64,000 nucleotides of DNA from a bacterium (GTDB taxonomy: Bacteria > UBA8248). The notes beneath the pieces were generated by a model. That model did not search any database. It was not told the origin of the DNA and was given only the letters and a program-made list of their open reading frames with translations. Positions 1 through 64,000 of this stretch are shown here, piece after piece. The stretch's first letter is position 1. The number at the start of each line of letters is the position of its first letter. The stretch spans positions 2,144,001 through 2,208,000 of the forward strand of contig OY843592.1 of the NCBI GenBank assembly GCA_963692865.2, in the 5' to 3' direction. The position numbers were made by a program, and so were the translations under genes.

Positions 1-1751
1 CTCCAGTCGATGAACAGATCGGAATTGGGCTCACCATTGAATTGACCTGCAAGATGAAACTCTCCCAACAATTCTTCGAAGGAAGCGTTGCCCACGCGGC
101 CCAAAAACTCATTGAAACGCTCGCCCTCGTTTCTGTGTTCCTGATAGTGAGACAACATCTTCTTGAGCGCAGTGGGAACGCGCTTTGCAGGAATCCGAAC
201 CTGGATGCGCTTGCCGATACGGATCTCTCCATCAGTGGTTTCGTATTGCCCGCCGAGGAAAATTTCATAAGCCGGCAACATCGCGCCGTTCGCCCTGAGC
301 GTTCCCCCGTGAAAGCCGATGTTCGCGATGTGATGCTGGCCGCATGAATTCGGGCAACCGCTCATCTTGATGTGCATCTCCCGCGTGAGCGGGTCCTGAT
401 CGACCTCTTGGAGTGTTTCACGAATGGCGTTCGCCAGACCCATGGAGGAGGTGATGCCGAGCTTGCAAGAATCCGTTCCCGGGCAGGAGACCACGTCGGA
501 TATCTCACGAGCGCCATTTTCGGCGAGTCCGATGCGCTGGAGTTCTTTCCAGAGAGGATAAAGTTCTCCTTCACGCACCCACCGGAGCACGAGGTTTTGC
601 TCGAAGCTCGTTCTTGCGCGTCCTCTCGCGAATCGTCGGGCGAGGTCGGCCAGGGCGAAGAACTGATCTGTTTGGATATTCCCCAGTGGGAGTTTCACCT
701 CGACAGCGAAATAGCCTTCTTGCTTCTGTGGGGAGACGTTCGTTTTTCTCCAGGCGTTATAATCGGCCGAGTCGCCATTCGGGCTCGCGCCCGCTCCGTT
801 CAAGGTGTTCAAGACGGGTGGAGCGTCGGCTTCTTCATCGTCTTTCCAAAGATAGGGTTCGGGGTTCACGGGTTCTTTAGCCCAGTCTTTTTTGAGTTCC
901 TCTTCGACGCGTTCGCGCAGTCCGTCTATTCCAATCCAACTCACGAGGAACTTGATGCGCGCCTTGAAGCGGGATTTCCTGAGTTCAGCGGCCTGATCGA
1001 ATACCCGAATAAGGGCTTCACTCACCCTGAGGAAATCGGACACAGGCACGAACTCGTAAAGCACCTCGGCTGTACGCGCGAAAGTGGCGAGTCCGCCCCC
1101 GACGAGCACCTTGAAGCCATGCACGGAAATCCCTTCCATCTCCTTGATGACCGGGATGAAACCGATGTCGTGAATTCCGCCGACCACGCAGTCCGAAGCG
1201 CAACTGGAGAACGCCACTTTGAATTTGCGCGGCAAATCCTGGGTAAAGTCCTTCCGAACGAAGTAACGCGCGAATGCGCCCGCGTAGGGGGTGGCGTCGA
1301 AAACCTGATCCTTGCAAACGCCCGCATAGGGACATCCCGTGACGTTTCTCACGCAATTTCCGCATGCTTCCCGCGTCGTAAGTCCCACTTCACCCAGAAG
1401 TCTCAAGACATCGGCTGCCTGGTCGAGAGGGACGAAGTGAAACTGCACGTTTTCCCGTGTCGTTACATGGCCTTTCCCCAGTGGGGCATAATCGCGAGAT
1501 ACGCGCCCGAGAGCTTCGAGTTGAGAAGCGCTCAGACCCCCAAAAGGCATTTTCACGCGCACCATCTGCACGTCCGCTTGGCGCTGGCCGTATACGCCGC
1601 GCCTTAAGCGGTAAGGGAGGAACTCGCCGTTATCGAGTTCACCCTTTCGGAATCTGGTGGCTTGTGTTTCAAAATCATCGAATTCTTCGGGAATCACCGG
1701 AATGACGCCCAATGTTTCCCGAGACAGTGGTTTTCGTGATTCTTCGTGCAT
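1..1751 (-). CDS. Ferredoxin-dependent nitrite/sulfite reductase (siroheme), runs off the window start
   Basis: Not in the ORF track because it has no stop in the window. Manual translation from ATG 1751 (GAGGAG SD at 1758-1763): MHEESRKPLSRETLGVIPVIPEEFDDF...RLRRGVYGQRQADVQMVRVKMPFGGL, and near the window edge ...DLFIDW in the same frame. Adjacent to a siroheme methyltransferase. Confidence 0.88.
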   Translation of the reverse strand, partial: MHEESRKPLSRETLGVIPVIPEEFDDFETQATRFRKGELDNGEFLPYRLRRGVYGQRQADVQMVRVKMPFGGLSASQLEALGRVSRDYAPLGKGHVTTRENVQFHFVPLDQAADVLRLLGEVGLTTREACGNCVRNVTGCPYAGVCKDQVFDATPYAGAFARYFVRKDFTQDLPRKFKVAFSSCASDCVVGGIHDIGFIPVIKEMEGISVHGFKVLVGGGLATFARTAEVLYEFVPVSDFLRVSEALIRVFDQAAELRKSRFKARIKFLVSWIGIDGLRERVEEELKKDWAKEPVNPEPYLWKDDEEADAPPVLNTLNGAGASPNGDSADYNAWRKTNVSPQKQEGYFAVEVKLPLGNIQTDQFFALADLARRFARGRARTSFEQNLVLRWVREGELYPLWKELQRIGLAENGAREISDVVSCPGTDSCKLGITSSMGLANAIRETLQEVDQDPLTREMHIKMSGCPNSCGQHHIANIGFHGGTLRANGAMLPAYEIFLGGQYETTDGEIRIGKRIQVRIPAKRVPTALKKMLSHYQEHRNEGERFNEFLGRVGNASFEELLGEFHLAGQFNGEPNSDLFIDW

Positions 1752-1823
1752 CACATGCTCCTCATGTGAATTGTTCTATATACATATCGGATGATGAACA
1801 GGGGCCGGACCGAAACCCGGCAT

Positions 1824-2633
1824 TTACGAAATGACTTGGTTCAAGAATGCTTCCGGCAAACAGCGCCAGGAGATTTCCTGGCTCTCATCGGCCTCGAACC
1901 AGACGAGCTCTTCAAGATCGGCGACGGGGCCCACGAGAAAAACGGCGGGTGGGGATATTTCTTCGCGTTGTGCAAGGCTTGATGCTTCCGCCAAAAGGCA
2001 GCGGTAGGCTGATTGCCTGTTCGTGGTTCCGTTTTCAATGATGGCGGTGGGCGTGTCTTTCGCCATGCCGTTTTCGATAAGTGCGGCTGATATACGCCCA
2101 ATAGAGCGTGCGCCCATTAGAAATACAAGCGTTCCTCTGTCTTTCGCCAAATGCGCGTAGTTTACCTGTGTTTCCGGTTTGCTGGGGTCTTCGTGGGCCG
2201 TTACGACCGTGAACGATGAGGCGAGATTTCGGTGTGTGACGGGTATTCCTGCATAGGCGGGCACGGCCAATGCGGAACTGACGCCCGGTATGATCTCGAA
2301 TTGAACACCGGCTTCGACCAGAGCTTGCGCTTCTTCGCCCCCACGCCCGAATACGAAAGGGTCTCCGCCTTTCAGACGCACCACCTGAAAACCGCTAAGT
2401 GCGAAATGGACGAGAGATTCATTGATGTCGCCTTGGTTCATGGTATGGCGGCCGCTGGATTTTCCCGCATCAATGAATTGACAGCTTTCCGGACAAAGCG
2501 CAAGAATCTCGGGATTTACGAGGCGATCGTATATCACCACGTCCGCGTTTGATAAAGCTTTCGCCGCCTTGAGTGTGAGCAAGTCCGGGTCACCGGGGCC
2601 TGCACCCACGATCTGCACTTTTCCTTGATACAT
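1824..2633 (-). CDS. cobA: Uroporphyrinogen-III C-methyltransferase
   Basis: VGAGPGDPDLLTLKA, VVRLKGGDPFVFGRGGEE, IPGVSS, AGIPVTHR motifs. Confidence 0.95.
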   Translation of the reverse strand: MYQGKVQIVGAGPGDPDLLTLKAAKALSNADVVIYDRLVNPEILALCPESCQFIDAGKSSGRHTMNQGDINESLVHFALSGFQVVRLKGGDPFVFGRGGEEAQALVEAGVQFEIIPGVSSALAVPAYAGIPVTHRNLASSFTVVTAHEDPSKPETQVNYAHLAKDRGTLVFLMGARSIGRISAALIENGMAKDTPTAIIENGTTNRQSAYRCLLAEASSLAQREEISPPAVFLVGPVADLEELVWFEADESQEISWRCLPEAFLNQVIS

Positions 2634-2807
2634 GAGATATTCCTGCCTTAAGAAATAGTTTTCCTTTTATTGTTAAGTAAATTACTTGACTATTTTGGAA
2701 AATATTCCGATTTCATACTTTTGTCAACCCGAAGCGGCGTATATTCTTGAGAAGTTTTGCTTTGGAATGATTTCAGGGTGTCCAACACTACAAAGAAGGT
2801 GCTGATC

Positions 2808-3407
2808 ATGAGTGAAAGCTCCAACCGTTTTGAAGATGCCTTGCGCCTCATCGATGAAGCGAATTCCGAGGATCCGAATACCGAGAAATTCGAGGGCGGG
2901 AACTACCCCAAAGAGCTTTTGTATTCGATGAGAATGACGAAATGGCTCGAAACCATAGAGCCCGACGCCTCAGAAGCCCTTCGTCTGGCGGTGCGGAGCC
3001 AACACATACGCCGGTGGGAAATTCCTCGCTCGAGTTATTCTCTGGATCGGAAGGGGTATCATCAATGGCGCACCCGCCTGTACGACTATCATGGGGAGAA
3101 GGCCGCCGAGATACTTGGGAAGGCGGGTTACGATGAGGAGACGATAGCCCGCGTGCGGATGCTGCTGAAAAAACAGGGTTTGAAGACCAACCCGGAAACC
3201 CGGACGCTCGAGGACGTCGCCTGCCTGGTGTTTCTGGAGAGCTATTTCTGGGATTTCTCACGCCTGCATGACGAGGAGAAAATCATCGACATCTTGCGGA
3301 AGACTTGGGCAAAAATGTCCCCGCGCGGGCAAGAAGCCGCCAGGGAGATTTCGCTGAACGCGGGCGCGGAGGCGCTGCTGAACCAGGCGCTCGCGCCTGA
3401 AAACTAG
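2808..3407 (+). CDS. DUF4202 family protein
   Basis: IDEANSEDPN, ELLYS.RM, QHIRRWEIPR..Y, LEDVACLVFL, TWAKMS; start placed at MSESS. Confidence 0.8.
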   Translation: MSESSNRFEDALRLIDEANSEDPNTEKFEGGNYPKELLYSMRMTKWLETIEPDASEALRLAVRSQHIRRWEIPRSSYSLDRKGYHQWRTRLYDYHGEKAAEILGKAGYDEETIARVRMLLKKQGLKTNPETRTLEDVACLVFLESYFWDFSRLHDEEKIIDILRKTWAKMSPRGQEAAREISLNAGAEALLNQALAPEN

Positions 3408-3516
3408 CGGAAAACGGCTGTTTTCAAGTAGCCCTGCGCTGCTTTTTCATCTGCTTTCTTGTGGTGTATGATTGGCGCGCAATGTTTCTTTTGGACTCAT
3501 TATCAGGGAGAAAATC

Positions 3517-4176
3517 ATGAACCTCACCATGTGGAACTGCTACGTCTGACCCTACGCCTACAGAGCCATGGAGTGGCTCGTTCGCCTTCAGGAGAAAAGA
3601 AGCGATCTGAAAGTGGACTACAAGGCCTTCGTGCTCGAGCAGGCGAATTTCGGCCCGGCGCGCGGCGAGGACTGGAGGGCCTGGGAGGACAAGACCTTCC
3701 CGAGCCGGGATCTCCCCCCGCATCAGGCGGCCAAGTGCGCGGCTCTTCAGGGCGAGACGCAGTTCGACAAGTACCACGTGGCGCTCCACCGGGCGAGGCA
3801 CAGGGACGGCAAGGACATCACCAGCGAACTGGTCCTGCGCGATATCGCCGTGGAAGTCGGCCTCGACGTCGCCCGCTGGGAGGAGGACATGAAGAGCGGC
3901 GCCACGATTCCCCTCATCGCGCAGGAGCATGAGGACGCGGCGGAGCAGGGCGTCTTCGGCGTTCCCACGCTCGATTTCGGGGAGGGCAAGCCCGTTTTCG
4001 TGAAGCTCGAAGAGGGCGACTGGGAGAACGAGGGCGACGAGCAGGGCCTCCTGGACGCCGTGCGGGCCACATCGGCCGAGCGGCCCTGGCTGCTGGAACT
4101 CAAGACGCCCGAATCCGCCAAGCGCAGTTCCGCCTCGGCGAAAAAGTACGAGAAATACGGCGTGAAGTCGAGGTAA
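3517..4176 (+). CDS. DsbA/FrnE-like thioredoxin-fold oxidoreductase, probable selenoprotein (in-frame TGA 3547-3549)
   Basis: SD AGGGAG 3505-3510, ATG 3517, MNLTMWNCYV-TGA-PYAYRA continuing in frame into ORF 3568..4176 with the GVFGVPT cis-Pro loop; hairpin GAGCCA-TGGAG-TGGCTC at 3563-3579. Confidence 0.85.
3563..3579 (+). promoter_or_regulatory. Candidate bacterial SECIS hairpin
   Basis: Perfect 6-bp stem, loop UGGAG starting 19 nt after the UGA, G at loop position 2. Confidence 0.65.
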
Positions 4177-4203
4177 CCGCCGCAAACGAGAGGTTTCCGC
4201 CTC

Positions 4204-4557
4204 ATGAGCGCCATGAAAGACAAGGCCCACCCCGTCGACCTCACGGTGGACAAGCCCGCCCGCGAGTTTCGCGTCGAGTGGGCGAGCGGGGAGAAGAGCG
4301 CCTACGGCTTCGATTATCTGGCCGCTCTCTGCCCGTGCGCGAATTGCAAGGAGGAGCGCAAGGCGCGCGAGAAGAACCCCCTCGCCGTCCTCTCGGGGCC
4401 GAGTGGGCCGACTGAGCTTGAAAACGTGGAGATGGTGGGACGCTACGCCCTCAACTTCATCTGGCGGGGCGGGTGCGGCGCCGGCATCTATTCGTTCGAT
4501 TATCTCTACGAAATCGCCCCCGGGCGCGCCGAAAGTTCAGGGGAAGGAGAGGGCTGA
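4204..4557 (+). CDS. DUF971 / gamma-butyrobetaine hydroxylase N-terminal-like protein
   Basis: LCPCANC, VGRYAL..W, GIYSFDYL. Confidence 0.85.
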   Translation: MSAMKDKAHPVDLTVDKPAREFRVEWASGEKSAYGFDYLAALCPCANCKEERKAREKNPLAVLSGPSGPTELENVEMVGRYALNFIWRGGCGAGIYSFDYLYEIAPGRAESSGEGEG

Positions 4558-4560
4558 ACC

Positions 4561-4704
4561 TTGGAGACCGATGCGCCGAAGCCGATGGATGAAAAGCATG
4601 AAACCCCGCCGGCGCAGGCCGCCTGCCCCACGTGAGTGAGCGGGTGGTTCCACGCCGTGGCGCGGGTTTTGGGCTGGATGAAGAGGAAGGTTCTGAAACC
4701 CTGA
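4561..4704 (+). CDS. Candidate 47-aa small selenoprotein with a CxxU motif
   Basis: TTG 4 nt after the DUF971 stop, purine-rich SD; METDAPKPMDEKHETPPAQAACPT-TGA(4633)-VSGWFHAVARVLGWMKRKVLKP*; hairpin 4649-4666. Confidence 0.5.
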
Positions 4705-4707
4705 AAC

Positions 4708-5070
4708 CTAGCGGTTGATGAGCAGGTTGGCGCCCGCGGCTATCACCGCCACGCCCACGATTCTCTTGAGCGTCAGCGCCGGGAAGTTCTGGAGCAGATG
4801 GGCCCCGACGGCGCCGCCGACGATGGCCCCGACGCTCAGGTACGCCGCATGGTTCCAGACGATGAGCCCGCCCCGCAAGTTCTCGAACGAGGCGACCAGC
4901 GAGTTGAACAGGTAGGCGAGAATCGAGACCGCCACCGCCTGCTGCGGCGTGAGCGCGGGGATGAGGAACAGCGTCGGCACCACGATGATGCCCCAGCCCA
5001 CGCCGGTGGCCGCGTTCAAGGTGCCCGCGATGGCGCCCAGAATCAAAAGTCCCGCCCCCATCCAGTCCAA
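4708..5070 (-). CDS. TauE/SafE (TSUP) sulfite exporter family, half-size
   Basis: GTLNAATGVGWGIIVVPTL, QAVAVS, GAIVGGAVGA; hydrophobic; GGAGG SD before TTG 5070. Confidence 0.8.
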   Translation of the reverse strand: MDWMGAGLLILGAIAGTLNAATGVGWGIIVVPTLFLIPALTPQQAVAVSILAYLFNSLVASFENLRGGLIVWNHAAYLSVGAIVGGAVGAHLLQNFPALTLKRIVGVAVIAAGANLLINR

Positions 5071-5123
5071 AACAGCCTCCTTTTCAGATAACGCCTTTAT
5101 TTTCAATCAGTTGAATTTTCAGA

Positions 5124-5179
5124 AATTTATCGAAAAACGTCGTGAATTTATACATATTTATCCAATTTTTCAGGAATTC
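5124..5179 (+). repeat. AT-rich 56-bp block, inverted copy at 59777-59832
   Basis: AATTTATCGAAAAACGTCGTGAATTTAT...TTCAGGAATTC, 5 mismatches between copies by manual alignment. Confidence 0.85.
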
Positions 5180-5547
5180 CGCTGGGCTGCCTGGCGCTCG
5201 CGGGCTTCGCCCGGAACCCCCCGCCGGGCGCTTCCTCGTCCGCTCCTGACGCCTTCCCGAGAGCGCCGCCGCGGAAACCCCTCTCCGGAACGCCCGGCGC
5301 GGATGCTCCCCGCGGGCGTCCTCGTATTCTCGCCGCTTCGCCTCATCACCCGTCCTCCCGATGCTCTCCCGAAAACGCCCCCGCCCGCAAGCCCGGAACC
5401 CGGCCCGGACGGCGGGCCCCGGCAGACAGGGTAGCGAACCCCGCCCCCCGCGCCAAACGCGCAAATGCGGGGAAATGCGCGGGCGGTGGGGCCGAGCCCC
5501 GGCGATGGGCGAGCGTTTACCAGAGGGGAAGAGGAGGAATCCGTCAT

Positions 5548-6869
5548 GCAAATCGCAATGAACCCGCAGGGGCCGTTCGCGAACGGCCCTCCCCGGTGGA
5601 GAAACGGGCGCTTCACGAAGCGCCCCTACGGTCGTCTTTCAAGAGGATACTGTAGGGGTCGCATATCATGCGACCCGGCTTTTTCGTCCCTCCGGCGATG
5701 GGCCGCATGATATGTCAGACATATATGTCTGACCTACGGCGGGATCCCGACCGGCCTGCGAGGGTTTTTTCAACAACCCCGTATGCGGCCCCTGCACACC
5801 CCCTCGCCTGCCTACCGTAGGGGCGGACCCGTGTGTCCGCCCGTCGGTCCGATACAGGACAGGCGCGGAGGCCTCGGACAGGCGCAGGAGCGCCTGTCTC
5901 TACAAAACCTCGCAAATCGCAATGAACCCGCAGGGGCCGTTCGCGAACGGCCCTCCCCGGTGGAGAAACGGGCGCTTCACGAAGCGCCCCTACGGTCGTC
6001 TTTCAAGGGGATACTGTAGGGGTCGCATATCATGCGGCCCTCATATCGAACGGCGATGGGCCGCATATTATGTCAGACATATATGTCTGACATACGGCGG
6101 GATCCCGACCGGGCCTGCGAGGGTTTTTTCAACAACCCCGTATGCGGCCCCTGCACACCCCCTCGCCTGCCTACCGTAGGGGCGGACCCGTGTGTCCGCC
6201 CGTCGGTCCGATACAGGACAGGCGCGGAGATCTCGGACAGGCGCAGGAGCGCCTGTCTCTACAAAGCCTCGCAAATCGCAATGAACCCGCAGGGGCCGTT
6301 CGCGAACGGTCCTCCCCGGTGGAGAAACGGGCGCTTCACGAAGCGCCCCTACGGTCGTCTTTCAAGAGGATACTGTAGGGGTCGCATATCATGCGACCCG
6401 GCTTTTTCGTCCCTCCGGCGATGGGCCGCATGGTATGTCAGACATATATGTCTGACATACGGCGGGATCCCGACCGGGCCTGCGAGGGTTTTTTCAACAA
6501 CCCCGTATGCGGCCCCTGCACACCCCTCGCCTGCCTACTGTAGGGGCGGACCCGTGTGTCCGCCCGTCGGTCCGATACAGGGCAGGCGCGGAGGCCTCGG
6601 ACAGGCGCAGGAGCGCCTGTCTCTACAAAGCCTCGCAAATCGTAATGAAACCGCAGGGGCCGTTCGCGAACGGCCCTCCCCGGTGGAGAAACGGGCGCTT
6701 CACGAAGCGCCCCTACAGTCGTCTTTCAAGAGGATACTGTAGGGGTCGCATATCATGCGGCCCTCATATCGAACGGCGATGGGCCGCATGATATGTCAGA
6801 CATATATGTCTGACCTACGGCGGGATCCCGACCGGGCCTGCGAGGGTTTTTTCAACAACCCCGTATGCG
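5548..6869. repeat. Tandem array of about 3.6 composite REP-containing units (364/359/364 bp plus partial)
   Basis: Unit start GCAAATCG(C/T)AATGAA at 5548, 5912, 6271, 6635; each unit carries several GTAG/CTAC-tailed palindromes and a TTTTTCAACAACCCC end. Confidence 0.97.
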
Positions 6870-6967
6870 CCCCTTCCAACTCGCTCTTGCTTGACCGGCC
6901 CGCTTAGAGCCGCGCCGGAAAATGTGCGATATTCTCATCCTTCATTCCATTGCCGGGGAGAGACGAC

Positions 6968-7516
6968 ATGACCGAAACCGGAAAAACGCCGGGGCCTGAG
7001 TCGCTGGAGGCGCGGCTGCGCGACGTCGAGGACAGGCTCGAAATCTACAACCTCATCGCCTCGCACCCGCCGAGCGCGGACACCGGCGCGGACGATTACA
7101 CCCGCGCCGTCTTCACCGAAGACGGCGTCTTCGACCGGGGCGAGAGCCTCGACTTCACCGTCGGCAATGAGGCCATCGCCGCCATCGCCTTGAGATCCGA
7201 GCATCAGGAGGCGATCCGCGGCGGCCTCGCCCACTTCGCCGGGCTGCCGCACGTCGAGATCGACGGCGATTCGGCCTGGGTCACCTCCTACCTGCAGCTC
7301 GTCCACCCCGACGCCGAGGGCGCCGAGCGGGAACTGCCGAACCACGGCGTCTCGACCGGCTACCGCATCCACCGCGTCCTCGCCAACCGCTGGGAGCTTG
7401 TGCGCGCGCCGGAGGGCTGGAAGATCAGGAGCCGCAAGCTGCGCCCGCTCGACGGCTCTGCGCCCGCGCGCGACATCCTCTCCCGCGCCCTGGCGCGCCG
7501 CCGCTCCGCCGGGTGA
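6968..7516 (+). CDS. SnoaL-like / NTF2 family protein
   Basis: RLRDVEDRLEIYNLIASH, FTEDGVFD, VEIDGDSAW, GWKIRSRKL. Confidence 0.85.
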   Translation: MTETGKTPGPESLEARLRDVEDRLEIYNLIASHPPSADTGADDYTRAVFTEDGVFDRGESLDFTVGNEAIAAIALRSEHQEAIRGGLAHFAGLPHVEIDGDSAWVTSYLQLVHPDAEGAERELPNHGVSTGYRIHRVLANRWELVRAPEGWKIRSRKLRPLDGSAPARDILSRALARRRSAG

Positions 7517-7587
7517 CGCGCAAAGCTCGCAGCCGCGCTTGCTGATGTGAGGGTGAGTGGGATGGAAGCGGATAAAGCCCCGCTCGC

Positions 7588-7953
7588 TCAACCGTTGCGC
7601 GAGTCGGGCGGAGCGGAGGTTCGGCGGATGAGTTCCCGGAGCGCCTCCATGTTTTCCCGATGCAGTTCGCTTTGCGCCTCGCGTTGGGCGTTCAGCGCCG
7701 CCATGGTTTCCTGGTGCCGGCTGTCCAGCGCCTTCATGGTTTCCCGGTGCTGGGCGTCACGGTGTTTCGCGGCCTGGCGCATGATGTAGAGGCCGCACGC
7801 GATCAAGGCGCATTGCGCGGCCCCGACGAGGGCGGCGACCCATACGGCGGCTCGCTGGACTGCAAGCGAGGCTTGTTGAAGGGCGAGGGTGGATTGCTGC
7901 AGCGTGAGCATGTCTTGCTGCACGGCGAGGCTTGCGGCTTCGTATTCCGTCAT
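7588..7953 (-). CDS. Small membrane-anchored coiled-coil protein with HxExM repeats
   Basis: GGAG SD, MTEYEAASL..., one TM segment, HRETM/HQETM/HRENM, ending ALRELIRRT. Confidence 0.7.
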   Translation of the reverse strand: MTEYEAASLAVQQDMLTLQQSTLALQQASLAVQRAAVWVAALVGAAQCALIACGLYIMRQAAKHRDAQHRETMKALDSRHQETMAALNAQREAQSELHRENMEALRELIRRTSAPPDSRNG

Positions 7954-8029
7954 TCGCTTTTCTCCAGTCTGCCTCGTGGGGAAGCCAGTTCGGTCAGTTT
8001 CGCCCGCGGCGGAGGATAAGTCAAAAGGT

Positions 8030-8700
8030 CGAACCCGACCGGGGAGGGGGTGTTGAAAAAGCCGGAGAGAGACAATTTGTTTGTAGGTGACAACCTCTCC
8101 CTGGGGTTGTCCCACACATACCATGCGACCCTGATTTTCGTCCCTCCACAACGGGCCGCATGATATGCGGCCCCTACATACAAAAACCGTTCCTCCCCGG
8201 TCGCGTAAAACACTCGTTCATCAGGACTTTTTCAACAGCCCCGGGGAATGAGGGTTCGACGCGAGCGGGGGTGGTTGTTGAAAAACCCTGATTTCGCGAT
8301 TCGGCGAATGCAACCGACCGGGGAAGGGGGGTTCGACGGTTTTGATCGTCATTCCGGTGTCGGAGCCGACCGCGGAGGGAGGGTTCGACGGAATCCAGAG
8401 CCGATGTGAATTTCGAGCCGCAGGACGACCATAAAAAACAAGAATGCGAAAAGCCAAATTCAAAAGCAAAGTCCCTGGATTCCGGCTTTCGCCGGAATGA
8501 CGGCGTGCAATCTCGATTGCAGGGGCCGTTCGAGAACGGCCCTTGTCCGGAGAAGAAACGGGCGCTTCCCGAAGCGCCCCTACATTTCGTTTTTGTATGT
8601 CAGACATATATGTCCGACATACCATGCGACCCTGATTTTCGTCCCTCCACAACGGGCCGCATGATATGCGGCCCCTACGGATCCCCCTGTTCCCGGCCCG
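8030..8700. mobile_element. MITE/REP cluster
   Basis: GGGGGTGTTGAAAAA...TTTTTCAACAGCCCC element (about 8046-8242) similar to 45699-45880; GGATTCCGGCTTTCGCCGGAATGAC palindrome; several CTAC-tailed palindromes. Confidence 0.85.
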
Positions 8701-8869
8701 AAACCAACCCCCCCCCCCCCGCGTGGGGAACGATCAGAACCAACCGGGCGCGCCGCTTTTCCTTTTTTCACCGCGAAACCCGGCTCCCTCAAACTTTCCG
8801 CGCCCTCGGTTTTTGGTGTATACAAGAGCTTTGCGTTCCCTGTATGAAAGATTCGCCAAGGAGAACACC

Positions 8870-10126
8870 GTGGGCCGGACGATGGCGGAGAAAATCCTCT
8901 CCGCGCATTCAGGATGCGAGGCGCGGGCGGGCGACCTGGTAATCGCGGAGCTCGACTACGTCATGGCGGGCGACGCCAAGGGGCCGAAGGCGGTCGACAT
9001 CTTCCGCGAGGCGGGCTTCGCGTTCCGGCTGGACCCTGAGAAGACCGATTTCGTCATCGACCATTTCGTGCCCGCCCAGGACGTTCTCTGGGCGAACCAC
9101 CACAGGAAGCTGCGAATCTTCGGCGCCGAATACGGCGTGAAGGTCTTCGAGCCGGGCGCGGGCGTGTGCCACACCGTGGTGACGGAAGAAGGCCGCGTGG
9201 GGCCGGGCGCGCTCGCCGTCGGCGGCGACAGCCACGTCTGCACCTACGGGGCGCTGGGCGCGATGGGCGTGGCCGTCGAGAGCGTGGAGATTGCCTCGGC
9301 CTACGCCACCGGGAAGCTGTGGTTCAAGACGCCCGAGAGCGTCCGCGTGGAGTTCACCGGCGCGCTCGCGCGCGGGGTGTTCTCGAAGGACATGGAGCTC
9401 GTCCTCGCGCGCGAGATGGGCGAAAACGGCGCGAACTACATGGCGGTGGAATACGGCGGAGAGGCGCTTGCCGATCTCTCGATGGACGCGCGCTTCACGG
9501 TCGCGAACATGTCGGTCGACATGGGGGCGAAGACGGGAATCATGGAGGTGGACGATAAGGCGCTTGAATGGGCGCGGGCGCGCGGCGCGCCGGTCGAGGG
9601 GGCGGTGGCGCCGGACCCCGACGCCGTCTACGCGCGGAGAATCCATCTCGACGTCTCCTCGCTCACGCCCGTCGTGGCCGCTCCGCCCGCCACGGGGAAC
9701 GCGCACCCGGTCGAGGACTACGCGGGCCTGCCCGTCCAGCAGGCGTTCGTGGGCACGTGCACGAACGGGCGGCTGGAAGACCTCGAGATTGCGGCGAAGG
9801 TCGTGCGCGGGAAGAAGACAGCGCCCGGCGTGCGCTTCTACGTCGCGCCCACGAGCAAGCGGATCTACGAGGCCGCCTTGGCGAGCGGGGCCATCGGCGC
9901 CCTGGCCGAAGCGGGGGCCGCCGTGCTCACCGCCGCGTGCGGGCCGTGCGCCTCGATGACGGGGAACGGCTGCCTCGCCGACGGGGAGCGCGCCATATCC
10001 TCCGCCAACCGGAATTTTCCGGGCAGGCTCGGGAGCAAGGAGGCCGAGATATTCCTGGGCTCCCCCGCCACGGTGGCGGCGAGCGCGCTGACGGGCCGCA
10101 TCACCGACCCCAGGGAATTTCTGTAG
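8870..10126 (+). CDS. 3-isopropylmalate dehydratase/homoaconitase family large subunit (divergent)
   Basis: TMAEKIL, IDH, GVCH, GGDSH, GTCTNGRLEDL, CGPC, NRNFPGRLG; GTG start after AAGGAG. Confidence 0.92.
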   Translation: MGRTMAEKILSAHSGCEARAGDLVIAELDYVMAGDAKGPKAVDIFREAGFAFRLDPEKTDFVIDHFVPAQDVLWANHHRKLRIFGAEYGVKVFEPGAGVCHTVVTEEGRVGPGALAVGGDSHVCTYGALGAMGVAVESVEIASAYATGKLWFKTPESVRVEFTGALARGVFSKDMELVLAREMGENGANYMAVEYGGEALADLSMDARFTVANMSVDMGAKTGIMEVDDKALEWARARGAPVEGAVAPDPDAVYARRIHLDVSSLTPVVAAPPATGNAHPVEDYAGLPVQQAFVGTCTNGRLEDLEIAAKVVRGKKTAPGVRFYVAPTSKRIYEAALASGAIGALAEAGAAVLTAACGPCASMTGNGCLADGERAISSANRNFPGRLGSKEAEIFLGSPATVAASALTGRITDPREFL

Positions 10127-10166
10127 GCGTGGCGGGTGCGGCGAATACGGGAAGGAGGATGACGTT

Positions 10167-10652
10167 TTGGCGATGAGGGGACGCGTCCACCGCTTCGGGG
10201 ACGACATCAGCACCGACGTGCATCTGTCGGTCAAATACCGCCCGCCGGGCACGACGCTGGAGGAACTCAAGCGCGACGCCTTCAAGGAGATCGATCCCGA
10301 TTTCTCCACCAACGTGCGGCCCGGCGACGTGGTGGCGGCCGGGGAGAACTTCGGCCTCGTCAGCAGCCGGCAGGACGCCGCCGTCGTGCTCCGGGAGCTC
10401 GGCGTGAGTTGCGTGCTCGCCAGGAGTTTCGGGCACATGTTCTACCGAAACGCCATCAACTCAGGGCTGCCCGTCATCGCCTGCGACACCGGCGCCGTCC
10501 GGGCGGGCGACGAGATAGAGGTCGACCCGGTGGCCGGCGAAGCCCGCGTCGGCGATGAGACGATCACCTTCGCGCCTTTTCCCGACGGCCTGTGGGCGAT
10601 GATCGAGGCGGGCGGCCTCGTGCCCTACCTCCAGGAGAAAGGCGACTTCTAG
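10167..10652 (+). CDS. 3-isopropylmalate dehydratase family small subunit
   Basis: FGDDISTD, AGENFG..SSR, SFGHMFYRNAINSGLP, AGGLVPY. Confidence 0.9.
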   Translation: MAMRGRVHRFGDDISTDVHLSVKYRPPGTTLEELKRDAFKEIDPDFSTNVRPGDVVAAGENFGLVSSRQDAAVVLRELGVSCVLARSFGHMFYRNAINSGLPVIACDTGAVRAGDEIEVDPVAGEARVGDETITFAPFPDGLWAMIEAGGLVPYLQEKGDF

Positions 10653-10824
10653 GGCGCGCTGATTGCCCTCGGCTTCAGGCATTTTTTGAGCTTAAGTTTC
10701 GTATTGTATTCGTTTCATGTTGTATTTCTTGGCGACCCACCTGAAAAAATGAGGACCCATCCGAGACGAGACGCGTTGCCGGCGTCTCTCATATAGTTTT
10801 GTTGCTTGGGGCGGGAGAAAGGAA

Positions 10825-11286
10825 TTGACGGAATTCCAGCAGGCGACATTGCTCGTGGGATGGGTTCAGGCCGGCGTGGCCCTGTTCGTGGGCATGGTGA
10901 AATCCTCCCTGATTATTTACGGCATCGAGCGGATGAGCGACGCCTCCGAGAGGCGCGCCCTCCAGACGGACAGGCAGATCGACGCCATGGTGAGGCAGGT
11001 CGACCTCATGGCCGACGCTTTCGCCAGGCAGCACGAAGAATCCATGAAGCGGACCGACGCGCTGGTAAGGCTGCAGGAAGAGTCCATGAAACGGACGGAG
11101 ATCATGGCGGATAGCATGGCCAGGCAGCACGAGGAATCCATGAAGCGGACGGATGCGCTGATCCAGTTGCAGGAAGATTCCACGAGGCGGACGGACGCGC
11201 TGCTCAAGCAAAGCGAAATGACGATGAAGCAGAGCGAGACGGCGATGCTGGCCTTGCGCCGGCTGCTCGATAGGACCGCCGACTGA
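10825..11286 (+). CDS. Small membrane-anchored coiled-coil repeat protein, paralog of 7588-7953
   Basis: MTEFQQATL, TM segment, (H/Q)EESMKRT repeats, ending ALRRLLDRT. Confidence 0.7.
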   Translation: MTEFQQATLLVGWVQAGVALFVGMVKSSLIIYGIERMSDASERRALQTDRQIDAMVRQVDLMADAFARQHEESMKRTDALVRLQEESMKRTEIMADSMARQHEESMKRTDALIQLQEDSTRRTDALLKQSEMTMKQSETAMLALRRLLDRTAD

Positions 11287-11329
11287 CGGCAGGTAAACAG
11301 GCGGCATTTCAAGTAGCTGCTGAATAAGT

Positions 11330-11690
11330 CCCCCAAAGGGGTTGTGACCCCCACCAATCGAGAATGTTCACCGTCATTCCGGCGTCATTGCTGTTTCCGT
11401 TGTAGGGGTCGCATATCATGCGACCCTGCCTTTCGCTCATGCCGGTTACGGGCCGCATGATATGCGGCCCCTACACCTCGAATACGGAATGAAGAAACAC
11501 GGCAATCGCCCGGAGCGGTACCGCGCGTCTGTTTCATATGATACGAGCACCTTTGTAGAGCGACTGTCGGGGCCGTTCGCGAACGGCCCCGACAAACGGA
11601 ATTCCGACCGAGGGCGATTTTTTCAACAGGCCCCTCAAGGGGGGAGTGAAATTCGGTGCGCTCCTTCTGTGGACTTTTCCAACAGCCCCA
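11330..11690. repeat. REP/MITE cluster
   Basis: GTAGGGGTCGCATATCATGCGACCC...GGGCCGCATGATATGCGGCCCCTAC pair; TTTTTCAACAGGCCCCTCAAGGGGGGAGTGAAATT. Confidence 0.85.
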
Positions 11691-12143
11691 TTAGGAAAAG
11701 CCTTCCCCCAGAACGCCCTCCAGAACCTCCATCGGCAGGCCGAAATCCCGGTATCCCCGCCTGAGCGTCTCGACGTAGTGCGCCGCCGGGCGCGCAGGCT
11801 TCAAGGGATGCCGCATGACGTAGAGCATGGCTTGGAGCGGGCCGTCCGCCGTGATGATCTCCACCTCTTGCCGGTCGTAGAGCGACGGGTAGTCCTCGAA
11901 GTGATCGAGCGCGGGCAGGTCGTCGGCGTGGAGGCGGAACAGCGCGCCGGGCGTCTCGGCGCCCTTCTCGGGCGTCACGGTGGCCCAGCCGGGCCGGTTC
12001 CCGGGCGACGCTGCGGGCAGGGCGATGGCGAGGCGGTAGTCCTTGAGGCGCGCCGGACATGCGGGCGCGCTCTTCGGACACAGGGATTTCATTTGCGCGA
12101 CGTGCAGGTTCGCGCCGTAGGCGAAGTAGTTGGACTCAGGCGT
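11691..12143 (-). CDS. Gamma-glutamylcyclotransferase family protein (start uncertain)
   Basis: YFAYGANL, LDHFEDYPSLYDR. Confidence 0.85.
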   Translation of the reverse strand, partial: TPESNYFAYGANLHVAQMKSLCPKSAPACPARLKDYRLAIALPAASPGNRPGWATVTPEKGAETPGALFRLHADDLPALDHFEDYPSLYDRQEVEIITADGPLQAMLYVMRHPLKPARPAAHYVETLRRGYRDFGLPMEVLEGVLGEGFS

Positions 12144-12531
12144 AGCCGAGGTTGTCGTCCTCCTCGTCGCCCTCCCAGTCGAGGTCGATGACCGGCGGAT
12201 CGCTCCCGTCGTTCGGGAAGGCGAGCAGGAGCTTCGCCTTCTCCTCTCCAATCTGGGCGGCGCTGTGGATCGCCTCCTCGCGGATGGTGATCACCTCGCC
12301 CTGCCGGACGAGGACGAGTTCTTCCTCGACGTTGAACTGCATCTGGCCCTCGATGACGATGACGGCTTCTTCTTCATCGTGCGTGTGGTAGGGCACGAAG
12401 GCTCCGGCGGGCTGCTCGACTTCGAAAATGCGGTAGTCGCGCTCGGCCAGAGCGGAGATGATTTCCTCCTGCTCGGGTTCGCACTGGTACGCCGTGGCGA
12501 CGTCTTCTAGGCGATAGGCCGGCTTTTTCAT
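12136..12531 (-). CDS. Cupin domain protein
   Basis: PYHTHDEEEAVIVIEG...G...IHSA. Confidence 0.85.
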   Translation of the reverse strand: MKKPAYRLEDVATAYQCEPEQEEIISALAERDYRIFEVEQPAGAFVPYHTHDEEEAVIVIEGQMQFNVEEELVLVRQGEVITIREEAIHSAAQIGEEKAKLLLAFPNDGSDPPVIDLDWEGDEEDDNLGYA

Positions 12532-12550
12532 TTGGAGACCTCCTTCTTCC

Positions 12551-13000
12551 CTATGTGCCCAGGAGTTTCCGGACCGCCTGGGAAATCCGGGCGCCCGCGG
12601 CGCGCCCGGCCAGTTGACTCGTCAAGATTCCCATTACCCTGCCCATGTCCTTCATCGTGGAGGCTCCGGTTTCCTCGATGACCGCCCGGGCGGCGGCTTC
12701 GATTTCCGCGTCCTCCATCTGCGCGGGGAGATAGCCCCGGATGATCCGTATCTCATCACGTTCCTGCAGGGCCATGTCCTCGCGGCCGGCGGCCGCGTAC
12801 TGCTCGGCGGCTTCCTCCCGTTTCTTTACCATACTTTGGAGCAGTTTGAGAATATCTTCTTCCGATGTTTCTTCACCGCTCTCCTTGTCCTTGTTCAATA
12901 TCTCGGCGCGCGCCATCCGGATGGTGGAGAGCCTGAGCGTCTCCTTGGCGCGCATGGCGGTCTTCATGTCTTCCGAGAGCGCTTCCCGTATGCCGGACAC
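12551..13000 (-). CDS. GatB/YqeY domain protein
   Basis: DMKTAMRAKE..RLSTIR, YLPAQM, MKDMGRVMG. Confidence 0.93.
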   Translation of the reverse strand: MSGIREALSEDMKTAMRAKETLRLSTIRMARAEILNKDKESGEETSEEDILKLLQSMVKKREEAAEQYAAAGREDMALQERDEIRIIRGYLPAQMEDAEIEAAARAVIEETGASTMKDMGRVMGILTSQLAGRAAGARISQAVRKLLGT

Positions 13001-13018
13001 GTTTGTTTCCTCCTGGGC

Positions 13019-13405
13019 CTAAGCCGCTGCGCGGGGTCTCGCCTTCTCGCGGTGGAGGCGCCACAAGACGGCGGCCCCGCCGCCCGCGGCGTCCGCCGCC
13101 AGGTCTCCCCACGCCGCCGCCCTGTGGGGGAGAAAAAGCTGGTGCAACTCGTCGCCCAAGCCGTTCAGGGCGGTGAGCGCAAAGACGAACAGGGCGGTCC
13201 TCCCCTCGGGCCAGCGGGGACAAGTTTCCCGCCAGGGCCGCCAGAGCAGCCCGGCGAGAAGCCCAAACTCGCAGAGGTGTATGATTTTGTCCACCCCGAC
13301 AGGCAGGGGGGACGCGGGATTGCGTCCGCCCGCCGCCGTCAGGAGGTGAATCCCCGCCATGTAGGCGAGCGCGAGCGCCCAGCGCAGGGTGGTTTTTCCG
13401 CTCAC
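13019..13405 (-). CDS. VanZ family membrane protein
   Basis: DKIIH...FGLL, DELHQLFLPHR, DLAADAAG. Confidence 0.88.
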   Translation of the reverse strand: MSGKTTLRWALALAYMAGIHLLTAAGGRNPASPLPVGVDKIIHLCEFGLLAGLLWRPWRETCPRWPEGRTALFVFALTALNGLGDELHQLFLPHRAAAWGDLAADAAGGGAAVLWRLHREKARPRAAA

Positions 13406-13417
13406 CGCCTCGTTCCC

Positions 13418-13819
13418 TTATCCGGGCAGGGGGACGACCGCCTCGACCTCGACCAGAAAGCCCGGGTCGGCCAGGCTCGAAATCACCAGGAACGTGCTCA
13501 CCGGCGGGTCGTCGGGAAAGAACTCGGCCCGCACCCTGCCGACGGCGGCCCTGTAGTCGAGGCTCGTCACGAAGACCTGAATCTTGGCCGTATCCGCCAT
13601 GCGCCCGCCCGCCGCCTCCACCACCTTCTGGATGTTCCGGTAGCACTGGCGCGCCTGTCCCTCCGGGTCGCCCGGGCAGACGAGGTTGCCCTGCTCATCG
13701 AGCGGCGTCTGGCCCGCCACGTAGAGCGTGCGTCCGCCCTCGGTGATGACCCCGTGCGAGAAATGCCCGGCGGGCGCGGCCAGCGCCTCTGGAGTAACAG
13801 TTTCGCGCTTCATCTTCAT
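13418..13819 (-). CDS. RidA/YjgF family protein
   Basis: LYVAGQ, QA.QCY.NI, PPVST, LVEVEAV. Confidence 0.9.
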   Translation of the reverse strand: MKMKRETVTPEALAAPAGHFSHGVITEGGRTLYVAGQTPLDEQGNLVCPGDPEGQARQCYRNIQKVVEAAGGRMADTAKIQVFVTSLDYRAAVGRVRAEFFPDDPPVSTFLVISSLADPGFLVEVEAVVPLPG

Positions 13820-13842
13820 TTCTCCTCATCCGCCCGCGTGGT

Positions 13843-15171
13843 TCAATAGGCCGGCTTCGCCTCGCCGAGGTTCCCCACAATCGCGAGGGTGGACTCGTCG
13901 AGCCTGATGTGTTTTCTCGCCGCCGCCCGGATTTGCTCCTTTGTGACGGCGCGGATTTTTTTGAGGTATTCATCCGCGTAACCCGGCGAGAAGCCCAGAA
14001 TCTCCACCGCGAGGATGTAGTTCGCGATGCGGCCCGATGAGCCGAAGCGCGTGGCGAAGTTCCCGGTGATGAAATCCTTGGCGCCCTGGAGTTCCTCCTC
14101 GCTCACGCCCTTCGCCTGGATGCGCTTCACCTCCCCGATCGCCTCCTCGATGGCCTCGTTCGCGGTCTTGTTCTTCGTCTGGAGCATGAGCCGCCAGTGG
14201 CCCGCGTGACGGCCCGCGGCGAAATAGCTGTAGACGCTGTAGACGAGGCCCTTGTCTTCTCTCAGGTTGTTCATGATCCTGCTGGAAAACCCACCCCCGC
14301 CCAGGATGTAGTTCATCACGCGCGCGGCGTAGAAATCAGGATGCGTGCGCTTGAGCGAGCGGTTGCCCAGAATAACGGTGGTCTGGGTGAGGGGGCGGTC
14401 GATCTTGACCACCTGCATCTTCCTGGGCGTCCCGGGCGGCGCGGCCTCGGGGATTTTCCCTCCCTCCGCCCGCCAGCCCTTGAAGCGGGCCAGAACGAGT
14501 TCTCGGGCGCGATCGAGCGAAACGTCGCCCACGAAGACGAAGACCGCCCCCTTCATGCCGTACCATTTCCTGTGGAAGCGGACGAGGTCCTCCCGGCCCA
14601 GTTTCTTGATCGACGCCTCCGTCCCCTCGACCAGGCGGCCATACGGCGTTTTCCCGAAGAGGCTTTTCCGGAGCGCCTTGTTCGCCAGATGGCCGGGGCG
14701 CTCGCGCTGCCTGCGCAAGCCGCCCACGATGCGCCGCTTCGTCTTCCCGATCTCCTCCGCCGGGAAGACGGGGTTTCTGAGAACGTCGCTCAACAGGGAG
14801 AGGCCCTCTTCCATATCCCGCGTGAGCACGCGCATCGAAGCCTCCGCGCGCGCGCGGCCGGCCTCGACGCCCACGCCGCCGCCCAGCGCGTCGTTCGTCT
14901 TCTCGACCTCGGATGCGCTTCTCGTTTTCGTGCCCCGGGTGAGGAGGGCGGCGGTCAGATTCGCGAGCCCCGCCTGTTTGGGCGCCTCGTGGCGCGCGCC
15001 CGCCGGAATCGAGACGGCGACCCGCACCATGGGCAGTTGTTTGCTTTGTTTGACGAGCAATACGCCGCCGCCGGGCAACTCCGCGCGCTCGTAGGTGATG
15101 ACGGCGGCGCCCGCCATGGCGGGAAGCAGGAGTGCGGCGGCCAGTGTCCAGAGAATGCGGTGGAGTCTCAT
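13843..15171 (-). CDS. M16 family peptidase, non-catalytic subunit
   Basis: Signal peptide, GLANLTAALL.RGT (no HxxEH), ILGGGGFSSRI...REDKGLVYSV. Confidence 0.92.
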   Translation of the reverse strand: MRLHRILWTLAAALLLPAMAGAAVITYERAELPGGGVLLVKQSKQLPMVRVAVSIPAGARHEAPKQAGLANLTAALLTRGTKTRSASEVEKTNDALGGGVGVEAGRARAEASMRVLTRDMEEGLSLLSDVLRNPVFPAEEIGKTKRRIVGGLRRQRERPGHLANKALRKSLFGKTPYGRLVEGTEASIKKLGREDLVRFHRKWYGMKGAVFVFVGDVSLDRARELVLARFKGWRAEGGKIPEAAPPGTPRKMQVVKIDRPLTQTTVILGNRSLKRTHPDFYAARVMNYILGGGGFSSRIMNNLREDKGLVYSVYSYFAAGRHAGHWRLMLQTKNKTANEAIEEAIGEVKRIQAKGVSEEELQGAKDFITGNFATRFGSSGRIANYILAVEILGFSPGYADEYLKKIRAVTKEQIRAAARKHIRLDESTLAIVGNLGEAKPAY

Positions 15172-15172
15172 G

Positions 15173-16570
15173 CTAGCTTCCTCCCCGGCTTTTGGCGGCG
15201 CTCTTGCGGCGTCTCTTCTTTGTCGGTATGAGTTCGGCGGTGGTCTTGTTCCTGTTGCTCAGGTATTTCCTGGCGACGCGGGCCACGTCGGCGGGCGTCA
15301 CCTTCCTGAGGGCGGGCAGGTAGCCTTCAAGCAGCCGCCAGTCGCCCGAGATCGCCGCCGAGCCGAGGAGCCTCGCCCGGTAGTAATGCGAGTCCATCGC
15401 GAAAACCGTGTTCGCCTCGATGTTCCTGAGCGCGCGGCGGAACTCCTCTTCGCCCACGCCCTTTTCGATGAGTTTCTCCACCTCCTCGAGCAGGGCCTTC
15501 TCCGCGTCGGCGGCCTTCTTGCCGGGCGCGACCCTCGCGTAGAGATAGAAGATCATCGGGTCCACCGATATGTAGGTGTAATCCGAACCCGCTCCGAGCG
15601 CGAGCGTGTCCTTGCGCACGAGCCTCTGGTGGAGGCGCGAGGTCTCCCCCCCGCCCAGGATGGCCTCGAGCATCACGAGGGCGGGCGCGTCCCCGCTCTT
15701 CCAGTTGGGGGCATGGTAGCCGATGGCCACGTAAGGAAGCTGCGCCTCCGCGCGCACGTACACCCGGCGCTCGGACTTTTGGGGAAACTCGGCGAGTTTG
15801 GGTCTTTTGCGGAAGGTGGGGGACTTGGGGATTTTCCCGAAATGTTTTTCGAGCAGCGCGACCGCTTCATCGACCTTGAAATCGCCCACCAGGACGGCGA
15901 CGGCGTTCTCAGGTGTGTAATAGCGCCTGTAGAACGCCTCCATGTCCTCGATGGTGATGGCGTCTATGTCTTCGGGCCAGCCGATGATCGGGTTCTTGTA
16001 GGGGTGGTTCGTGTAGGCGACGGCGCGAAGCTGCTCCCAGAACTTGCCCGTCGGCCTGTCGCTCCGGGTGCGCCTCTCCTCGTGCACCACGTCTTTCTCG
16101 GCGTCGAAGGCCTTCTTCCGGAGCAGCATGTTCACCATGCGGTCGGCCTCGAGCTCGATGATTAGTTCGAGCCTGTCCGAGGCGATGCGCTCGTAGTACG
16201 CGGTGTAGTCGAAACTCGTGAACGCGTTGTGGGAGCCGCCGTTTTTCTTGATGATTTCGTCGAAGACCTTTGGGCCGTATTTCTTCGTGCCGCGGAACAT
16301 CATGTGCTCGAGAAAATGCGCCATGCCCGTGAGGCCGGGCTGCTCGTCGCGGCTGCCGACGGCGTACCAGACCTTCATGACCACCATGGGCGCGCTGCGG
16401 TCGGGCAGCAGCAGGGCGCGCATGCCGTTTTTCATCCTGTGCCCGGTCACGTTCCAGGGAACGCGCAGGGCGGTATCCTCCTTGATATCTGCGGCGATGG
16501 CTCCTCCGGTGAAGAGAAAGAGGAGGGGGGCGCCGATCAGCAGCGCGCGCAGCTTGTTTGTTTTCCGCAT
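15173..16570 (-). CDS. M16 family zinc peptidase, catalytic subunit
   Basis: GMAHFLEHMMFRGT, NAFTSFDYTAY, EERR. Confidence 0.95.
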   Translation of the reverse strand: MRKTNKLRALLIGAPLLFLFTGGAIAADIKEDTALRVPWNVTGHRMKNGMRALLLPDRSAPMVVMKVWYAVGSRDEQPGLTGMAHFLEHMMFRGTKKYGPKVFDEIIKKNGGSHNAFTSFDYTAYYERIASDRLELIIELEADRMVNMLLRKKAFDAEKDVVHEERRTRSDRPTGKFWEQLRAVAYTNHPYKNPIIGWPEDIDAITIEDMEAFYRRYYTPENAVAVLVGDFKVDEAVALLEKHFGKIPKSPTFRKRPKLAEFPQKSERRVYVRAEAQLPYVAIGYHAPNWKSGDAPALVMLEAILGGGETSRLHQRLVRKDTLALGAGSDYTYISVDPMIFYLYARVAPGKKAADAEKALLEEVEKLIEKGVGEEEFRRALRNIEANTVFAMDSHYYRARLLGSAAISGDWRLLEGYLPALRKVTPADVARVARKYLSNRNKTTAELIPTKKRRRKSAAKSRGGS

Positions 16571-16643
16571 GGATTCTTCCTCGTGGCGGCGGCGATATTT
16601 ATGATTCTTCAGCGGCGGCTCGGAGAGATGACGACGATTCACT

Positions 16644-17657
16644 CTAGTCCCTGATGCCCGCTTTTTCCAGCGCCTCGGGGTTCAGCAGGCCCGCCGGGCG
16701 CTTTCCGGCGATGACGTCGAGCGCGGCGGCGACGGCGAACTCGAGCGACTGCTCACACGCGTCCTCGCCCAGACCCGCGATGTGCGGGGTGAGAATAACG
16801 TTGTCGAGCGAGAAGATGCGGTGGCGGTGATCGGCCGGCTCGTTCGGGAAAACGTCCAGCGCGGCGCCCTGGATGATGCCGCGCTCGAGCGCCGTGGCCG
16901 CGGCGTCCAGGTCCACAACCGGGCCGCGCGAGGTGTTGACGAGATAGGCGCCCGGCTTCATCGAGGAGAGGAATTTCTCGTCCACCATGCCGCGCGTCGA
17001 ATCGTTCAGCGGCACGTGGCAGGTGATGAAATCGGCCCGGCGCGTCACCTCATCAAGGGGCTCGAAGAAAACGCCCACCTCTGCGGCGAAGCGCTCGTCG
17101 CGCACGACGTCGTGCGCGATGACCTCCATGCCGAAGGCGGCGGCGCGCCGCGCCACGCGCTTGCCGATGTTGCCCAGCCCGATGACCCCCAGCGTCTTAC
17201 GCCTGAGCGGCGATATGGGGACTCTCAAATCCGCCCATTCGCCCGCGCGCATCTTCTTGTCGGAGAGGGCGATATTTCGCGCGATGCAAAGCATGAGGCC
17301 GACCGCGTGCTCGGCGACGGAGTCGGAGTTCTGGCCCGGCGCGTTGGTTACGACCACCCCGTGGCGCGTGGCGGCGTCCAGGTCAACGGAGTTGAAGCCC
17401 ACCCCCGTTCTGGCGACGTGCTTCAGGTGCGTCGCCGCCGCCAGGGTGCGCTCGTTGTAGGGGTCGTTGCTCGGGAAGGAGACGACCACGCCGGGGAGCG
17501 AGGCGATGAGTTCTTCTTCGGTCTTGTCCACGCCGTTCGATTCGATTCTGACTTCGAGGCCCGCCTCGGTTTCGAGCCGTTTGAAGTGGCGCATCGGGTC
17601 TTCGAGGCCGCTCAGCCAGCTCGTGGTGACCCAGGCGATTCCTTTCGACATTTTCAT
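16644..17657 (-). CDS. D-isomer 2-hydroxyacid dehydrogenase (SerA-like)
   Basis: GVGFNSVD, GVIGLGNIG, VNTSRG, ALDVF..EP, TPHIAG. Confidence 0.92.
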   Translation of the reverse strand: MKMSKGIAWVTTSWLSGLEDPMRHFKRLETEAGLEVRIESNGVDKTEEELIASLPGVVVSFPSNDPYNERTLAAATHLKHVARTGVGFNSVDLDAATRHGVVVTNAPGQNSDSVAEHAVGLMLCIARNIALSDKKMRAGEWADLRVPISPLRRKTLGVIGLGNIGKRVARRAAAFGMEVIAHDVVRDERFAAEVGVFFEPLDEVTRRADFITCHVPLNDSTRGMVDEKFLSSMKPGAYLVNTSRGPVVDLDAAATALERGIIQGAALDVFPNEPADHRHRIFSLDNVILTPHIAGLGEDACEQSLEFAVAAALDVIAGKRPAGLLNPEALEKAGIRD

Positions 17658-17697
17658 CCTCTCGTCGGTGGTTCGGTTCGAATTTCAGGGGGTTTTG

Positions 17698-18381
17698 CTA
17701 GAAAACCTCGTCTTCGGGGTTGTGCACCTCGCCCATGCGCTTCAAGGTGGGAAGCGGCAGCCCCTCGTAGAGTTTGCCCAACTCCTCGTTCGTCTCGGCG
17801 AGCGCCATCTGGTAGAGGCTGTTGCCGCGGGCGTCGCATTCCACGAGGAAGGGACCGAAACCCTTCACCTCGAACACCCACATCGCCTGGGCAATGCCGA
17901 GCTCGTCGAGCCAGTAAACGTCCTTCACGCCCGTGATGCCGCGCCCGTACTGCGCGCCGATGCCGTAGCCCACCGTGTTCAGGAACACCGCGCCCAGCCG
18001 CTTGAAGTGATCCTCGTAGAATTGTTGCGCCATGCCGCCCTTGCCGATGACGCAGCGCACCCCGTGCCCGTCCAGCAGGAGGGGGAGATGCTTCTCGAAG
18101 CGGAAACTCGCCGTGGCCGTGACGGCGGCCACCTCCCACTCGCCGGCTTCGTTTTTCCCCACGGCGGGCGAGCAGTGGAACGTCACGTTCGTGAGCGAGG
18201 CGATGTCCACCGGCGGCGGCGCTTTTTCATCGAAGAGTTTCTTGTAGAGGCCGATTCTGCCCGTGAAGATCAGCCCGTCGAAATAGACGACGTCGCCCAG
18301 TTCGAGTTTCGCCAGGTCTTCCGGCGTGGCCGGCGTCGTGAGGTGGTGTTCCTTCATCTCCAGGTCTGCGGTGCCGCTCAT
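17698..18381 (-). CDS. Fe-S fumarate/L-tartrate hydratase beta subunit
   Basis: LELGDVVYFDG.IFTGR, TAS.RF, IGKGGM, ELGIAQAMW, GPFLV..D..GNSLY. Confidence 0.9.
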   Translation of the reverse strand: MSGTADLEMKEHHLTTPATPEDLAKLELGDVVYFDGLIFTGRIGLYKKLFDEKAPPPVDIASLTNVTFHCSPAVGKNEAGEWEVAAVTATASFRFEKHLPLLLDGHGVRCVIGKGGMAQQFYEDHFKRLGAVFLNTVGYGIGAQYGRGITGVKDVYWLDELGIAQAMWVFEVKGFGPFLVECDARGNSLYQMALAETNEELGKLYEGLPLPTLKRMGEVHNPEDEVF

Positions 18382-18403
18382 ATCGTGAAATCTCCCAAGC
18401 CGC

Positions 18404-19354
18404 TTATGCGACGCTGTCGCGGCGGTAATAGTCGGTGAACCAGTGCGGGTTTTCGCGGTATTCCACCCGGCCGTCGGGGTGGATGCGCGCGGTGGCGCGC
18501 CTGAGCGCGAAGCACTGGTGGTGGATCGATATGGGCATCCCGCCCGTGTGGGTGTAGGCCACCTCGATGTGGGTGTCCATCACCGCGCCCTCGCCCTTGA
18601 AGCCCATGGGGCCGAGGCTCGTTCTCCGGCCCAGGTCGTTCAGGTCTTCTTCGAGTTTCGCGATCTGGGGATCGGGGTTCCTGTCCCCCACCACGCGCAG
18701 ACACGCCGCCTCCTTGGCGAGGCGCACGCAGGTATCCTTGGTGCCGCCGATGCCGATTCCCACGATGGCGGGCTGGCACGAGAGGCCGCGCTTGAAGAAC
18801 TCGCTGATCACGTCCAGGAAGAAGCGCTTGATGCCGTCGATGCCGTCGGTGGGGAAGAGCATCCGGTAGTCCCCGCCGAAGAGGCCTCCCTTGTGGAAGC
18901 TCGTGAGCTCTATCCAGTCGACGTCCGGCTCCCAGGAGTAATCCACCGTGGGGGCGTGGATGCCGACGTTGTTGTTGTAATCGTGCCGGGTGATGGGGTG
19001 CACGCGGTTGGGGCGCAGGGGCACGCGCTCGGTGGCGTCCGCCGTTCCCTGGCGGACGGAGCGCTCCAGCGCCACGAAGCCGCCCTCGACCGCGGCGTCG
19101 TTCCCGATTTTCGCGTAAAAGCGCGGAAGCCCGGTGTCGGCGCACATGGGGCGCTGCTCGTCCACGGCGACCTTGTAGTTGTTGACGATTTCCAAGAGCA
19201 CGAACTTCGAGAGCTTCTGGGTCTCGCGCTCGGCCATGTCGGCGATGGAATCGCCCACGTCCTTGGGTATCCCGATGGCGGCGCGGCGGTTGAGCTCGAA
19301 GGCCACCTCTCTGAGCAGTTCGCTGCTGATGGCTTGCGTTTCAACGGTCGGCAT
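18404..19354 (-). CDS. Fe-S fumarate/L-tartrate hydratase alpha subunit
   Basis: PMCADTG, PLRPN, CQPAIVGIGIGG, LGPMGFKG, QCFALRR. Confidence 0.9.
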   Translation of the reverse strand: MPTVETQAISSELLREVAFELNRRAAIGIPKDVGDSIADMAERETQKLSKFVLLEIVNNYKVAVDEQRPMCADTGLPRFYAKIGNDAAVEGGFVALERSVRQGTADATERVPLRPNRVHPITRHDYNNNVGIHAPTVDYSWEPDVDWIELTSFHKGGLFGGDYRMLFPTDGIDGIKRFFLDVISEFFKRGLSCQPAIVGIGIGGTKDTCVRLAKEAACLRVVGDRNPDPQIAKLEEDLNDLGRRTSLGPMGFKGEGAVMDTHIEVAYTHTGGMPISIHHQCFALRRATARIHPDGRVEYRENPHWFTDYYRRDSVA

Positions 19355-19373
19355 TTGGATGTCCTCCCCGCTC

Positions 19374-20225
19374 TCATGCGCCGGGCGCGCGGCCCCGGAA
19401 GATGGATGCGGCGAATTGTCTGACGCCGCCCGCAGCGGCGCGGCGCTTGAGTCCCTTGATGGCGCCCGTGGGGCTGATGCCCTTGGGGCAGCTCTCCGTG
19501 CAGTTGTATTGCGAGTGGCAGCGCCAGGCGCCGTCCTCCCCGCAAACTTCCAGAAGCCTCTCCAATCCCAGGGCGTCCCGGCTGTCGTTCACGAGCGTGT
19601 AGGCGCGGTTCAGCGCCGCGGGCCCCAGGTAATCGCTATCATGCCCTACAATGGAGCAGGATGCATAGCAGATGCCGCACGTAATGCACTCGATGTGCGG
19701 CTCGATGCGCTTGCGCTCGCGCGAATTCGGCGCGATGAGCGCGGGGGCCTTCTCCGCCGCCTTGTTCGGCTCCAGCCAGCCGCGGGCGCGTTTCATCTTT
19801 TCGAAGAACGCGGACATATCGACCGCCAGATCGCTCAAGACCGGGAAATTGGAGAGCGGTTCGAGCGTGATTTCTTCACCCAGACCGTCCAGAAGCGTCC
19901 GGCACGCCCAGGCGGGGCGTCCGTTCACCTTCAGGGCGCAGGTGCCGCACATGCCCACCCGGCAGGAGTAGCGGAACGAGAGCGTGGCGTCCTGCGCGCT
20001 CTGCACGGCGACCAGCGCGTCGAGCACCGTCATGCGCGGGCCGGTCTCGACCTGGAACGCATCGAAGCGCTCGCCCGGATCGTCCGCAGCGCCGCCCCGG
20101 CGGATTCTGACGCGCACCGTGGGGCGTTTTACCGGCTTTTCTTCCGGCGCGTCTTTTTCCGGCGCCGGTTCTTCCTGCGCCCCTGTTTCCGGCGCTCCTT
20201 CGCTCAATTGCGCCTCTTCGTTCAC
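19374..20225 (-). CDS. Succinate dehydrogenase/fumarate reductase Fe-S subunit-like
   Basis: SCRVGMCGTC, CITCGICYASC, CHSQYNCTESCP. Confidence 0.93.
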   Translation of the reverse strand: MNEEAQLSEGAPETGAQEEPAPEKDAPEEKPVKRPTVRVRIRRGGAADDPGERFDAFQVETGPRMTVLDALVAVQSAQDATLSFRYSCRVGMCGTCALKVNGRPAWACRTLLDGLGEEITLEPLSNFPVLSDLAVDMSAFFEKMKRARGWLEPNKAAEKAPALIAPNSRERKRIEPHIECITCGICYASCSIVGHDSDYLGPAALNRAYTLVNDSRDALGLERLLEVCGEDGAWRCHSQYNCTESCPKGISPTGAIKGLKRRAAAGGVRQFAASIFRGRAPGA

Positions 20226-20575
20226 GCCATGAACCTCCAGTATTCAGTGTGCATGTAGGCCAGCCAGAAAAACGCGGCCACGCCCACGACGCACAGCACC
20301 CACAAGAGTTTCCGCTGGTGGCGGTCGGGGAAGCCGAAATCGGTCAGGATCACCTTGATCCCGTGCATGGCGTGCCAGACGACGAGGAGGAGCATGGTGA
20401 TCCGCACCGAATCGATGTAGGGGTTCATCACGTGGATCGGGAACAGGACGATGAGCGCAAGGGCCGATAGCCTTTGCAGCACCCACGACCACATGCCCGG
20501 ATACATCGAGCGCCATGCGCCGATCTTCCAGGCGGGAGGTTTATTTGTGGTCGTCGGTTCTTTCACGCTCGTCAT
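20222..20575 (-). CDS. Succinate dehydrogenase-type small membrane anchor
   Basis: WSWVLQRLS, H, WHAMHGIKVILTD, 3 TM segments. Confidence 0.8.
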   Translation of the reverse strand: MTSVKEPTTTNKPPAWKIGAWRSMYPGMWSWVLQRLSALALIVLFPIHVMNPYIDSVRITMLLLVVWHAMHGIKVILTDFGFPDRHQRKLLWVLCVVGVAAFFWLAYMHTEYWRFMA

Positions 20576-20600
20576 TGCTGGTCTTCGCTCCGTTGCTGTG

Positions 20601-22352
20601 TCAGTCGATGAAATTGGGTTCCGGCGCCGTCTGCGCGGCGGTCTCCGCCCCGGGATGCAGGCGGCTGAACGCGACGGGTTTCCGCTCGATGACGGCCGCA
20701 TCGCCCTCTTTTTTGATATAGACGTTGTAGAGGTACTCATCCTGAGTCTCGGGGCAATCATCCCTGTAGTGGCTGCCCCGGCTCTCGTCGCGCTCAAGGG
20801 CTGAGAAGGCTATCAGTTCGGCGACGCAGACCTGGTTCCGCACGTCGAGCGCGTGCTGCCAGGCGAGGTTGTAGGCGCGCCCGCCTTCCGCGCGGGCCTC
20901 CGCCGCGCGTCGCTTCAAATCGTGGAGCATACGGATGCCGCTCTGGATATCGGCGCCGTTTCGTCTCAAGCCCACCTTGTTCCACATGGTTTCCTTGAGT
21001 TCTTCCCTCATGGGGTAGGGGGATTCGCCTTCGCCCAGCGCGTCCAGCGTTTTCTCCTCGGCAACCGCGAGCGCCTCCGCGTCGTAGGGGAGGAGGGGGG
21101 AGTCCGCCGCTTCTTCGGCCATCGCCTCGCCCGCTATCTCGCCGAACACCGTGGCGTTCGCCACCCCGTTTCCGCCCAGGCGGTTTGCGCCGTGCGTGCC
21201 GCCCGCGTCCTCGCCCGCGGCGTAAAGCCCCGCTAAATTCGTGCGGCATGCGGTGTCAATCTTCGCGCCGCCCATCATGTAGTGCGCGGTGGGGGTCACC
21301 TCCACGGGGCCGCCTGCGAGGTCGTAGCCCAGATCGGCGCAGCGCTCGACCATGCCCTTGAAGTTCTTGCGCACGAAGGATTTTCCGAGATGACTCACGT
21401 CGATGAACACGCCGCCGCGCTCCGTTCCCCGGCCCTCGATGATCTCGGTGTAGCCCGCCCGCGAGACCACGTCGCGCGTGGCGCGCTCCATGCGCTCGGG
21501 GTCGTAGCGCTCCATGTAGCGCTCCCCCGCCGCGTTCTTCAAGTGCCCACCCGCGCCGCGCAGCCCTTCTTCGAGCAGCGTGCCGGTTATCTGGAGGCCG
21601 TCTCCCGTGAGGATGCCCGTGGGGTGGAACTGCACCATCTCCATGTCGCAGAACGATGCGCCCGCCTCCCATGCGATCGCCATGCCGTCGGTGGCGAGTT
21701 CCTGCGCGCATGCGGATATCTTATAGAGCGTGGGGCCGCCGCCCGTGGCGAGGAGCGCGCATTTGGCGTTCACGGCGATGAACTCCCCGCTCCTGATGTC
21801 GAGCAAAAGCGCGCCCGCGACGCGCTCCGGCTCGCGTCTGGCGGGCAGGAGCGCCACCGCGCGCGTTTCCTCCAGCACGTCCACCCCGCGCCTTGCGAGC
21901 TGCTCGGAGACGCGGTTGGTGATCTCGATGCCCGTCAGGTCGCCCTTGTGCACCGTTCTGTCGAAGCTCTGGCCCGCGAAGGCTTTCTGGTGGATGGTGC
22001 CGTCCTCGTTTCGGTCGAAGAAGCATCCGCACACGGTTTCGAGCCGCTCCACGCAGCCGGGCGCGCGGCTCACGAGGGTCCAGGCGAGTTCCTGATCGTT
22101 GATCCAAGCGCCGCCCTGCAAGGTGTCGAGAAAGTGGTTCTCCACCGAGTCGGTTTCCGCCAGCGCGACGTTGTAGCCGCCCTGCACCATGCGCGTGCAG
22201 CCGCTCTTCCCGAACAGACCCTTGACCGCCACGGTGACGTCGAGGGCGGGGTTTTGCGTGTGGGCGGCGAGCGCGGCGAGCAGGCCCGCGCCGCCCGAGC
22301 CCAGGATCAGGATGTCCGTTTTCATCGTGCGCAAGAGAGCGTTTCCCCACAT
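20601..22352 (-). CDS. SdhA/FrdA/NadB family flavoprotein (start may be 22325)
   Basis: LGSGGAGL, EMVQFHPTG, EGLRGAGG, AHYMMGG, HGANRLGGN, ESRGSHYR. Confidence 0.93.
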   Translation of the reverse strand: MWGNALLRTMKTDILILGSGGAGLLAALAAHTQNPALDVTVAVKGLFGKSGCTRMVQGGYNVALAETDSVENHFLDTLQGGAWINDQELAWTLVSRAPGCVERLETVCGCFFDRNEDGTIHQKAFAGQSFDRTVHKGDLTGIEITNRVSEQLARRGVDVLEETRAVALLPARREPERVAGALLLDIRSGEFIAVNAKCALLATGGGPTLYKISACAQELATDGMAIAWEAGASFCDMEMVQFHPTGILTGDGLQITGTLLEEGLRGAGGHLKNAAGERYMERYDPERMERATRDVVSRAGYTEIIEGRGTERGGVFIDVSHLGKSFVRKNFKGMVERCADLGYDLAGGPVEVTPTAHYMMGGAKIDTACRTNLAGLYAAGEDAGGTHGANRLGGNGVANATVFGEIAGEAMAEEAADSPLLPYDAEALAVAEEKTLDALGEGESPYPMREELKETMWNKVGLRRNGADIQSGIRMLHDLKRRAAEARAEGGRAYNLAWQHALDVRNQVCVAELIAFSALERDESRGSHYRDDCPETQDEYLYNVYIKKEGDAAVIERKPVAFSRLHPGAETAAQTAPEPNFID

Positions 22353-22469
22353 GAATCAGGCGTTTGCTTCACGCGCCAAGAATGCCACAGCGCATGGGCG
22401 CGAACAAGCAATCTTGAAAACAGGGGGACGTGAGCGGGGCTATTGAAATTCTTATCTCACACGGCGGAT

Positions 22470-22740
22470 TCGGGTTTGTTGAAAAAGTCCCCGAGGCGGT
22501 GGGGGTGCGATGATTTTGTAGGGGCGGACCTGCGTGTCCGCCCTTTGCGTTCGCCGTGTTTTATCATCGCGTTATCGTTATAAGACGGATGCCTGAAGGC
22601 GGGCGGACACGCAGGTCCGCCCCTACGGTCGTCATTCGAATGGTTGTGCAGGGGTCGCATATGGCCTGTTGAATAACCTCCTCGCCGGGGGGGTGTCCGT
22701 TTTTACCCCCTTATCAGGGTACTTTTTCACCACCCCCGTG
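22470..22740. repeat. MITE with an inverted REP doublet (REPIN-like, 22518-22626)
   Basis: GTAGGGGCGGACCTGCGTGTCCGCCC ... GGGCGGACACGCAGGTCCGCCCCTAC between TTGTTGAAAAA-type ends. Confidence 0.85.
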
Positions 22741-22751
22741 GGTGCGCCGTA

Positions 22752-23435
22752 TTACAATTTCTCCAGAATGACGACGCGGCGCTCATCCGTCCAGCGGCGC
22801 GCGAAGCCGAAACGCTCCTGAATCCACGCGAAAGTTTCCAGCCTGTAGAAGCAAAGATGGGTAAAATCTCGCCTGTAGTGCCAGTTGTTCTTGAACCGCG
22901 CCTCCTCCCAGAACGCCGTCATGACGCCGAGAAGACCGCCCGGTTTCAGGTTCTCATGAATCCGCCCGATCTCCTCCCTCGGGCGCCTTAAATGCTCGAA
23001 CGTCTCGCTCGCGGCGATGAAATCAAAAGGGCCATCCGGCATTTCGGGGAAAAAGTACGGATCGTAGGGCAGGCATTTGATTCCTTTCGCCTTGAACAGC
23101 TCACATAGAACGGGGTGTCCGTCCGACGCCGGCCCCGCGCCGAAATCGAGCCCCCGCGCGCCCTGGGGCAGCATCGCAGCCAGGGGCTCGCTCAACTGCT
23201 TGAGAAAGGCGAGGTAGCCTTCATCGGAGGCGGAATTCCGGTGTTGCTCGTACCTCGCTTTTTCTTGATCGGGCGCGGGCCGGAATTCGGGCGGCACGAA
23301 GATGAGCCGGCAGACCGGGCAGTGCGCGTAGTCGCGCCCATCGGCCTGGAGGTACGGCGCCGCCTCGCCCGACCCGCACAGGGGGCAGATTTCATGCTGT
23401 TCATGTATCGGGATATGACCTTTTGTGTCGGGCAT
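22752..23435 (-). CDS. Class I SAM-dependent methyltransferase with N-terminal Zn ribbon
   Basis: CPLC, CPVC, GLDFGAGP, YDPYF, ETFEH, WHYRRDFTH. Confidence 0.9.
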   Translation of the reverse strand: MPDTKGHIPIHEQHEICPLCGSGEAAPYLQADGRDYAHCPVCRLIFVPPEFRPAPDQEKARYEQHRNSASDEGYLAFLKQLSEPLAAMLPQGARGLDFGAGPASDGHPVLCELFKAKGIKCLPYDPYFFPEMPDGPFDFIAASETFEHLRRPREEIGRIHENLKPGGLLGVMTAFWEEARFKNNWHYRRDFTHLCFYRLETFAWIQERFGFARRWTDERRVVILEKL

Positions 23436-23524
23436 TCGAACGGCCCACCTAAGGCGGTGAAAGCGAGGGCGGCGATGGACGCAGGCAGATCGGGAAGAGT
23501 TTAATCTTTATGTATGCCCTCAAC

Positions 23525-23980
23525 AACGGGGTTGTTACTCCCTCCATTGAGTATTTTCACCGTCATTCCGGCGAAAGCCGGAATCCATTTTCAACCGCCG
23601 ATGGAATCGACCAAGCGCCGCCATTCCCTCCGCACGGATACCGCATTCAGGCGTTGCGCGGCAACGAAGCCGTGGCCGCTCCGCCCGGTGAAAAGTCAAA
23701 ATGGATTCCGGCTTTCGCCGGAATGACGATCAAAAGCAAAAGAACGCCCCCGACGAGGGGGGGGCAACAGCCTCCGGTATGGGCGGTTCGCAAATCGCCA
23801 ACGCCTCTTTCCTCACCTTGAGTAGCCGCCGGAGGTCAAACGCGACTGAGAAAGGAGCGTTTGTATCGAAGGGCGAGGGGACTCGAACGCCTCGCGCCGG
23901 GGCGAGAGGGCATCCTTCGATACGCGGCTTCGCCGCTACTCTGGATGAGGCAGAGAGGACTTTTCAACAAACCCGCTACG
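23525..23980. repeat. Palindromic repeat cluster
   Basis: CGTCATTCCGGCGAAAGCCGGAATCC and its inverted partner (about 23561-23728); CCTTCGATACGCGGCTTCGCCGCTACTC element; MITE-type ends. Confidence 0.8.
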
Positions 23981-24125
23981 GGAAGCATCCCACCATGCCC
24001 CCGCCTCGGGTCGAAACATCGGCCCGTCATATTGACACCCCATGCGCCATCCCCTAGCTTGGGGCGCTTTTGTGCGTGCGGCGCGAATGCCTTTTCTCGT
24101 TTCATAATCACCGAGAGGTGCGGTC

Positions 24126-24890
24126 TTGATACTCGACAAGTTTCGTTTGGACGGCAGGGCGGCCCTGGTGACGGGCGCGGGCACGGGCCTGGGCGCGGCG
24201 ATGGCGCTGGGGCTGGCGGAAGCGGGCGCGGACGTGGCCGTTCTCGGCAGGCGGGAGAATCTCGTGGAAGAGACCGCGCGCAGAATCGAATCCCTGGGCC
24301 GCCGCGCGCTCGCCATCGGGGCGGACGTAACGAATGCGGAAGACGCGGCCCGCGCCGTTGCGCGGACGGAAGAGGCGCTCGGAGCGGTGGACATACTTGT
24401 AAACGGAGCGGGCGTGATAAACGCCGACCCGAGCGCCGACGTGAGTCCTGAGGATTTCCGCTTCGTCCTCGACGTGAACCTGACGGGCGCTTTTCTTTGC
24501 GCGCAGGCCGCAGGTCGCGGGATGCTCGCGCGCGGTTCGGGCAGCATCGTGAACATCGGCACGTTTCTGGGGGAGCGGGGCCACAGGCCCGCGCGCGCGG
24601 CGTACAACGCGAGCAAATACGGCGTGGTGGGACTCACGAAATCGCTCGCGATGGAGTGGGGCGGGCGCGGCGTCCGCGTGAACTGCATCTGCCCGGGCGT
24701 GCACCGCACGCCGATGGTCGCAAAAGCGCTCAAATACCCTACCGACGAGGAGTGGCTCAAGGAGAAGACGATACTCGGCCGCATGGGCGAACCGGAGGAC
24801 ATCGTGGGTCTCGCGGTTTTTCTCGCGTCCGACGCCTCGGCCTACATCACGGGCGAGAGCATCTTCGAAGACGGGGGAGGGTGGCTGTAA
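24126..24890 (+). CDS. SDR oxidoreductase (KduD/gluconate 5-dehydrogenase-like)
   Basis: TGAGTGLG, NGAG, YNASK, NCICPG. Confidence 0.92.
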   Translation: MILDKFRLDGRAALVTGAGTGLGAAMALGLAEAGADVAVLGRRENLVEETARRIESLGRRALAIGADVTNAEDAARAVARTEEALGAVDILVNGAGVINADPSADVSPEDFRFVLDVNLTGAFLCAQAAGRGMLARGSGSIVNIGTFLGERGHRPARAAYNASKYGVVGLTKSLAMEWGGRGVRVNCICPGVHRTPMVAKALKYPTDEEWLKEKTILGRMGEPEDIVGLAVFLASDASAYITGESIFEDGGGWL

Positions 24891-24948
24891 GGCCGCGACG
24901 AAACGACGGCGGCCGGCGGCGAGGCCGCAATGGATACGGGGAGAGGGA

Positions 24949-25662
24949 ATGCCGGAATTAAGAGCGATAATCTTCGATTTCGACGGCACCATCGCGGACA
25001 GCGAGCCGCTACACCTGGCGGCGTTCCAGGCGGTGCTGTCTGAAGAGCTGGACCTGGACTTGACGGAAGAGGAATACGCCGAGCGCTACCTCGCCTTCGA
25101 CGACAGGCTGCTGTTCACCCACGTGCTCAGCGACCGCGGCGTGGCCGTCGAGGCCGACCGCTTCGAGCAGCTTCTGGAGATGAAAGAGGCGCGCTACCAG
25201 GAAATCGCCCTTGCCCCGCAGATTCTCCCCGGCGCCTCGGAGATGATTCGCGCCGCCGCCGCGCACTGGCCCCTCGCCATCGCGAGCGGGGCGCTGGGGC
25301 GCGAAGTGCGGCCCGTGCTGGAGCGGGTGGGGCTCGTCGATTGTTTCCCGATCATCGTGACGGCGGAGATGGTGAGCCGGGGGAAACCCGATCCCGAGAG
25401 TTTCCTGACGGCGCTTGCGCAGATAAACGAGGGTCTTGGCACACCGATTCCGGGCGCATCGTGCCTCGTGGTGGAGGATTCCGTCGCGGGCGTGCGCTCG
25501 GGGGGCGCCGCAGGCATGAGGACGCTCGCGGTGACGACGAGCTATCCCGCCGAAAAACTCACCGAGGCCGACCGCGTGGTGGACTCGCTGGAGGAGACGG
25601 TCGACCCCGGCGGTCTCGCGGCCTGGTTCGCCGCCCTGCCGCCCGCCTCGTCCCCGAGATAG
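24949..25662 (+). CDS. HAD family phosphatase
   Basis: FDFDGTIADSE, KPDP, VVEDS..G. Confidence 0.92.
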   Translation: MPELRAIIFDFDGTIADSEPLHLAAFQAVLSEELDLDLTEEEYAERYLAFDDRLLFTHVLSDRGVAVEADRFEQLLEMKEARYQEIALAPQILPGASEMIRAAAAHWPLAIASGALGREVRPVLERVGLVDCFPIIVTAEMVSRGKPDPESFLTALAQINEGLGTPIPGASCLVVEDSVAGVRSGGAAGMRTLAVTTSYPAEKLTEADRVVDSLEETVDPGGLAAWFAALPPASSPR

Positions 25663-25671
25663 GAGAGGGAG

Positions 25672-26199
25672 ATGGTCATAATGAAAGTCGCCCGCATGGG
25701 TCATCCCGTCCTGCGGGAGAAGGCGCGCGAAATCACGACCGAGGAACTCGGGAGCCCCGGCCTTCCTGACCTCATCGAGGACATGTTCGAGACGATGGTG
25801 GAATATGCGGGCGTGGGCCTCGCCGCTCCGCAGGTGCACTACGGGCTGAGGGTGTTCGTCACGCAGATCGACCCCGACGATGAGGAGACGCTGCGTTATG
25901 CCGTGAACCCGAAGCTCACGCCCTTGGGGAGCGAGGGTTGGGAGGACTGGGAGGGATGTCTCAGCGTCCCGGACATCCATGGCCGCGTGCCGCGCAACGA
26001 CCGCGTGCGCCTGGAAGCCCAGGACCTGGAGGGACGCGCCTGGGCCGAGGAGCTGGAAGGCTTCGCCGCGCGCGTCTGCCAGCACGAGTACGACCATCTG
26101 GACGGACTTATCTTTATCGACAGGATGCGCGATTTCTCGACGCTCTGCTTCGGCGAGGAATACCGCAGGTACCACGCCCCGCGTCCCAAGGAGGGGTGA
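25672..26199 (+). CDS. def: Peptide deformylase
   Basis: GVGLAAPQ, EGCLS, QHEYDHLDG. Confidence 0.97.
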   Translation: MVIMKVARMGHPVLREKAREITTEELGSPGLPDLIEDMFETMVEYAGVGLAAPQVHYGLRVFVTQIDPDDEETLRYAVNPKLTPLGSEGWEDWEGCLSVPDIHGRVPRNDRVRLEAQDLEGRAWAEELEGFAARVCQHEYDHLDGLIFIDRMRDFSTLCFGEEYRRYHAPRPKEG

Positions 26200-26284
26200 G
26201 GGGGTTAATGGCACTCGTTCGTTATCGCTGATAAATTCTAGTGTTTTGTTATAACTTCAAGTTGTGGGGAGGGAGATTAGTTGA

Positions 26285-27142
26285 ATGAAGGTTTTCATTA
26301 GTTGGTCGGGAGAGCTTAGCCACAGAGTAGCAATTGTATTACGTGATTGGTTGCCTTCTGTGATTCAGTCGCTTGAACCGTATGTTTCCTCAGAGGACAT
26401 TGATAAAGGTACTCGTTGGAGCACGGACATCTCAAAAGAGTTAGAGGATTCGTCATATGGTGTCCTTTGCATTACCAAGGACAACCTTGATGCTCCGTGG
26501 CTGAATTTTGAGGCTGGCGCGTTATCCAAATCCGTTGATAAAAGTCGAGTCTCACCGTTCCTTTTCCGCGTGAAACGCTCAGAGATACGAGGTCCTATAC
26601 TTCAATTTCAGTCAACCACCTTTGATAAGGACGATGTCAAAAAACTAATCCATAGTCTCAACAGTGCAAATGATTCCCCCATGCTCGATGAAACTCGTGT
26701 CGATCCGATATTTGATGTTTGGTGGCCTAAACTTGAAGAAAATCTTAACGAAATAAAAATTTCGGAAACAGAAGTAGAAAAAGTAGTTTCTAATGCGAAA
26801 GGGCCGGATCCATCGTCAGAGATTCTTGAGGAAGTTTTGGAGCTTCTCCGCAGCCAACATCGTCTTCTTAATTCTCCAGGTGAACTCGTTCCTCGCGGTT
26901 ATCTTGAATCAGTGTTAAACACCCAAGGGGGAATTCCACATGACCATCCTGTTTTTCGAGACATTGAAAATGCTCGACGAGAATTCGACGTAGTACTTTC
27001 CTCTTTTGATGAAGAAGATTTCATGCCAACGGCGGTGATTAAAGACCTTTGGTCGAAACTTAGTAGTCCGTTAGAATTTATGCTGCGTCGTAATCGTTCT
27101 AGGCGACATCGAACATTGTTTGAGGATTCTAGAAATGATTAG
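26285..27142 (+). CDS. TIR domain protein (low GC, putative defence)
   Basis: KVFISWSG, EDIDKG.RW, PWLNFEAGALSK with the catalytic Glu; AT-rich codons. Confidence 0.9.
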   Translation: MKVFISWSGELSHRVAIVLRDWLPSVIQSLEPYVSSEDIDKGTRWSTDISKELEDSSYGVLCITKDNLDAPWLNFEAGALSKSVDKSRVSPFLFRVKRSEIRGPILQFQSTTFDKDDVKKLIHSLNSANDSPMLDETRVDPIFDVWWPKLEENLNEIKISETEVEKVVSNAKGPDPSSEILEEVLELLRSQHRLLNSPGELVPRGYLESVLNTQGGIPHDHPVFRDIENARREFDVVLSSFDEEDFMPTAVIKDLWSKLSSPLEFMLRRNRSRRHRTLFEDSRND

Positions 27143-27292
27143 TTTGCAAAAGGTCCTTGGACACGGCGTTTCAACGAAGTTTCGTCACTTTAGCTTGTCG
27201 ATACAACGAACGCTTGATTGAAAGTGAGCTGTCACCCGATTCGTAGACGTTTCATGACACATCAAAAAAGATGGAAAGGTATATATTTAGAA

Positions 27293-27874
27293 ATGAAAAC
27301 AATCGCAGCAATCAGCGCCCGGTGGCGGCGTTCAGGATTTGGCGGCCGTCTCGGTTATTTGGCTCTTCTCCTGCTGCTCGGCCTCCCGGCGGCGGCGCAT
27401 GCGGCGCCGCCCGACCTCAAGACTCCGGCGCCGGTCATCTACCTGGCGGACAATCTGGACGAGCAGGATGGGCTGGGCTGGTGCATCGACACCCGCGGAC
27501 GCGGGTTCAGCGATAGGTTGCACGCGCACTCGTGCAAGCCGCGCGGCGGCGACGTGCAGTTCCGCTACGATGAGGCGGCGCGGCGGATCGCTTCGGCCAC
27601 TTTTTCGGGGAAGTGCGCCGCGCTTTTGAAGCCTGCCGCCGCAGGCGTCACCCTGGGATTATTGGATTGCGCGAAAGACGCCGAGGGCCAGGTTTTCGAC
27701 TACGACGCCGCGTCGATGGAGTTCCGCCCCGGCGCGGACCCGACGCTTTGCCTCGCCGCCGGCGCCGCAAGCAGGTCGGCCGGGCCGTTCATGTCGCGCG
27801 ACCTCGCCCTCGCGCCGTGCGCGTCCGCCGGGGCCAAGTTCAAGCAGTGGCGCATCAAGAAAGCCAAGCCCTGA
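27293..27874 (+). CDS. Secreted ricin-type beta-trefoil lectin-like protein
   Basis: Signal peptide ending AHA, WCID, paired Cys, QF/QW motifs. Confidence 0.7.
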   Translation: MKTIAAISARWRRSGFGGRLGYLALLLLLGLPAAAHAAPPDLKTPAPVIYLADNLDEQDGLGWCIDTRGRGFSDRLHAHSCKPRGGDVQFRYDEAARRIASATFSGKCAALLKPAAAGVTLGLLDCAKDAEGQVFDYDAASMEFRPGADPTLCLAAGAASRSAGPFMSRDLALAPCASAGAKFKQWRIKKAKP

Positions 27875-27914
27875 TGGGTTGAGACGAAAGTCAAAGAGGC
27901 ATTCGCCTGTTTTC

Positions 27915-27942
27915 TTGACATATCATGATATTTCATGATAAT
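27915..27942 (+). promoter_or_regulatory. Sigma70 promoter with tandem palindromic operator
   Basis: TTGACA-16-GATAAT, with TATCATGATA and TTTCATGATA overlapping the spacer and -10. Confidence 0.7.
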
Positions 27943-27967
27943 TATGGTCTCAGATTGGAGGTGTCCC

Positions 27968-28198
27968 ATGGCGGCTAAGCCGCGAGAAAAGTTCGCAACC
28001 CAGGTGAATTCGGAGATTCTGGCCGCCGTCCGCAGCCTTGCACAGAGCGAGGGGCGGCAGCTTCAGACCCTGATAGACGAGGCGCTGGCCGATCTGATCG
28101 AGAAGCGAAAGGGGAGCAAGCCACGCCCCCACGTCATGGCGGTCTACCAGGCGAGCCATGAGAGGTTCGCGCCGCTCTACAAAAAACTCGCTGAATGA
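27968..28198 (+). CDS. Putative antitoxin (RHH-like)
   Basis: Small protein REKFATQV..., overlaps the doc start (ATGA). Confidence 0.75.
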   Translation: MAAKPREKFATQVNSEILAAVRSLAQSEGRQLQTLIDEALADLIEKRKGSKPRPHVMAVYQASHERFAPLYKKLAE

Positions 28199-28578
28199 CG
28201 GACTATCTTACCGTCGTCGAAGTTCTCGCAATTTATCAGGATCAAATCGAGCGATACGGCGGAACCGGAGGCGTGCGCGATGCGGGTCTGCTCGAAGCCG
28301 CCCTGTTTCGTCCCGAGACGGGCTACTACGCCGATCTGATTGAGGAGGCTGCCGCACTCTGGGAAAGCATGGAGAGCAATCACCCGTTCATCGACGGGAA
28401 CAAGCGAACGGCTTTCGCCGTCACATATACGTTTCTCGCAATCAACGGGGTATGGATTACGGCGGACGCCGAAAGCGCTTATGCCTTCATCATCGGCCTC
28501 CATGAAACCGATTCCTTCACCTTCGAGCGGCTGAGAGACTGGCTCCGCGTAAACGTGCGGATGGATGAACTGGAGTGA
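28195..28578 (+). CDS. Fic/Doc death-on-curing toxin
   Basis: GVRD.GLLE.AL.RP, HPFIDGNKRTA. Confidence 0.92.
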   Translation: MTDYLTVVEVLAIYQDQIERYGGTGGVRDAGLLEAALFRPETGYYADLIEEAAALWESMESNHPFIDGNKRTAFAVTYTFLAINGVWITADAESAYAFIIGLHETDSFTFERLRDWLRVNVRMDELE

Positions 28579-28695
28579 ATGCGATCATCTGCACAGGTCT
28601 ATCTTCTTGGACAGGATGCGGGATTTCTCCACGCTTTGTTTCGGCGGGGAATGCCAGGCATCAGGCTCTGCGGCCCTAGACGGGATAAGGGGTTA
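28577..28695 (+). pseudogene. Degenerate duplicate of the def 3' end (26086-26207)
   Basis: ECDHLHRSIFLDRMRDFSTLCFGGE versus EYDHLDGLIFIDRMRDFSTLCFGEE, then a 2-bp deletion; GGGGTTA follows the stop in both. Confidence 0.9.
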
Positions 28696-28812
28696 GGCGC
28701 GGTAGACCTGTTCGTTTTCCTGAATTTCCCTGACATTCATGATGTGGCGGGTGAGCGCTGGGGACGGGAGTGCGCTCGAAATGCGCGTGAGGAATAAGCC
28801 GAAAAATTTGAA

Positions 28813-28899
28813 TGGTGCCCAAGGCCGGACTCGAACCGACACGGGGTTGCCCCCACTAGCCCCTCAAGCTAGCGTGTCTACCAATTCCACCACTTGGGC
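28813..28899 (-). tRNA. tRNA-Leu(GAG)
   Basis: GCCCAAG acceptor stem, GGTAGACACG D-arm, CTAGC-TTGAGGG-GCTAG anticodon arm, long variable arm, GTTCGAGTC, CCA. Confidence 0.97.
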
Positions 28900-29072
28900 A
28901 TGTTGTCTGGCGTTTCTTTGGAGCAACGCTCAGGCCAAGAGGCTATATAGCGTCGCGCGCGCCGCGCTGTCAACGCTCTTTCATACCTGGGCTTGAGCGG
29001 CGTTTCGCGTCCGCTCGCCGAACCGGGTTCGAGGCGTTGCGCGATGGGCCGGCCACGCTCCCACCGATGATG

Positions 29073-30575
29073 TTAACGGGAATTCGCCCTCGGGTTCATG
29101 GCGTCGCGCAGGCCCTCGCCGAAGAGGTTGAAGGCGAGCATGACGACGAGTATCGCCGAGCCCGGGATGAAGGTGAGCCAGGGGGCGTCGAAGATGTATT
29201 TCTTGCCGTCCGAGAAGATGTTCCCCCAGCTCGCCTGGGGCGGCGGGACGCCGAAGCCCAGGAAGCTCAGGCTCGCCTCGGTCAGGATCGCGCCCGCGAT
29301 GCCGATGGTGGCGGAGACCAGCACGGGCGCGAGCGAGTTGGGGATGAGATAGCGGAAGATGATGAGCCCGTCCGAGCCCCCCGAGGCGCGCGCGGACTCG
29401 ACGAAGGGCTGCTCCCTCAGCGAGAGTATCTCCGCGCGCACGAAACGCGCGGGCCCCACCCAGCCGAGGACGCCGATGACCACCATGATGATCCAGATGT
29501 TGGGCGTCACGAGCGCGAGGATGGTCAGGAGCACGAAAAACGAGGGGAACGAAAGCTGCACGTCCACGACCGTGGTGTAGATGACGTCCACCTTGGGCAG
29601 GCGGAATCTTTGAAGCAGCGAGGCGGCCTCGAATCTCCGGTAGAGATAGACGCATGCTGCCGCGCCCCCGACGCTCGTCCAAAGATGCGCCGCATGGCCC
29701 GGGTAGGCGAGGTAGAGGCCTGCGAGGAACAAGAGGAAATAGACGAGGCCCCCGCCCGCCACCGCGCTTAAGATTACGCCGTCCGCCGCGCTTTCCTCCG
29801 CGTTCCGCCCCTGCGCCCCGCCGAAGGCGGCGAGCGTGATGAGAGTGGCCGCGCCCAGGAACCCCTCGCGCCAGTAGGGCGCGCGGACTGTAAGGCCGAG
29901 GTCGGAGGTGAAGCCGCTGAACCCGAACGGCTCGAACGGGCCCAGCGCAAGCCCCAAAAGCGCGCCGAAGACCATGCCCTCCAGGAACAGGGAGCGGCCG
30001 TCGCGGCGCACCAACAGCCCCAGACCTGCGCCCGTCATGGAAAACAGGAGAGCCAGAAATCCCAGCTCGTTCCATACGGCGTAGCCGGTGAGGCCCGCCC
30101 CGATGAAGCCGAAAAGCGGCGCGCCGCTCGGCTTGATCTCTCCGTAGAAACCGGCGATTCCGCCGATGGCGACGCCCAGCAGGGTGGCGATGCCGATGGC
30201 CACGAAGCCCACCGACATCGAGATGAACGTGCCCTCCAGCATCCTGGCGAACACGTCGCGGCCCAGATCGTCGGTGCCGAACACGTATATTCCCAGACGC
30301 GGGAGGTTTTCCCTGGGCACCTGCTCCTCGTTCGGAGCGGAGAGGGGGGCCATGAGCTTGTCCGGCAGGCGCACGACGTTCGCGTCGAACACCGGCTCGC
30401 TCATGAGGGCGGAGTTGACGAAGCCGACCGCCGCCAGGGCGAAGAAGACCACCAGCACGACGCCGCCCGCCATCGCCATGCGGTTTCGCTGCAGGTGCCG
30501 CCACACGCGCCGGCCGGGGGTGAGTTCCTCCCCCATCTCCTCGATCATCTCGCGCATTTCGTGGGTTTCGTTCAC
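29073..30575 (-). CDS. Oligopeptide ABC permease (OppC/DppC) with a large hydrophobic insertion
   Basis: FGTDDLGRDVFARM, ARFVRAEILSLRE..FVESARASG, EASLSFLGFG; GTG overlaps the upstream stop. Confidence 0.9.
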   Translation of the reverse strand: MNETHEMREMIEEMGEELTPGRRVWRHLQRNRMAMAGGVVLVVFFALAAVGFVNSALMSEPVFDANVVRLPDKLMAPLSAPNEEQVPRENLPRLGIYVFGTDDLGRDVFARMLEGTFISMSVGFVAIGIATLLGVAIGGIAGFYGEIKPSGAPLFGFIGAGLTGYAVWNELGFLALLFSMTGAGLGLLVRRDGRSLFLEGMVFGALLGLALGPFEPFGFSGFTSDLGLTVRAPYWREGFLGAATLITLAAFGGAQGRNAEESAADGVILSAVAGGGLVYFLLFLAGLYLAYPGHAAHLWTSVGGAAACVYLYRRFEAASLLQRFRLPKVDVIYTTVVDVQLSFPSFFVLLTILALVTPNIWIIMVVIGVLGWVGPARFVRAEILSLREQPFVESARASGGSDGLIIFRYLIPNSLAPVLVSATIGIAGAILTEASLSFLGFGVPPPQASWGNIFSDGKKYIFDAPWLTFIPGSAILVVMLAFNLFGEGLRDAMNPRANSR

Positions 30576-31567
30576 AGGCGTATCCTCGGGTCGACGACGA
30601 CGAGCAATATGTCGGAGACGAATGTGCCGATGACGACCAGGATGGCGGAGATGAAGTTGAGACTTAATATCACCGGGTAGTCCCGCGCCAGCACGGCCTC
30701 GAAGCCCAGCCGACCCATGCCGGGCCACGCGAAGATGTTCTCGATGATGACCGAGCCGCCGATCAGCCCCGGCAGGATGAGGCCGAACATGGTGACGAAG
30801 GGAAGGGCCGCGTTCCTCAAGACGTGCACGTAGTTCACGGTGTCCTCGTCCAGCCCCTTGGAGTGGGCCGTGCGGATGAAGTCCGAGTCCACCACCTCTA
30901 TCATCTGGCCGCGCACGTAGCGCGAGAGCACGGCGATTCCGCCGATGGCGCCCACGAGGCTCGGCAGCACGAGGTGCCAGACGCGGTCGTTGATCCGGAA
31001 CAGGGGAGAGACGTCGCCCCGGCCGAAGGTCTCGATCCCCAGGACGGAGACCTCGAGGCCCGGCACGCGGTAGTCCGTGAAGGGCAGCGCGAACCCCTGG
31101 ACGACGGCGATGATGAGGATGTAGGCCAGGAAGAAGCTCGGCATCGAGATCATGAGGTAGCTCATGAAGGTGGTGGAGCGGTCGAAGGCGCTGTAGCGGC
31201 GCAGCGCGCCCGCGATCCCCAGGGGAAACGAGAGGCACCAGGTGATGATGGCGCCCACGATGAAGAGCGGCAGGCTGATCAGGAAGCGCCGCCATATCTT
31301 CCCGAAAACGGGCTGGTTGTCCTTGAGACTCGTGAGTTCGCCCGTGAAGAATTTCTTGTAGAAGCGCCAGTACTGCACCGGAAGCGGTTTGTCGAGGTCG
31401 AAGGCGGCGCGGTAGCGCGCGAGGTCTTCCTTGGTGAAGCGCGGGTTCAGGGGGTCGATCTGGCTCGGCTCGCCGGGTGCTAAATGGATGATGAGGAAAC
31501 TCACGATCGAGATGATGAACAGCGTCGCGAGCTTGAACAGGCTCGTGCGGATAACGTAGGCGCCCAC
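30572..31567 (-). CDS. Oligopeptide ABC permease (OppB/DppB)
   Basis: LDKPLPVQY, FIRTAHSKGL, ENIFAWPGMG, RDYPVI. Confidence 0.93.
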   Translation of the reverse strand: MGAYVIRTSLFKLATLFIISIVSFLIIHLAPGEPSQIDPLNPRFTKEDLARYRAAFDLDKPLPVQYWRFYKKFFTGELTSLKDNQPVFGKIWRRFLISLPLFIVGAIITWCLSFPLGIAGALRRYSAFDRSTTFMSYLMISMPSFFLAYILIIAVVQGFALPFTDYRVPGLEVSVLGIETFGRGDVSPLFRINDRVWHLVLPSLVGAIGGIAVLSRYVRGQMIEVVDSDFIRTAHSKGLDEDTVNYVHVLRNAALPFVTMFGLILPGLIGGSVIIENIFAWPGMGRLGFEAVLARDYPVILSLNFISAILVVIGTFVSDILLVVVDPRIRL

Positions 31568-31568
31568 G

Positions 31569-33647
31569 TTAGTTCTCGAACCGGGGGATGCGGGAGAATT
31601 TCAGCCACTCGTTGAAGTCGAACGAATAGCTGCCCGTGATGGTGGGGCGGATTTTTTCGGGTTTTATTTTGCCGCTCCTGAGGCGTCTGGCGATGGCGAT
31701 TTTCCTGTCGAGCAGCGCCGTCCACTTGCTGACGTAGAGAAACGTGTAGGGCTGATCCGCCGCGATGATGCGGTGGAGGTCGTGCGCGTAGCGGACCTGT
31801 TTCGCCAGGTCGTATTCCTGGCGGATCTTGATGATGAGGTCGTCGGCCTTGGGGTTCTTGTAGCCCACGAAATTGAGTTGTCCCTTGCCGGTCTGGCTCG
31901 AGTGCCATATCTGGTAGAGGTCCGGGTCGAGGCCCATGCTCCAGCCGAGGACGACCGCGTCGAAATTGAGCTGGTTGACGTATTTCCGGATGAACACGGC
32001 CCACTCGACCTGCGTGAAGCTGATCTTGACGCCGATCTTCTTCCAGGCGTCCTGCACCACGGTGCCCACGGCGCGCCGGACCTCGTTGCCGTGGTTCGTC
32101 ATCAGGGTGAAGGCGAGGGGCTTGCCGTCTTTCGTCAGCACCCCGTCTTTTTTCCTGAACCCCGCCTCGTGCAGCAGCCGCTCCGCGCCCTTGGGGTCGT
32201 AGGGCAGGGGCTTGACGCCGCGGTTGTAGTGCGGGCTTTGCTTCACGAAGGGCCCCGTGATGTCCTCGGCCTGTCCGTTCAGCACGTAGCGGTGGATCTG
32301 CCTGGTGTCCACCGCCATGCCCAGCGCCCGGCGCACGCGCGCGTCCCGGAACGGCCGGCGCCGGTGGTTGTAGCCGATGTAGGCGTACCCGAAGCCCAGG
32401 CCCGAGAACACCTGGAACCTCGGGTCCTTCCTGAGCCGCTCGACCTGGTGCGCGCCCGCCCCGTAGCGGTCCACCGTGCCCGCGTAGAAGGTGATCTCCT
32501 GCGTGAGGGGGTCGGGCAGGATTCGGTAGACGTATTCATGGTATTCGGGCGGCCCCTCCCAGTAGTCATCGTTTCGCGCGAGGCGGATGAGCTCGTCCGA
32601 GCGCCATTCCCTGAACTTGAACGGCCCCGTGCCGACGGGTTTCCGGTTGAACGCGCTTTCGAGCATGCCGAACGTTTTGGGGTCCTTGCCCTTTCGCTTC
32701 GCTTCTTCGGCGAGTTTTTTCGCGTTCAGCAGATGCTCGGGCAGCATCCCCATGCTCCAGGAGCCGAAGGCGGGGGAGTAGAGCCTCTTGTAGGTGATCT
32801 TGACGGTGAACGCATCAGGCGTCTCCACGCGCTTGACGGGCTCGTAGTCCGGCACCCTCGGGGAGAGGTTTTTGGGATTCATGATGGATTCGTAGGTGAA
32901 GCGCACGTCGCCCGAGTCGAACTCGTGGCCGTCGTGGAAGCGCACGCCTTGCCTGAGCTTGAAGACGATGATCGGGTTGTGCTCGGTGAGCTTGACCCGC
33001 CGCGCGGCGAAGGGGAGCAGCTTATCGGGCAGCTTCGTCTTGACGTAGGGAGCGGGGTCTTCGGCGAGGCTCTTTTCCCCCAGCAGCGCTCCAAGATGCC
33101 TGAAGAGGTACTGATCCACGCTCTTGAGCGTCAGCTTCACGCGCTCGGGATAGGTGATGGCGACGGCTTTCCGCCCGGGTATTTTCCCGCCCTTGGGCGG
33201 CGGGGTGCGGATGGCGGTTTTCTGCTCTGCGGGAGCGGTGGCTTCGATTTTTTCGATGTTCTTGAGCCAGGCGGCCGCCTCCGCGCCGCGCGCCCGTTCG
33301 ATGCGCTCGACAAGCACCTTCGCGCCCGGCCCCTCGGGATGGGGCACGAAGAACGCCTCCTCGTAGATTTTCCACGAGGCGGCCAGACGGCCCCGGTAGG
33401 AGAGGTCGCGGTCCCTGTCGATGAGGCCCTCGAATATCTGATCGACGATGGCCCCGCTCGCCGTGTCCGCGTGAAGGATGGGGTTCAGGATCTGGGCGTC
33501 GCCGATGGAGCCGGTGATGAACTGGCGAAGGCGCGCATCGCTGCCGCCCTTGGTCTGGTCGGAGAACGTCGGCACCCAGAAGTAGGACTGGAACAACGCC
33601 GCCGCGATGAGAATGGGGAGCAGCAGCAGGATGCGCTTGATCAGCAT
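31569..33647 (-). CDS. Peptide ABC substrate-binding protein (family 5)
   Basis: LNPI, LRQGVRFHDG, PVGTGPFKF, VRRALGMAVD. Confidence 0.92.
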   Translation of the reverse strand: MLIKRILLLLPILIAAALFQSYFWVPTFSDQTKGGSDARLRQFITGSIGDAQILNPILHADTASGAIVDQIFEGLIDRDRDLSYRGRLAASWKIYEEAFFVPHPEGPGAKVLVERIERARGAEAAAWLKNIEKIEATAPAEQKTAIRTPPPKGGKIPGRKAVAITYPERVKLTLKSVDQYLFRHLGALLGEKSLAEDPAPYVKTKLPDKLLPFAARRVKLTEHNPIIVFKLRQGVRFHDGHEFDSGDVRFTYESIMNPKNLSPRVPDYEPVKRVETPDAFTVKITYKRLYSPAFGSWSMGMLPEHLLNAKKLAEEAKRKGKDPKTFGMLESAFNRKPVGTGPFKFREWRSDELIRLARNDDYWEGPPEYHEYVYRILPDPLTQEITFYAGTVDRYGAGAHQVERLRKDPRFQVFSGLGFGYAYIGYNHRRRPFRDARVRRALGMAVDTRQIHRYVLNGQAEDITGPFVKQSPHYNRGVKPLPYDPKGAERLLHEAGFRKKDGVLTKDGKPLAFTLMTNHGNEVRRAVGTVVQDAWKKIGVKISFTQVEWAVFIRKYVNQLNFDAVVLGWSMGLDPDLYQIWHSSQTGKGQLNFVGYKNPKADDLIIKIRQEYDLAKQVRYAHDLHRIIAADQPYTFLYVSKWTALLDRKIAIARRLRSGKIKPEKIRPTITGSYSFDFNEWLKFSRIPRFEN

Positions 33648-33694
33648 CGTCGGCCCTCAGCGCGCGCGAATGGTGAAGCCGGGTCTCGCGCGCT

Positions 33695-34009
33695 TTATTT
33701 CTTCTCGGGGGCGGCGGGTGTCGAAGGTTGCGTGTTCGTCTGCACGGGCGCGGCGGGCACGATGGAGCCGCCCTGGTTGGCGCCTTGCGAGCCGATGTAG
33801 GTGAGCAGAAGCGAGGTCACCATGAAGAGGACGGCGGCGCCGGTCGTGATCTTGCTCAGGAAGTTCACCGGTCCCCGCGTGCCGAACATCGTGTCGCTCG
33901 ATCCGCCGAAGGCGGCGCCCATGCCGCCGGCCTTGCCCGCCTGGAGAAGCACCGAAAGAATCAGGCAAATCGCCACGGCTACGTGCAAGACTGTCAAAAC
34001 TATCGTCAT
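33695..34009 (-). CDS. secG: Preprotein translocase subunit SecG
   Basis: VLLQAGKAGGMGAAFGG, FLSKIT; follows tpiA. Confidence 0.95.
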   Translation of the reverse strand: MTIVLTVLHVAVAICLILSVLLQAGKAGGMGAAFGGSSDTMFGTRGPVNFLSKITTGAAVLFMVTSLLLTYIGSQGANQGGSIVPAAPVQTNTQPSTPAAPEKK

Positions 34010-34022
34010 TTTCTCGCTCTTT

Positions 34023-34805
34023 TCATGTTTGGCCCGGACTCGTCCGGGCCGCGCGGATGATTTCCAGAAAGTCTTCTGCCTTGAGGCTCGCCCCGCCGAT
34101 GAGGCCGCCGTCGATGTCGGTCCCGGCGAACAACTCCGCGGCGTTCTCCGGTTTCACGCTGCCGCCGTATAAGATACGCGTTTCCTGCGCGCATTCCAAG
34201 CCGAAAACCGCCTCCAGCCGCTCGCGGATGAACGCGTGCGCCTCCTGGGCCTGATCGGGCGTGGCCGTGAGGCCCGTGCCGATGGCCCACACGGGTTCGT
34301 ACGCGACGACGAAACCCCCCGGCGGAGGGGCGTCGAACGCGCCCTGAATCGAGTGCTCCACCTGATGGGCGATTCGCGCGAGCGTCGTCCCGGCTTGTCT
34401 CGTGGTGAACGGCTCCCCGAGGCAGATGACGGGCGTGAGGCCGCCCGCGCTCGCCGCCCCCGCCTTTCGGGCGATGAGGCCGTCGCCTTCTCCCATCAGT
34501 TCGCGCCTTTCGCTGTGCCCGAGGATGACGTGGCTCGCGCCCGCGTCGGTGAGCATCGAGACGCTGATCTCGCCCGTGTATGCGCCGTCCGGGTGATGGG
34601 AGCAGTCCTGTCCGGCGACGCCGATTGCGCTCCCGGAGACCTCATCCACGACAGCGGAAAGGGCGAGATAGGGCGGACCCAGCACGACGTCCACGCCGGA
34701 GAGACTCTCTCCCGCGACGCCTCCGGCCACCTCGCGCGCGAGCGTTCGCGCCTCCCCAATCGTCTTGTTCATCTTCCAGTTGCCGGCCACGAGGGCGCGC
34801 CGCAT
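34023..34805 (-). CDS. tpiA: Triosephosphate isomerase
   Basis: AGNWKMNK, GHSERR, AYEPVWAIGTG, YGGSVK. Confidence 0.98.
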   Translation of the reverse strand: MRRALVAGNWKMNKTIGEARTLAREVAGGVAGESLSGVDVVLGPPYLALSAVVDEVSGSAIGVAGQDCSHHPDGAYTGEISVSMLTDAGASHVILGHSERRELMGEGDGLIARKAGAASAGGLTPVICLGEPFTTRQAGTTLARIAHQVEHSIQGAFDAPPPGGFVVAYEPVWAIGTGLTATPDQAQEAHAFIRERLEAVFGLECAQETRILYGGSVKPENAAELFAGTDIDGGLIGGASLKAEDFLEIIRAARTSPGQT

Positions 34806-34835
34806 CGTGAGTTCCTCTTTTTCTTTTCGGGTTTT

Positions 34836-36059
34836 TCAGTTTTTGTCCGTCAGGCAGGCCAGGCCGGGGAGTTCTTTCCCCTCCAGCAGTTCCAGGAAGG
34901 CGCCGCCGCCCGTGCTGATGTAGGAGATGCGGCGCGATTCCCCCGCCGCGTGAACGGCCACGTCCGTATCGCCGCCGCCCACTATCGTCAGCGCGTAGGA
35001 GTTCGCCACGTGGTTCACCATGGCGTAGGTGCCGCGCGAGAAGGCGTCCACCTCGAACACGCCCATCGGGCCGTTCCAGATGATGGTCTTCGCGTCCTGG
35101 AGCACCTCGCCGAAAAGGGTCGTGCTCGCGGGTCCGATGTCGAGGGCGTACCACTCCTCGGGCACCTCCTGGGCGGGCACCACCTTGGTTTCCGCCGAGG
35201 CCTCGAACTTGTCCGCGATCACGTAGTCGCTGGGGAGGTAGAACTTCACCTCCAGCTCCTGCGCCTTGTCGATGATCGAGCGCGCCGTGTCCACCATGTG
35301 CTCCTCGACCAGGCTGTTGCCCATCTCGTAGCCCAGCGCGCGGTGGAAGGTTCCCGCCATGCCGCCCCCGATGATGATCTTGTCCATCTTGGGGAGTATC
35401 CGCTCGACGATGCCGATCTTGGCGCTCGCCTTCGCGCCCCCGACGATCGCCACCACGGGGCGCATCGGGTTGTTCACCGCCCCGCTCAGGTAGCTGACCT
35501 CCTTGATCATCAGGAAACCGGCGACGGCGGGGTTCAGGAATTTCGTGATCGCCGACATCGAGGCGTGGTTGCGGTGGGCGTTGCCGAACGCGTCGCCGAT
35601 GTAGATGTCGGCCAGGGAGGCGAGTTCGCGGGCGAATTTGTCGTCGTTCTTCTCCTCGCCCGGATGGAACCGGAGGTTCTCCAGCAGGAGCACCTCGCCC
35701 GGCCTCATCTCCTCGGCCATGCTCCGGGCCTCCGCTCCCGTGGGTGCGGGCGCGAGGGGGCATTCCTTCTCCAGAAGCCGGGACAGGCGCTTTGCGACCG
35801 GGCCGAGGGAGTTTCTCGGGTCGACCTTCCCCTTGGGCCGGCCGATGTGGGTGCCGATGACGACCCGCGCGCCCTCGTCCAGCAGGTAGTTGATGGTGGG
35901 CAGGGCCGCCCGGATGCGGGCGTCGTCCGTGATGTGCCCCTGGTCGTCGAGCGGCACGTTGAAGTCGACGCGCAGGAAAACCCGCTTGCCCGCTACGTCG
36001 ACGTCCTCGACGCCGAGTTTGGGGTCTCCGTTCTCGATGTTGCTCGTGATCGTCGCCAT
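34836..36059 (-). CDS. pgk: Phosphoglycerate kinase
   Basis: RVDFNVP, LLENLRF, WNGPMGVFE, GGGDT, STGGGA. Confidence 0.98.
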   Translation of the reverse strand: MATITSNIENGDPKLGVEDVDVAGKRVFLRVDFNVPLDDQGHITDDARIRAALPTINYLLDEGARVVIGTHIGRPKGKVDPRNSLGPVAKRLSRLLEKECPLAPAPTGAEARSMAEEMRPGEVLLLENLRFHPGEEKNDDKFARELASLADIYIGDAFGNAHRNHASMSAITKFLNPAVAGFLMIKEVSYLSGAVNNPMRPVVAIVGGAKASAKIGIVERILPKMDKIIIGGGMAGTFHRALGYEMGNSLVEEHMVDTARSIIDKAQELEVKFYLPSDYVIADKFEASAETKVVPAQEVPEEWYALDIGPASTTLFGEVLQDAKTIIWNGPMGVFEVDAFSRGTYAMVNHVANSYALTIVGGGDTDVAVHAAGESRRISYISTGGGAFLELLEGKELPGLACLTDKN

Positions 36060-36073
36060 TGCCTTGGAGCCTC

Positions 36074-37105
<1,032 letters not shown>

Positions 37106-37369
37106 TTAGAGGATATGAAAAATTGTTTCGTTATGGGCGTTCCATGACGTACGCGCGCGCGGATTCTAACCGATACGATGGGCGGCTCCAAGCCCGCCCG
37201 AAGGTTTTTTCCCGCTTTGCGCCCTGAATCCGCCGGGTTGGCGAGAAAAGTGGAAAATCAGGGAATCATATAATGGAGTTGACGATTTCTTCCTGCCGGC
37301 CAAGCCATAAAGAACCTGCCAGTTCAATTGACAATTCCCTCCCCCAAAACTGCTCCCCCATGCTTGGGT

Positions 37370-37760
37370 TTTTTTCACTCCCCCCTTGAGGGGGGTGTTG
37401 AAAAACCCCTCCTCGCTCGGATTGACCACCGCCGTCATTGTCGTTTCTATTGTAGGGGCCGCATATCATGCGGCCCGGCTTTTTCGCCTTCACAATACGG
37501 GTCGCATGATATGTCGGACATATATGTCCGACCTACGGGTAAAACGTGGTTGATCCGAGAGGGACAGGTTTTTCAACAACCCCTTGAGGGTCGGGCTTCC
37601 CGGGAGGAAAGCCAGACGAAGAGGCCGAGCGGTTTATGCGAAGGCCGATTCGGTGGGGGGACATGCCACAGAAAAAGCTCCCCCCACCAACTCGCCTGCG
37701 GGCTTCGCCCTTGTCTCGTTGTCGGGCTTTCCCCTCGGGAAGCCCGACCCTCAAGGGGGG
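37370..37760. mobile_element. REP-carrying MITE inserted in a CCCCTTGAGGGG hairpin element
   Basis: TTGAG|GGGGGTGTTGAAAAA ... TTTTTCAACAACCCC|TTGAG (about 37391-37583). Confidence 0.8.
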
Positions 37761-37834
37761 AGGGATTACATCGCTTCCTTTCGAATCCACCACCCGGAAT
37801 CCCGCTATTGAGTCATGCATATAATTCTCGAAAA

Positions 37835-39547
37835 TTATTTTTTCTGCCTGCGTTTCCGGGTCGCGTCCTCGTCGACACGGAAGCCCGGCGCTTTCCCCAG
37901 AACCACGCCATAGAGAGCCTCGGCCGCCTTGGGCGAGACGAAGCCGCGCAGAACGTCGGCCCGCACTTCCTCGGGCGCGCGCTCGGTGGGGTCGCCCCAT
38001 CCGCCGCCGCCGGGGGTGGAGACGCGAATCGAATCGCCGTTCCCAAACGCCGTGGACGCGCCTACGGGGGGCGCCTGCGCGCTCTTCTTGCCGGAGAGGT
38101 GGCGCATTTCGTAAGGCTTTCCGGGCGATGCGCCCGCGCCGCCCGCGGGGCCGGCCTCCGCGCTTCCCGCCGCGCTCGCCGATACGCCGTCGATGAGCAT
38201 CCGGTATTCCCGGAACACGCCCAGACCGCCGCGCCGCGCGCCCGCGCCGCCCGAGTCCTGCGCCAGCCCCATCGACTCGACCCGCACCGGATAGCGCGCC
38301 TCCATCACCTCGACGGGCATGCCGCCGGTCGCGCCGAGCGGGGGAACGGCGGACGCCCCGTCTCCATTCATGTCCGCGCCCGCGCCTGCGCCCAGGGCTT
38401 CCCGCAGCAGGTGGAAGCCGCCTTTTTCGTCGTGTCCCCAGAAGCTGAGCGTCCGCAGGTTGTCGAAGCCGGCCGGCGTGCGTCCGCCCGAGGCCTCGAA
38501 CAGCGCTTCGCCGAACGCCGAGAGCAGCCTGCCGAGCGTGAGCGCCCTCAGGCCCGTCGGCGCGGGGAAGCGGGGGGTGAGTATGGTGCCGGGCTCGGGC
38601 AAGCGCACCTGGAATGCCCGCAAGGCCCCGTCGTTCAGGGGCGTCTCGCTCGCTTCATGCTGAAGGTGGAGCAGCATGGGGGCGAGGAGGCGAATCAGGA
38701 ACTGCGCGCCTTCTCCCTCGATAGGGCAGTTGATGGGGCCGCGCGCCTGGGGCGCCGCGTCGAGTTCGATGTGGAGAGCGTCTTTTCGCCGCGCCAGCGT
38801 GAGCGCGAGTTCGTGGGGGCCGTTCAAGCCGTCCGTTTCGACGGCGGCCTGCGCCGTCCAGCTTTTTTCGGGAAGCTGCGGGATGAGATGGCCGCGGAAC
38901 GCGAGTTCGCACTCTCTGAGGAGATCGGCGAAACACGCCAAAAGATTCTCCGCTCCGTAGCGCCGCGTCAGCTCTTTAAGCCGCGCCGCGCCGACGCGCA
39001 GCGCGCCGAGTTGCGCGTCGATGTCGTCGCCCAACAGATGGGCCTGGCGGCTGTTCCGCAGGAGCAGGGTCTTGATGTCCTGTATCGTTTCATCGCCGCG
39101 CGCGATGCGCACGGGCGGGATGAGGACGCCCTCGTGATAGCTCTCGCGCGAGCCGACGCTCGCCCCGCCGGGCAGCGCGCCGCCCAGATCGTCGTGGCGG
39201 CCCCGGACCTGCAGGAAGGCGATGAGCGCGCCGTCCGCGAACAGGGGCCGGGTGAGGCATAGCTCCGCGGCCTCGCCCAGTCCCGCAGGCGGCATGTAGG
39301 GGTCGTTGTGGAGAAAGACGTCGCCCTCGGCAGGCTCCGGATACGCGCGGATGACGGGCGCGGGGCCGGTGGCGAGCACACGGCCTGTAAGCGCGCGCCC
39401 GAATCGGTCGAACAGGCAGACCGAGAAATCGCCCGCGTCGCGCAGCGAGGGGCTTCGCCAGATGCGCGCGAGGAGGTCTTCGACTTCCTCCTCGACCGCG
39501 CGCAGCGCGCCCGCCAGAATTTCGCTCACGATGGGATTCGCGTTCAT
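37835..39547 (-). CDS. Hydantoinase B/oxoprolinase family protein (divergent)
   Basis: DFS..LFD, NDPY, EGVLIPP, PVEVMEARYP, DSGGAG..RGGLG, TPGGGGWGDP. Confidence 0.92.
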   Translation of the reverse strand: MNANPIVSEILAGALRAVEEEVEDLLARIWRSPSLRDAGDFSVCLFDRFGRALTGRVLATGPAPVIRAYPEPAEGDVFLHNDPYMPPAGLGEAAELCLTRPLFADGALIAFLQVRGRHDDLGGALPGGASVGSRESYHEGVLIPPVRIARGDETIQDIKTLLLRNSRQAHLLGDDIDAQLGALRVGAARLKELTRRYGAENLLACFADLLRECELAFRGHLIPQLPEKSWTAQAAVETDGLNGPHELALTLARRKDALHIELDAAPQARGPINCPIEGEGAQFLIRLLAPMLLHLQHEASETPLNDGALRAFQVRLPEPGTILTPRFPAPTGLRALTLGRLLSAFGEALFEASGGRTPAGFDNLRTLSFWGHDEKGGFHLLREALGAGAGADMNGDGASAVPPLGATGGMPVEVMEARYPVRVESMGLAQDSGGAGARRGGLGVFREYRMLIDGVSASAAGSAEAGPAGGAGASPGKPYEMRHLSGKKSAQAPPVGASTAFGNGDSIRVSTPGGGGWGDPTERAPEEVRADVLRGFVSPKAAEALYGVVLGKAPGFRVDEDATRKRRQKK

Positions 39548-41691
39548 CGCCAGGCCGCTCCCACGCCGTGATCGCCCGTCGGCCTGCCGGCGCGCTCGTC
39601 ACGCTCGAAGACTTCGGAGCGGAAGCGCATCACCAGGTTCCCGTACCTGTCCACGCGGGCTTCCTGCCTGGGGAAGATGGTCGTCGTGCTGCCGAAGCTC
39701 TCCACGATGGCCGGTCCGGGGATGTAGTTGCCCTCCAGCAGGCGCTCGCGGTAATAGACCGGCGTGTCGTGAAACCCGCCCAACTCCTTGAACCAGACGA
39801 GGCGCGCGCCCTTATAAGCCTCCTCGGGGCTGTCGTCGCCCGCCGGGATCAGAGGCAGGTTGGGCGGCTCCGTCATGCCTATGCCCAAGACGCGCAGGTG
39901 CGCGATCTCGACCGGACGGCTTCCCTTGTGGTTGTAGGTGTAGCGGCGCTGGTAGAGCGCGTGGAAGCGCTCGAAGGCCTCCGCCAGCACCGGCGGGGTG
40001 ATGTAGCCGCCGGGCACGTCCACCTCGATCTCGGTGGCCTCTCCCTGGTAGCGCATCTCGGCGGTTCGCCGCATCATCCGTCGGTGTTCCGGGATTCCCT
40101 CGCTTTCGAGGCCCGCCGCGGCCTGGGCTTCGAGTTTCTCATAGGCGTCGCCCAGGGCTTCGGGCCGGACGTTTTCTTCGGATTGATAGTGCGCCGCCGC
40201 GTGGTCGTTCACGAGGTCGACGACTTCCAGCCCGAAGGCGCTCGTCATGCCTGCGAAGGGCGGGACGATGACGGTGTCGATCTCGAGCAGTTCGGCCACG
40301 AGACCCGCCGTCAGCGGCCCCGAGCCGCCGAAGGCCATCAGGGCGAAGTTCTTGGGGGAGATGCCGCGCTGCACCGTCGCGCGGCGCACGGCGTGCGTCT
40401 GGTTCCATGCGGCGATCTCGATTACGCCCGAGGCCATCTCGTGGGGGTTCATGTCGAATCCGCGCGCCAGATCGCGCATGGCCTTCATGGCGAGCGCCTT
40501 GTTGAGCTTCACCTCGCCGCCCGCCAGATGGAGCGGGCTGCGCGCGAGGAGCAGGTTCGCGTCGGTGAGGGTGGGCTCCCGCCCGCCCTTCCCGTAGCAG
40601 ATGGGACCCGGGTCCGCGCCCGCGCTGCGGGGGCCGACGCGGAGCCTTCCCTCCGGGCTTCGCCAGGCGACCGACCCGCCGCCGGTGCCGATGGTGACGA
40701 CGTCGATCATCGGCATCCTCAGGTGAAACTCGTCGAGCTGGTGTCTGGTGGCGCGCTTGGCCTCGCCGCCCTCGACCACGGCGATGTCGGTCGAGGTGCC
40801 GCCGCCGTCCAGGGTGATGAGCCGCTCGTGGCCCGAGAGTTTCCCGAGAAACGCGGCGGAGAGCGCGCCCGCGGCCGGTCCCGAGAGCACGGTGCCTATC
40901 GGCCGCTTGGCGATTTCCGGCGCGGTGGAGACGCCGCCGTTGCTCTTCATGATCATGAAGGGCGCGCCGCCGAGTGTCTCCTCGATTTTCTTCGATGCTT
41001 TTTCGACGTAATCCTTGATGCGCGGCTTGATGCACGCGTCGAGAAGCGTTGTGATGGCGCGCTCGTACTCGCCGGGTTCGGGGATCACCTCGCTCGAAAT
41101 GCTCACGAAGCATTCGGGGTATTCGCGCTCGAAGGCTTCGAGAATCAATTCCTCGTGCGCCGGGTTGGCGTAGGCGTGGAGCAGGCAAACCCCCACGGCG
41201 CCGATTCGCCGCCCCTTGAACCACCTGGCGAGTCTGAGCGCGTCCTGTTCGCCCAGAGACTCCAGTACCTCGCCGGATGCGGAGATTCTCTCACCCGCCT
41301 CCCGGATACGTTCGGGGGGGACCAGCGCGTCGCGGGGCTTCTGGAGCAGGGGGGCGGCGTAGTTCGCCTTCGCCGCGCCGTTCGCGCCGCCGATCTCCAG
41401 CAGGTGGTGGAACCCGCCCGTTACGATGAAGCCCAGGTCCTCGAAGCGGCGCTCCAAAATCGCGTTCGTCGCCACCGTCGTGCCGTGAAACACGCCGTTC
41501 ACCATGGCGGGGCGGATCTTGGTCTCTGAGAGTATTTTCCTGATCCCCTGGATCAGGCCCTCGCTGAAGTCGGCGGGCGTCGTCGGCGTCTTGGTGGTGA
41601 AGACCTCGCCGGTGTCGGAGCGCACGCCGACCACGTCGGTGAACGTGCCGCCCGTGTCGATGCCGATGCGAAGTCCGCGTTTGGTCGTCAT
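39544..41691 (-). CDS. Hydantoinase A/oxoprolinase family protein
   Basis: IGIDTGGTFTD, HGTTVATNA, SGPAAG, GGTSTD, GPRSAGADPGP. Confidence 0.95.
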   Translation of the reverse strand: MTTKRGLRIGIDTGGTFTDVVGVRSDTGEVFTTKTPTTPADFSEGLIQGIRKILSETKIRPAMVNGVFHGTTVATNAILERRFEDLGFIVTGGFHHLLEIGGANGAAKANYAAPLLQKPRDALVPPERIREAGERISASGEVLESLGEQDALRLARWFKGRRIGAVGVCLLHAYANPAHEELILEAFEREYPECFVSISSEVIPEPGEYERAITTLLDACIKPRIKDYVEKASKKIEETLGGAPFMIMKSNGGVSTAPEIAKRPIGTVLSGPAAGALSAAFLGKLSGHERLITLDGGGTSTDIAVVEGGEAKRATRHQLDEFHLRMPMIDVVTIGTGGGSVAWRSPEGRLRVGPRSAGADPGPICYGKGGREPTLTDANLLLARSPLHLAGGEVKLNKALAMKAMRDLARGFDMNPHEMASGVIEIAAWNQTHAVRRATVQRGISPKNFALMAFGGSGPLTAGLVAELLEIDTVIVPPFAGMTSAFGLEVVDLVNDHAAAHYQSEENVRPEALGDAYEKLEAQAAAGLESEGIPEHRRMMRRTAEMRYQGEATEIEVDVPGGYITPPVLAEAFERFHALYQRRYTYNHKGSRPVEIAHLRVLGIGMTEPPNLPLIPAGDDSPEEAYKGARLVWFKELGGFHDTPVYYRERLLEGNYIPGPAIVESFGSTTTIFPRQEARVDRYGNLVMRFRSEVFERDERAGRPTGDHGVGAAWR

Positions 41692-41708
41692 GGCTTGAGG
41701 GTTCCCGC

Positions 41709-42134
41709 CTAGCGCGTGAAAAGGTATGCAGCCAGGGCGGCGCAGACGAGCCCGCCCACCTTGGCGGGCGTGAAGCCCTCGCCCAGATAGATCGCCGCCA
41801 GAATCGCCGTGACGCCCGGATAAAGCGCCGAAAGCGCCACCACGCCCGCCGTCTGGCCTTCCGCCTTCGAGAGGGCCAGCACCAGAAAGAGCATGGCCAG
41901 CAGGGTGGCCACCGTGGCGGCCACGGGCAGCCACATGACGTCCCAACGCATCGGTGGCAGCGGGAACTGCCTGCTCACGACGGCGATCACGACGACGACG
42001 GCGGTCGTGACGCCCATTCCCATCAGGTGCGGCATGGCGCCCAGGCGCTCCTGGCCCATCTTCATGAAGAACCCCCAGACGCCGAAACACAGGACGGCGA
42101 GCAGGGTGAGACTCAAGGCGGTCGTATTCATCAT
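41709..42134 (-). CDS. EamA/DMT family transporter, single domain
   Basis: 5 TM segments, ALYP.VTAILA..YLGE. Confidence 0.85.
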   Translation of the reverse strand: MMNTTALSLTLLAVLCFGVWGFFMKMGQERLGAMPHLMGMGVTTAVVVVIAVVSRQFPLPPMRWDVMWLPVAATVATLLAMLFLVLALSKAEGQTAGVVALSALYPGVTAILAAIYLGEGFTPAKVGGLVCAALAAYLFTR

Positions 42135-42328
42135 GAACTCCCCGAGAAAATGTTTTTCGCGCGCGGCGGGCCGCATCCGCCCAGCAAGACGGACTTCCGG
42201 CGGACGCGCCGCAAAGCGGCTTTATACAGCAAGATAGGGACGAGGAAAAGATGAGGATTTCGTGATTTTGTGAAAAAAGGAGTGAAAAAGCGCTCGCCAT
42301 TCGATGCGGCGATGCAATCGCCCGGCAA

Positions 42329-43000
42329 GGGGGTTGTTGAAAAACCCCTCCTCGCTCGGAATTGACCACCGCCGTCATTCCGGCGAAAGCCGGAATCCAT
42401 TTTCAAGCAGAATGACAATACTTCGGCTTTTCATCTCCTCGTCATTGGCGGGAGCCAATCAGGAAAAAACAAAGGCAAAACAAACAAATGGATTCCGGCT
42501 TTCGCCGGAATGACGAACAAAACCGAACCGCCTCGAAAGGACAGGCCGCGACCTCGAAAAGGCGAAAGGGCCTGTCCGCTACGCACCCCCTCCCCGGTTG
42601 GTTCCATTCACCAAATCACGAAAACGGACTTTTTCAACAACCCCTTGAGGGTCGGGCTTCCCGAGGGGAAAGCCCGACGATGAAGCCGAGCGGTTTGTGC
42701 GAAGGCTGAATCGGTGGGGGGTAAAATGCGTTTTATCGCCATTCCGAATTATACCCCCCACCAACTCGCCTGCGGGCTTCGCCCTTGCCTCGTTGTCGGG
42801 CTTTCCCCTCGGGAAGCCCGACCCTCAAGGGGGGAGTGAAATTCAGCGCGCTCCCTTTGTTGGGCTTTTTCAACAAGCCCGACAAGGGGGGAGTGGTTCC
42901 TCCATTCTCCTCGGTCGGTAATGCTGTTCAAGGACGAAGTCCGCAACCGAGCCATTTATGGTCAACTCCAAGCGAGGAGGGATTTTTCAACAACCCCGTT
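42329..43000. repeat. MITE / palindrome cluster
   Basis: GGGGTTGTTGAAAAA ends, GTCATTCCGGCGAAAGCCGGAATCC pair, CCCCTTGAGGG...CCCTCAAGGGGGG element nearly identical to 37580-37760. Confidence 0.85.
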
Positions 43001-43080
43001 TCGCGCGGCTGGCGGTTTTGATAGATTCCCGATGTCGGGTGAAGCAATACAATTTTCCGTCATACGCCCAGGATGCTTCC

Positions 43081-43938
43081 ATGCAGATCACGCCGCGCGT
43101 ACATTGCCTCTGGCTGGAATTCGAAATCAAGACGCCCGCGGGCGAGCGGATTCCCCGGTTCGTCACGTCCTACGTCCTCGCGGGCGATACGCTCACCCTG
43201 ATCGACACGGGCGTCGCCGCAACCGCGCCGGATATTTACGCCTACGTCGAATCCATCGGCAGGAAGCCCGAGGAGATTGCGCGCGTCCTGCTCACGCACT
43301 CCCATTTCGACCACATCGGCGGAAACGGCCTGATCGCCGAGCGGGCGGGACCTGAATTTTTCGGCCCTGAGGCGGAGAGGCGGATGATCGAGGATCTGGA
43401 TTACCAGCACAGGGTCCGCCCGGTGGGGAGGATGCGCGATGCGGTGTCGGGCCCCGTGAAGCTCGCCGGTTTTCTCGCCGCAGGCGATGAGATATCGCCG
43501 GGCGGCGTGGCGGTTCGGGTGATTCACACGCCGGGGCATTCGGCGGGGAGCCTCTCTTTCTTCATCCCAGAGGACGGCGCGCTCATCTCAGGCGACGTGC
43601 TGCCCGAACCCGGCACGCTGCCGATTTACGAGAGCGTGGCGGACACGCTGGCGAGTCTTGAAAGGCTCAAGGCGCTTGGTGGCGTGAGCGTCCTGCTCTC
43701 CGCCATGAGCCGGAAAGTCTCGCGTGATGAGGGGGTATCACGACACATCGAAAGCGGGGCGGGGTATCTCAAGGAAATCGACGCGCTGGTGCGGGAGGCC
43801 GCAGCGCAGAAGGGGAGGGACGTTTCGCCCCAGGAGGCGGCGGAGTTCGTTTTCGAGCGGTTGAACCTCCCGCGCGCCGGCCTGATCCCCGTCGTCCTGC
43901 GCAGCATGAAGGCCCATCTGGACGAGGGGCCGATATAA
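43081..43938 (+). CDS. MBL-fold metallo-hydrolase
   Basis: LIDTG, THSHFDHIGG, TPGHS.GS, ISGD. Confidence 0.92.
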   Translation: MQITPRVHCLWLEFEIKTPAGERIPRFVTSYVLAGDTLTLIDTGVAATAPDIYAYVESIGRKPEEIARVLLTHSHFDHIGGNGLIAERAGPEFFGPEAERRMIEDLDYQHRVRPVGRMRDAVSGPVKLAGFLAAGDEISPGGVAVRVIHTPGHSAGSLSFFIPEDGALISGDVLPEPGTLPIYESVADTLASLERLKALGGVSVLLSAMSRKVSRDEGVSRHIESGAGYLKEIDALVREAAAQKGRDVSPQEAAEFVFERLNLPRAGLIPVVLRSMKAHLDEGPI

Positions 43939-43980
43939 TAATATGCGTTTTCCGACACCTGACACACGAGGAGCCTGGGC

Positions 43981-45270
43981 TTGAGCCTGCACCTGTACTT
44001 GAGGAGTTTCGAGACGCCGCTCGGCGAGAGGGGAAAAGACGACCTCTGGCGCGAGAAGAGAGACATGCTCGACGACGCAGCCGGGTGCGCCGAACTGATA
44101 GCGCGCTACCAGGACGGGCCGGGCGAGCCCTGGTTCGCGGCGGAGCGCGCGGACGTCGCCGGGATGGCGGCGAAACTCGCGGCGGCGGAGGGGAAGGAGC
44201 ACGTCGTCGTCGTCGGAAACGGGGGGTCGATACGGAACGTATGGGCGCTCTATCTGGCGTTCTCAGAGCGTGGATTCGCCCGAAAGCTGCACCTGCTCGA
44301 CGGCACGGACATGAGCGGGTTGTTGGGAGAACTCCTGAGCGAAGGCGGCGCGTTGAATCAGGAGAGCACGCTCATCGTCCCCGTGAGCAAGTCCGGCGAG
44401 ACCGAGAACGTGATTCAGGAGACGGCCCTCCTGATGGAGCGCGGCTATCCGGCGCTTGCGATCACCTCATCCGGCCCGAGCAAGCTGGCCGGGATGGTCA
44501 ATGAGGCGAATCTCGAGGTCTTCCCGCATCCCGACGAGGTGGGCGGGCGCTTCACCGCCGCGCAGAACAACGCGCTCCTGCCCCTCGCGATGCTGGACGG
44601 GAACACCGCCCTGGCCTGCGAGATAGACTTAAGCTTCGCCGCCGCCCACGAGAAACTTAATACTTCCGCGCCCCTGAGCGGGAACATGGCGAAGCGTCTC
44701 GCGCTCGGACTCTGGCGGGCGGAGAGAGCCGGCTACACGGAGGTCTTCATGCCGATTTACGCCCATGCGCTATCGGGCGCGGGGGAGCTCATCGTGCAGC
44801 TCGTGCATGAGAGCTACTGCAAGGCAGGGCGGGGGCAGACGATTCTCGCAGCGGGCGCGCCCGAGAGCCAGCACCACACGAACCAGAGGTATTTCGGCGG
44901 GCGGGAGAACGTGGTGGGGCTGTCTATATGCGTCGGGAGCTTCGGGGCGGATGAGGCCCTCGCGGGCGGGGTTTCCTGTACGGAGTTTTTGCAGATGGAG
45001 CACGCGGGCGTCGCCGCGGAAGCCGAGCGCAGGGGGACGCCCCACATGGTGTTGACGCTCGATTCCCTCGCCGTCCCCGACGTGTGCGGCCTGATCGCGC
45101 TCTGGCAGTGGGCGGCGGTCTACGGCGGTCTCCTTCGCGGGGTGAACCCCTTCGATCAGCCCGCGGTGGAGGGCAGCAAGCAGGCCACGATCCGGATGTT
45201 CGAGAATTTTGATGAGGAGACGAAGGCGAGTCTCACGCGGTTTACCCGGGATGCGGGGTATCGGTTGTAG
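43981..45270 (+). CDS. Glucose-6-phosphate isomerase-like SIS protein
   Basis: GNGGS, SKSGET.E, VGGRFT, SQH, VNPFDQPAVEGSK. Confidence 0.85.
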   Translation: MSLHLYLRSFETPLGERGKDDLWREKRDMLDDAAGCAELIARYQDGPGEPWFAAERADVAGMAAKLAAAEGKEHVVVVGNGGSIRNVWALYLAFSERGFARKLHLLDGTDMSGLLGELLSEGGALNQESTLIVPVSKSGETENVIQETALLMERGYPALAITSSGPSKLAGMVNEANLEVFPHPDEVGGRFTAAQNNALLPLAMLDGNTALACEIDLSFAAAHEKLNTSAPLSGNMAKRLALGLWRAERAGYTEVFMPIYAHALSGAGELIVQLVHESYCKAGRGQTILAAGAPESQHHTNQRYFGGRENVVGLSICVGSFGADEALAGGVSCTEFLQMEHAGVAAEAERRGTPHMVLTLDSLAVPDVCGLIALWQWAAVYGGLLRGVNPFDQPAVEGSKQATIRMFENFDEETKASLTRFTRDAGYRL

Positions 45271-45965
45271 GGGCGAAATGAAGAACTATAGCAGGGGCAG
45301 GCCCCCGCGCCTGTCCGGGGTCGCGACCTGCCCCTACGGATGAAACCATCTCGCATTCATTGAAACCGAGCCCGTAGGGACAACCCTCCGTGGTTGTCCC
45401 CTTTTCGAATGGACGACATCGGACAGGCACGGGGGCCTGTCCCTACAGAAGAGCTACGACTTTACGCAATCTTTTCCTCACCAACCGGAATTAACCACAA
45501 AAAGTCGTCATTCCGGCGCATGAGCAGTTTTGACATTCACTCCCCCCTTGGGGGTCGGTCTCCCTTGGGGAAGACCGACGGTGAGGTGAGGGGGTTTTCC
45601 CCCGAAACCGAACCGGTGGGGGGAGATTTTCATTTAGAATCGTCCCCCCACGCATCAGCCTTCGCACAAACCGCTCGGCTTCCGCTACTCCCCCTCAAGG
45701 GGTTGTTGAAAAAGCCGGAGAGAGACAATTTGTTTGTAGGTCAGACATATATGTCTGACATATCATGCGACCCTGATTTTCGCCTCCACAAGGCGGGCCG
45801 CATGATATGCGGCCCCTACAAAAACCGTTCCTCCCCGGTCAGGTGAAACATTCGTTCATCAGGACTTTTTCAACAGCCCCCTCAAGGGGGGAGTGAAATT
45901 CAAAAGCGTACACGCAACCCAAAATCGCTTCCCGGGGCTTTTCCACTCCCCACATGCGACCCCTA
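45267..45965. mobile_element. REP cluster plus MITE (45699-45880) nested in a hairpin element
   Basis: CTCAA|GGGGTTGTTGAAAAA ... TTTTTCAACAGCCCC|CTCAA; GTAGGGACAACC and CTGTCCCTAC palindromes. Confidence 0.85.
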
Positions 45966-46003
45966 CAATTTGGATGACAACCTCTCCGCCCTGCGCTCCA
46001 GGG

Positions 46004-46945
46004 CTACTCCTCCCCCCGCTTCGGCGCCTTCAAGGGCAGCCCCAGCACGCGGGCGGGGTTCTTGTGGAGCATCGTCTCTATCTCGCGGGGCTTGATTCCG
46101 TTCTCGAGCAAGAGCTGAACGAACACGCGCAGGCCCTCCCAGGGGGGCGCGTTGTGTAGCTGTCCCAGGTCGGTGGAGAGGATCGTGCGCGCGGGGCCGA
46201 CGGCCTTCACCATCTTCGCCTGCTCGCGCACGGAGATGGGCGGGGCGTTCTCATCCGTGGGGTATGCGCCCCAATGCGTGAAGCAGAAGATCGCCAGATG
46301 CTCGATGTAGGCCCCCATTTTTGCGAACTCCACCTGTTCTTCTATGGAGGCGTCCACGATGTACTCGGGATGCTGCACGATGATGTGCTTCACGCCCTCT
46401 TCTTTCGCGAGGGGGATGAGCGCGCGCACCTCCTCCACGTCCAGGTGCCCCGTGCTCAGGCAGATTCCCGCATCGGCGATGAGCTTGCAGATCGTCCTCA
46501 CATCAGGATGTATTTTCGTGCGCTTCTTGTCGGAGAAGATGGTGAGTCCCTGCTCTTTAAGCTTGACGCCCCTGGTCTGCTTCATACCCGGGAAATGCGG
46601 CGCGCCGAGTTTTTGGAGATGGTTTTTTGAACTGATGGTGGGCATCCACACCATCTTGGCCCCCATCTTGATGGCGGTGTCCACCGCGAAGGGGTTGAAC
46701 CCGCCCACCGGGCTGTTGAGCGCGACCCCCCCGTAGATTTCGATGGCGTCGCCCATCACCTCGCGCACGATGGGGATGCGGCCCGACGTGTCGCCGTGGT
46801 GAATCTTGAACACCACGCCGCGCATGCCCACCGACGCCGCCCCGCGCGCGCACTCGATGTGGTCGCAGACGCGCGGGAACAGGCTGGGCGATGCGTGGAT
46901 GTGGGTGTCGATCGCGCCGTGAAGCAGCCTCTGGTCTTCTCTCAT
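46004..46945 (-). CDS. Amidohydrolase superfamily protein (DUF6282-like)
   Basis: AIDTHIH..P, KIHH, WMPT, TGH, STDLGQ, NPARVLG. Confidence 0.82.
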   Translation of the reverse strand: MREDQRLLHGAIDTHIHASPSLFPRVCDHIECARGAASVGMRGVVFKIHHGDTSGRIPIVREVMGDAIEIYGGVALNSPVGGFNPFAVDTAIKMGAKMVWMPTISSKNHLQKLGAPHFPGMKQTRGVKLKEQGLTIFSDKKRTKIHPDVRTICKLIADAGICLSTGHLDVEEVRALIPLAKEEGVKHIIVQHPEYIVDASIEEQVEFAKMGAYIEHLAIFCFTHWGAYPTDENAPPISVREQAKMVKAVGPARTILSTDLGQLHNAPPWEGLRVFVQLLLENGIKPREIETMLHKNPARVLGLPLKAPKRGEE

Positions 46946-47135
46946 ACTGTTCCTTTCCGAATTTTGTGTGGCCTATTCGTTAAAGCTACAGAATTGCCGT
47001 CGTTCGGGCAACGCGATTCGCTCTTTCACCCCACAGGCGTTGCGGCTATAGTATCCGCCGTTCCCATTAGAATGAACGAGCGCAGGACAGCGATTCAATA
47101 TTGATGAAATTCTTGAATGAAAGGAGCAGCGCAGG

Positions 47136-47945
47136 ATGAAAATCGGTTATGTGGTTGCAACCCCCGACGTGACGACGCCGCTCATGCCCGCGGTGCGCGG
47201 CGCGTTCCGGGACAATCTCATGTTTTTGAGGGATTTGGGCTTCGACGGCGTGGAGCTCGCGACGCGCGACGCGGAGGCATTCGATCGCGACGAGCTTCGC
47301 CGCACGCTCGAGGAAACGGGTCTCGAAGTCTCCCTCATCGGCACGGCGCCGATCTCCTATCAGGACGAGATCGAAATCTGCCACGCAGACGCCGACGTGC
47401 GCGCCGAGGCTATCGAGCGCCTTTTCGGCCACATCGACTTAGGGGGCGAACTCGGCTGTCCGGTGAACATCGGCCGCTTCCGGGGGAATTTTCTGGAAGA
47501 CGAGCGAAGGGCGGCGTCCGAAACCTGGATGTGGGACGGACTGCGCGCGGGCGCTGACAGGGCGGGGGAGCGCGGCATCAAGATGCTCTTCGAGCCGCAC
47601 CACCGCTTCAACACGAACTTCGTGCGCTCGACGAGAGAGGGTCTCGCGTTTCTCGACGAGATGGACCACGAGGCGGTGGGTTTCCTGATCGACAGCTTCC
47701 ACATGAACATCGAGGACGCCTCTTTCTCGGGCGCGATCCGCGAGGCGGGCGACAGGATCGACTACTTCCACGTCGCCGACAACATGCGCACCTACCCGGG
47801 TTCGGGCCACATTCCCTTCGACGAGATTATCGGAGCACTCAAGGAGGTGGGCTATGCGGGCTTTCTCTCGGCCCAGCTCGCCCAGAAGCCCGACTTCGAG
47901 ACGGCGGCGACGAAGACGATAGAGTATCTGAGAGCGCGGTTGTAG
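47136..47945 (+). CDS. Sugar phosphate isomerase/epimerase (xylose isomerase-like TIM barrel)
   Basis: GFDGVEL, FEP, DSFHMNIED, HVADN.R..PGSGH. Confidence 0.88.
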   Translation: MKIGYVVATPDVTTPLMPAVRGAFRDNLMFLRDLGFDGVELATRDAEAFDRDELRRTLEETGLEVSLIGTAPISYQDEIEICHADADVRAEAIERLFGHIDLGGELGCPVNIGRFRGNFLEDERRAASETWMWDGLRAGADRAGERGIKMLFEPHHRFNTNFVRSTREGLAFLDEMDHEAVGFLIDSFHMNIEDASFSGAIREAGDRIDYFHVADNMRTYPGSGHIPFDEIIGALKEVGYAGFLSAQLAQKPDFETAATKTIEYLRARL

Positions 47946-47970
47946 GGATCGGGATTTTGGAGATGAAACG

Positions 47971-48735
47971 GTGATAAAACAGTTCAGGATGGACGGCCGC
48001 GTCGCCCTCGTTACGGGCGGCACGTCCGGTATCGGCCTGGCGATTGCGAAGGCGCTTGCGGACGCGGGCGCGAAGGTCGTGGTCGCGGGCCGCTCTCAAG
48101 AGCGAGGTGACGAGGCGCTCGAAGCCTTACGGTCGGATGGCCTCGACGCGCGGTTTCTCTCCTGCGACGTTGGAGACGCAGACTCGGTTTCCGCTCTCAT
48201 CAGAGAGGTGGTTTCCAGCTACGGGGGGCTGAACGTGATGGTGAACAGCGCCGCGATCAACATCGTGAAGCCCGCGCTCGACCACGCGCCCGAGGACGTG
48301 GACGCGCTCCTGGCCTCGAACGTGCGCGGCGCGTTTTTCTGCGCGCAGGAAGCCGCCCGGGTCATGGTCGAGCAGGGCGGGGGAAAGATAGTCCTGCTCA
48401 CCTCCATGGTGGCCGAGCGCGCCGTGCCGAACCAGGCCGTCTACGTCGCCACCAAGGGCGCGGTCGTCTCTCTGACGCGCGCGCTTGCGCTTGAGTGGGC
48501 GCCGCACGGCATCCAGGTGAACGCCCTGGGGCCGCAGCTCACCAGGACGCCGATGACGGGGGGGCTGTTCGCCAACCCCGAGAAGATGGCGGAGGTCCAC
48601 GCCCGAACGCCCGCGGGCCGCGCGGGGGTTCCTGAGGACTTGACGGGCGCGGCGCTTTTCCTGTGCTCGGCGGCTTCTGATTACCTCACCGGACAGCACA
48701 TCGTGGTGGACGGCGGCCGCGGCGCCGCGGGGTGA
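47971..48735 (+). CDS. SDR oxidoreductase
   Basis: TGGTSGIG, YVATK, DYLTGQ.IVVDGG. Confidence 0.93.
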   Translation: MIKQFRMDGRVALVTGGTSGIGLAIAKALADAGAKVVVAGRSQERGDEALEALRSDGLDARFLSCDVGDADSVSALIREVVSSYGGLNVMVNSAAINIVKPALDHAPEDVDALLASNVRGAFFCAQEAARVMVEQGGGKIVLLTSMVAERAVPNQAVYVATKGAVVSLTRALALEWAPHGIQVNALGPQLTRTPMTGGLFANPEKMAEVHARTPAGRAGVPEDLTGAALFLCSAASDYLTGQHIVVDGGRGAAG

Positions 48736-48896
48736 TGTTGGGCGGAAACCGGCAGCCCCCGCGCCTGTCCTTTATGCGGCATCCTGACAAAGGACAACCA
48801 CGGGGGCAGGACAACCCCGAGGAGGGTTTGTCCCTACCATGTCGGCAAGGCACTTGGCCGTTATTTGCGGTTTTGCAGAGAGCCGCGCGTTCTTTT

Positions 48897-49259
48897 TTAG
48901 CTTCCGGCTTTCTTCCCTTCGCCCGAGTGGGGTTGCTTCTTTATTTTCGGGGAGGGGGTGTCGGCTAAATTCTGTTTCACGGAAGGGAGTTTGAGACCGC
49001 GGGCCGCGGGGTTCGCCCATTCTTCTACTTTCGTCATGCGATTCTCGATTCCGGTCATGCGCTCCTCGAGCCTCATCATGCGATTCTCGATTCTTGTCAT
49101 GCGACCTTCCACCTTCGTCATGCGATCTTCGATTCCCTTAAGCCTTTCGTCGACCCTTCCGATCTGCTCGCGGATATCTCCCATTCCGCTGTGGGTCATA
49201 CTGGAGACTATGACAATCGTCAGCACGACGCCCAGAAACCCGATCCACGTGTCTTTCAT
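48897..49259 (-). CDS. Small N-anchored heptad-repeat coiled-coil protein
   Basis: AGGAGG SD, TM segment, repeated (I/V/L)E.RMT. heptads. Confidence 0.75.
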   Translation of the reverse strand: MKDTWIGFLGVVLTIVIVSSMTHSGMGDIREQIGRVDERLKGIEDRMTKVEGRMTRIENRMMRLEERMTGIENRMTKVEEWANPAARGLKLPSVKQNLADTPSPKIKKQPHSGEGKKAGS

Positions 49260-49383
49260 GCGAATCCTCCTTGGGTCCTGGGGTATGTGTCAGCCCTCGC
49301 GCCCGCACTGGCGGGGATCAAGAGAAAATATCGCAATTCGGGCGGCAATGGTCAACAGTCCGTATTTTTGGGGAGGGCGGCTT

Positions 49384-49917
49384 TTATTTCGCGGGCTGCC
49401 ACTCCTCCACGCGCATCAGCACTTCGGTCCGCTCCCAGGGCACCATCCGCTCTTCCAGGATACCCCGTAGTTTCAAGGCCATCTTGCGGACTTTCTTGTT
49501 CTTTGCATGAATAGAGGCCAATAATGTCCACTTATATGCCTCCGCGTCGCTTTTAGGGACACCCCTGCCTTCGGCGTACATGAATCCGAGGTTGAATTGT
49601 GCGCGGGCGTCGCCCTTCTCCGCCTCCTTGCGATACCACTTAATGGCCTCGGGGTAGTTTTTGGGGACGCCCCTACCTTGGGCGCGCATTTCGTGAAAGG
49701 CGATTTGCGCGTAGGTGTTGCCCTTCTCCGCCGCCTTGCGAAGCCACTTGAGGGCTTCTAGGTCGTTTTTGGAGACACCCCCGCCTTGGGCGTACATGAG
49801 TCCGAGGGCAATTTGCGCGCCGGCGTTACCCTTCTCTGCGGCCTTTCGGTACCACTCGGCAGCCTCCGTGTCGCTTTTGGTGACACCCTTGCCTCTGGCG
49901 TATTGGAATCCGAGCAT
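49384..49917 (-). CDS. Sel1-like repeat protein, 5'-truncated
   Basis: About four repeats of AQ..LG.MY..G.GV......A..W.RKAAEKG; begins mid-repeat at the duplication junction. Confidence 0.88.
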   Translation of the reverse strand: MLGFQYARGKGVTKSDTEAAEWYRKAAEKGNAGAQIALGLMYAQGGGVSKNDLEALKWLRKAAEKGNTYAQIAFHEMRAQGRGVPKNYPEAIKWYRKEAEKGDARAQFNLGFMYAEGRGVPKSDAEAYKWTLLASIHAKNKKVRKMALKLRGILEERMVPWERTEVLMRVEEWQPAK

Positions 49918-49921
49918 GAGT

Positions 49922-50027
49922 TGCTCGGCGGCTTCTGATTACCTCACCGGACAGCACATCGTGGTGGACGGCGGCCGCGGCGCCGCGGGGTGATGTTGGG
50001 CGGAAACCGGCAGCCCCTGCGCCTGTC
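49922..50027 (+). repeat. Direct repeat of the SDR 3' end plus downstream sequence (48664-48769)
   Basis: 106 bp, 1 mismatch. Confidence 0.97.
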
Positions 50028-50029
50028 TT

Positions 50030-50365
50030 GGTGAGGGACAACCTCAGAAGTGGTAGGGACAGGTCGCGACCTGTCCCTACAGATTCAAAGGGCATTAAAT
50101 TACTCCCCCCTTGAGGGGGAGTCAGTGAGCTGAGGGCGTTAGCCCGAAAGCGAACTGGTGGGGGGTATAACTAGAAATGCACAATGAAACGCGATCCACC
50201 CCCCACCGCATCAGCCTTCGCACAAACCGCTTGGCTTCTGCGACTCCCCCTCAAGGGGGGAGTGAAATTCAGCGCGCTTCTTCTGTGGATTTTTTCATCG
50301 ACCCCATAAATGCGACCTTTGGCTTGGAACGAAGGGCGGGCCGCATGCTATGCGGCCCCTACAAA
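50030..50365. repeat. REPs plus an uninterrupted CTCCCCCCTTGAGGGGGAG...CTCCCCCTCAAGGGGGGAG element
   Basis: GTAGGGACAGGTCGCGACCTGTCCCTAC; terminal hairpins at about 50103 and 50263. Confidence 0.85.
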
Positions 50366-50395
50366 CAATTCAGTTCGCATCCATCCTCACTACAC

Positions 50396-52165
50396 CTACT
50401 CCCCCTCTTTCGGCGGGATGACGGGCAGGAGCAGGTAGGGGTCGCGCCCGGAGCCTGCGTGCAGGGTGACCTTGTTGTCGAAGACCGCGGGCGGCCTGTC
50501 GTCGGGGTCGTTGTGCGTCATGCCGCCCGTTCCCCTCGTGGAGTAGTGGAACTGCTTGGCGAACTCGTTGGGCTCGCCCGTGTATTCATAATCCTTACCG
50601 CGCACGGTGAGCGCCACCCGCCAGCCGGCGGGCACGACGATGCACGAGGTGACGATCTCCACGTCGCACTCGTACGCCTCGCCCGGCTTGAGCAGCTCCG
50701 CCTTGTCGTGCGGATGGTAGGGCCGGTAGAACGCGCTCTTCTCGGGATCGAGGGCGCGGTGCGAGACGCGCAGCCAGCCGTTCGCAATCGGCGTGTGCGG
50801 GTCGGTGGAGCCCATGAAGGTGAGTTCTTTGCCCTCGGGGTCGAACACGCGGACGATGAGGAAGAGGTCCGCGTCCTCGGTGGATGAGGAGACGAAGAGC
50901 TTTGCCGCCATGGGGCCCGTGATCTCGGTTTCCGCCTCCATCGGGGGCATCCAGAAAGTCACGCCCTCACCCATGCCGTCGTATTCGAGGCTCGCTTCCC
51001 CTGCTGCGGGTTCGGTGCTGAGCGCCTCGTTCTCCAGATCGAGATAGAACTTCGTCCACTGCGTGCGCGCCAGGGGCCATTCGTTCTCGTAGCGGTGGAC
51101 GAACTTCGGCCCCGGGTGGCGGACGTTGAGCGCGACCGGCGGGGTCTTCTCCCAGCCGTTGTCGATCCCTTTCAGGAAATGGTCGAAAAAGCGCTTCTGG
51201 AGGTCCAGCCCGTAGGCGCTGGAGAACAGCGACCAGTGGGAATCGCCGTGGGCTTCGAGCCATTTCTGTTCCGAGGGCGATTCGATGAAGCCGTTGAAGT
51301 TCCCGCGCGGGTGGATGCCCTGTCCGCCCCAGTTGGCGCAGGTGAGGAGCGGGAGCGTTACCTTCGAGAGGTCGGCGGAGCGCTCCCGGTGCCACGGGCC
51401 GTCGAATGGGTGTTTCTTGAGTTCTTCGAAGGCGTTGACGCGGTTCTGGGCGAGTTGCTCTTCCGTGAGCGTGATGGGTCCCGCGGCGGATTCCCCCGTC
51501 ACGGGGTGTTTCCGCGCGTGCTCGCCGCGCCCGTACTGGACGTTCATCACCTGGACTTTCGACCACTGCTCCTGGAACTGGCTCAGGATGCCCCCGTGGT
51601 AGCCCGAATCGCGGTAGGTGTCGTTCCCGCCCTCCCAGGGGATGATGGCGGTAAGGTGGGGCGGCTTCCGGCCCGCGATTCGCCACTGGTTGCGCGCGTA
51701 GTAGGAGATGCCCAGCATCCCCACGTTGCCGTTGCTCCACTCCTGCGCGCCCGCCCACTCGATGCACTCGTAGAGGTCGTCGATCTCACGCGGCGAGTTG
51801 GGCTGCATGAAGCCGGGCGACCAGCCGGCCCCGCGCGAGTCCACGCGGATGCAGACGTAGCCGTGCGGAATCCAGCACTCGGGGTCCGTCACCTCCCAGT
51901 TCTGGTACTTGTTGGTGGACATTTCGAGGATTTCCGGATAATCCGCCACCATCTTGTTCCACTGGTGGTGATAGCCCTCCTGGTAGGCCACCCCCTTGGC
52001 GTAGATGCCGTAGGTCAGGATGACGGGGTATTTCCCCTCTTGGGTGGGCCGGAACACGTCGGCGCGAAGCACGAGGCCGTCGTCCATCTCGATGGGCTGG
52101 TGCCAGGTGATCCGCATTCCGTCGCGGTCCTCGGTGCGCGTGTTGACTCGGGGGGCCTCATTCAT
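50396..52165 (-). CDS. CocE/NonD family hydrolase
   Basis: MDDGLVLRADVFRP, DSRGAG.SPG, GMLGISYY, ANGWLRVSHR. Confidence 0.94.
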   Translation of the reverse strand: MNEAPRVNTRTEDRDGMRITWHQPIEMDDGLVLRADVFRPTQEGKYPVILTYGIYAKGVAYQEGYHHQWNKMVADYPEILEMSTNKYQNWEVTDPECWIPHGYVCIRVDSRGAGWSPGFMQPNSPREIDDLYECIEWAGAQEWSNGNVGMLGISYYARNQWRIAGRKPPHLTAIIPWEGGNDTYRDSGYHGGILSQFQEQWSKVQVMNVQYGRGEHARKHPVTGESAAGPITLTEEQLAQNRVNAFEELKKHPFDGPWHRERSADLSKVTLPLLTCANWGGQGIHPRGNFNGFIESPSEQKWLEAHGDSHWSLFSSAYGLDLQKRFFDHFLKGIDNGWEKTPPVALNVRHPGPKFVHRYENEWPLARTQWTKFYLDLENEALSTEPAAGEASLEYDGMGEGVTFWMPPMEAETEITGPMAAKLFVSSSTEDADLFLIVRVFDPEGKELTFMGSTDPHTPIANGWLRVSHRALDPEKSAFYRPYHPHDKAELLKPGEAYECDVEIVTSCIVVPAGWRVALTVRGKDYEYTGEPNEFAKQFHYSTRGTGGMTHNDPDDRPPAVFDNKVTLHAGSGRDPYLLLPVIPPKEGE

Positions 52166-52279
52166 GCGTGGTTCCTTTCAAATAGGGATTGATATCCTTG
52201 GGTTAACGGCTTCTTCTTGCCGATCAATTCATGAAGAATCCGCCGATGGAATTCATCATTTTCTCTCCAAAACCACTTT

Positions 52280-52480
52280 TCCCTTGAGGAGCTTGTTGAA
52301 AAAGCTGTCCCTCTCGCATCAACCACGTTTTACCCGTAGGTCGGACATATATGTCCGACATATCATGCGACCCGGCCTTTTTTCGCCTCTCCGGCGGCGG
52401 GCCGCATGATATGCGGCCCCTACAAACAAATTGTCTCTCTCCGGCTTTTTCAACAGCCCCCTCAAGGGGGGAGTGATTCT
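52280..52480. mobile_element. REP-carrying MITE
   Basis: GCTTGTTGAAAAA ... TTTTTCAACAGCCCC with GTAGGTCGGACATATATGTCCGAC and GGGCCGCATGATATGCGGCCCCTAC inside. Confidence 0.85.
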
Positions 52481-52533
52481 TCCTCCTTCATCGGTCGTGT
52501 CAAACTCTCGCTCATCGGGCCTGGTCGTCGCGC

Positions 52534-53244
52534 CTAGACGCTCACGGACTCGCCGGGCTCCAGGACGATTATCTCGGGCGAAAGACCTCGCGCCGCGACC
52601 TCTTCCGCGAACTGCCCGGGCGTGCCCGTGAGGATCGGGAAGGTCGAGTGGTGGACCGGCACGACGCGGCTCGCGCCCAGAAGCTCGACGGCGAGGGCCG
52701 CCTCGCGCGGGTCCATCGTGAAGCGGCTGCCGATGGGCAGGAGGCAGAGATCCGGCTGGTACAACTCGCCGATGATCTTCATGTCGCCGAACACGGCGGT
52801 GTCCCCCGCGTGGTAGACACGCTTTCCGTCCTCGAAGGTCATGACGAGGCCCGCCGGTTCGCCCGCGTAGACGCCCGGCTCGTTGAAGCTGGAGCTGTGC
52901 ATGGCGTGGGTTAAAGTCACGCCGATTCCGCCGAAATCCACCGTGCCGCCCTTGCCCATCGCGCCCGCGTGCTCCTCGGCGAAGCCCTCGTTTTGCGCGA
53001 TCAGGTTCACCAGCTCGTAGGGGCCCGCCACCGGGCATCCGCCCTGTCCGTATACGTCCATGACGGCGGCGATGTGGTCGAAGTGGCCGTGGGTCAAGGC
53101 GATCAGGTCCGCCTTCTGCGGGCTTTGGTGGCCCTCGGGGCAGCGCGGGTTCCCCTCCAGCCAGGGGTCGATGTAGAAGGTCTTGCCGCCGCCGGACTGG
53201 CCGACGAAAGTGGAATGTCCCAGATAAGTGAGAGTTGCGCCCAT
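52534..53244 (-). CDS. UPF0173 metal-dependent hydrolase (MBL fold)
   Basis: TYLGHS, IDPWL.GNP, THGHFDH, YHAGDT, LPIG..FTM. Confidence 0.92.
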   Translation of the reverse strand: MGATLTYLGHSTFVGQSGGGKTFYIDPWLEGNPRCPEGHQSPQKADLIALTHGHFDHIAAVMDVYGQGGCPVAGPYELVNLIAQNEGFAEEHAGAMGKGGTVDFGGIGVTLTHAMHSSSFNEPGVYAGEPAGLVMTFEDGKRVYHAGDTAVFGDMKIIGELYQPDLCLLPIGSRFTMDPREAALAVELLGASRVVPVHHSTFPILTGTPGQFAEEVAARGLSPEIIVLEPGESVSV

Positions 53245-53444
53245 GATGATCCTCCGTATCGGTTTTCGGGGTTTCGGCATCCGCCGGAAGCGGCTTCGTC
53301 CGCGGCGTCGGTTTGTGTTCCAATGTCGTGAGAATCGAATGTCCGTTTCGGCGCATTATAGTCCCGATAATCTCCCGGCGAAAGAGTTTCAGGGCGATTC
53401 GCCGCAAGCGCGGCTTGGGGGGTCGGGCATCCCGGAGGGGAGTG

Positions 53445-53800
53445 CTTGATGAAAAAGTCCTTCAGGGGGAAGTGATGCCCCAAAGGGCGCCGTCCAATGC
53501 GGGAGGGTGTTTGTGCTCCTTGCTTTTGATCGTGGCGGGCGTCGATTCCGACCGATGAGGGGTTGTTGAAAAAGACCTGATTTCGTGTTTCGGAAGATGT
53601 AACCGACCGGTATCCGTAGGGACAGGCCTCCGTGCCTGTCCTGCTACGCAAACGTGATGGCATTGTAGGGGCCGCATATCATGCGGCCCGCCTTGTGGAG
53701 GCGAAAATCAGGGTCGCATGATATGTCGGACATATATGTCCGACCTACGGGTAAAACGTGGTTGATGCGAGAGGGATAGGTTTTTCAGCAACCCCTTCAG
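53445..53800. mobile_element. REP-carrying MITE
   Basis: GGGGTTGTTGAAAAA ... TTTTTCAGCAACCCC (about 53558-53795) with three REP types inside. Confidence 0.85.
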
Positions 53801-53824
53801 GGTGAACGCGAGGGGAGGGGAGCC

Positions 53825-54298
53825 GTGAAGGCGAGGCCCATGAGAGTCGAGGACGTGGAGCAGGTGATCGCCATCGAGCGCCTCTCCTTCCCGCTTCCGT
53901 GGTCGGGGGAGAGTTTCATCCGCGAGATTTCAGAGATCGACAATTCCCGCCTCCTGGTCGTGACGGAGGAGCAAGACCGCGCAGGCTCCCCAAAAGACTC
54001 GAAATACGAAGTGATGGGCTACGCCTGCTGGTGGGAGGTGGCGGACGAGTGCCACATCACGAATTTCGCCGTCTCGCCAGACCACAGGCGCAAGGGGGTG
54101 GGCGGTTTCCTGCTGGAGAGGATTCTGGAGGACGCCAGGGCCGGGGGCCTCCTCCGCGCCACTTTGGAGGTGCGCCTCGGCAACGCCGCCGCCATCGCCC
54201 TGTACGAGAAATGGGGGTTCACGGCGGCGGCCATGCGCCCGCGCTACTATCCCGACAACCGCGAAGACGCCCTGGTGATGTGGAAAGAGAAAATTTGA
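53825..54298 (+). CDS. rimI: Ribosomal protein S18 alanine N-acetyltransferase
   Basis: IERLSF..PWS, HITNFAV, LEVRLGN..AIALY, YYPDNREDALVM. Confidence 0.93.
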   Translation: MKARPMRVEDVEQVIAIERLSFPLPWSGESFIREISEIDNSRLLVVTEEQDRAGSPKDSKYEVMGYACWWEVADECHITNFAVSPDHRRKGVGGFLLERILEDARAGGLLRATLEVRLGNAAAIALYEKWGFTAAAMRPRYYPDNREDALVMWKEKI

Positions 54299-54401
54299 AG
54301 CGGCGGTTGAATCCCTGATGACAATCGGGTTGTAATCTGGTACATTCACCGCGTTGCGTCAGGTTCCCAGGCTTTATCCGTCCGTAGAAACCCAAGATTT
54401 C

Positions 54402-55022
54402 ATGATTTCCTTCACCTTTCCCGACATCGTCATCGCCGTTTTCCTGGGCGCGTTCCTGATTCGCGGCTGCGTGCGCGGTTTTTTCAGGGAAACGTTCTCC
54501 GTGGTCGCGCTCGGAATCGCGGTTCTCGTCGCCATGCAGTTCAGCGACCTCGCGCGCTCCTACGCCTCCCATTTCCTCGGCGGGAGCGACCGGCTCGACG
54601 CGCTGGCCAGGCCGCTGGTCTTCTTCGGAACGTGGATTATCGCCCTGCTGTTCTTCCGCATGATGCTCGGCGCCTTGTCGATAGCCAAGCCCGGATTGTT
54701 CTCGCGGCTCGGCGGCGGCCTCATCGGGTGCGCCAAGGCCGCCTTCTTCGTCGGCCTGATTCTGGCGGCGCTCGACGCCCATTCCCCCGGTTTTTCGCCC
54801 GTCGGCGGGGAGCACAGGATTCTGCCCTACATGCGGGAGGTGAGCGCCTACGTCCAGAGGCTCGAAATGGTGGACGTCGGGGAGAGCCTCGACGCCGCCG
54901 GGGAGAAACTCGGCGACAAGCTCGACGCGGCCAAAGAAGGCGCCGGCGCGGTGAAGGAAAAGCTCGAAGGCATGACGGGCGGTGAGAAGGATGAGGGGGA
55001 AGTGAGGGAGCTCAAGAGGTAG
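54402..55022 (+). CDS. CvpA family membrane protein
   Basis: D.VI....G..RGFFRE, RLGGGLIG..K. Confidence 0.85.
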   Translation: MISFTFPDIVIAVFLGAFLIRGCVRGFFRETFSVVALGIAVLVAMQFSDLARSYASHFLGGSDRLDALARPLVFFGTWIIALLFFRMMLGALSIAKPGLFSRLGGGLIGCAKAAFFVGLILAALDAHSPGFSPVGGEHRILPYMREVSAYVQRLEMVDVGESLDAAGEKLGDKLDAAKEGAGAVKEKLEGMTGGEKDEGEVRELKR

Positions 55023-55085
55023 GGGGGAGCGGAAGTCCTCACAGGTTATTTTGATTCTTTCCAAATTTCCCAAAAGAGTTTCATC

Positions 55086-55922
55086 ATGGACTTGGATGAT
55101 CCCAATAAGCCGGAGTTTGCTTCACATAGAAGCTATAATGAGTTCGCCCGACGCGTTCGTCGCGGCCGACGATATGTTTGGGAGAAAGAAGTCCAGGCGT
55201 TCTTGGATACGGTCCTCAAGACTTTGAAGGATCGCGATGTGAACATTAAGAAAGACACCGTGTTTTATCGTGCGCAGCAAGGAGTTGACGACGGGTCATA
55301 TATAGACGAGGACGGCAACGAATTGCCGACACTGTCTGCCTTTGGCCCTGAACGAATGAAACCACTCGCAAACCGCGCCAAGGAAGGGCGAGTCAATCCG
55401 GCGGGCATTCCCGTGCTCTACCTTGCTACTAACGAACAAACGGCCATTTCCGAAGTCAGGCCATGGATAGGAACACCGCTTTCTGTTGCTCAATGTGAGA
55501 TTGTCCGTGATCTGAAAGCTGTCGACTTATCCTTTGGGTATGGCAAACTGTCAATTGGTCACCTGACGCTTAAAGAGCTTGGCGGTGAAAAAGGACTTGA
55601 TGCTAAGAAGAAAGAAAAAGCAGTCTGGATCGATATTGATAACGCATTTTCGCGCCCGGTTACGCCTTCTGAAGATGCAGCATCCTATGCGCCTACGCAA
55701 ATCCTTGCGGAGCTTTTTCAAAATGTCGGCTACGACGCAATCGCCTATCGAAGTCAGTTTGGCGATAAGGGATACAATATCGCTCTTTTCAACTTGGAGG
55801 ATGCGGAGGTTATTACTGCCGCCCCTTATCACGTTACGGACATTGATATGAAATTCGACAAAATAGGTAATGGGTGGTTTTCAACGAAACATTACGATTC
55901 GAAGAAAAAGAAACCGGACTGA
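55086..55922 (+). CDS. RES domain protein (low GC)
   Basis: FYRAQ, EGRVNPAGIPVLYLA, TAISEVRP, YAPTQ..AE, YDAIAYRS. Confidence 0.9.
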   Translation: MDLDDPNKPEFASHRSYNEFARRVRRGRRYVWEKEVQAFLDTVLKTLKDRDVNIKKDTVFYRAQQGVDDGSYIDEDGNELPTLSAFGPERMKPLANRAKEGRVNPAGIPVLYLATNEQTAISEVRPWIGTPLSVAQCEIVRDLKAVDLSFGYGKLSIGHLTLKELGGEKGLDAKKKEKAVWIDIDNAFSRPVTPSEDAASYAPTQILAELFQNVGYDAIAYRSQFGDKGYNIALFNLEDAEVITAAPYHVTDIDMKFDKIGNGWFSTKHYDSKKKKPD

Positions 55923-55999
55923 TACGAGTACGCTTTGAATAGAATAGTACTTCCCTTCAAGAAGTTTTTTTGCACGAGGAAGCGCAATCCCTCCCTCCT

Positions 56000-56332
56000 C
56001 GGGGTTGTTGAAAAACCCCTCTTTTCGCTCGGAATTTACCCCCGCCGACTCGGAAGCGGACTTCGCCCTTGAACGGTATTGCCAACTGACGAGAGAGAAG
56101 ATATCCACTCCCCCCTTGAGGGGGAGTCGAAGAGGCCGAGCCCTTGGGCGAAGGCCGATTCGGTGGGGGGTAAAACGCGTCTATAGTCAAACCGAATTAT
56201 ACCCCCCACCGAATCGCTTGCGGGCTTGCGCCCTTAGCTCTTCGTCGGACATCCCGATGAGGAGATGTCCGACCCTCAAGGGGGGAGTGAAATTCAGCGC
56301 GCTCGTTTTTGGGACTTTTTCAACAACCCCCC
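56000..56332. repeat. MITE ends surrounding a CCCCTTGAGGGG hairpin element
   Basis: GGGGTTGTTGAAAAA at about 56001, TTTTTCAACAACCCC at about 56316. Confidence 0.8.
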
Positions 56333-56352
56333 TCGGTCGGGATTGACCCCTT

Positions 56353-56760
56353 TCAACACCCCATCACCCGCACATGCCCTTGCTCGCCGTATTCGAGCAG
56401 GTGGGCGTCGCGCGTCACCAGTGTGTAGCCGAACGCCCGCGCCGTTGCGAGGAGAATGCGGTCGGCGGGGTCGGCGGGAGGATTTCCGGGAAGAGCGGCA
56501 GAGGCGATCAGCACCGAGGGTGGCATTCCGGCGAGCGCAACTTCCAGTCGGTCGCAGAAGTCCTCGAACCAAACTTCGGGACTCATGGCGAGCGAGATTT
56601 TTCCCTTCGTCGCGAGGTTGGCGATTTCCCATGCGCTGATCGGGGAGACGAAAATATCTCCTTCGCGCGCTTTGGGCAGTTCGCTCGCTGCGGGTTCTCG
56701 CAGGCGCGCGCCTTCCGCAATCCAGATCACCGCACAGGTATCAAGGAGAATAGCAGGCAT
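56353..56760 (-). CDS. PIN-domain VapC toxin
   Basis: ILLDTCAVIW, SPISAWEI, DPADRILLATA, LVTRD. Confidence 0.93.
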   Translation of the reverse strand: MPAILLDTCAVIWIAEGARLREPAASELPKAREGDIFVSPISAWEIANLATKGKISLAMSPEVWFEDFCDRLEVALAGMPPSVLIASAALPGNPPADPADRILLATARAFGYTLVTRDAHLLEYGEQGHVRVMGC

Positions 56761-56766
56761 CGCGGT

Positions 56767-57174
56767 CTATCGCGCGGCGTCCCATTCCACATCGACCGGG
56801 GAGGTCAAGTCCGTGCCCTGATGGATCGTCACCGTTCCCTGGAGCGCGCCGTAGATGCGTGAGAAATAAGCGACGTCGCCTCCGTTCGGGGTTTCTCGCT
56901 CGTCGCTCGCCTCGGGTGTTAGCTCGCTCTCTGAGGATTTTCGAAATACAAGTTTGCGGCCCGACATATCCACGTTCGCCGTCTTGTAGCCCGCATCGAG
57001 CCAAGCGTGGGTGATGACGCTGTTCGTGGGATTGTTCGACCACCACGCGCGGTACTTGAAGGCCGAGGGCGGCAGCTTCACTCCTATGATACGTTCGATT
57101 TTATCGAACGAGAGGGGAACGGACGCCTGCCCGGATGCGCGCAGGTGAGTCGTCAGGGGTGCGTATTTGGACAT
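56767..57174 (-). CDS. Putative antitoxin upstream of vapC
   Basis: MSKYAPL..., LSF..IE.IIG..LP.SA...RAWWSN domain fused to a VapB-like tail YGALQGTV....DLTSP...EWDA. Confidence 0.7.
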   Translation of the reverse strand: MSKYAPLTTHLRASGQASVPLSFDKIERIIGVKLPPSAFKYRAWWSNNPTNSVITHAWLDAGYKTANVDMSGRKLVFRKSSESELTPEASDERETPNGGDVAYFSRIYGALQGTVTIHQGTDLTSPVDVEWDAAR

Positions 57175-57278
57175 GAGAACACTCCAAATAGTTAGTGTTG
57201 ATTGATTTAGTAATAAAACAACATATTTGTCAAGAGAAAACATCCGCCGGTTCAGATGAAGGATTGTCTTCAGCAAGA

Positions 57279-57353
57279 CTACAGGGATGTTGCCAATGTT
57301 TTCGTTGATTTGTTCAGGTATCGAACGAGGACGTTCGCCCCAAGCGAGATCAC
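57279..57353 (-). pseudogene. Truncated PIN toxin stub
   Basis: GTG overlapping the AbrB stop; VISLGANVLVRYL resembles the VapC start MIALDTNVLVRYL, then stops after 24 codons. Confidence 0.75.
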
Positions 57354-57583
57354 TCCTCGCACGCCCCGGCAGCAACCGCGCACTCCATCTCTTCGAGCGT
57401 TTTTGGGGGGCCTTCGTATTCGAGCGCGCCGGACAGCCGGGCGAGGGGCCGCATCGGGATGATGCGCACCTCATCGCCGAGGATGAGGTAGCGCACTTTA
57501 TCTCCGGGCTTCACGCCAAGGGCTTCGCGTACGGGCTTGGGGAGCGTCGTCCGGCCCTTCGAGGAAATCTTGGATTCGACCAT
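57350..57583 (-). CDS. AbrB/MazE family antitoxin
   Basis: SKISSKGRTTLPKPVREALGVKPGD. Confidence 0.9.
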   Translation of the reverse strand: MVESKISSKGRTTLPKPVREALGVKPGDKVRYLILGDEVRIIPMRPLARLSGALEYEGPPKTLEEMECAVAAGACEE

Positions 57584-57662
57584 CTGATAATCTCCCTTCA
57601 TTCCTTGCGAATCAGAATCAAGCCTTAGCATCATAGCAAGGAATAAGGTTTTTCGGATTGTA

Positions 57663-57727
57663 TTTCAACACCCCACCGCCCGCGCATGACCTCGCTCGCC
57701 GTATTCGAGGGGGCGTTCGTCGCGCGG
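57663..57727 (-). pseudogene. Duplicate of the vapC 3' tail
   Basis: TTTCAACACCCCA..CCCGCGCATG.CC..GCTCGCCGTATTCGAG matches 56351-56398. Confidence 0.8.
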
Positions 57728-57897
57728 CGTTCAGCCGGTATCCATGGCGTTTATATTGAATTTAGCCGGTTTATAAATTCCATATAATTTTTCTAACAAA
57801 CGCATAATCCCTTTTCGCTTGACCGGAAAGGCAACCATTCTATATTTTATGATGGTTTTAACCAACATATATCTTGTATGTGATGGATAATAACAAC

Positions 57898-58239
57898 ATG
57901 CCGAATAAAAACAGGATTACACGGACGCCGCCGGGCGCAGTCGAGGACGCCATCAGGCGCCTGGGCCGGAACATCCGCACGGCGCGGCTGCGCCGGAGGC
58001 TGCGCATCGAGGATGTGGCGAACCGCATCGGCGCTTCGCGCTTCACGGTCGCGGACGTCGAGAAGGGGAAACCCGGCGCGTCGATGGCCGCCTACGCGGG
58101 CGCGCTGTGGGCGCTCGGCCTGCTGGAGGGCATGAGCGAAGTGGCCGACCCCGACCGCGACGAGGAGGGCAAGACGCTGGAGAGCGCCGGAAGCCCCCGG
58201 CGGGCGCCGCGCCGCAGGAGGCTCGACAATGACTTCTGA
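57898..58239 (+). CDS. XRE/HipB-like HTH antitoxin
   Basis: LGRNIRTARLRRRL...VA.RIG.SR.TV..VEKGKPG. Confidence 0.85.
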   Translation: MPNKNRITRTPPGAVEDAIRRLGRNIRTARLRRRLRIEDVANRIGASRFTVADVEKGKPGASMAAYAGALWALGLLEGMSEVADPDRDEEGKTLESAGSPRRAPRRRRLDNDF

Positions 58240-58285
58240 GGGCGAGTGCTTCGTCTGCGTCGTTCTCCCCGGTGAGACCGGTTCC
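58229..58285 (+). pseudogene. HipA-like toxin N-terminal stub
   Basis: ATG overlapping the HTH gene end; MTSEGECFVCVVLPGET resembles HipA N-termini of the MTS..CFVYI.LPG type, then homology is lost. Confidence 0.6.
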
Positions 58286-58344
58286 GGGGGGAATGGGAAG
58301 TTCGTGGGTCGAGGCGGCGGGATTATCTCTATGTGGAGGCATTC

Positions 58345-58932
58345 ATGGCGGATGCGTTAGGGAAACTCGGGGTTGCAAGGAAAGACGGCGGTGAGCGCTT
58401 TCGGGCAGGTGGCTCCGAACTGGATTTCAGCGTGCTCGATTATTGGCGATGGTCGGCCTCCGATCTGGTCGGCAACACGGCCCGAGGGATTCTGGCGGAA
58501 TACATCGTGGCCCGCGCCCTTGAGATTGCGACCGATAGAGAGGTTCGCGACGAGTGGGCGCCGTTCGACCTCCAGACGCCGGACGGGGTGAAGATAGAGG
58601 TCAAATCCGCGGCGTACGTCCAGAGTTGGGCGCAGGCCCGCTTCTCCCGGATCAGTTTCGGGACGCCCAAGACGCGCGCGTGGGACTCCGAAAGCAACTC
58701 CTACGACTCCGAACCCAAACGCCAGGCCGACGTTTACGTGTTCGCGCTCTTCGCGCAGCGGGAAATGCCTGTCGAGCCGCTCGACCTCGATCAGTGGAAA
58801 TTCTACGCGCTATCCGCCTTGAAGCTCGATGAGCGCAAGTCGATATCGCTGTCCGCTTTGAAAAAACTCGCTTCGCCCGTCGCCTATCACGAACTCGCAG
58901 ACGCCGTGAGAGAAGCCGCCGTGAGAGATTGA
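58345..58932 (+). CDS. Hypothetical protein with a PD-(D/E)xK nuclease-like motif
   Basis: RGILAEYIVA, FDL......IEVKSAAY.QSW, ADVYVF. Confidence 0.7.
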   Translation: MADALGKLGVARKDGGERFRAGGSELDFSVLDYWRWSASDLVGNTARGILAEYIVARALEIATDREVRDEWAPFDLQTPDGVKIEVKSAAYVQSWAQARFSRISFGTPKTRAWDSESNSYDSEPKRQADVYVFALFAQREMPVEPLDLDQWKFYALSALKLDERKSISLSALKKLASPVAYHELADAVREAAVRD

Positions 58933-59024
58933 CGCCCGCCCGATCCTTCGCGCCTGTTGCAGTGGTTCAGGTTTTGGCGGGATTTCACCGAAAAGCCTCC
59001 CGCAATAGTCCCCTCTCTCCCGCG

Positions 59025-59108
59025 TTTATGTTTATTTTAGCCGGTTTATCAATTCCATATAATACGCCTAAAAAACGTATAATCCCTTTTCACTTGACCG
59101 GGAGGGTG
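59025..59108 (+). repeat. Direct repeat of the AT-rich upstream region 57751-57835
   Basis: TTTAGCCGGTTTAT.AATTCCATATAAT....TAA.AAACG.ATAATCCCTTTT..CTTGACCGG in both. Confidence 0.85.
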
Positions 59109-59328
59109 AAGTTTTTCGCCTGTATCGTCTTCTCCTGAAGGACGCAGTTCGGGACGGCGCTCCGCAGCGGATTCCTATATGACGGCTTGTTTTCAGGGTC
59201 GGGAGTTGGCCGTGTATGCGGGCAGCAGGGCGAGAGGGGGTTGAACGAATCGGCAACGAGCCGCGGGATGGTTCGGCGTTTCGTCTTGGTTTTCCTGAAA
59301 CTCTCCCGGAGAATACGCAATCCCTCCT

Positions 59329-59462
59329 TCCCCGGTCGGGATGGACCCCTCAACACCCCATCACCCGCGCATGACCTCGCCCGTCGTATTCGAGGGGGCG
59401 CGCGTCGCGCGTCACGAGCGTGCGTCCGAGTTCCCGCGCCTCGGCGAGAAGGATCCGGCCTT
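59329..59462 (-). pseudogene. Second duplicate of the vapC 3' end
   Basis: RILLAEARELGRTLVTRDARPLEYDGRGHARVMGC* versus RILLATARAFGYTLVTRDAHLLEYGEQGHVRVMGC*; the downstream flank is also similar. Confidence 0.88.
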
Positions 59463-59932
59463 CCTTGTCTCGAAAAACGCGATCCTCTCTTCTGCGAACG
59501 AGGATGTCCTTCCTTGCGCCGCCGCATTTTCTCATCCTCCCTCAACCGGCGAACCGCAATCGCTCCTTCATCGGTCGCGGTTGACCTCCCCGCCCGGGAT
59601 TGGGCGCGCATTTCCCCGCATTTGGCGTCATCGGGTTTTCGCCCGCGTGGGCGAGAATCCCCCGCGAGGAGGGACGTTCTGATGGAGATGAATCCGGACG
59701 GCGCGGCAAAGGCGGAACGGCGAGAGGGCGTCGAGGCGACGGAGCGCCCTGGAAGCGGATTGAAAACCCCGACTTCGAATTCCTGAACAATTGTATAAAA
59801 TTGGATAAATTCACGACGTTTTTCGATAAATTGACTGTGTTTTTCCGGCAATAAAAACGGGCGCACCAGGCGGGAGACGGGGACGGAAATGTACTTTAAT
59901 TATTTTATATAAATGGTTGATATATAAGGTAA

Positions 59933-60466
59933 TTATTCTTTCTTTGCGCGCCAGCAGCGCGGGTCGTGGGGTTCGGGTATCCTGCCCACGCTCTCGAGAT
60001 AGGCTTCTGCGATCTTGGGTCCCATGAAGACGAATTCTTGACGGAATATCCTTTGCAGCGAGGGCAGATCGTCCGGCAGGGAGGCGAGGTAGCGGTTGAA
60101 CGAGCCGTGTTTTTTCCGGATGGCGAGGAATCTCCTGGCGTTCTCGATGGTCGCCTCGATTTTCTTGCGGTTGCGCACGACGCCCGGGTTTCCGAGGATG
60201 CGCCCGATGTCCTTCTCGGTGAAACGGGCGACTTTTTCGGGCGAGAACCGCATGAATTCTTTTCTGAACGCCTCGCGCTTGTGCAGTATCGTGCGCCACG
60301 AGAGGCCCGCCTGGAAGATTTCGAGCGAGAGTTGTTCGAAGTGTTTCCGGGTCGTGCGGACGGGAAACCCCCATTCCTCGTCATGGTATTTCTCCATCAC
60401 CGGGTCGCCCTCGGCCCACGTGCATCGCCTGGGATTCGGGATGTCTTTTCGCGTTCTGGGGGACAT
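59933..60466 (-). CDS. tag: DNA-3-methyladenine glycosylase I
   Basis: RCTWA, YHDEEWG, FQAGLSW.TIL.KRE, VRNRKKI, H...C. Confidence 0.93.
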   Translation of the reverse strand: MSPRTRKDIPNPRRCTWAEGDPVMEKYHDEEWGFPVRTTRKHFEQLSLEIFQAGLSWRTILHKREAFRKEFMRFSPEKVARFTEKDIGRILGNPGVVRNRKKIEATIENARRFLAIRKKHGSFNRYLASLPDDLPSLQRIFRQEFVFMGPKIAEAYLESVGRIPEPHDPRCWRAKKE

Positions 60467-60494
60467 ACGCTCTCTCGGCAGGCGGGTTTCGGGG

Positions 60495-61157
60495 CTACAG
60501 GGGCCACTCCTCCATCTTCCAGCTCATGTCCCAGAAGAGGTATTCGTATCGCGTGCCCATCAGGAAATGCGCGCGCATGCGCTCGCGCTCGGCGGGGCCC
60601 GCCGCCGCCGCGGCCTCATCGAACATTTCGCGCAGCCAGCGGGCGAGCCCGGCAAACTCTTCAGACGCGTAGGTCTCTATCCACTCGGCGTGGAGCGGCG
60701 CGTTCTCGGGAATCCCCCTGGCGGCGAGCATCTCGCCGATGATGGCGTAGTCCCACTGGCAGGGCAGCATGGCGGCGGCGACCTCTCCGAACGTGCCCGA
60801 ATAGGCCGCCTCGAGCAGGAAATCGGTGTATCCCCTGCAGGTGGGCGCAGGTCTGGTCGCCTCTATCTCATCATTCGATATCCCGAATTTCGCCGCGAAT
60901 CCCCGGTGGAGTTCCATCTCGGTGTTCAGCGTGGCGTTCAGGAGATCCGCGAAACGCCCCATCTCCGCCAGCTCGGGGGCCTTCACGACGGCCAGGGCGA
61001 TGACGCGGCTGTATTCCTTCAAAAAAATGTAGTCCTGGCGCATGTAGAAGCGGAACTGCTCCAGCGGCAGCGTGCCGTCCCCGATGCCCCGGACGAAGGG
61101 GTGCGCATGAATTTTTTCCCAGAGTGGCGCCGCTTCTGCGCGGAGCGCCTCGCTCAT
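60495..61157 (-). CDS. tenA: Thiaminase II / TenA
   Basis: HPFV.GIGDGTLP..FRFY..QDY.FL, LPC.W.Y, EWIETYAS, YEYLFWDM. Confidence 0.93.
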   Translation of the reverse strand: MSEALRAEAAPLWEKIHAHPFVRGIGDGTLPLEQFRFYMRQDYIFLKEYSRVIALAVVKAPELAEMGRFADLLNATLNTEMELHRGFAAKFGISNDEIEATRPAPTCRGYTDFLLEAAYSGTFGEVAAAMLPCQWDYAIIGEMLAARGIPENAPLHAEWIETYASEEFAGLARWLREMFDEAAAAAGPAERERMRAHFLMGTRYEYLFWDMSWKMEEWPL

Positions 61158-61182
61158 TTTCGTTTCAGGGTTCAATATGGCC

Positions 61183-61515
61183 TCACAAGTTGTCGAGAAT
61201 TTTCTTGGATCGGCCCTTCTCCAGTGTTTCACCGAAAGAATCGCCCAGGTCGACGCCCAGTTGCTGGGCGCGCTTCTGGGCCCAGAGCCCGATGTTGCGA
61301 TCGTCTTTGTAGAAAGACCCGTCCTGCGGCTTCGATGGGTCGAACGAATCGAGCCGCTGGGCTTCGGTCTGGTGCGAGGAGAAGCGCGACATGATTTTTC
61401 TCAGTCTCTTGTTCCCGCAGGCGCGGCAGGTGAGTTTTCTCCTGTCCGAGGGCTTCATCACCAGGTGGCCGGAGATGAAGCCGCACTCCCTGCACTCGTA
61501 TTCATAGATCGGCAT
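61183..61515 (-). CDS. FmdB-family zinc ribbon protein
   Basis: MPIYEYECRECG...CRACG. Confidence 0.88.
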   Translation of the reverse strand: MPIYEYECRECGFISGHLVMKPSDRRKLTCRACGNKRLRKIMSRFSSHQTEAQRLDSFDPSKPQDGSFYKDDRNIGLWAQKRAQQLGVDLGDSFGETLEKGRSKKILDNL

Positions 61516-62791
61516 CGGGTGAATCCCTCGTCTCCATGTCCGCGCCCAGCGCCGTCATGCGCTCGCAAAAATCAGGGAATGTTACCGCCATCGCCTCGGC
61601 CGTGTCGACCGATACGCCCTCCGGCGCGGCGAGTCCGGCAACGGCGGCGGACATGACGATGCGGTGGTCGCCGAACCCGTGAACGGCCCCTCCCTTGAGA
61701 CCGCCGCCCCGGATGATGATGCCGTCGGTCAGTTCGCTCGCTTCTCCGCCCAGCGTTTCGATGACTTCGCGCATGGCGGAGATTCTGTCCGTCTCCTTGA
61801 TGCGGGCCTGGGGCGTGTTGAGGAGCCTGGTTTCCCCGTCCGCGAACGCGCCGAGCACGGCCATGACGGGCAGCAGGTCGGGCGTGGCGTTCAAGTCGAA
61901 TTCCCCTCCGCGCAGCGCCTTCCCTCGGATTCGGACGCCGGCCTCCGAGACGAGAACCTCGGCACCCATTTCTTCGATGAAGCGGAGAACCTCCTTGTCG
62001 CCTTGCGAGTCACCGAGGTCCAGGCCTTCGAGCGTCACGTCGCCGCCCGGCAGCGCACCTGCGGCCACCAAAAAGGCGGCGGAACTCCAATCGGCGGGGA
62101 CGGTGACTTCGAATCCCGGGAGCGTCTGCCCGCCCGGAACGGTGAAACTGCGGTATTCATCGCGCTCGTATTCCAATCCCAGGCGATCCAGCCACCACAG
62201 CGTCATTTCCACGTAAGGACGCTCGTTCAGGTCGGTCGGCTCGATGGTGGTCGTCTCCTCGCCGAAGGGCGCGTTCAGGAGCAGGGAGGACGTGAACTGG
62301 CTGGTCGTCCCGTCGACTTTCGTCCGCCCGCCGCGCCACGGGCCGCCCACCGTGGCGGGGAGATAACCGTTATTGCCGGATCGTGCGCTTGCGCCCAGGT
62401 TCGATAGCGCATCGAGCAGCGGCCCCATCGGGCGTTTTCTGGTTTGCGAATCCCCGTCGAAGCGCGCTTCGCCGTCTTGCATGAGGGCGGCGGTGCCGAG
62501 CGCCATCCGACAGGTGGTTCCCGAATTCCCTACGTCCAGAACTCCATGCGGCGCTTTGGGGCGGGCGCCGAAGCCCTCCACCGACCAGACGTCTTCTTCC
62601 TTGTTTATCTCGGCGCCGAAGCTCCCGTAGACGCTTGCCGCCGAGAGGCCGTCCGCAGAATCGAGGGGGTTCAGAATCACGCTTTTTCCCGACGCCAGGG
62701 ATGCGAACGCGACGGCGCGGATGGAGTGGGATTTCGAACCGGGAACGCCGCTGGTTCCCTTGGCGGTGGATGGTTTGACCGACAGTATCAT
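61502..62791 (-). CDS. aroA: 3-phosphoshikimate 1-carboxyvinyltransferase
   Basis: PGSKS, GNSGTT.R, RPMGPL, SQFTSSLL, RIKETDRI, DHRIVM. Confidence 0.96.
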   Translation of the reverse strand: MILSVKPSTAKGTSGVPGSKSHSIRAVAFASLASGKSVILNPLDSADGLSAASVYGSFGAEINKEEDVWSVEGFGARPKAPHGVLDVGNSGTTCRMALGTAALMQDGEARFDGDSQTRKRPMGPLLDALSNLGASARSGNNGYLPATVGGPWRGGRTKVDGTTSQFTSSLLLNAPFGEETTTIEPTDLNERPYVEMTLWWLDRLGLEYERDEYRSFTVPGGQTLPGFEVTVPADWSSAAFLVAAGALPGGDVTLEGLDLGDSQGDKEVLRFIEEMGAEVLVSEAGVRIRGKALRGGEFDLNATPDLLPVMAVLGAFADGETRLLNTPQARIKETDRISAMREVIETLGGEASELTDGIIIRGGGLKGGAVHGFGDHRIVMSAAVAGLAAPEGVSVDTAEAMAVTFPDFCERMTALGADMETRDSPDADL

Positions 62792-62818
62792 GACGATGAT
62801 CGTGTCTGGCGGCGGTTT

Positions 62819-63181
62819 TTAGCGGTCATCGCTCAGGTAGCGGCCGAGCATGTCGCGGGAGTGTTCATCCTCGTGGCAATCCACGCACAGATTCTCCCAG
62901 TTGCTCCCGTCGGGCGGATTGTTCTTGTGATCGCCGTCTCGGTGGTGAACCGTCAGGATGTGGAGGTTGTTTTCATCAAAATCCCGGCCGCATTTCGCGC
63001 AGAACCAGCCGTGAATATCGAGCGACTTGCGTCTGTAATCCTGCGCGCTCTTGCCCACGCTCGCCGAGGACTTGAGGCGCGCGGCGACGTCTTTTGCGCT
63101 TTCGCCGGTGGGGGCGGGCGTCCGGGGAGCGCTCCTGCGTCCCGGGCGGCGTCTGTTCGCGCTGAATCTCGTTCTGGCCAT
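62819..63181 (-). CDS. YajD-family HNH nuclease
   Basis: CAKCGR, LTVHHRDGDH.NNPPDGSNWENLCVDCHEDEH. Confidence 0.9.
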   Translation of the reverse strand: MARTRFSANRRRPGRRSAPRTPAPTGESAKDVAARLKSSASVGKSAQDYRRKSLDIHGWFCAKCGRDFDENNLHILTVHHRDGDHKNNPPDGSNWENLCVDCHEDEHSRDMLGRYLSDDR

Positions 63182-63288
63182 CGAACCAACCTCCCATCGT
63201 CAAGAGCCATCCTAGCAAATCGCGCTATAATGAGGAAGATCGTGTGGTATTTCCGATATCCTGGTGGGTGGGGAACGCGAGTGAGGGA

Positions 63289-63933
63289 ATGCTTGCGCCG
63301 AGGAGAACCCGGATGCGAAGCTCACGGAGACGCTGGTGGCGATGGTTGATCCTGCTCGTCTTGCTGTCTCCCTTCCTCGGGGTCGGCAGTCTGTACGGGA
63401 TTCGCGCCGTGGAATCCTACGATCCCTTTTGCACGGTCTGCCACCTCCGGGATCACCAGGATTATCTCGACGACGGCGCGCGCGCGGAGAACATGGTCAG
63501 GACGCTGGGCGGGTGGCACAAGAGCGCAGGCGGGGTGAAGTGTATTTCCTGTCACGGGGAGGAGGGCATCACGGGGATGATCCGCACGACGATTTTGGCG
63601 AACAAGGATTTGTATAAATTCATCATCGGCGACTACGAGCAGCCCTCGCGCGTTTTCCACCCCATTCTCGATAAGGACTGCGTGAAGTGTCACGACGAGG
63701 TGCGCCTCCTGGAACTGGACGACGACGCGTTTCACGCCATCTCGGACCACGCGGAACTGAAAGCCGACTGCGTGGGGTGCCATAACGGCCACCGTCCGGG
63801 CGGGGAGCGAGAAAAGGGGTTTATGGTGGCGGCGACGGCGCAGCCGCGCTGTGACGCCTGCCACGATGAACTGGAGCAGAAAGTGGATTTGAAGGACCTG
63901 GAGCCGTTTCCCAAGAAAGAATCTGACAGCTAG
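63289..63933 (+). CDS. Membrane-anchored pentaheme cytochrome c (NapC/NirT-like N-terminus)
   Basis: One TM segment plus CTVCH, CISCH, CVKCH, CVGCH, CDACH; start uncertain. Confidence 0.88.
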   Translation: MLAPRRTRMRSSRRRWWRWLILLVLLSPFLGVGSLYGIRAVESYDPFCTVCHLRDHQDYLDDGARAENMVRTLGGWHKSAGGVKCISCHGEEGITGMIRTTILANKDLYKFIIGDYEQPSRVFHPILDKDCVKCHDEVRLLELDDDAFHAISDHAELKADCVGCHNGHRPGGEREKGFMVAATAQPRCDACHDELEQKVDLKDLEPFPKKESDS

Positions 63934-64000
63934 GGGCGTGCTTTCCTCGGATTTCACCCGCCGCGTGATTCCCGATATGGAGCGGATTCCCTGAAAGGAC

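Follow-up and report, generated by a model that had tools for sequence, protein, structure and literature searches.

With high probability, the 47-codon micro-ORF which follows a DUF971 gene in the window (the whole stretch of 64,000 nucleotides that was analysed, from a genome of the UBA8248 lineage) codes for a real and so far uncatalogued selenopeptide. It would very probably represent a new family of micro-selenoproteins, of a known general kind and with a narrow distribution: among 51 genomes of the phylum, 33 from six genera and two families keep the gene, and in all 33 it stands third in the order DsbA-like gene, DUF971 gene, micro-ORF. Its middle codon resembles a stop, and the gene is therefore absent from annotation; small ORFs split by a UGA are doubly invisible to gene finding. 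Current selenoprotein finders retain new candidates only when these have Cys homologues, and a family which is well conserved but has no detectable Cys counterpart marks a blind spot. Limits of the finding are that it concerns one small uncultured phylum only and that the gene is dispensable in some lineages.

Position and conservation of the micro-ORF

The start codon TTG at 4561 lies 3 nt past the DUF971 stop, the in-frame TGA (4633-4635) is codon 25, and the terminal stop (4702-4704) is 3 nt short of the convergent tauE stop at 4708; position, translation and both gaps were as described in the original prediction (Table 1). The source genome (G000) contains 173 micro-frames of the same shape (start, CxxU, stop), 22 of them with a Shine-Dalgarno-like 4-mer. 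The evidence from this single genome is thus within chance, and the case rests on comparison between genomes.

Table 1. Features of the cassette region (window positions; the last row refers to loci of other genomes)
Feature	Position	Strand	Basis or remark
Candidate promoter, sigma-70-like, upstream of the cassette	3444..3472	+	consensus match only
Gene 1, DsbA/FrnE-like cytoplasmic selenoprotein	3517..4176	+	C-Y-V-U-P-Y-A, UGA 3547-3549; Pfam DSBA E 5e-18
SECIS-like hairpin of gene 1	3563..3579	+	minimum-energy fold; passes rough bSECIS model, -10.2 kcal/mol
Gene 2, DUF971 / GBBH-like_N, CxCxxC	4204..4557	+	PF06155 E 3e-17; alignment; PDB 3luu
Purine-rich Shine-Dalgarno-like stretch within the DUF971 3' end	4540..4553	+	sequence; similar stretch before the start in relatives
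Gene 3, putative micro-selenoprotein	4561..4704	+	47 aa; homologues, alignment, predicted model
UGA, probable selenocysteine codon	4633..4635	+	TGA in 33/33 homologues and 7/7 cassette-linked metagenome matches
SECIS-like hairpin of gene 3	4649..4666	+	stem 4651-4655/4662-4666, 6-nt loop 4656-4661, invariant GU 4657-4658
Convergent half-length TauE/TSUP gene (~120 aa)	4708..5070	-	PF01925 positions 1-110 of 237
Hydrophobic single-helix ORFs	L080 ~4330-4440, L084 ~4750-4860	-	approximate coordinates

That the micro-ORF fills the gap before tauE almost exactly, as had been pointed out, turned out to be a coincidence, since most relatives of the same genus have 90-140 extra nt there, including a terminator-like hairpin. 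Compared with most of these genomes, G000 is without about 130 nt, among them the shared hairpin (window 4695-4710); this local deletion accounts for the KP-stop ending as well as for the tight fit, and the cassette and tauE now converge without an obvious terminator. The tauE gene is not a constant part of the cassette, other genes being found at the same place in other genera. In G026, a full-length TauE gene follows the DsbA-like selenoprotein gene directly and in the same direction (L083:4128-4979), which is a second link of this enzyme to TauE. Further along the window (~5550-6800 and 8220-8650) an array of repeated and inverted non-coding elements, a few hundred bases each, was seen through recurring ORF translations.

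Homologues were accepted with a profile from 21 members at E <= 4.6e-6 (next best 0.005, among the 51 genomes). Each of the 33 matches has exactly one TGA, with one copy per genome; the genomes compared are kin and not independent samples. A more diverse profile returned the same 33 genomes and none further, a result which is partly circular, since the profile had been built from those 33. Complete homologues comprise 38-71 aa, and the motif is CPTU in 30, CSTU, CHFU and WPTU in one each, i.e., 32 times CxxU and once WxxU. The exceptional WPTU homologue (G009, L085:3499-3612, + strand), with Trp for Cys, a short N-terminus and a hairpin 6 nt further off, is either a decaying gene or a Sec-only variant. 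A second TGA match in G015 (E 0.002) was weak and without the motif, and was rejected. In 18 genomes of the source genus the start codon is TTG, ATG or GTG (9, 5 and 4 cases) at the same position.

By the Nei-Gojobori method, dN/dS of the micro-ORF in these 18 genomes was 0.52 before the UGA and 0.58 after it (0.38 beyond the hairpin), as against 0.95 and 1.56 when the part after the UGA was read in shifted frames; the two neighbour genes gave 0.05-0.06. For 12 genomes of other genera, the values were 0.41 in frame versus 0.49 and 2.14 in shifted frames. Selection on the peptide is thus real, though loose. No stop interrupts the shifted +2 frame over 17 codons in any of the 33 genomes, so that an open frame by itself proves little.

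The original prediction depended on conservation past the TGA and on a host which is able to insert selenocysteine. Frame and sequence past the TGA are kept in the 33 genomes, and selA, selB, selD and tRNA-Sec were all found in the source genome, where selD itself has an in-frame TGA. Across the phylum, selA was above the cut-off in 49 of 51 genomes, the two misses being genomes of 67% and 79% completeness, and BSepDB places three UBA8248 genomes in its top ten for selenoprotein number, with 48-54 genes (PMC13326102, Table 2). The two equal-scoring tRNA-Sec matches of G000 on different contigs (G000:C1:1207504-1207596 and G000:C4:29719-29811) may stem from a duplicated contig; the contamination estimate is 6.7%.

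In G000 the DUF971 stop is a TGA in frame with the micro-ORF, as would be expected of a read-through extension of DUF971. This reading is almost certainly wrong and is refuted as a general mechanism by frame and stop-codon counts: the two genes are out of frame in 10 of the 33 genomes, and among the 23 with both in frame, 9 end DUF971 with TAA or TAG.

A metagenome DNA pattern which allowed TGA, TGC or TGT, and which covered one spacing only (the form of the source genus lies outside it), gave 42 matches. Seven were true, all with TGA and all beside DsbA-DUF971; the remaining 35 were without cassette context and were judged to be chance. A Cys form was not found in the 51 genomes, three protein-library searches or the metagenome pattern scan; with a query as short as this one, such searches have little power to detect distant relatives. 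RNA runs contained only relatives, at small word shares (0.04-0.10). Of four runs examined, three gave no coverage of the micro-ORF, from which nothing follows; it was covered in a sponge metatranscriptome (run X5), where a relative about 90% identical yielded a 949-nt contig over DsbA and DUF971 and a second contig of 322 nt with the CPT-UGA region and 239 further letters upstream. These contigs lend weak support to expression of the micro-ORF; carry-over of DNA is possible.

The hairpin and other readings of the UGA

The predicted hairpin at 4649-4666 is present, and the distance from UGA to loop is 20 nt, compared with 19 nt in the DsbA-like gene. Covariation had been suggested as a check: the hairpin is conserved, and the register which covaries better has a loop of 6 nt instead of 4 nt. 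From an alignment of 29 sequences (4 of the 33 were left out), RNAalifold derived a stem of 5 pairs and a 6-nt loop, with G as second and U as third loop letter in 29 of 29. In this register 18 cells were changed on both sides, versus 7.2 +/- 2.0 in shuffles; the 4-nt-loop register reached 86% pairing, but 10 such cells versus 9.3 +/- 2.1. On the tree, this covariation comes down to roughly one or two events, and the loop GU also belongs to a Val codon, so that this result is suggestive only.

According to the bSECIS model given in PMC13188914, the loop has 3-9 nt with a G within its first two nucleotides, the spacing is 16-37 nt and the minimum free energy <= -7.5; the spacing of 20-26 nt in the homologues and their loop G agree with it. 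A rough energy version of this model was passed by 25 of the 33 homologues, several of them (including G000) through another hairpin, and by 134 of 400 random CxxU-like sites; with 34% of random sites passing, the hairpin alone is weak evidence. The 48-nt segment which was folded gained no stability over shuffled sequences (z +1.1), and its structure of lowest energy differs from the hairpin predicted originally.

Constraint on the nucleotides is nevertheless apparent. Three four-fold codons in the hairpin (+7 to +9) showed zero synonymous changes in 18 of 18 same-genus sequences, and pS was 0.17 in the hairpin versus 0.27-0.29 in neighbour genes. This would also be expected if the UGA were an ordinary stop, with a 24-residue peptide or none being made and the conserved stretch downstream acting as an RNA element of the 3' UTR; the lack of a Cys homologue and the unremarkable hairpin point in the same direction. 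We consider this very improbable, since a true stop would drift to TAA or TAG as both neighbouring stops do: the TGA is unchanged in 33 of 33 genomes, whereas the DUF971 stop is TGA, TAA or TAG in 21, 7 and 5 genomes, and the terminal stop of the micro-ORF in 11, 5 and 16 (one is cut by a contig end). In addition, the distance from UGA to hairpin changes by 0, +3 or +6 nt, i.e., by multiples of three, cationic and Trp residues are kept beyond the hairpin, where dN/dS is lowest within the micro-ORF, and Rfam gave no match for the micro-ORF region.

The UGA could also serve as a selenium sensor, with read-through switching between a 24-residue soluble form and a membrane-bound form, or with attenuation downstream. 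All of the predicted membrane-binding sequence does lie after the UGA, and a loose scan detected a terminator-like hairpin ~5-110 nt downstream of the micro-ORF in 26 of 33 genomes. Such a sensor appears improbable: the micro-ORF is the last gene of its unit, G000 has kept the ORF without the terminator, and the next gene varies (TauE, integrase or M16 peptidase, often convergent; RidA or Usp co-oriented elsewhere), so that there is no common regulated target.

Cassette, peptide layout and possible function

The promoter candidate upstream of the cassette is the sole promoter-like site in 3300-5300 (shuffle mean 0.2). Between DUF971 and the micro-ORF the gap is -4 to +36 nt in the 33 genomes. 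The DsbA-DUF971 pair occurs in 42 genomes, 33 with the micro-ORF, 8 without it and one in which a contig end cuts within the likely start; the DsbA motif is unchanged in the 6 inspected of those 8. In a midpoint-rooted DsbA tree of 47 rows (G023, G027 and G031 are absent from it), the 8 genomes form three supported clades among holders of the micro-ORF, and G025, from the sister family, is a holder as well. The simplest reading would be an ancestral gene which was lost three times, and comparison showed the cassette to be, as far as sequences tell, ancestral to two families of one order. The DsbA-like gene occurs without the micro-ORF in G026 and in seven f4 genomes; in another order, DsbA-like and DUF971 genes are unlinked, and a profile search found no micro-ORF.

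At the site of one loss (G001, L088:5240-8029, + strand) an MmeI-type restriction-modification gene is present, with a similar gene start in G007. Two of four inspected genomes of the other order possess a hydrophobic single-helix ORF of 31-33 codons after the DsbA-like gene, without Cys or Sec, which may be a membrane micro-protein of analogous type. Several genera of the family, though not all, share a sulfite reductase locus upstream of the cassette and LeuC/LeuD-like aconitase genes downstream, which may be plain synteny.

Gene 1 has full-length orthologues in 49 of 51 genomes, all 49 with the in-frame TGA; public records hold only a 202-aa piece which starts after the UGA. In alignments, the Sec falls on the single Cys of homologues with D-F-L-C-P-W-A and of PDB 7dk9, and a Cys stands at the position held by Asp in homologues. 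A resolving Cys at +3 (UPYA) is lacking, and so is a C-terminal Cys tail, any Cys in the last 40 residues being present in one of 119 homologues. There is no signal peptide, and the protein looks cytoplasmic. Gene 2 has a Cys where other DUF971 proteins have a His ligand, resulting in a four-Cys site, irrespective of whether the micro-ORF is present. A second DUF971 copy, directly followed by a Rieske ferredoxin gene, was noticed in G023 (L109:191-864, + strand), and a second, frameshifted partial copy together with a second tauE copy lies beside the cassette of G019 (L037:3408-3967).

The 47-aa peptide consists of a variable, acidic and Pro-rich tether (residues 1-21), the motif C-P-T-U (22-25) and a hydrophobic, then cationic amphipathic helix to about residue 45. 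This layout, anticipated as a variable low-complexity N-terminus, CxxU and an amphipathic cationic helix, holds over the homologues: in the 33 sequences the N-terminal part comprises 9-39 residues, is freely variable in length and often acidic, and after the Sec a brief hydrophobic segment precedes a basic one, in which a Trp is nearly invariant. The charge after the Sec is +2 to +7, with one acidic residue over all 33 sequences. The best Kyte-Doolittle means over 19 residues (0.86-1.47) are under the usual transmembrane values, which favours an in-plane helix. AlphaFold gave a single helix of residues 23-45 at low confidence (mean pLDDT 63), and only 8 of the 33 sequences had a hydrophobic moment above that of shuffles (p<0.05). 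The helix is probably oriented in-plane at the inner membrane face, with a disordered tether at its N-terminus.

By analogy, the peptide might be a membrane-tethered CxxU redox arm which recycles the neighbouring DsbA-like enzyme; we favour this reading tentatively. SelB would read the UGA as selenocysteine, yielding a peptide of 38-71 aa, whose C-x-x-U pair would cycle between thiol/selenol and selenenylsulfide. As a detached accessory arm it would trade electrons with the co-encoded DsbA/FrnE-like selenoenzyme and bring the chemistry of the latter to the membrane, plausibly for the repair of thiols or of sulfur/selenium adducts, which would serve the handling of metals or Fe-S by DUF971. In FrnE of Deinococcus radiodurans, the CxxxxC tail at the C-terminus extends to the active site of a second molecule and assists in its regeneration (PMC8945050, section 2.4); this precedent, together with the absence of a tail and of the +3 Cys in gene 1, was counted in favour of the redox arm. 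Against it, the three losses and the situation in the other order indicate that the DsbA-like enzyme works without the peptide, and the upstream Cys of gene 1 (C-Y-V-U) could resolve its Sec unaided. The weak constraint on the peptide, the low pLDDT and the lack of a Cys homologue also count against this explanation. That one fold-less, Sec-only peptide without a Cys counterpart should combine a Sec switch, a disordered tether, a membrane anchor and a recycling arm for a second selenoenzyme is conceivable, if doubtful.

Alternatively, Cys and Sec of a real selenopeptide could ligate metal or Fe-S, jointly with DUF971 or with a second copy of the peptide, and pass metal or cluster on at the membrane. 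Translational coupling to DUF971 (as judged from the gap), the CxCxxC of the latter and the fusion of DUF971 to the Fe-S carrier HCF101 (PMC7980591, where the function of DUF971 is called elusive) would agree with such a role, as would the sulfite reductase and aconitase genes, both of 4Fe-4S enzymes, which flank the cassette in several genera; zinc-ribbon and rubredoxin matches were only faint (E 0.01-0.1, in 1-2 of 21 members). It is unlikely all the same, since a single CxxU supplies two ligands only and in G009 UGA and hairpin persist while Trp replaces the Cys. In G025 the micro-ORF is present even though DUF971 there keeps a C-terminal CPCxxC and the His ligand, and the same four-Cys DUF971 is found in genomes without the micro-ORF; the peptide is thus no substitute for a missing ligand set. 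As G025 has both, supply in trans of the missing C-terminal CxxC of DUF971 was rejected.

A real selenopeptide might, on the other hand, act alone at the membrane as a scavenger of peroxides or thiols, or as a selenium sink, being co-expressed with its neighbours and not partnered. Loose constraint and repeated loss would suit such an accessory role, and the lineage ranks with those which have the most selenoproteins (BSepDB, Table 2). This appears distinctly unlikely for a gene which is never found away from the cassette and keeps a strict position, as one copy per genome, in 33 of 33 cases.

Two further candidates were dismissed. A duplicated fragment of the DsbA active site was not supported, there being no similarity to the neighbouring DsbA (probability 0.9%). 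A substitute for DsbB was considered as well; DsbB was not found in G000, but its absence says little, since the partner without a signal peptide looks cytoplasmic.

If the Sec-only recycling arm is true, a two-selenoprotein relay would be at hand, and with it a sign of a class of Sec-only micro-proteins unseen by searches for Cys/Sec pairs. The micro-ORF gives a handle on two poorly understood groups, the single-nucleophile DsbA-like proteins and DUF971. At this length the peptide can be synthesised with Sec, so that redox potential, membrane binding and partner could be tested without culture of the host.

Family searches and comparison with known systems

No known selenoprotein family had been recognised in the peptide at the outset, which was borne out by Pfam and NCBIfam (no match with 21 diverse members) and by a 2026 catalogue, none of whose 119 families describes such a peptide. 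The best match among PDB sequences had E 0.43. A profile search of 1.84 billion representatives gave 6 matches, of which five were long repeat proteins aligned to no more than part of the profile, and the sixth was a true member; in P0003, the only full-length member in the protein library, the gene caller had read the TGA as Trp. Word-indexed searches gave no match at near lengths and, at longer lengths, 4 chance-like ones among the 8000 candidates scored. In the literature search no paper was found which joins a selenoprotein with DUF971 or treats such a small-ORF selenopeptide; Haft and Tolstoy 2025, Deng et al. 2026, the contents of BSepDB and supplements were outside this search and could list the family. 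All known selenoprotein families are said to have Cys homologues, and the filter of deep-Sep, according to its authors, drops selenoproteins without them (PMC12013277); a filter of this type would explain why the peptide is uncatalogued.

With regard to thioredoxin folds (SelW/Rdx, Trx, Grx, DsbA), no HMM matched the peptide and the predicted model is one helix; the AhpD/CMD domain gave no match either. A selenobacteriocin or other RiPP is not indicated, as there was no TIGR04081 match, one RiPP match at chance level (E 0.28, 1 of 21 members) and no maturase among the 66 neighbouring ORFs scanned. VhuU, KCU-star/DUF466 (NF033934), selenobacteriocin (TIGR04081) and the dual-CXXC small protein (NF041197) are short Sec products which gene callers miss. 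They have other motifs (UxxC, CU, SGUG, RxU), and none of their models matched the peptide. The putative mercuric transport selenoprotein (PF02411, C/SxxU) shares a CxxU beside hydrophobic sequence; the MerT-like model did not match, and the peptide has no full transmembrane segment.

The closest general kind are the CxxU selenoproteins which depend on SelB and bSECIS (SelW-like PF10262, AhpD/CMD-like, GrdA, DUF1858, CC/Se motif; Table 1 of PMC13188914). Shared features are the in-frame UGA, the CxxU, a Sec-using host and a candidate SECIS-like hairpin, placed 16-37 nt downstream and with G followed by U early in its loop; the peptide differs in having no folded domain or model match, since it consists of tether, motif and one helix, and no Cys homologue was found. 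Gene 1, for its part, resembles the catalogued DsbA-like protein form 2 (DxxUP; PF01323) in its nucleophilic Sec followed by Pro and its PF01323 match, and differs by Cys for Asp (CxxUP); the table row of that form mentions neither the micro-ORF nor DUF971. From the FrnE tail of D. radiodurans (PMC8945050, section 2.4), to which no sequence homology was found, the peptide differs as a separate gene with Sec, CxxU spacing and a predicted membrane helix. The likeness would be one of function only: in both cases a flexible dithiol-type arm could act in trans on a cytoplasmic enzyme of the DsbA family.
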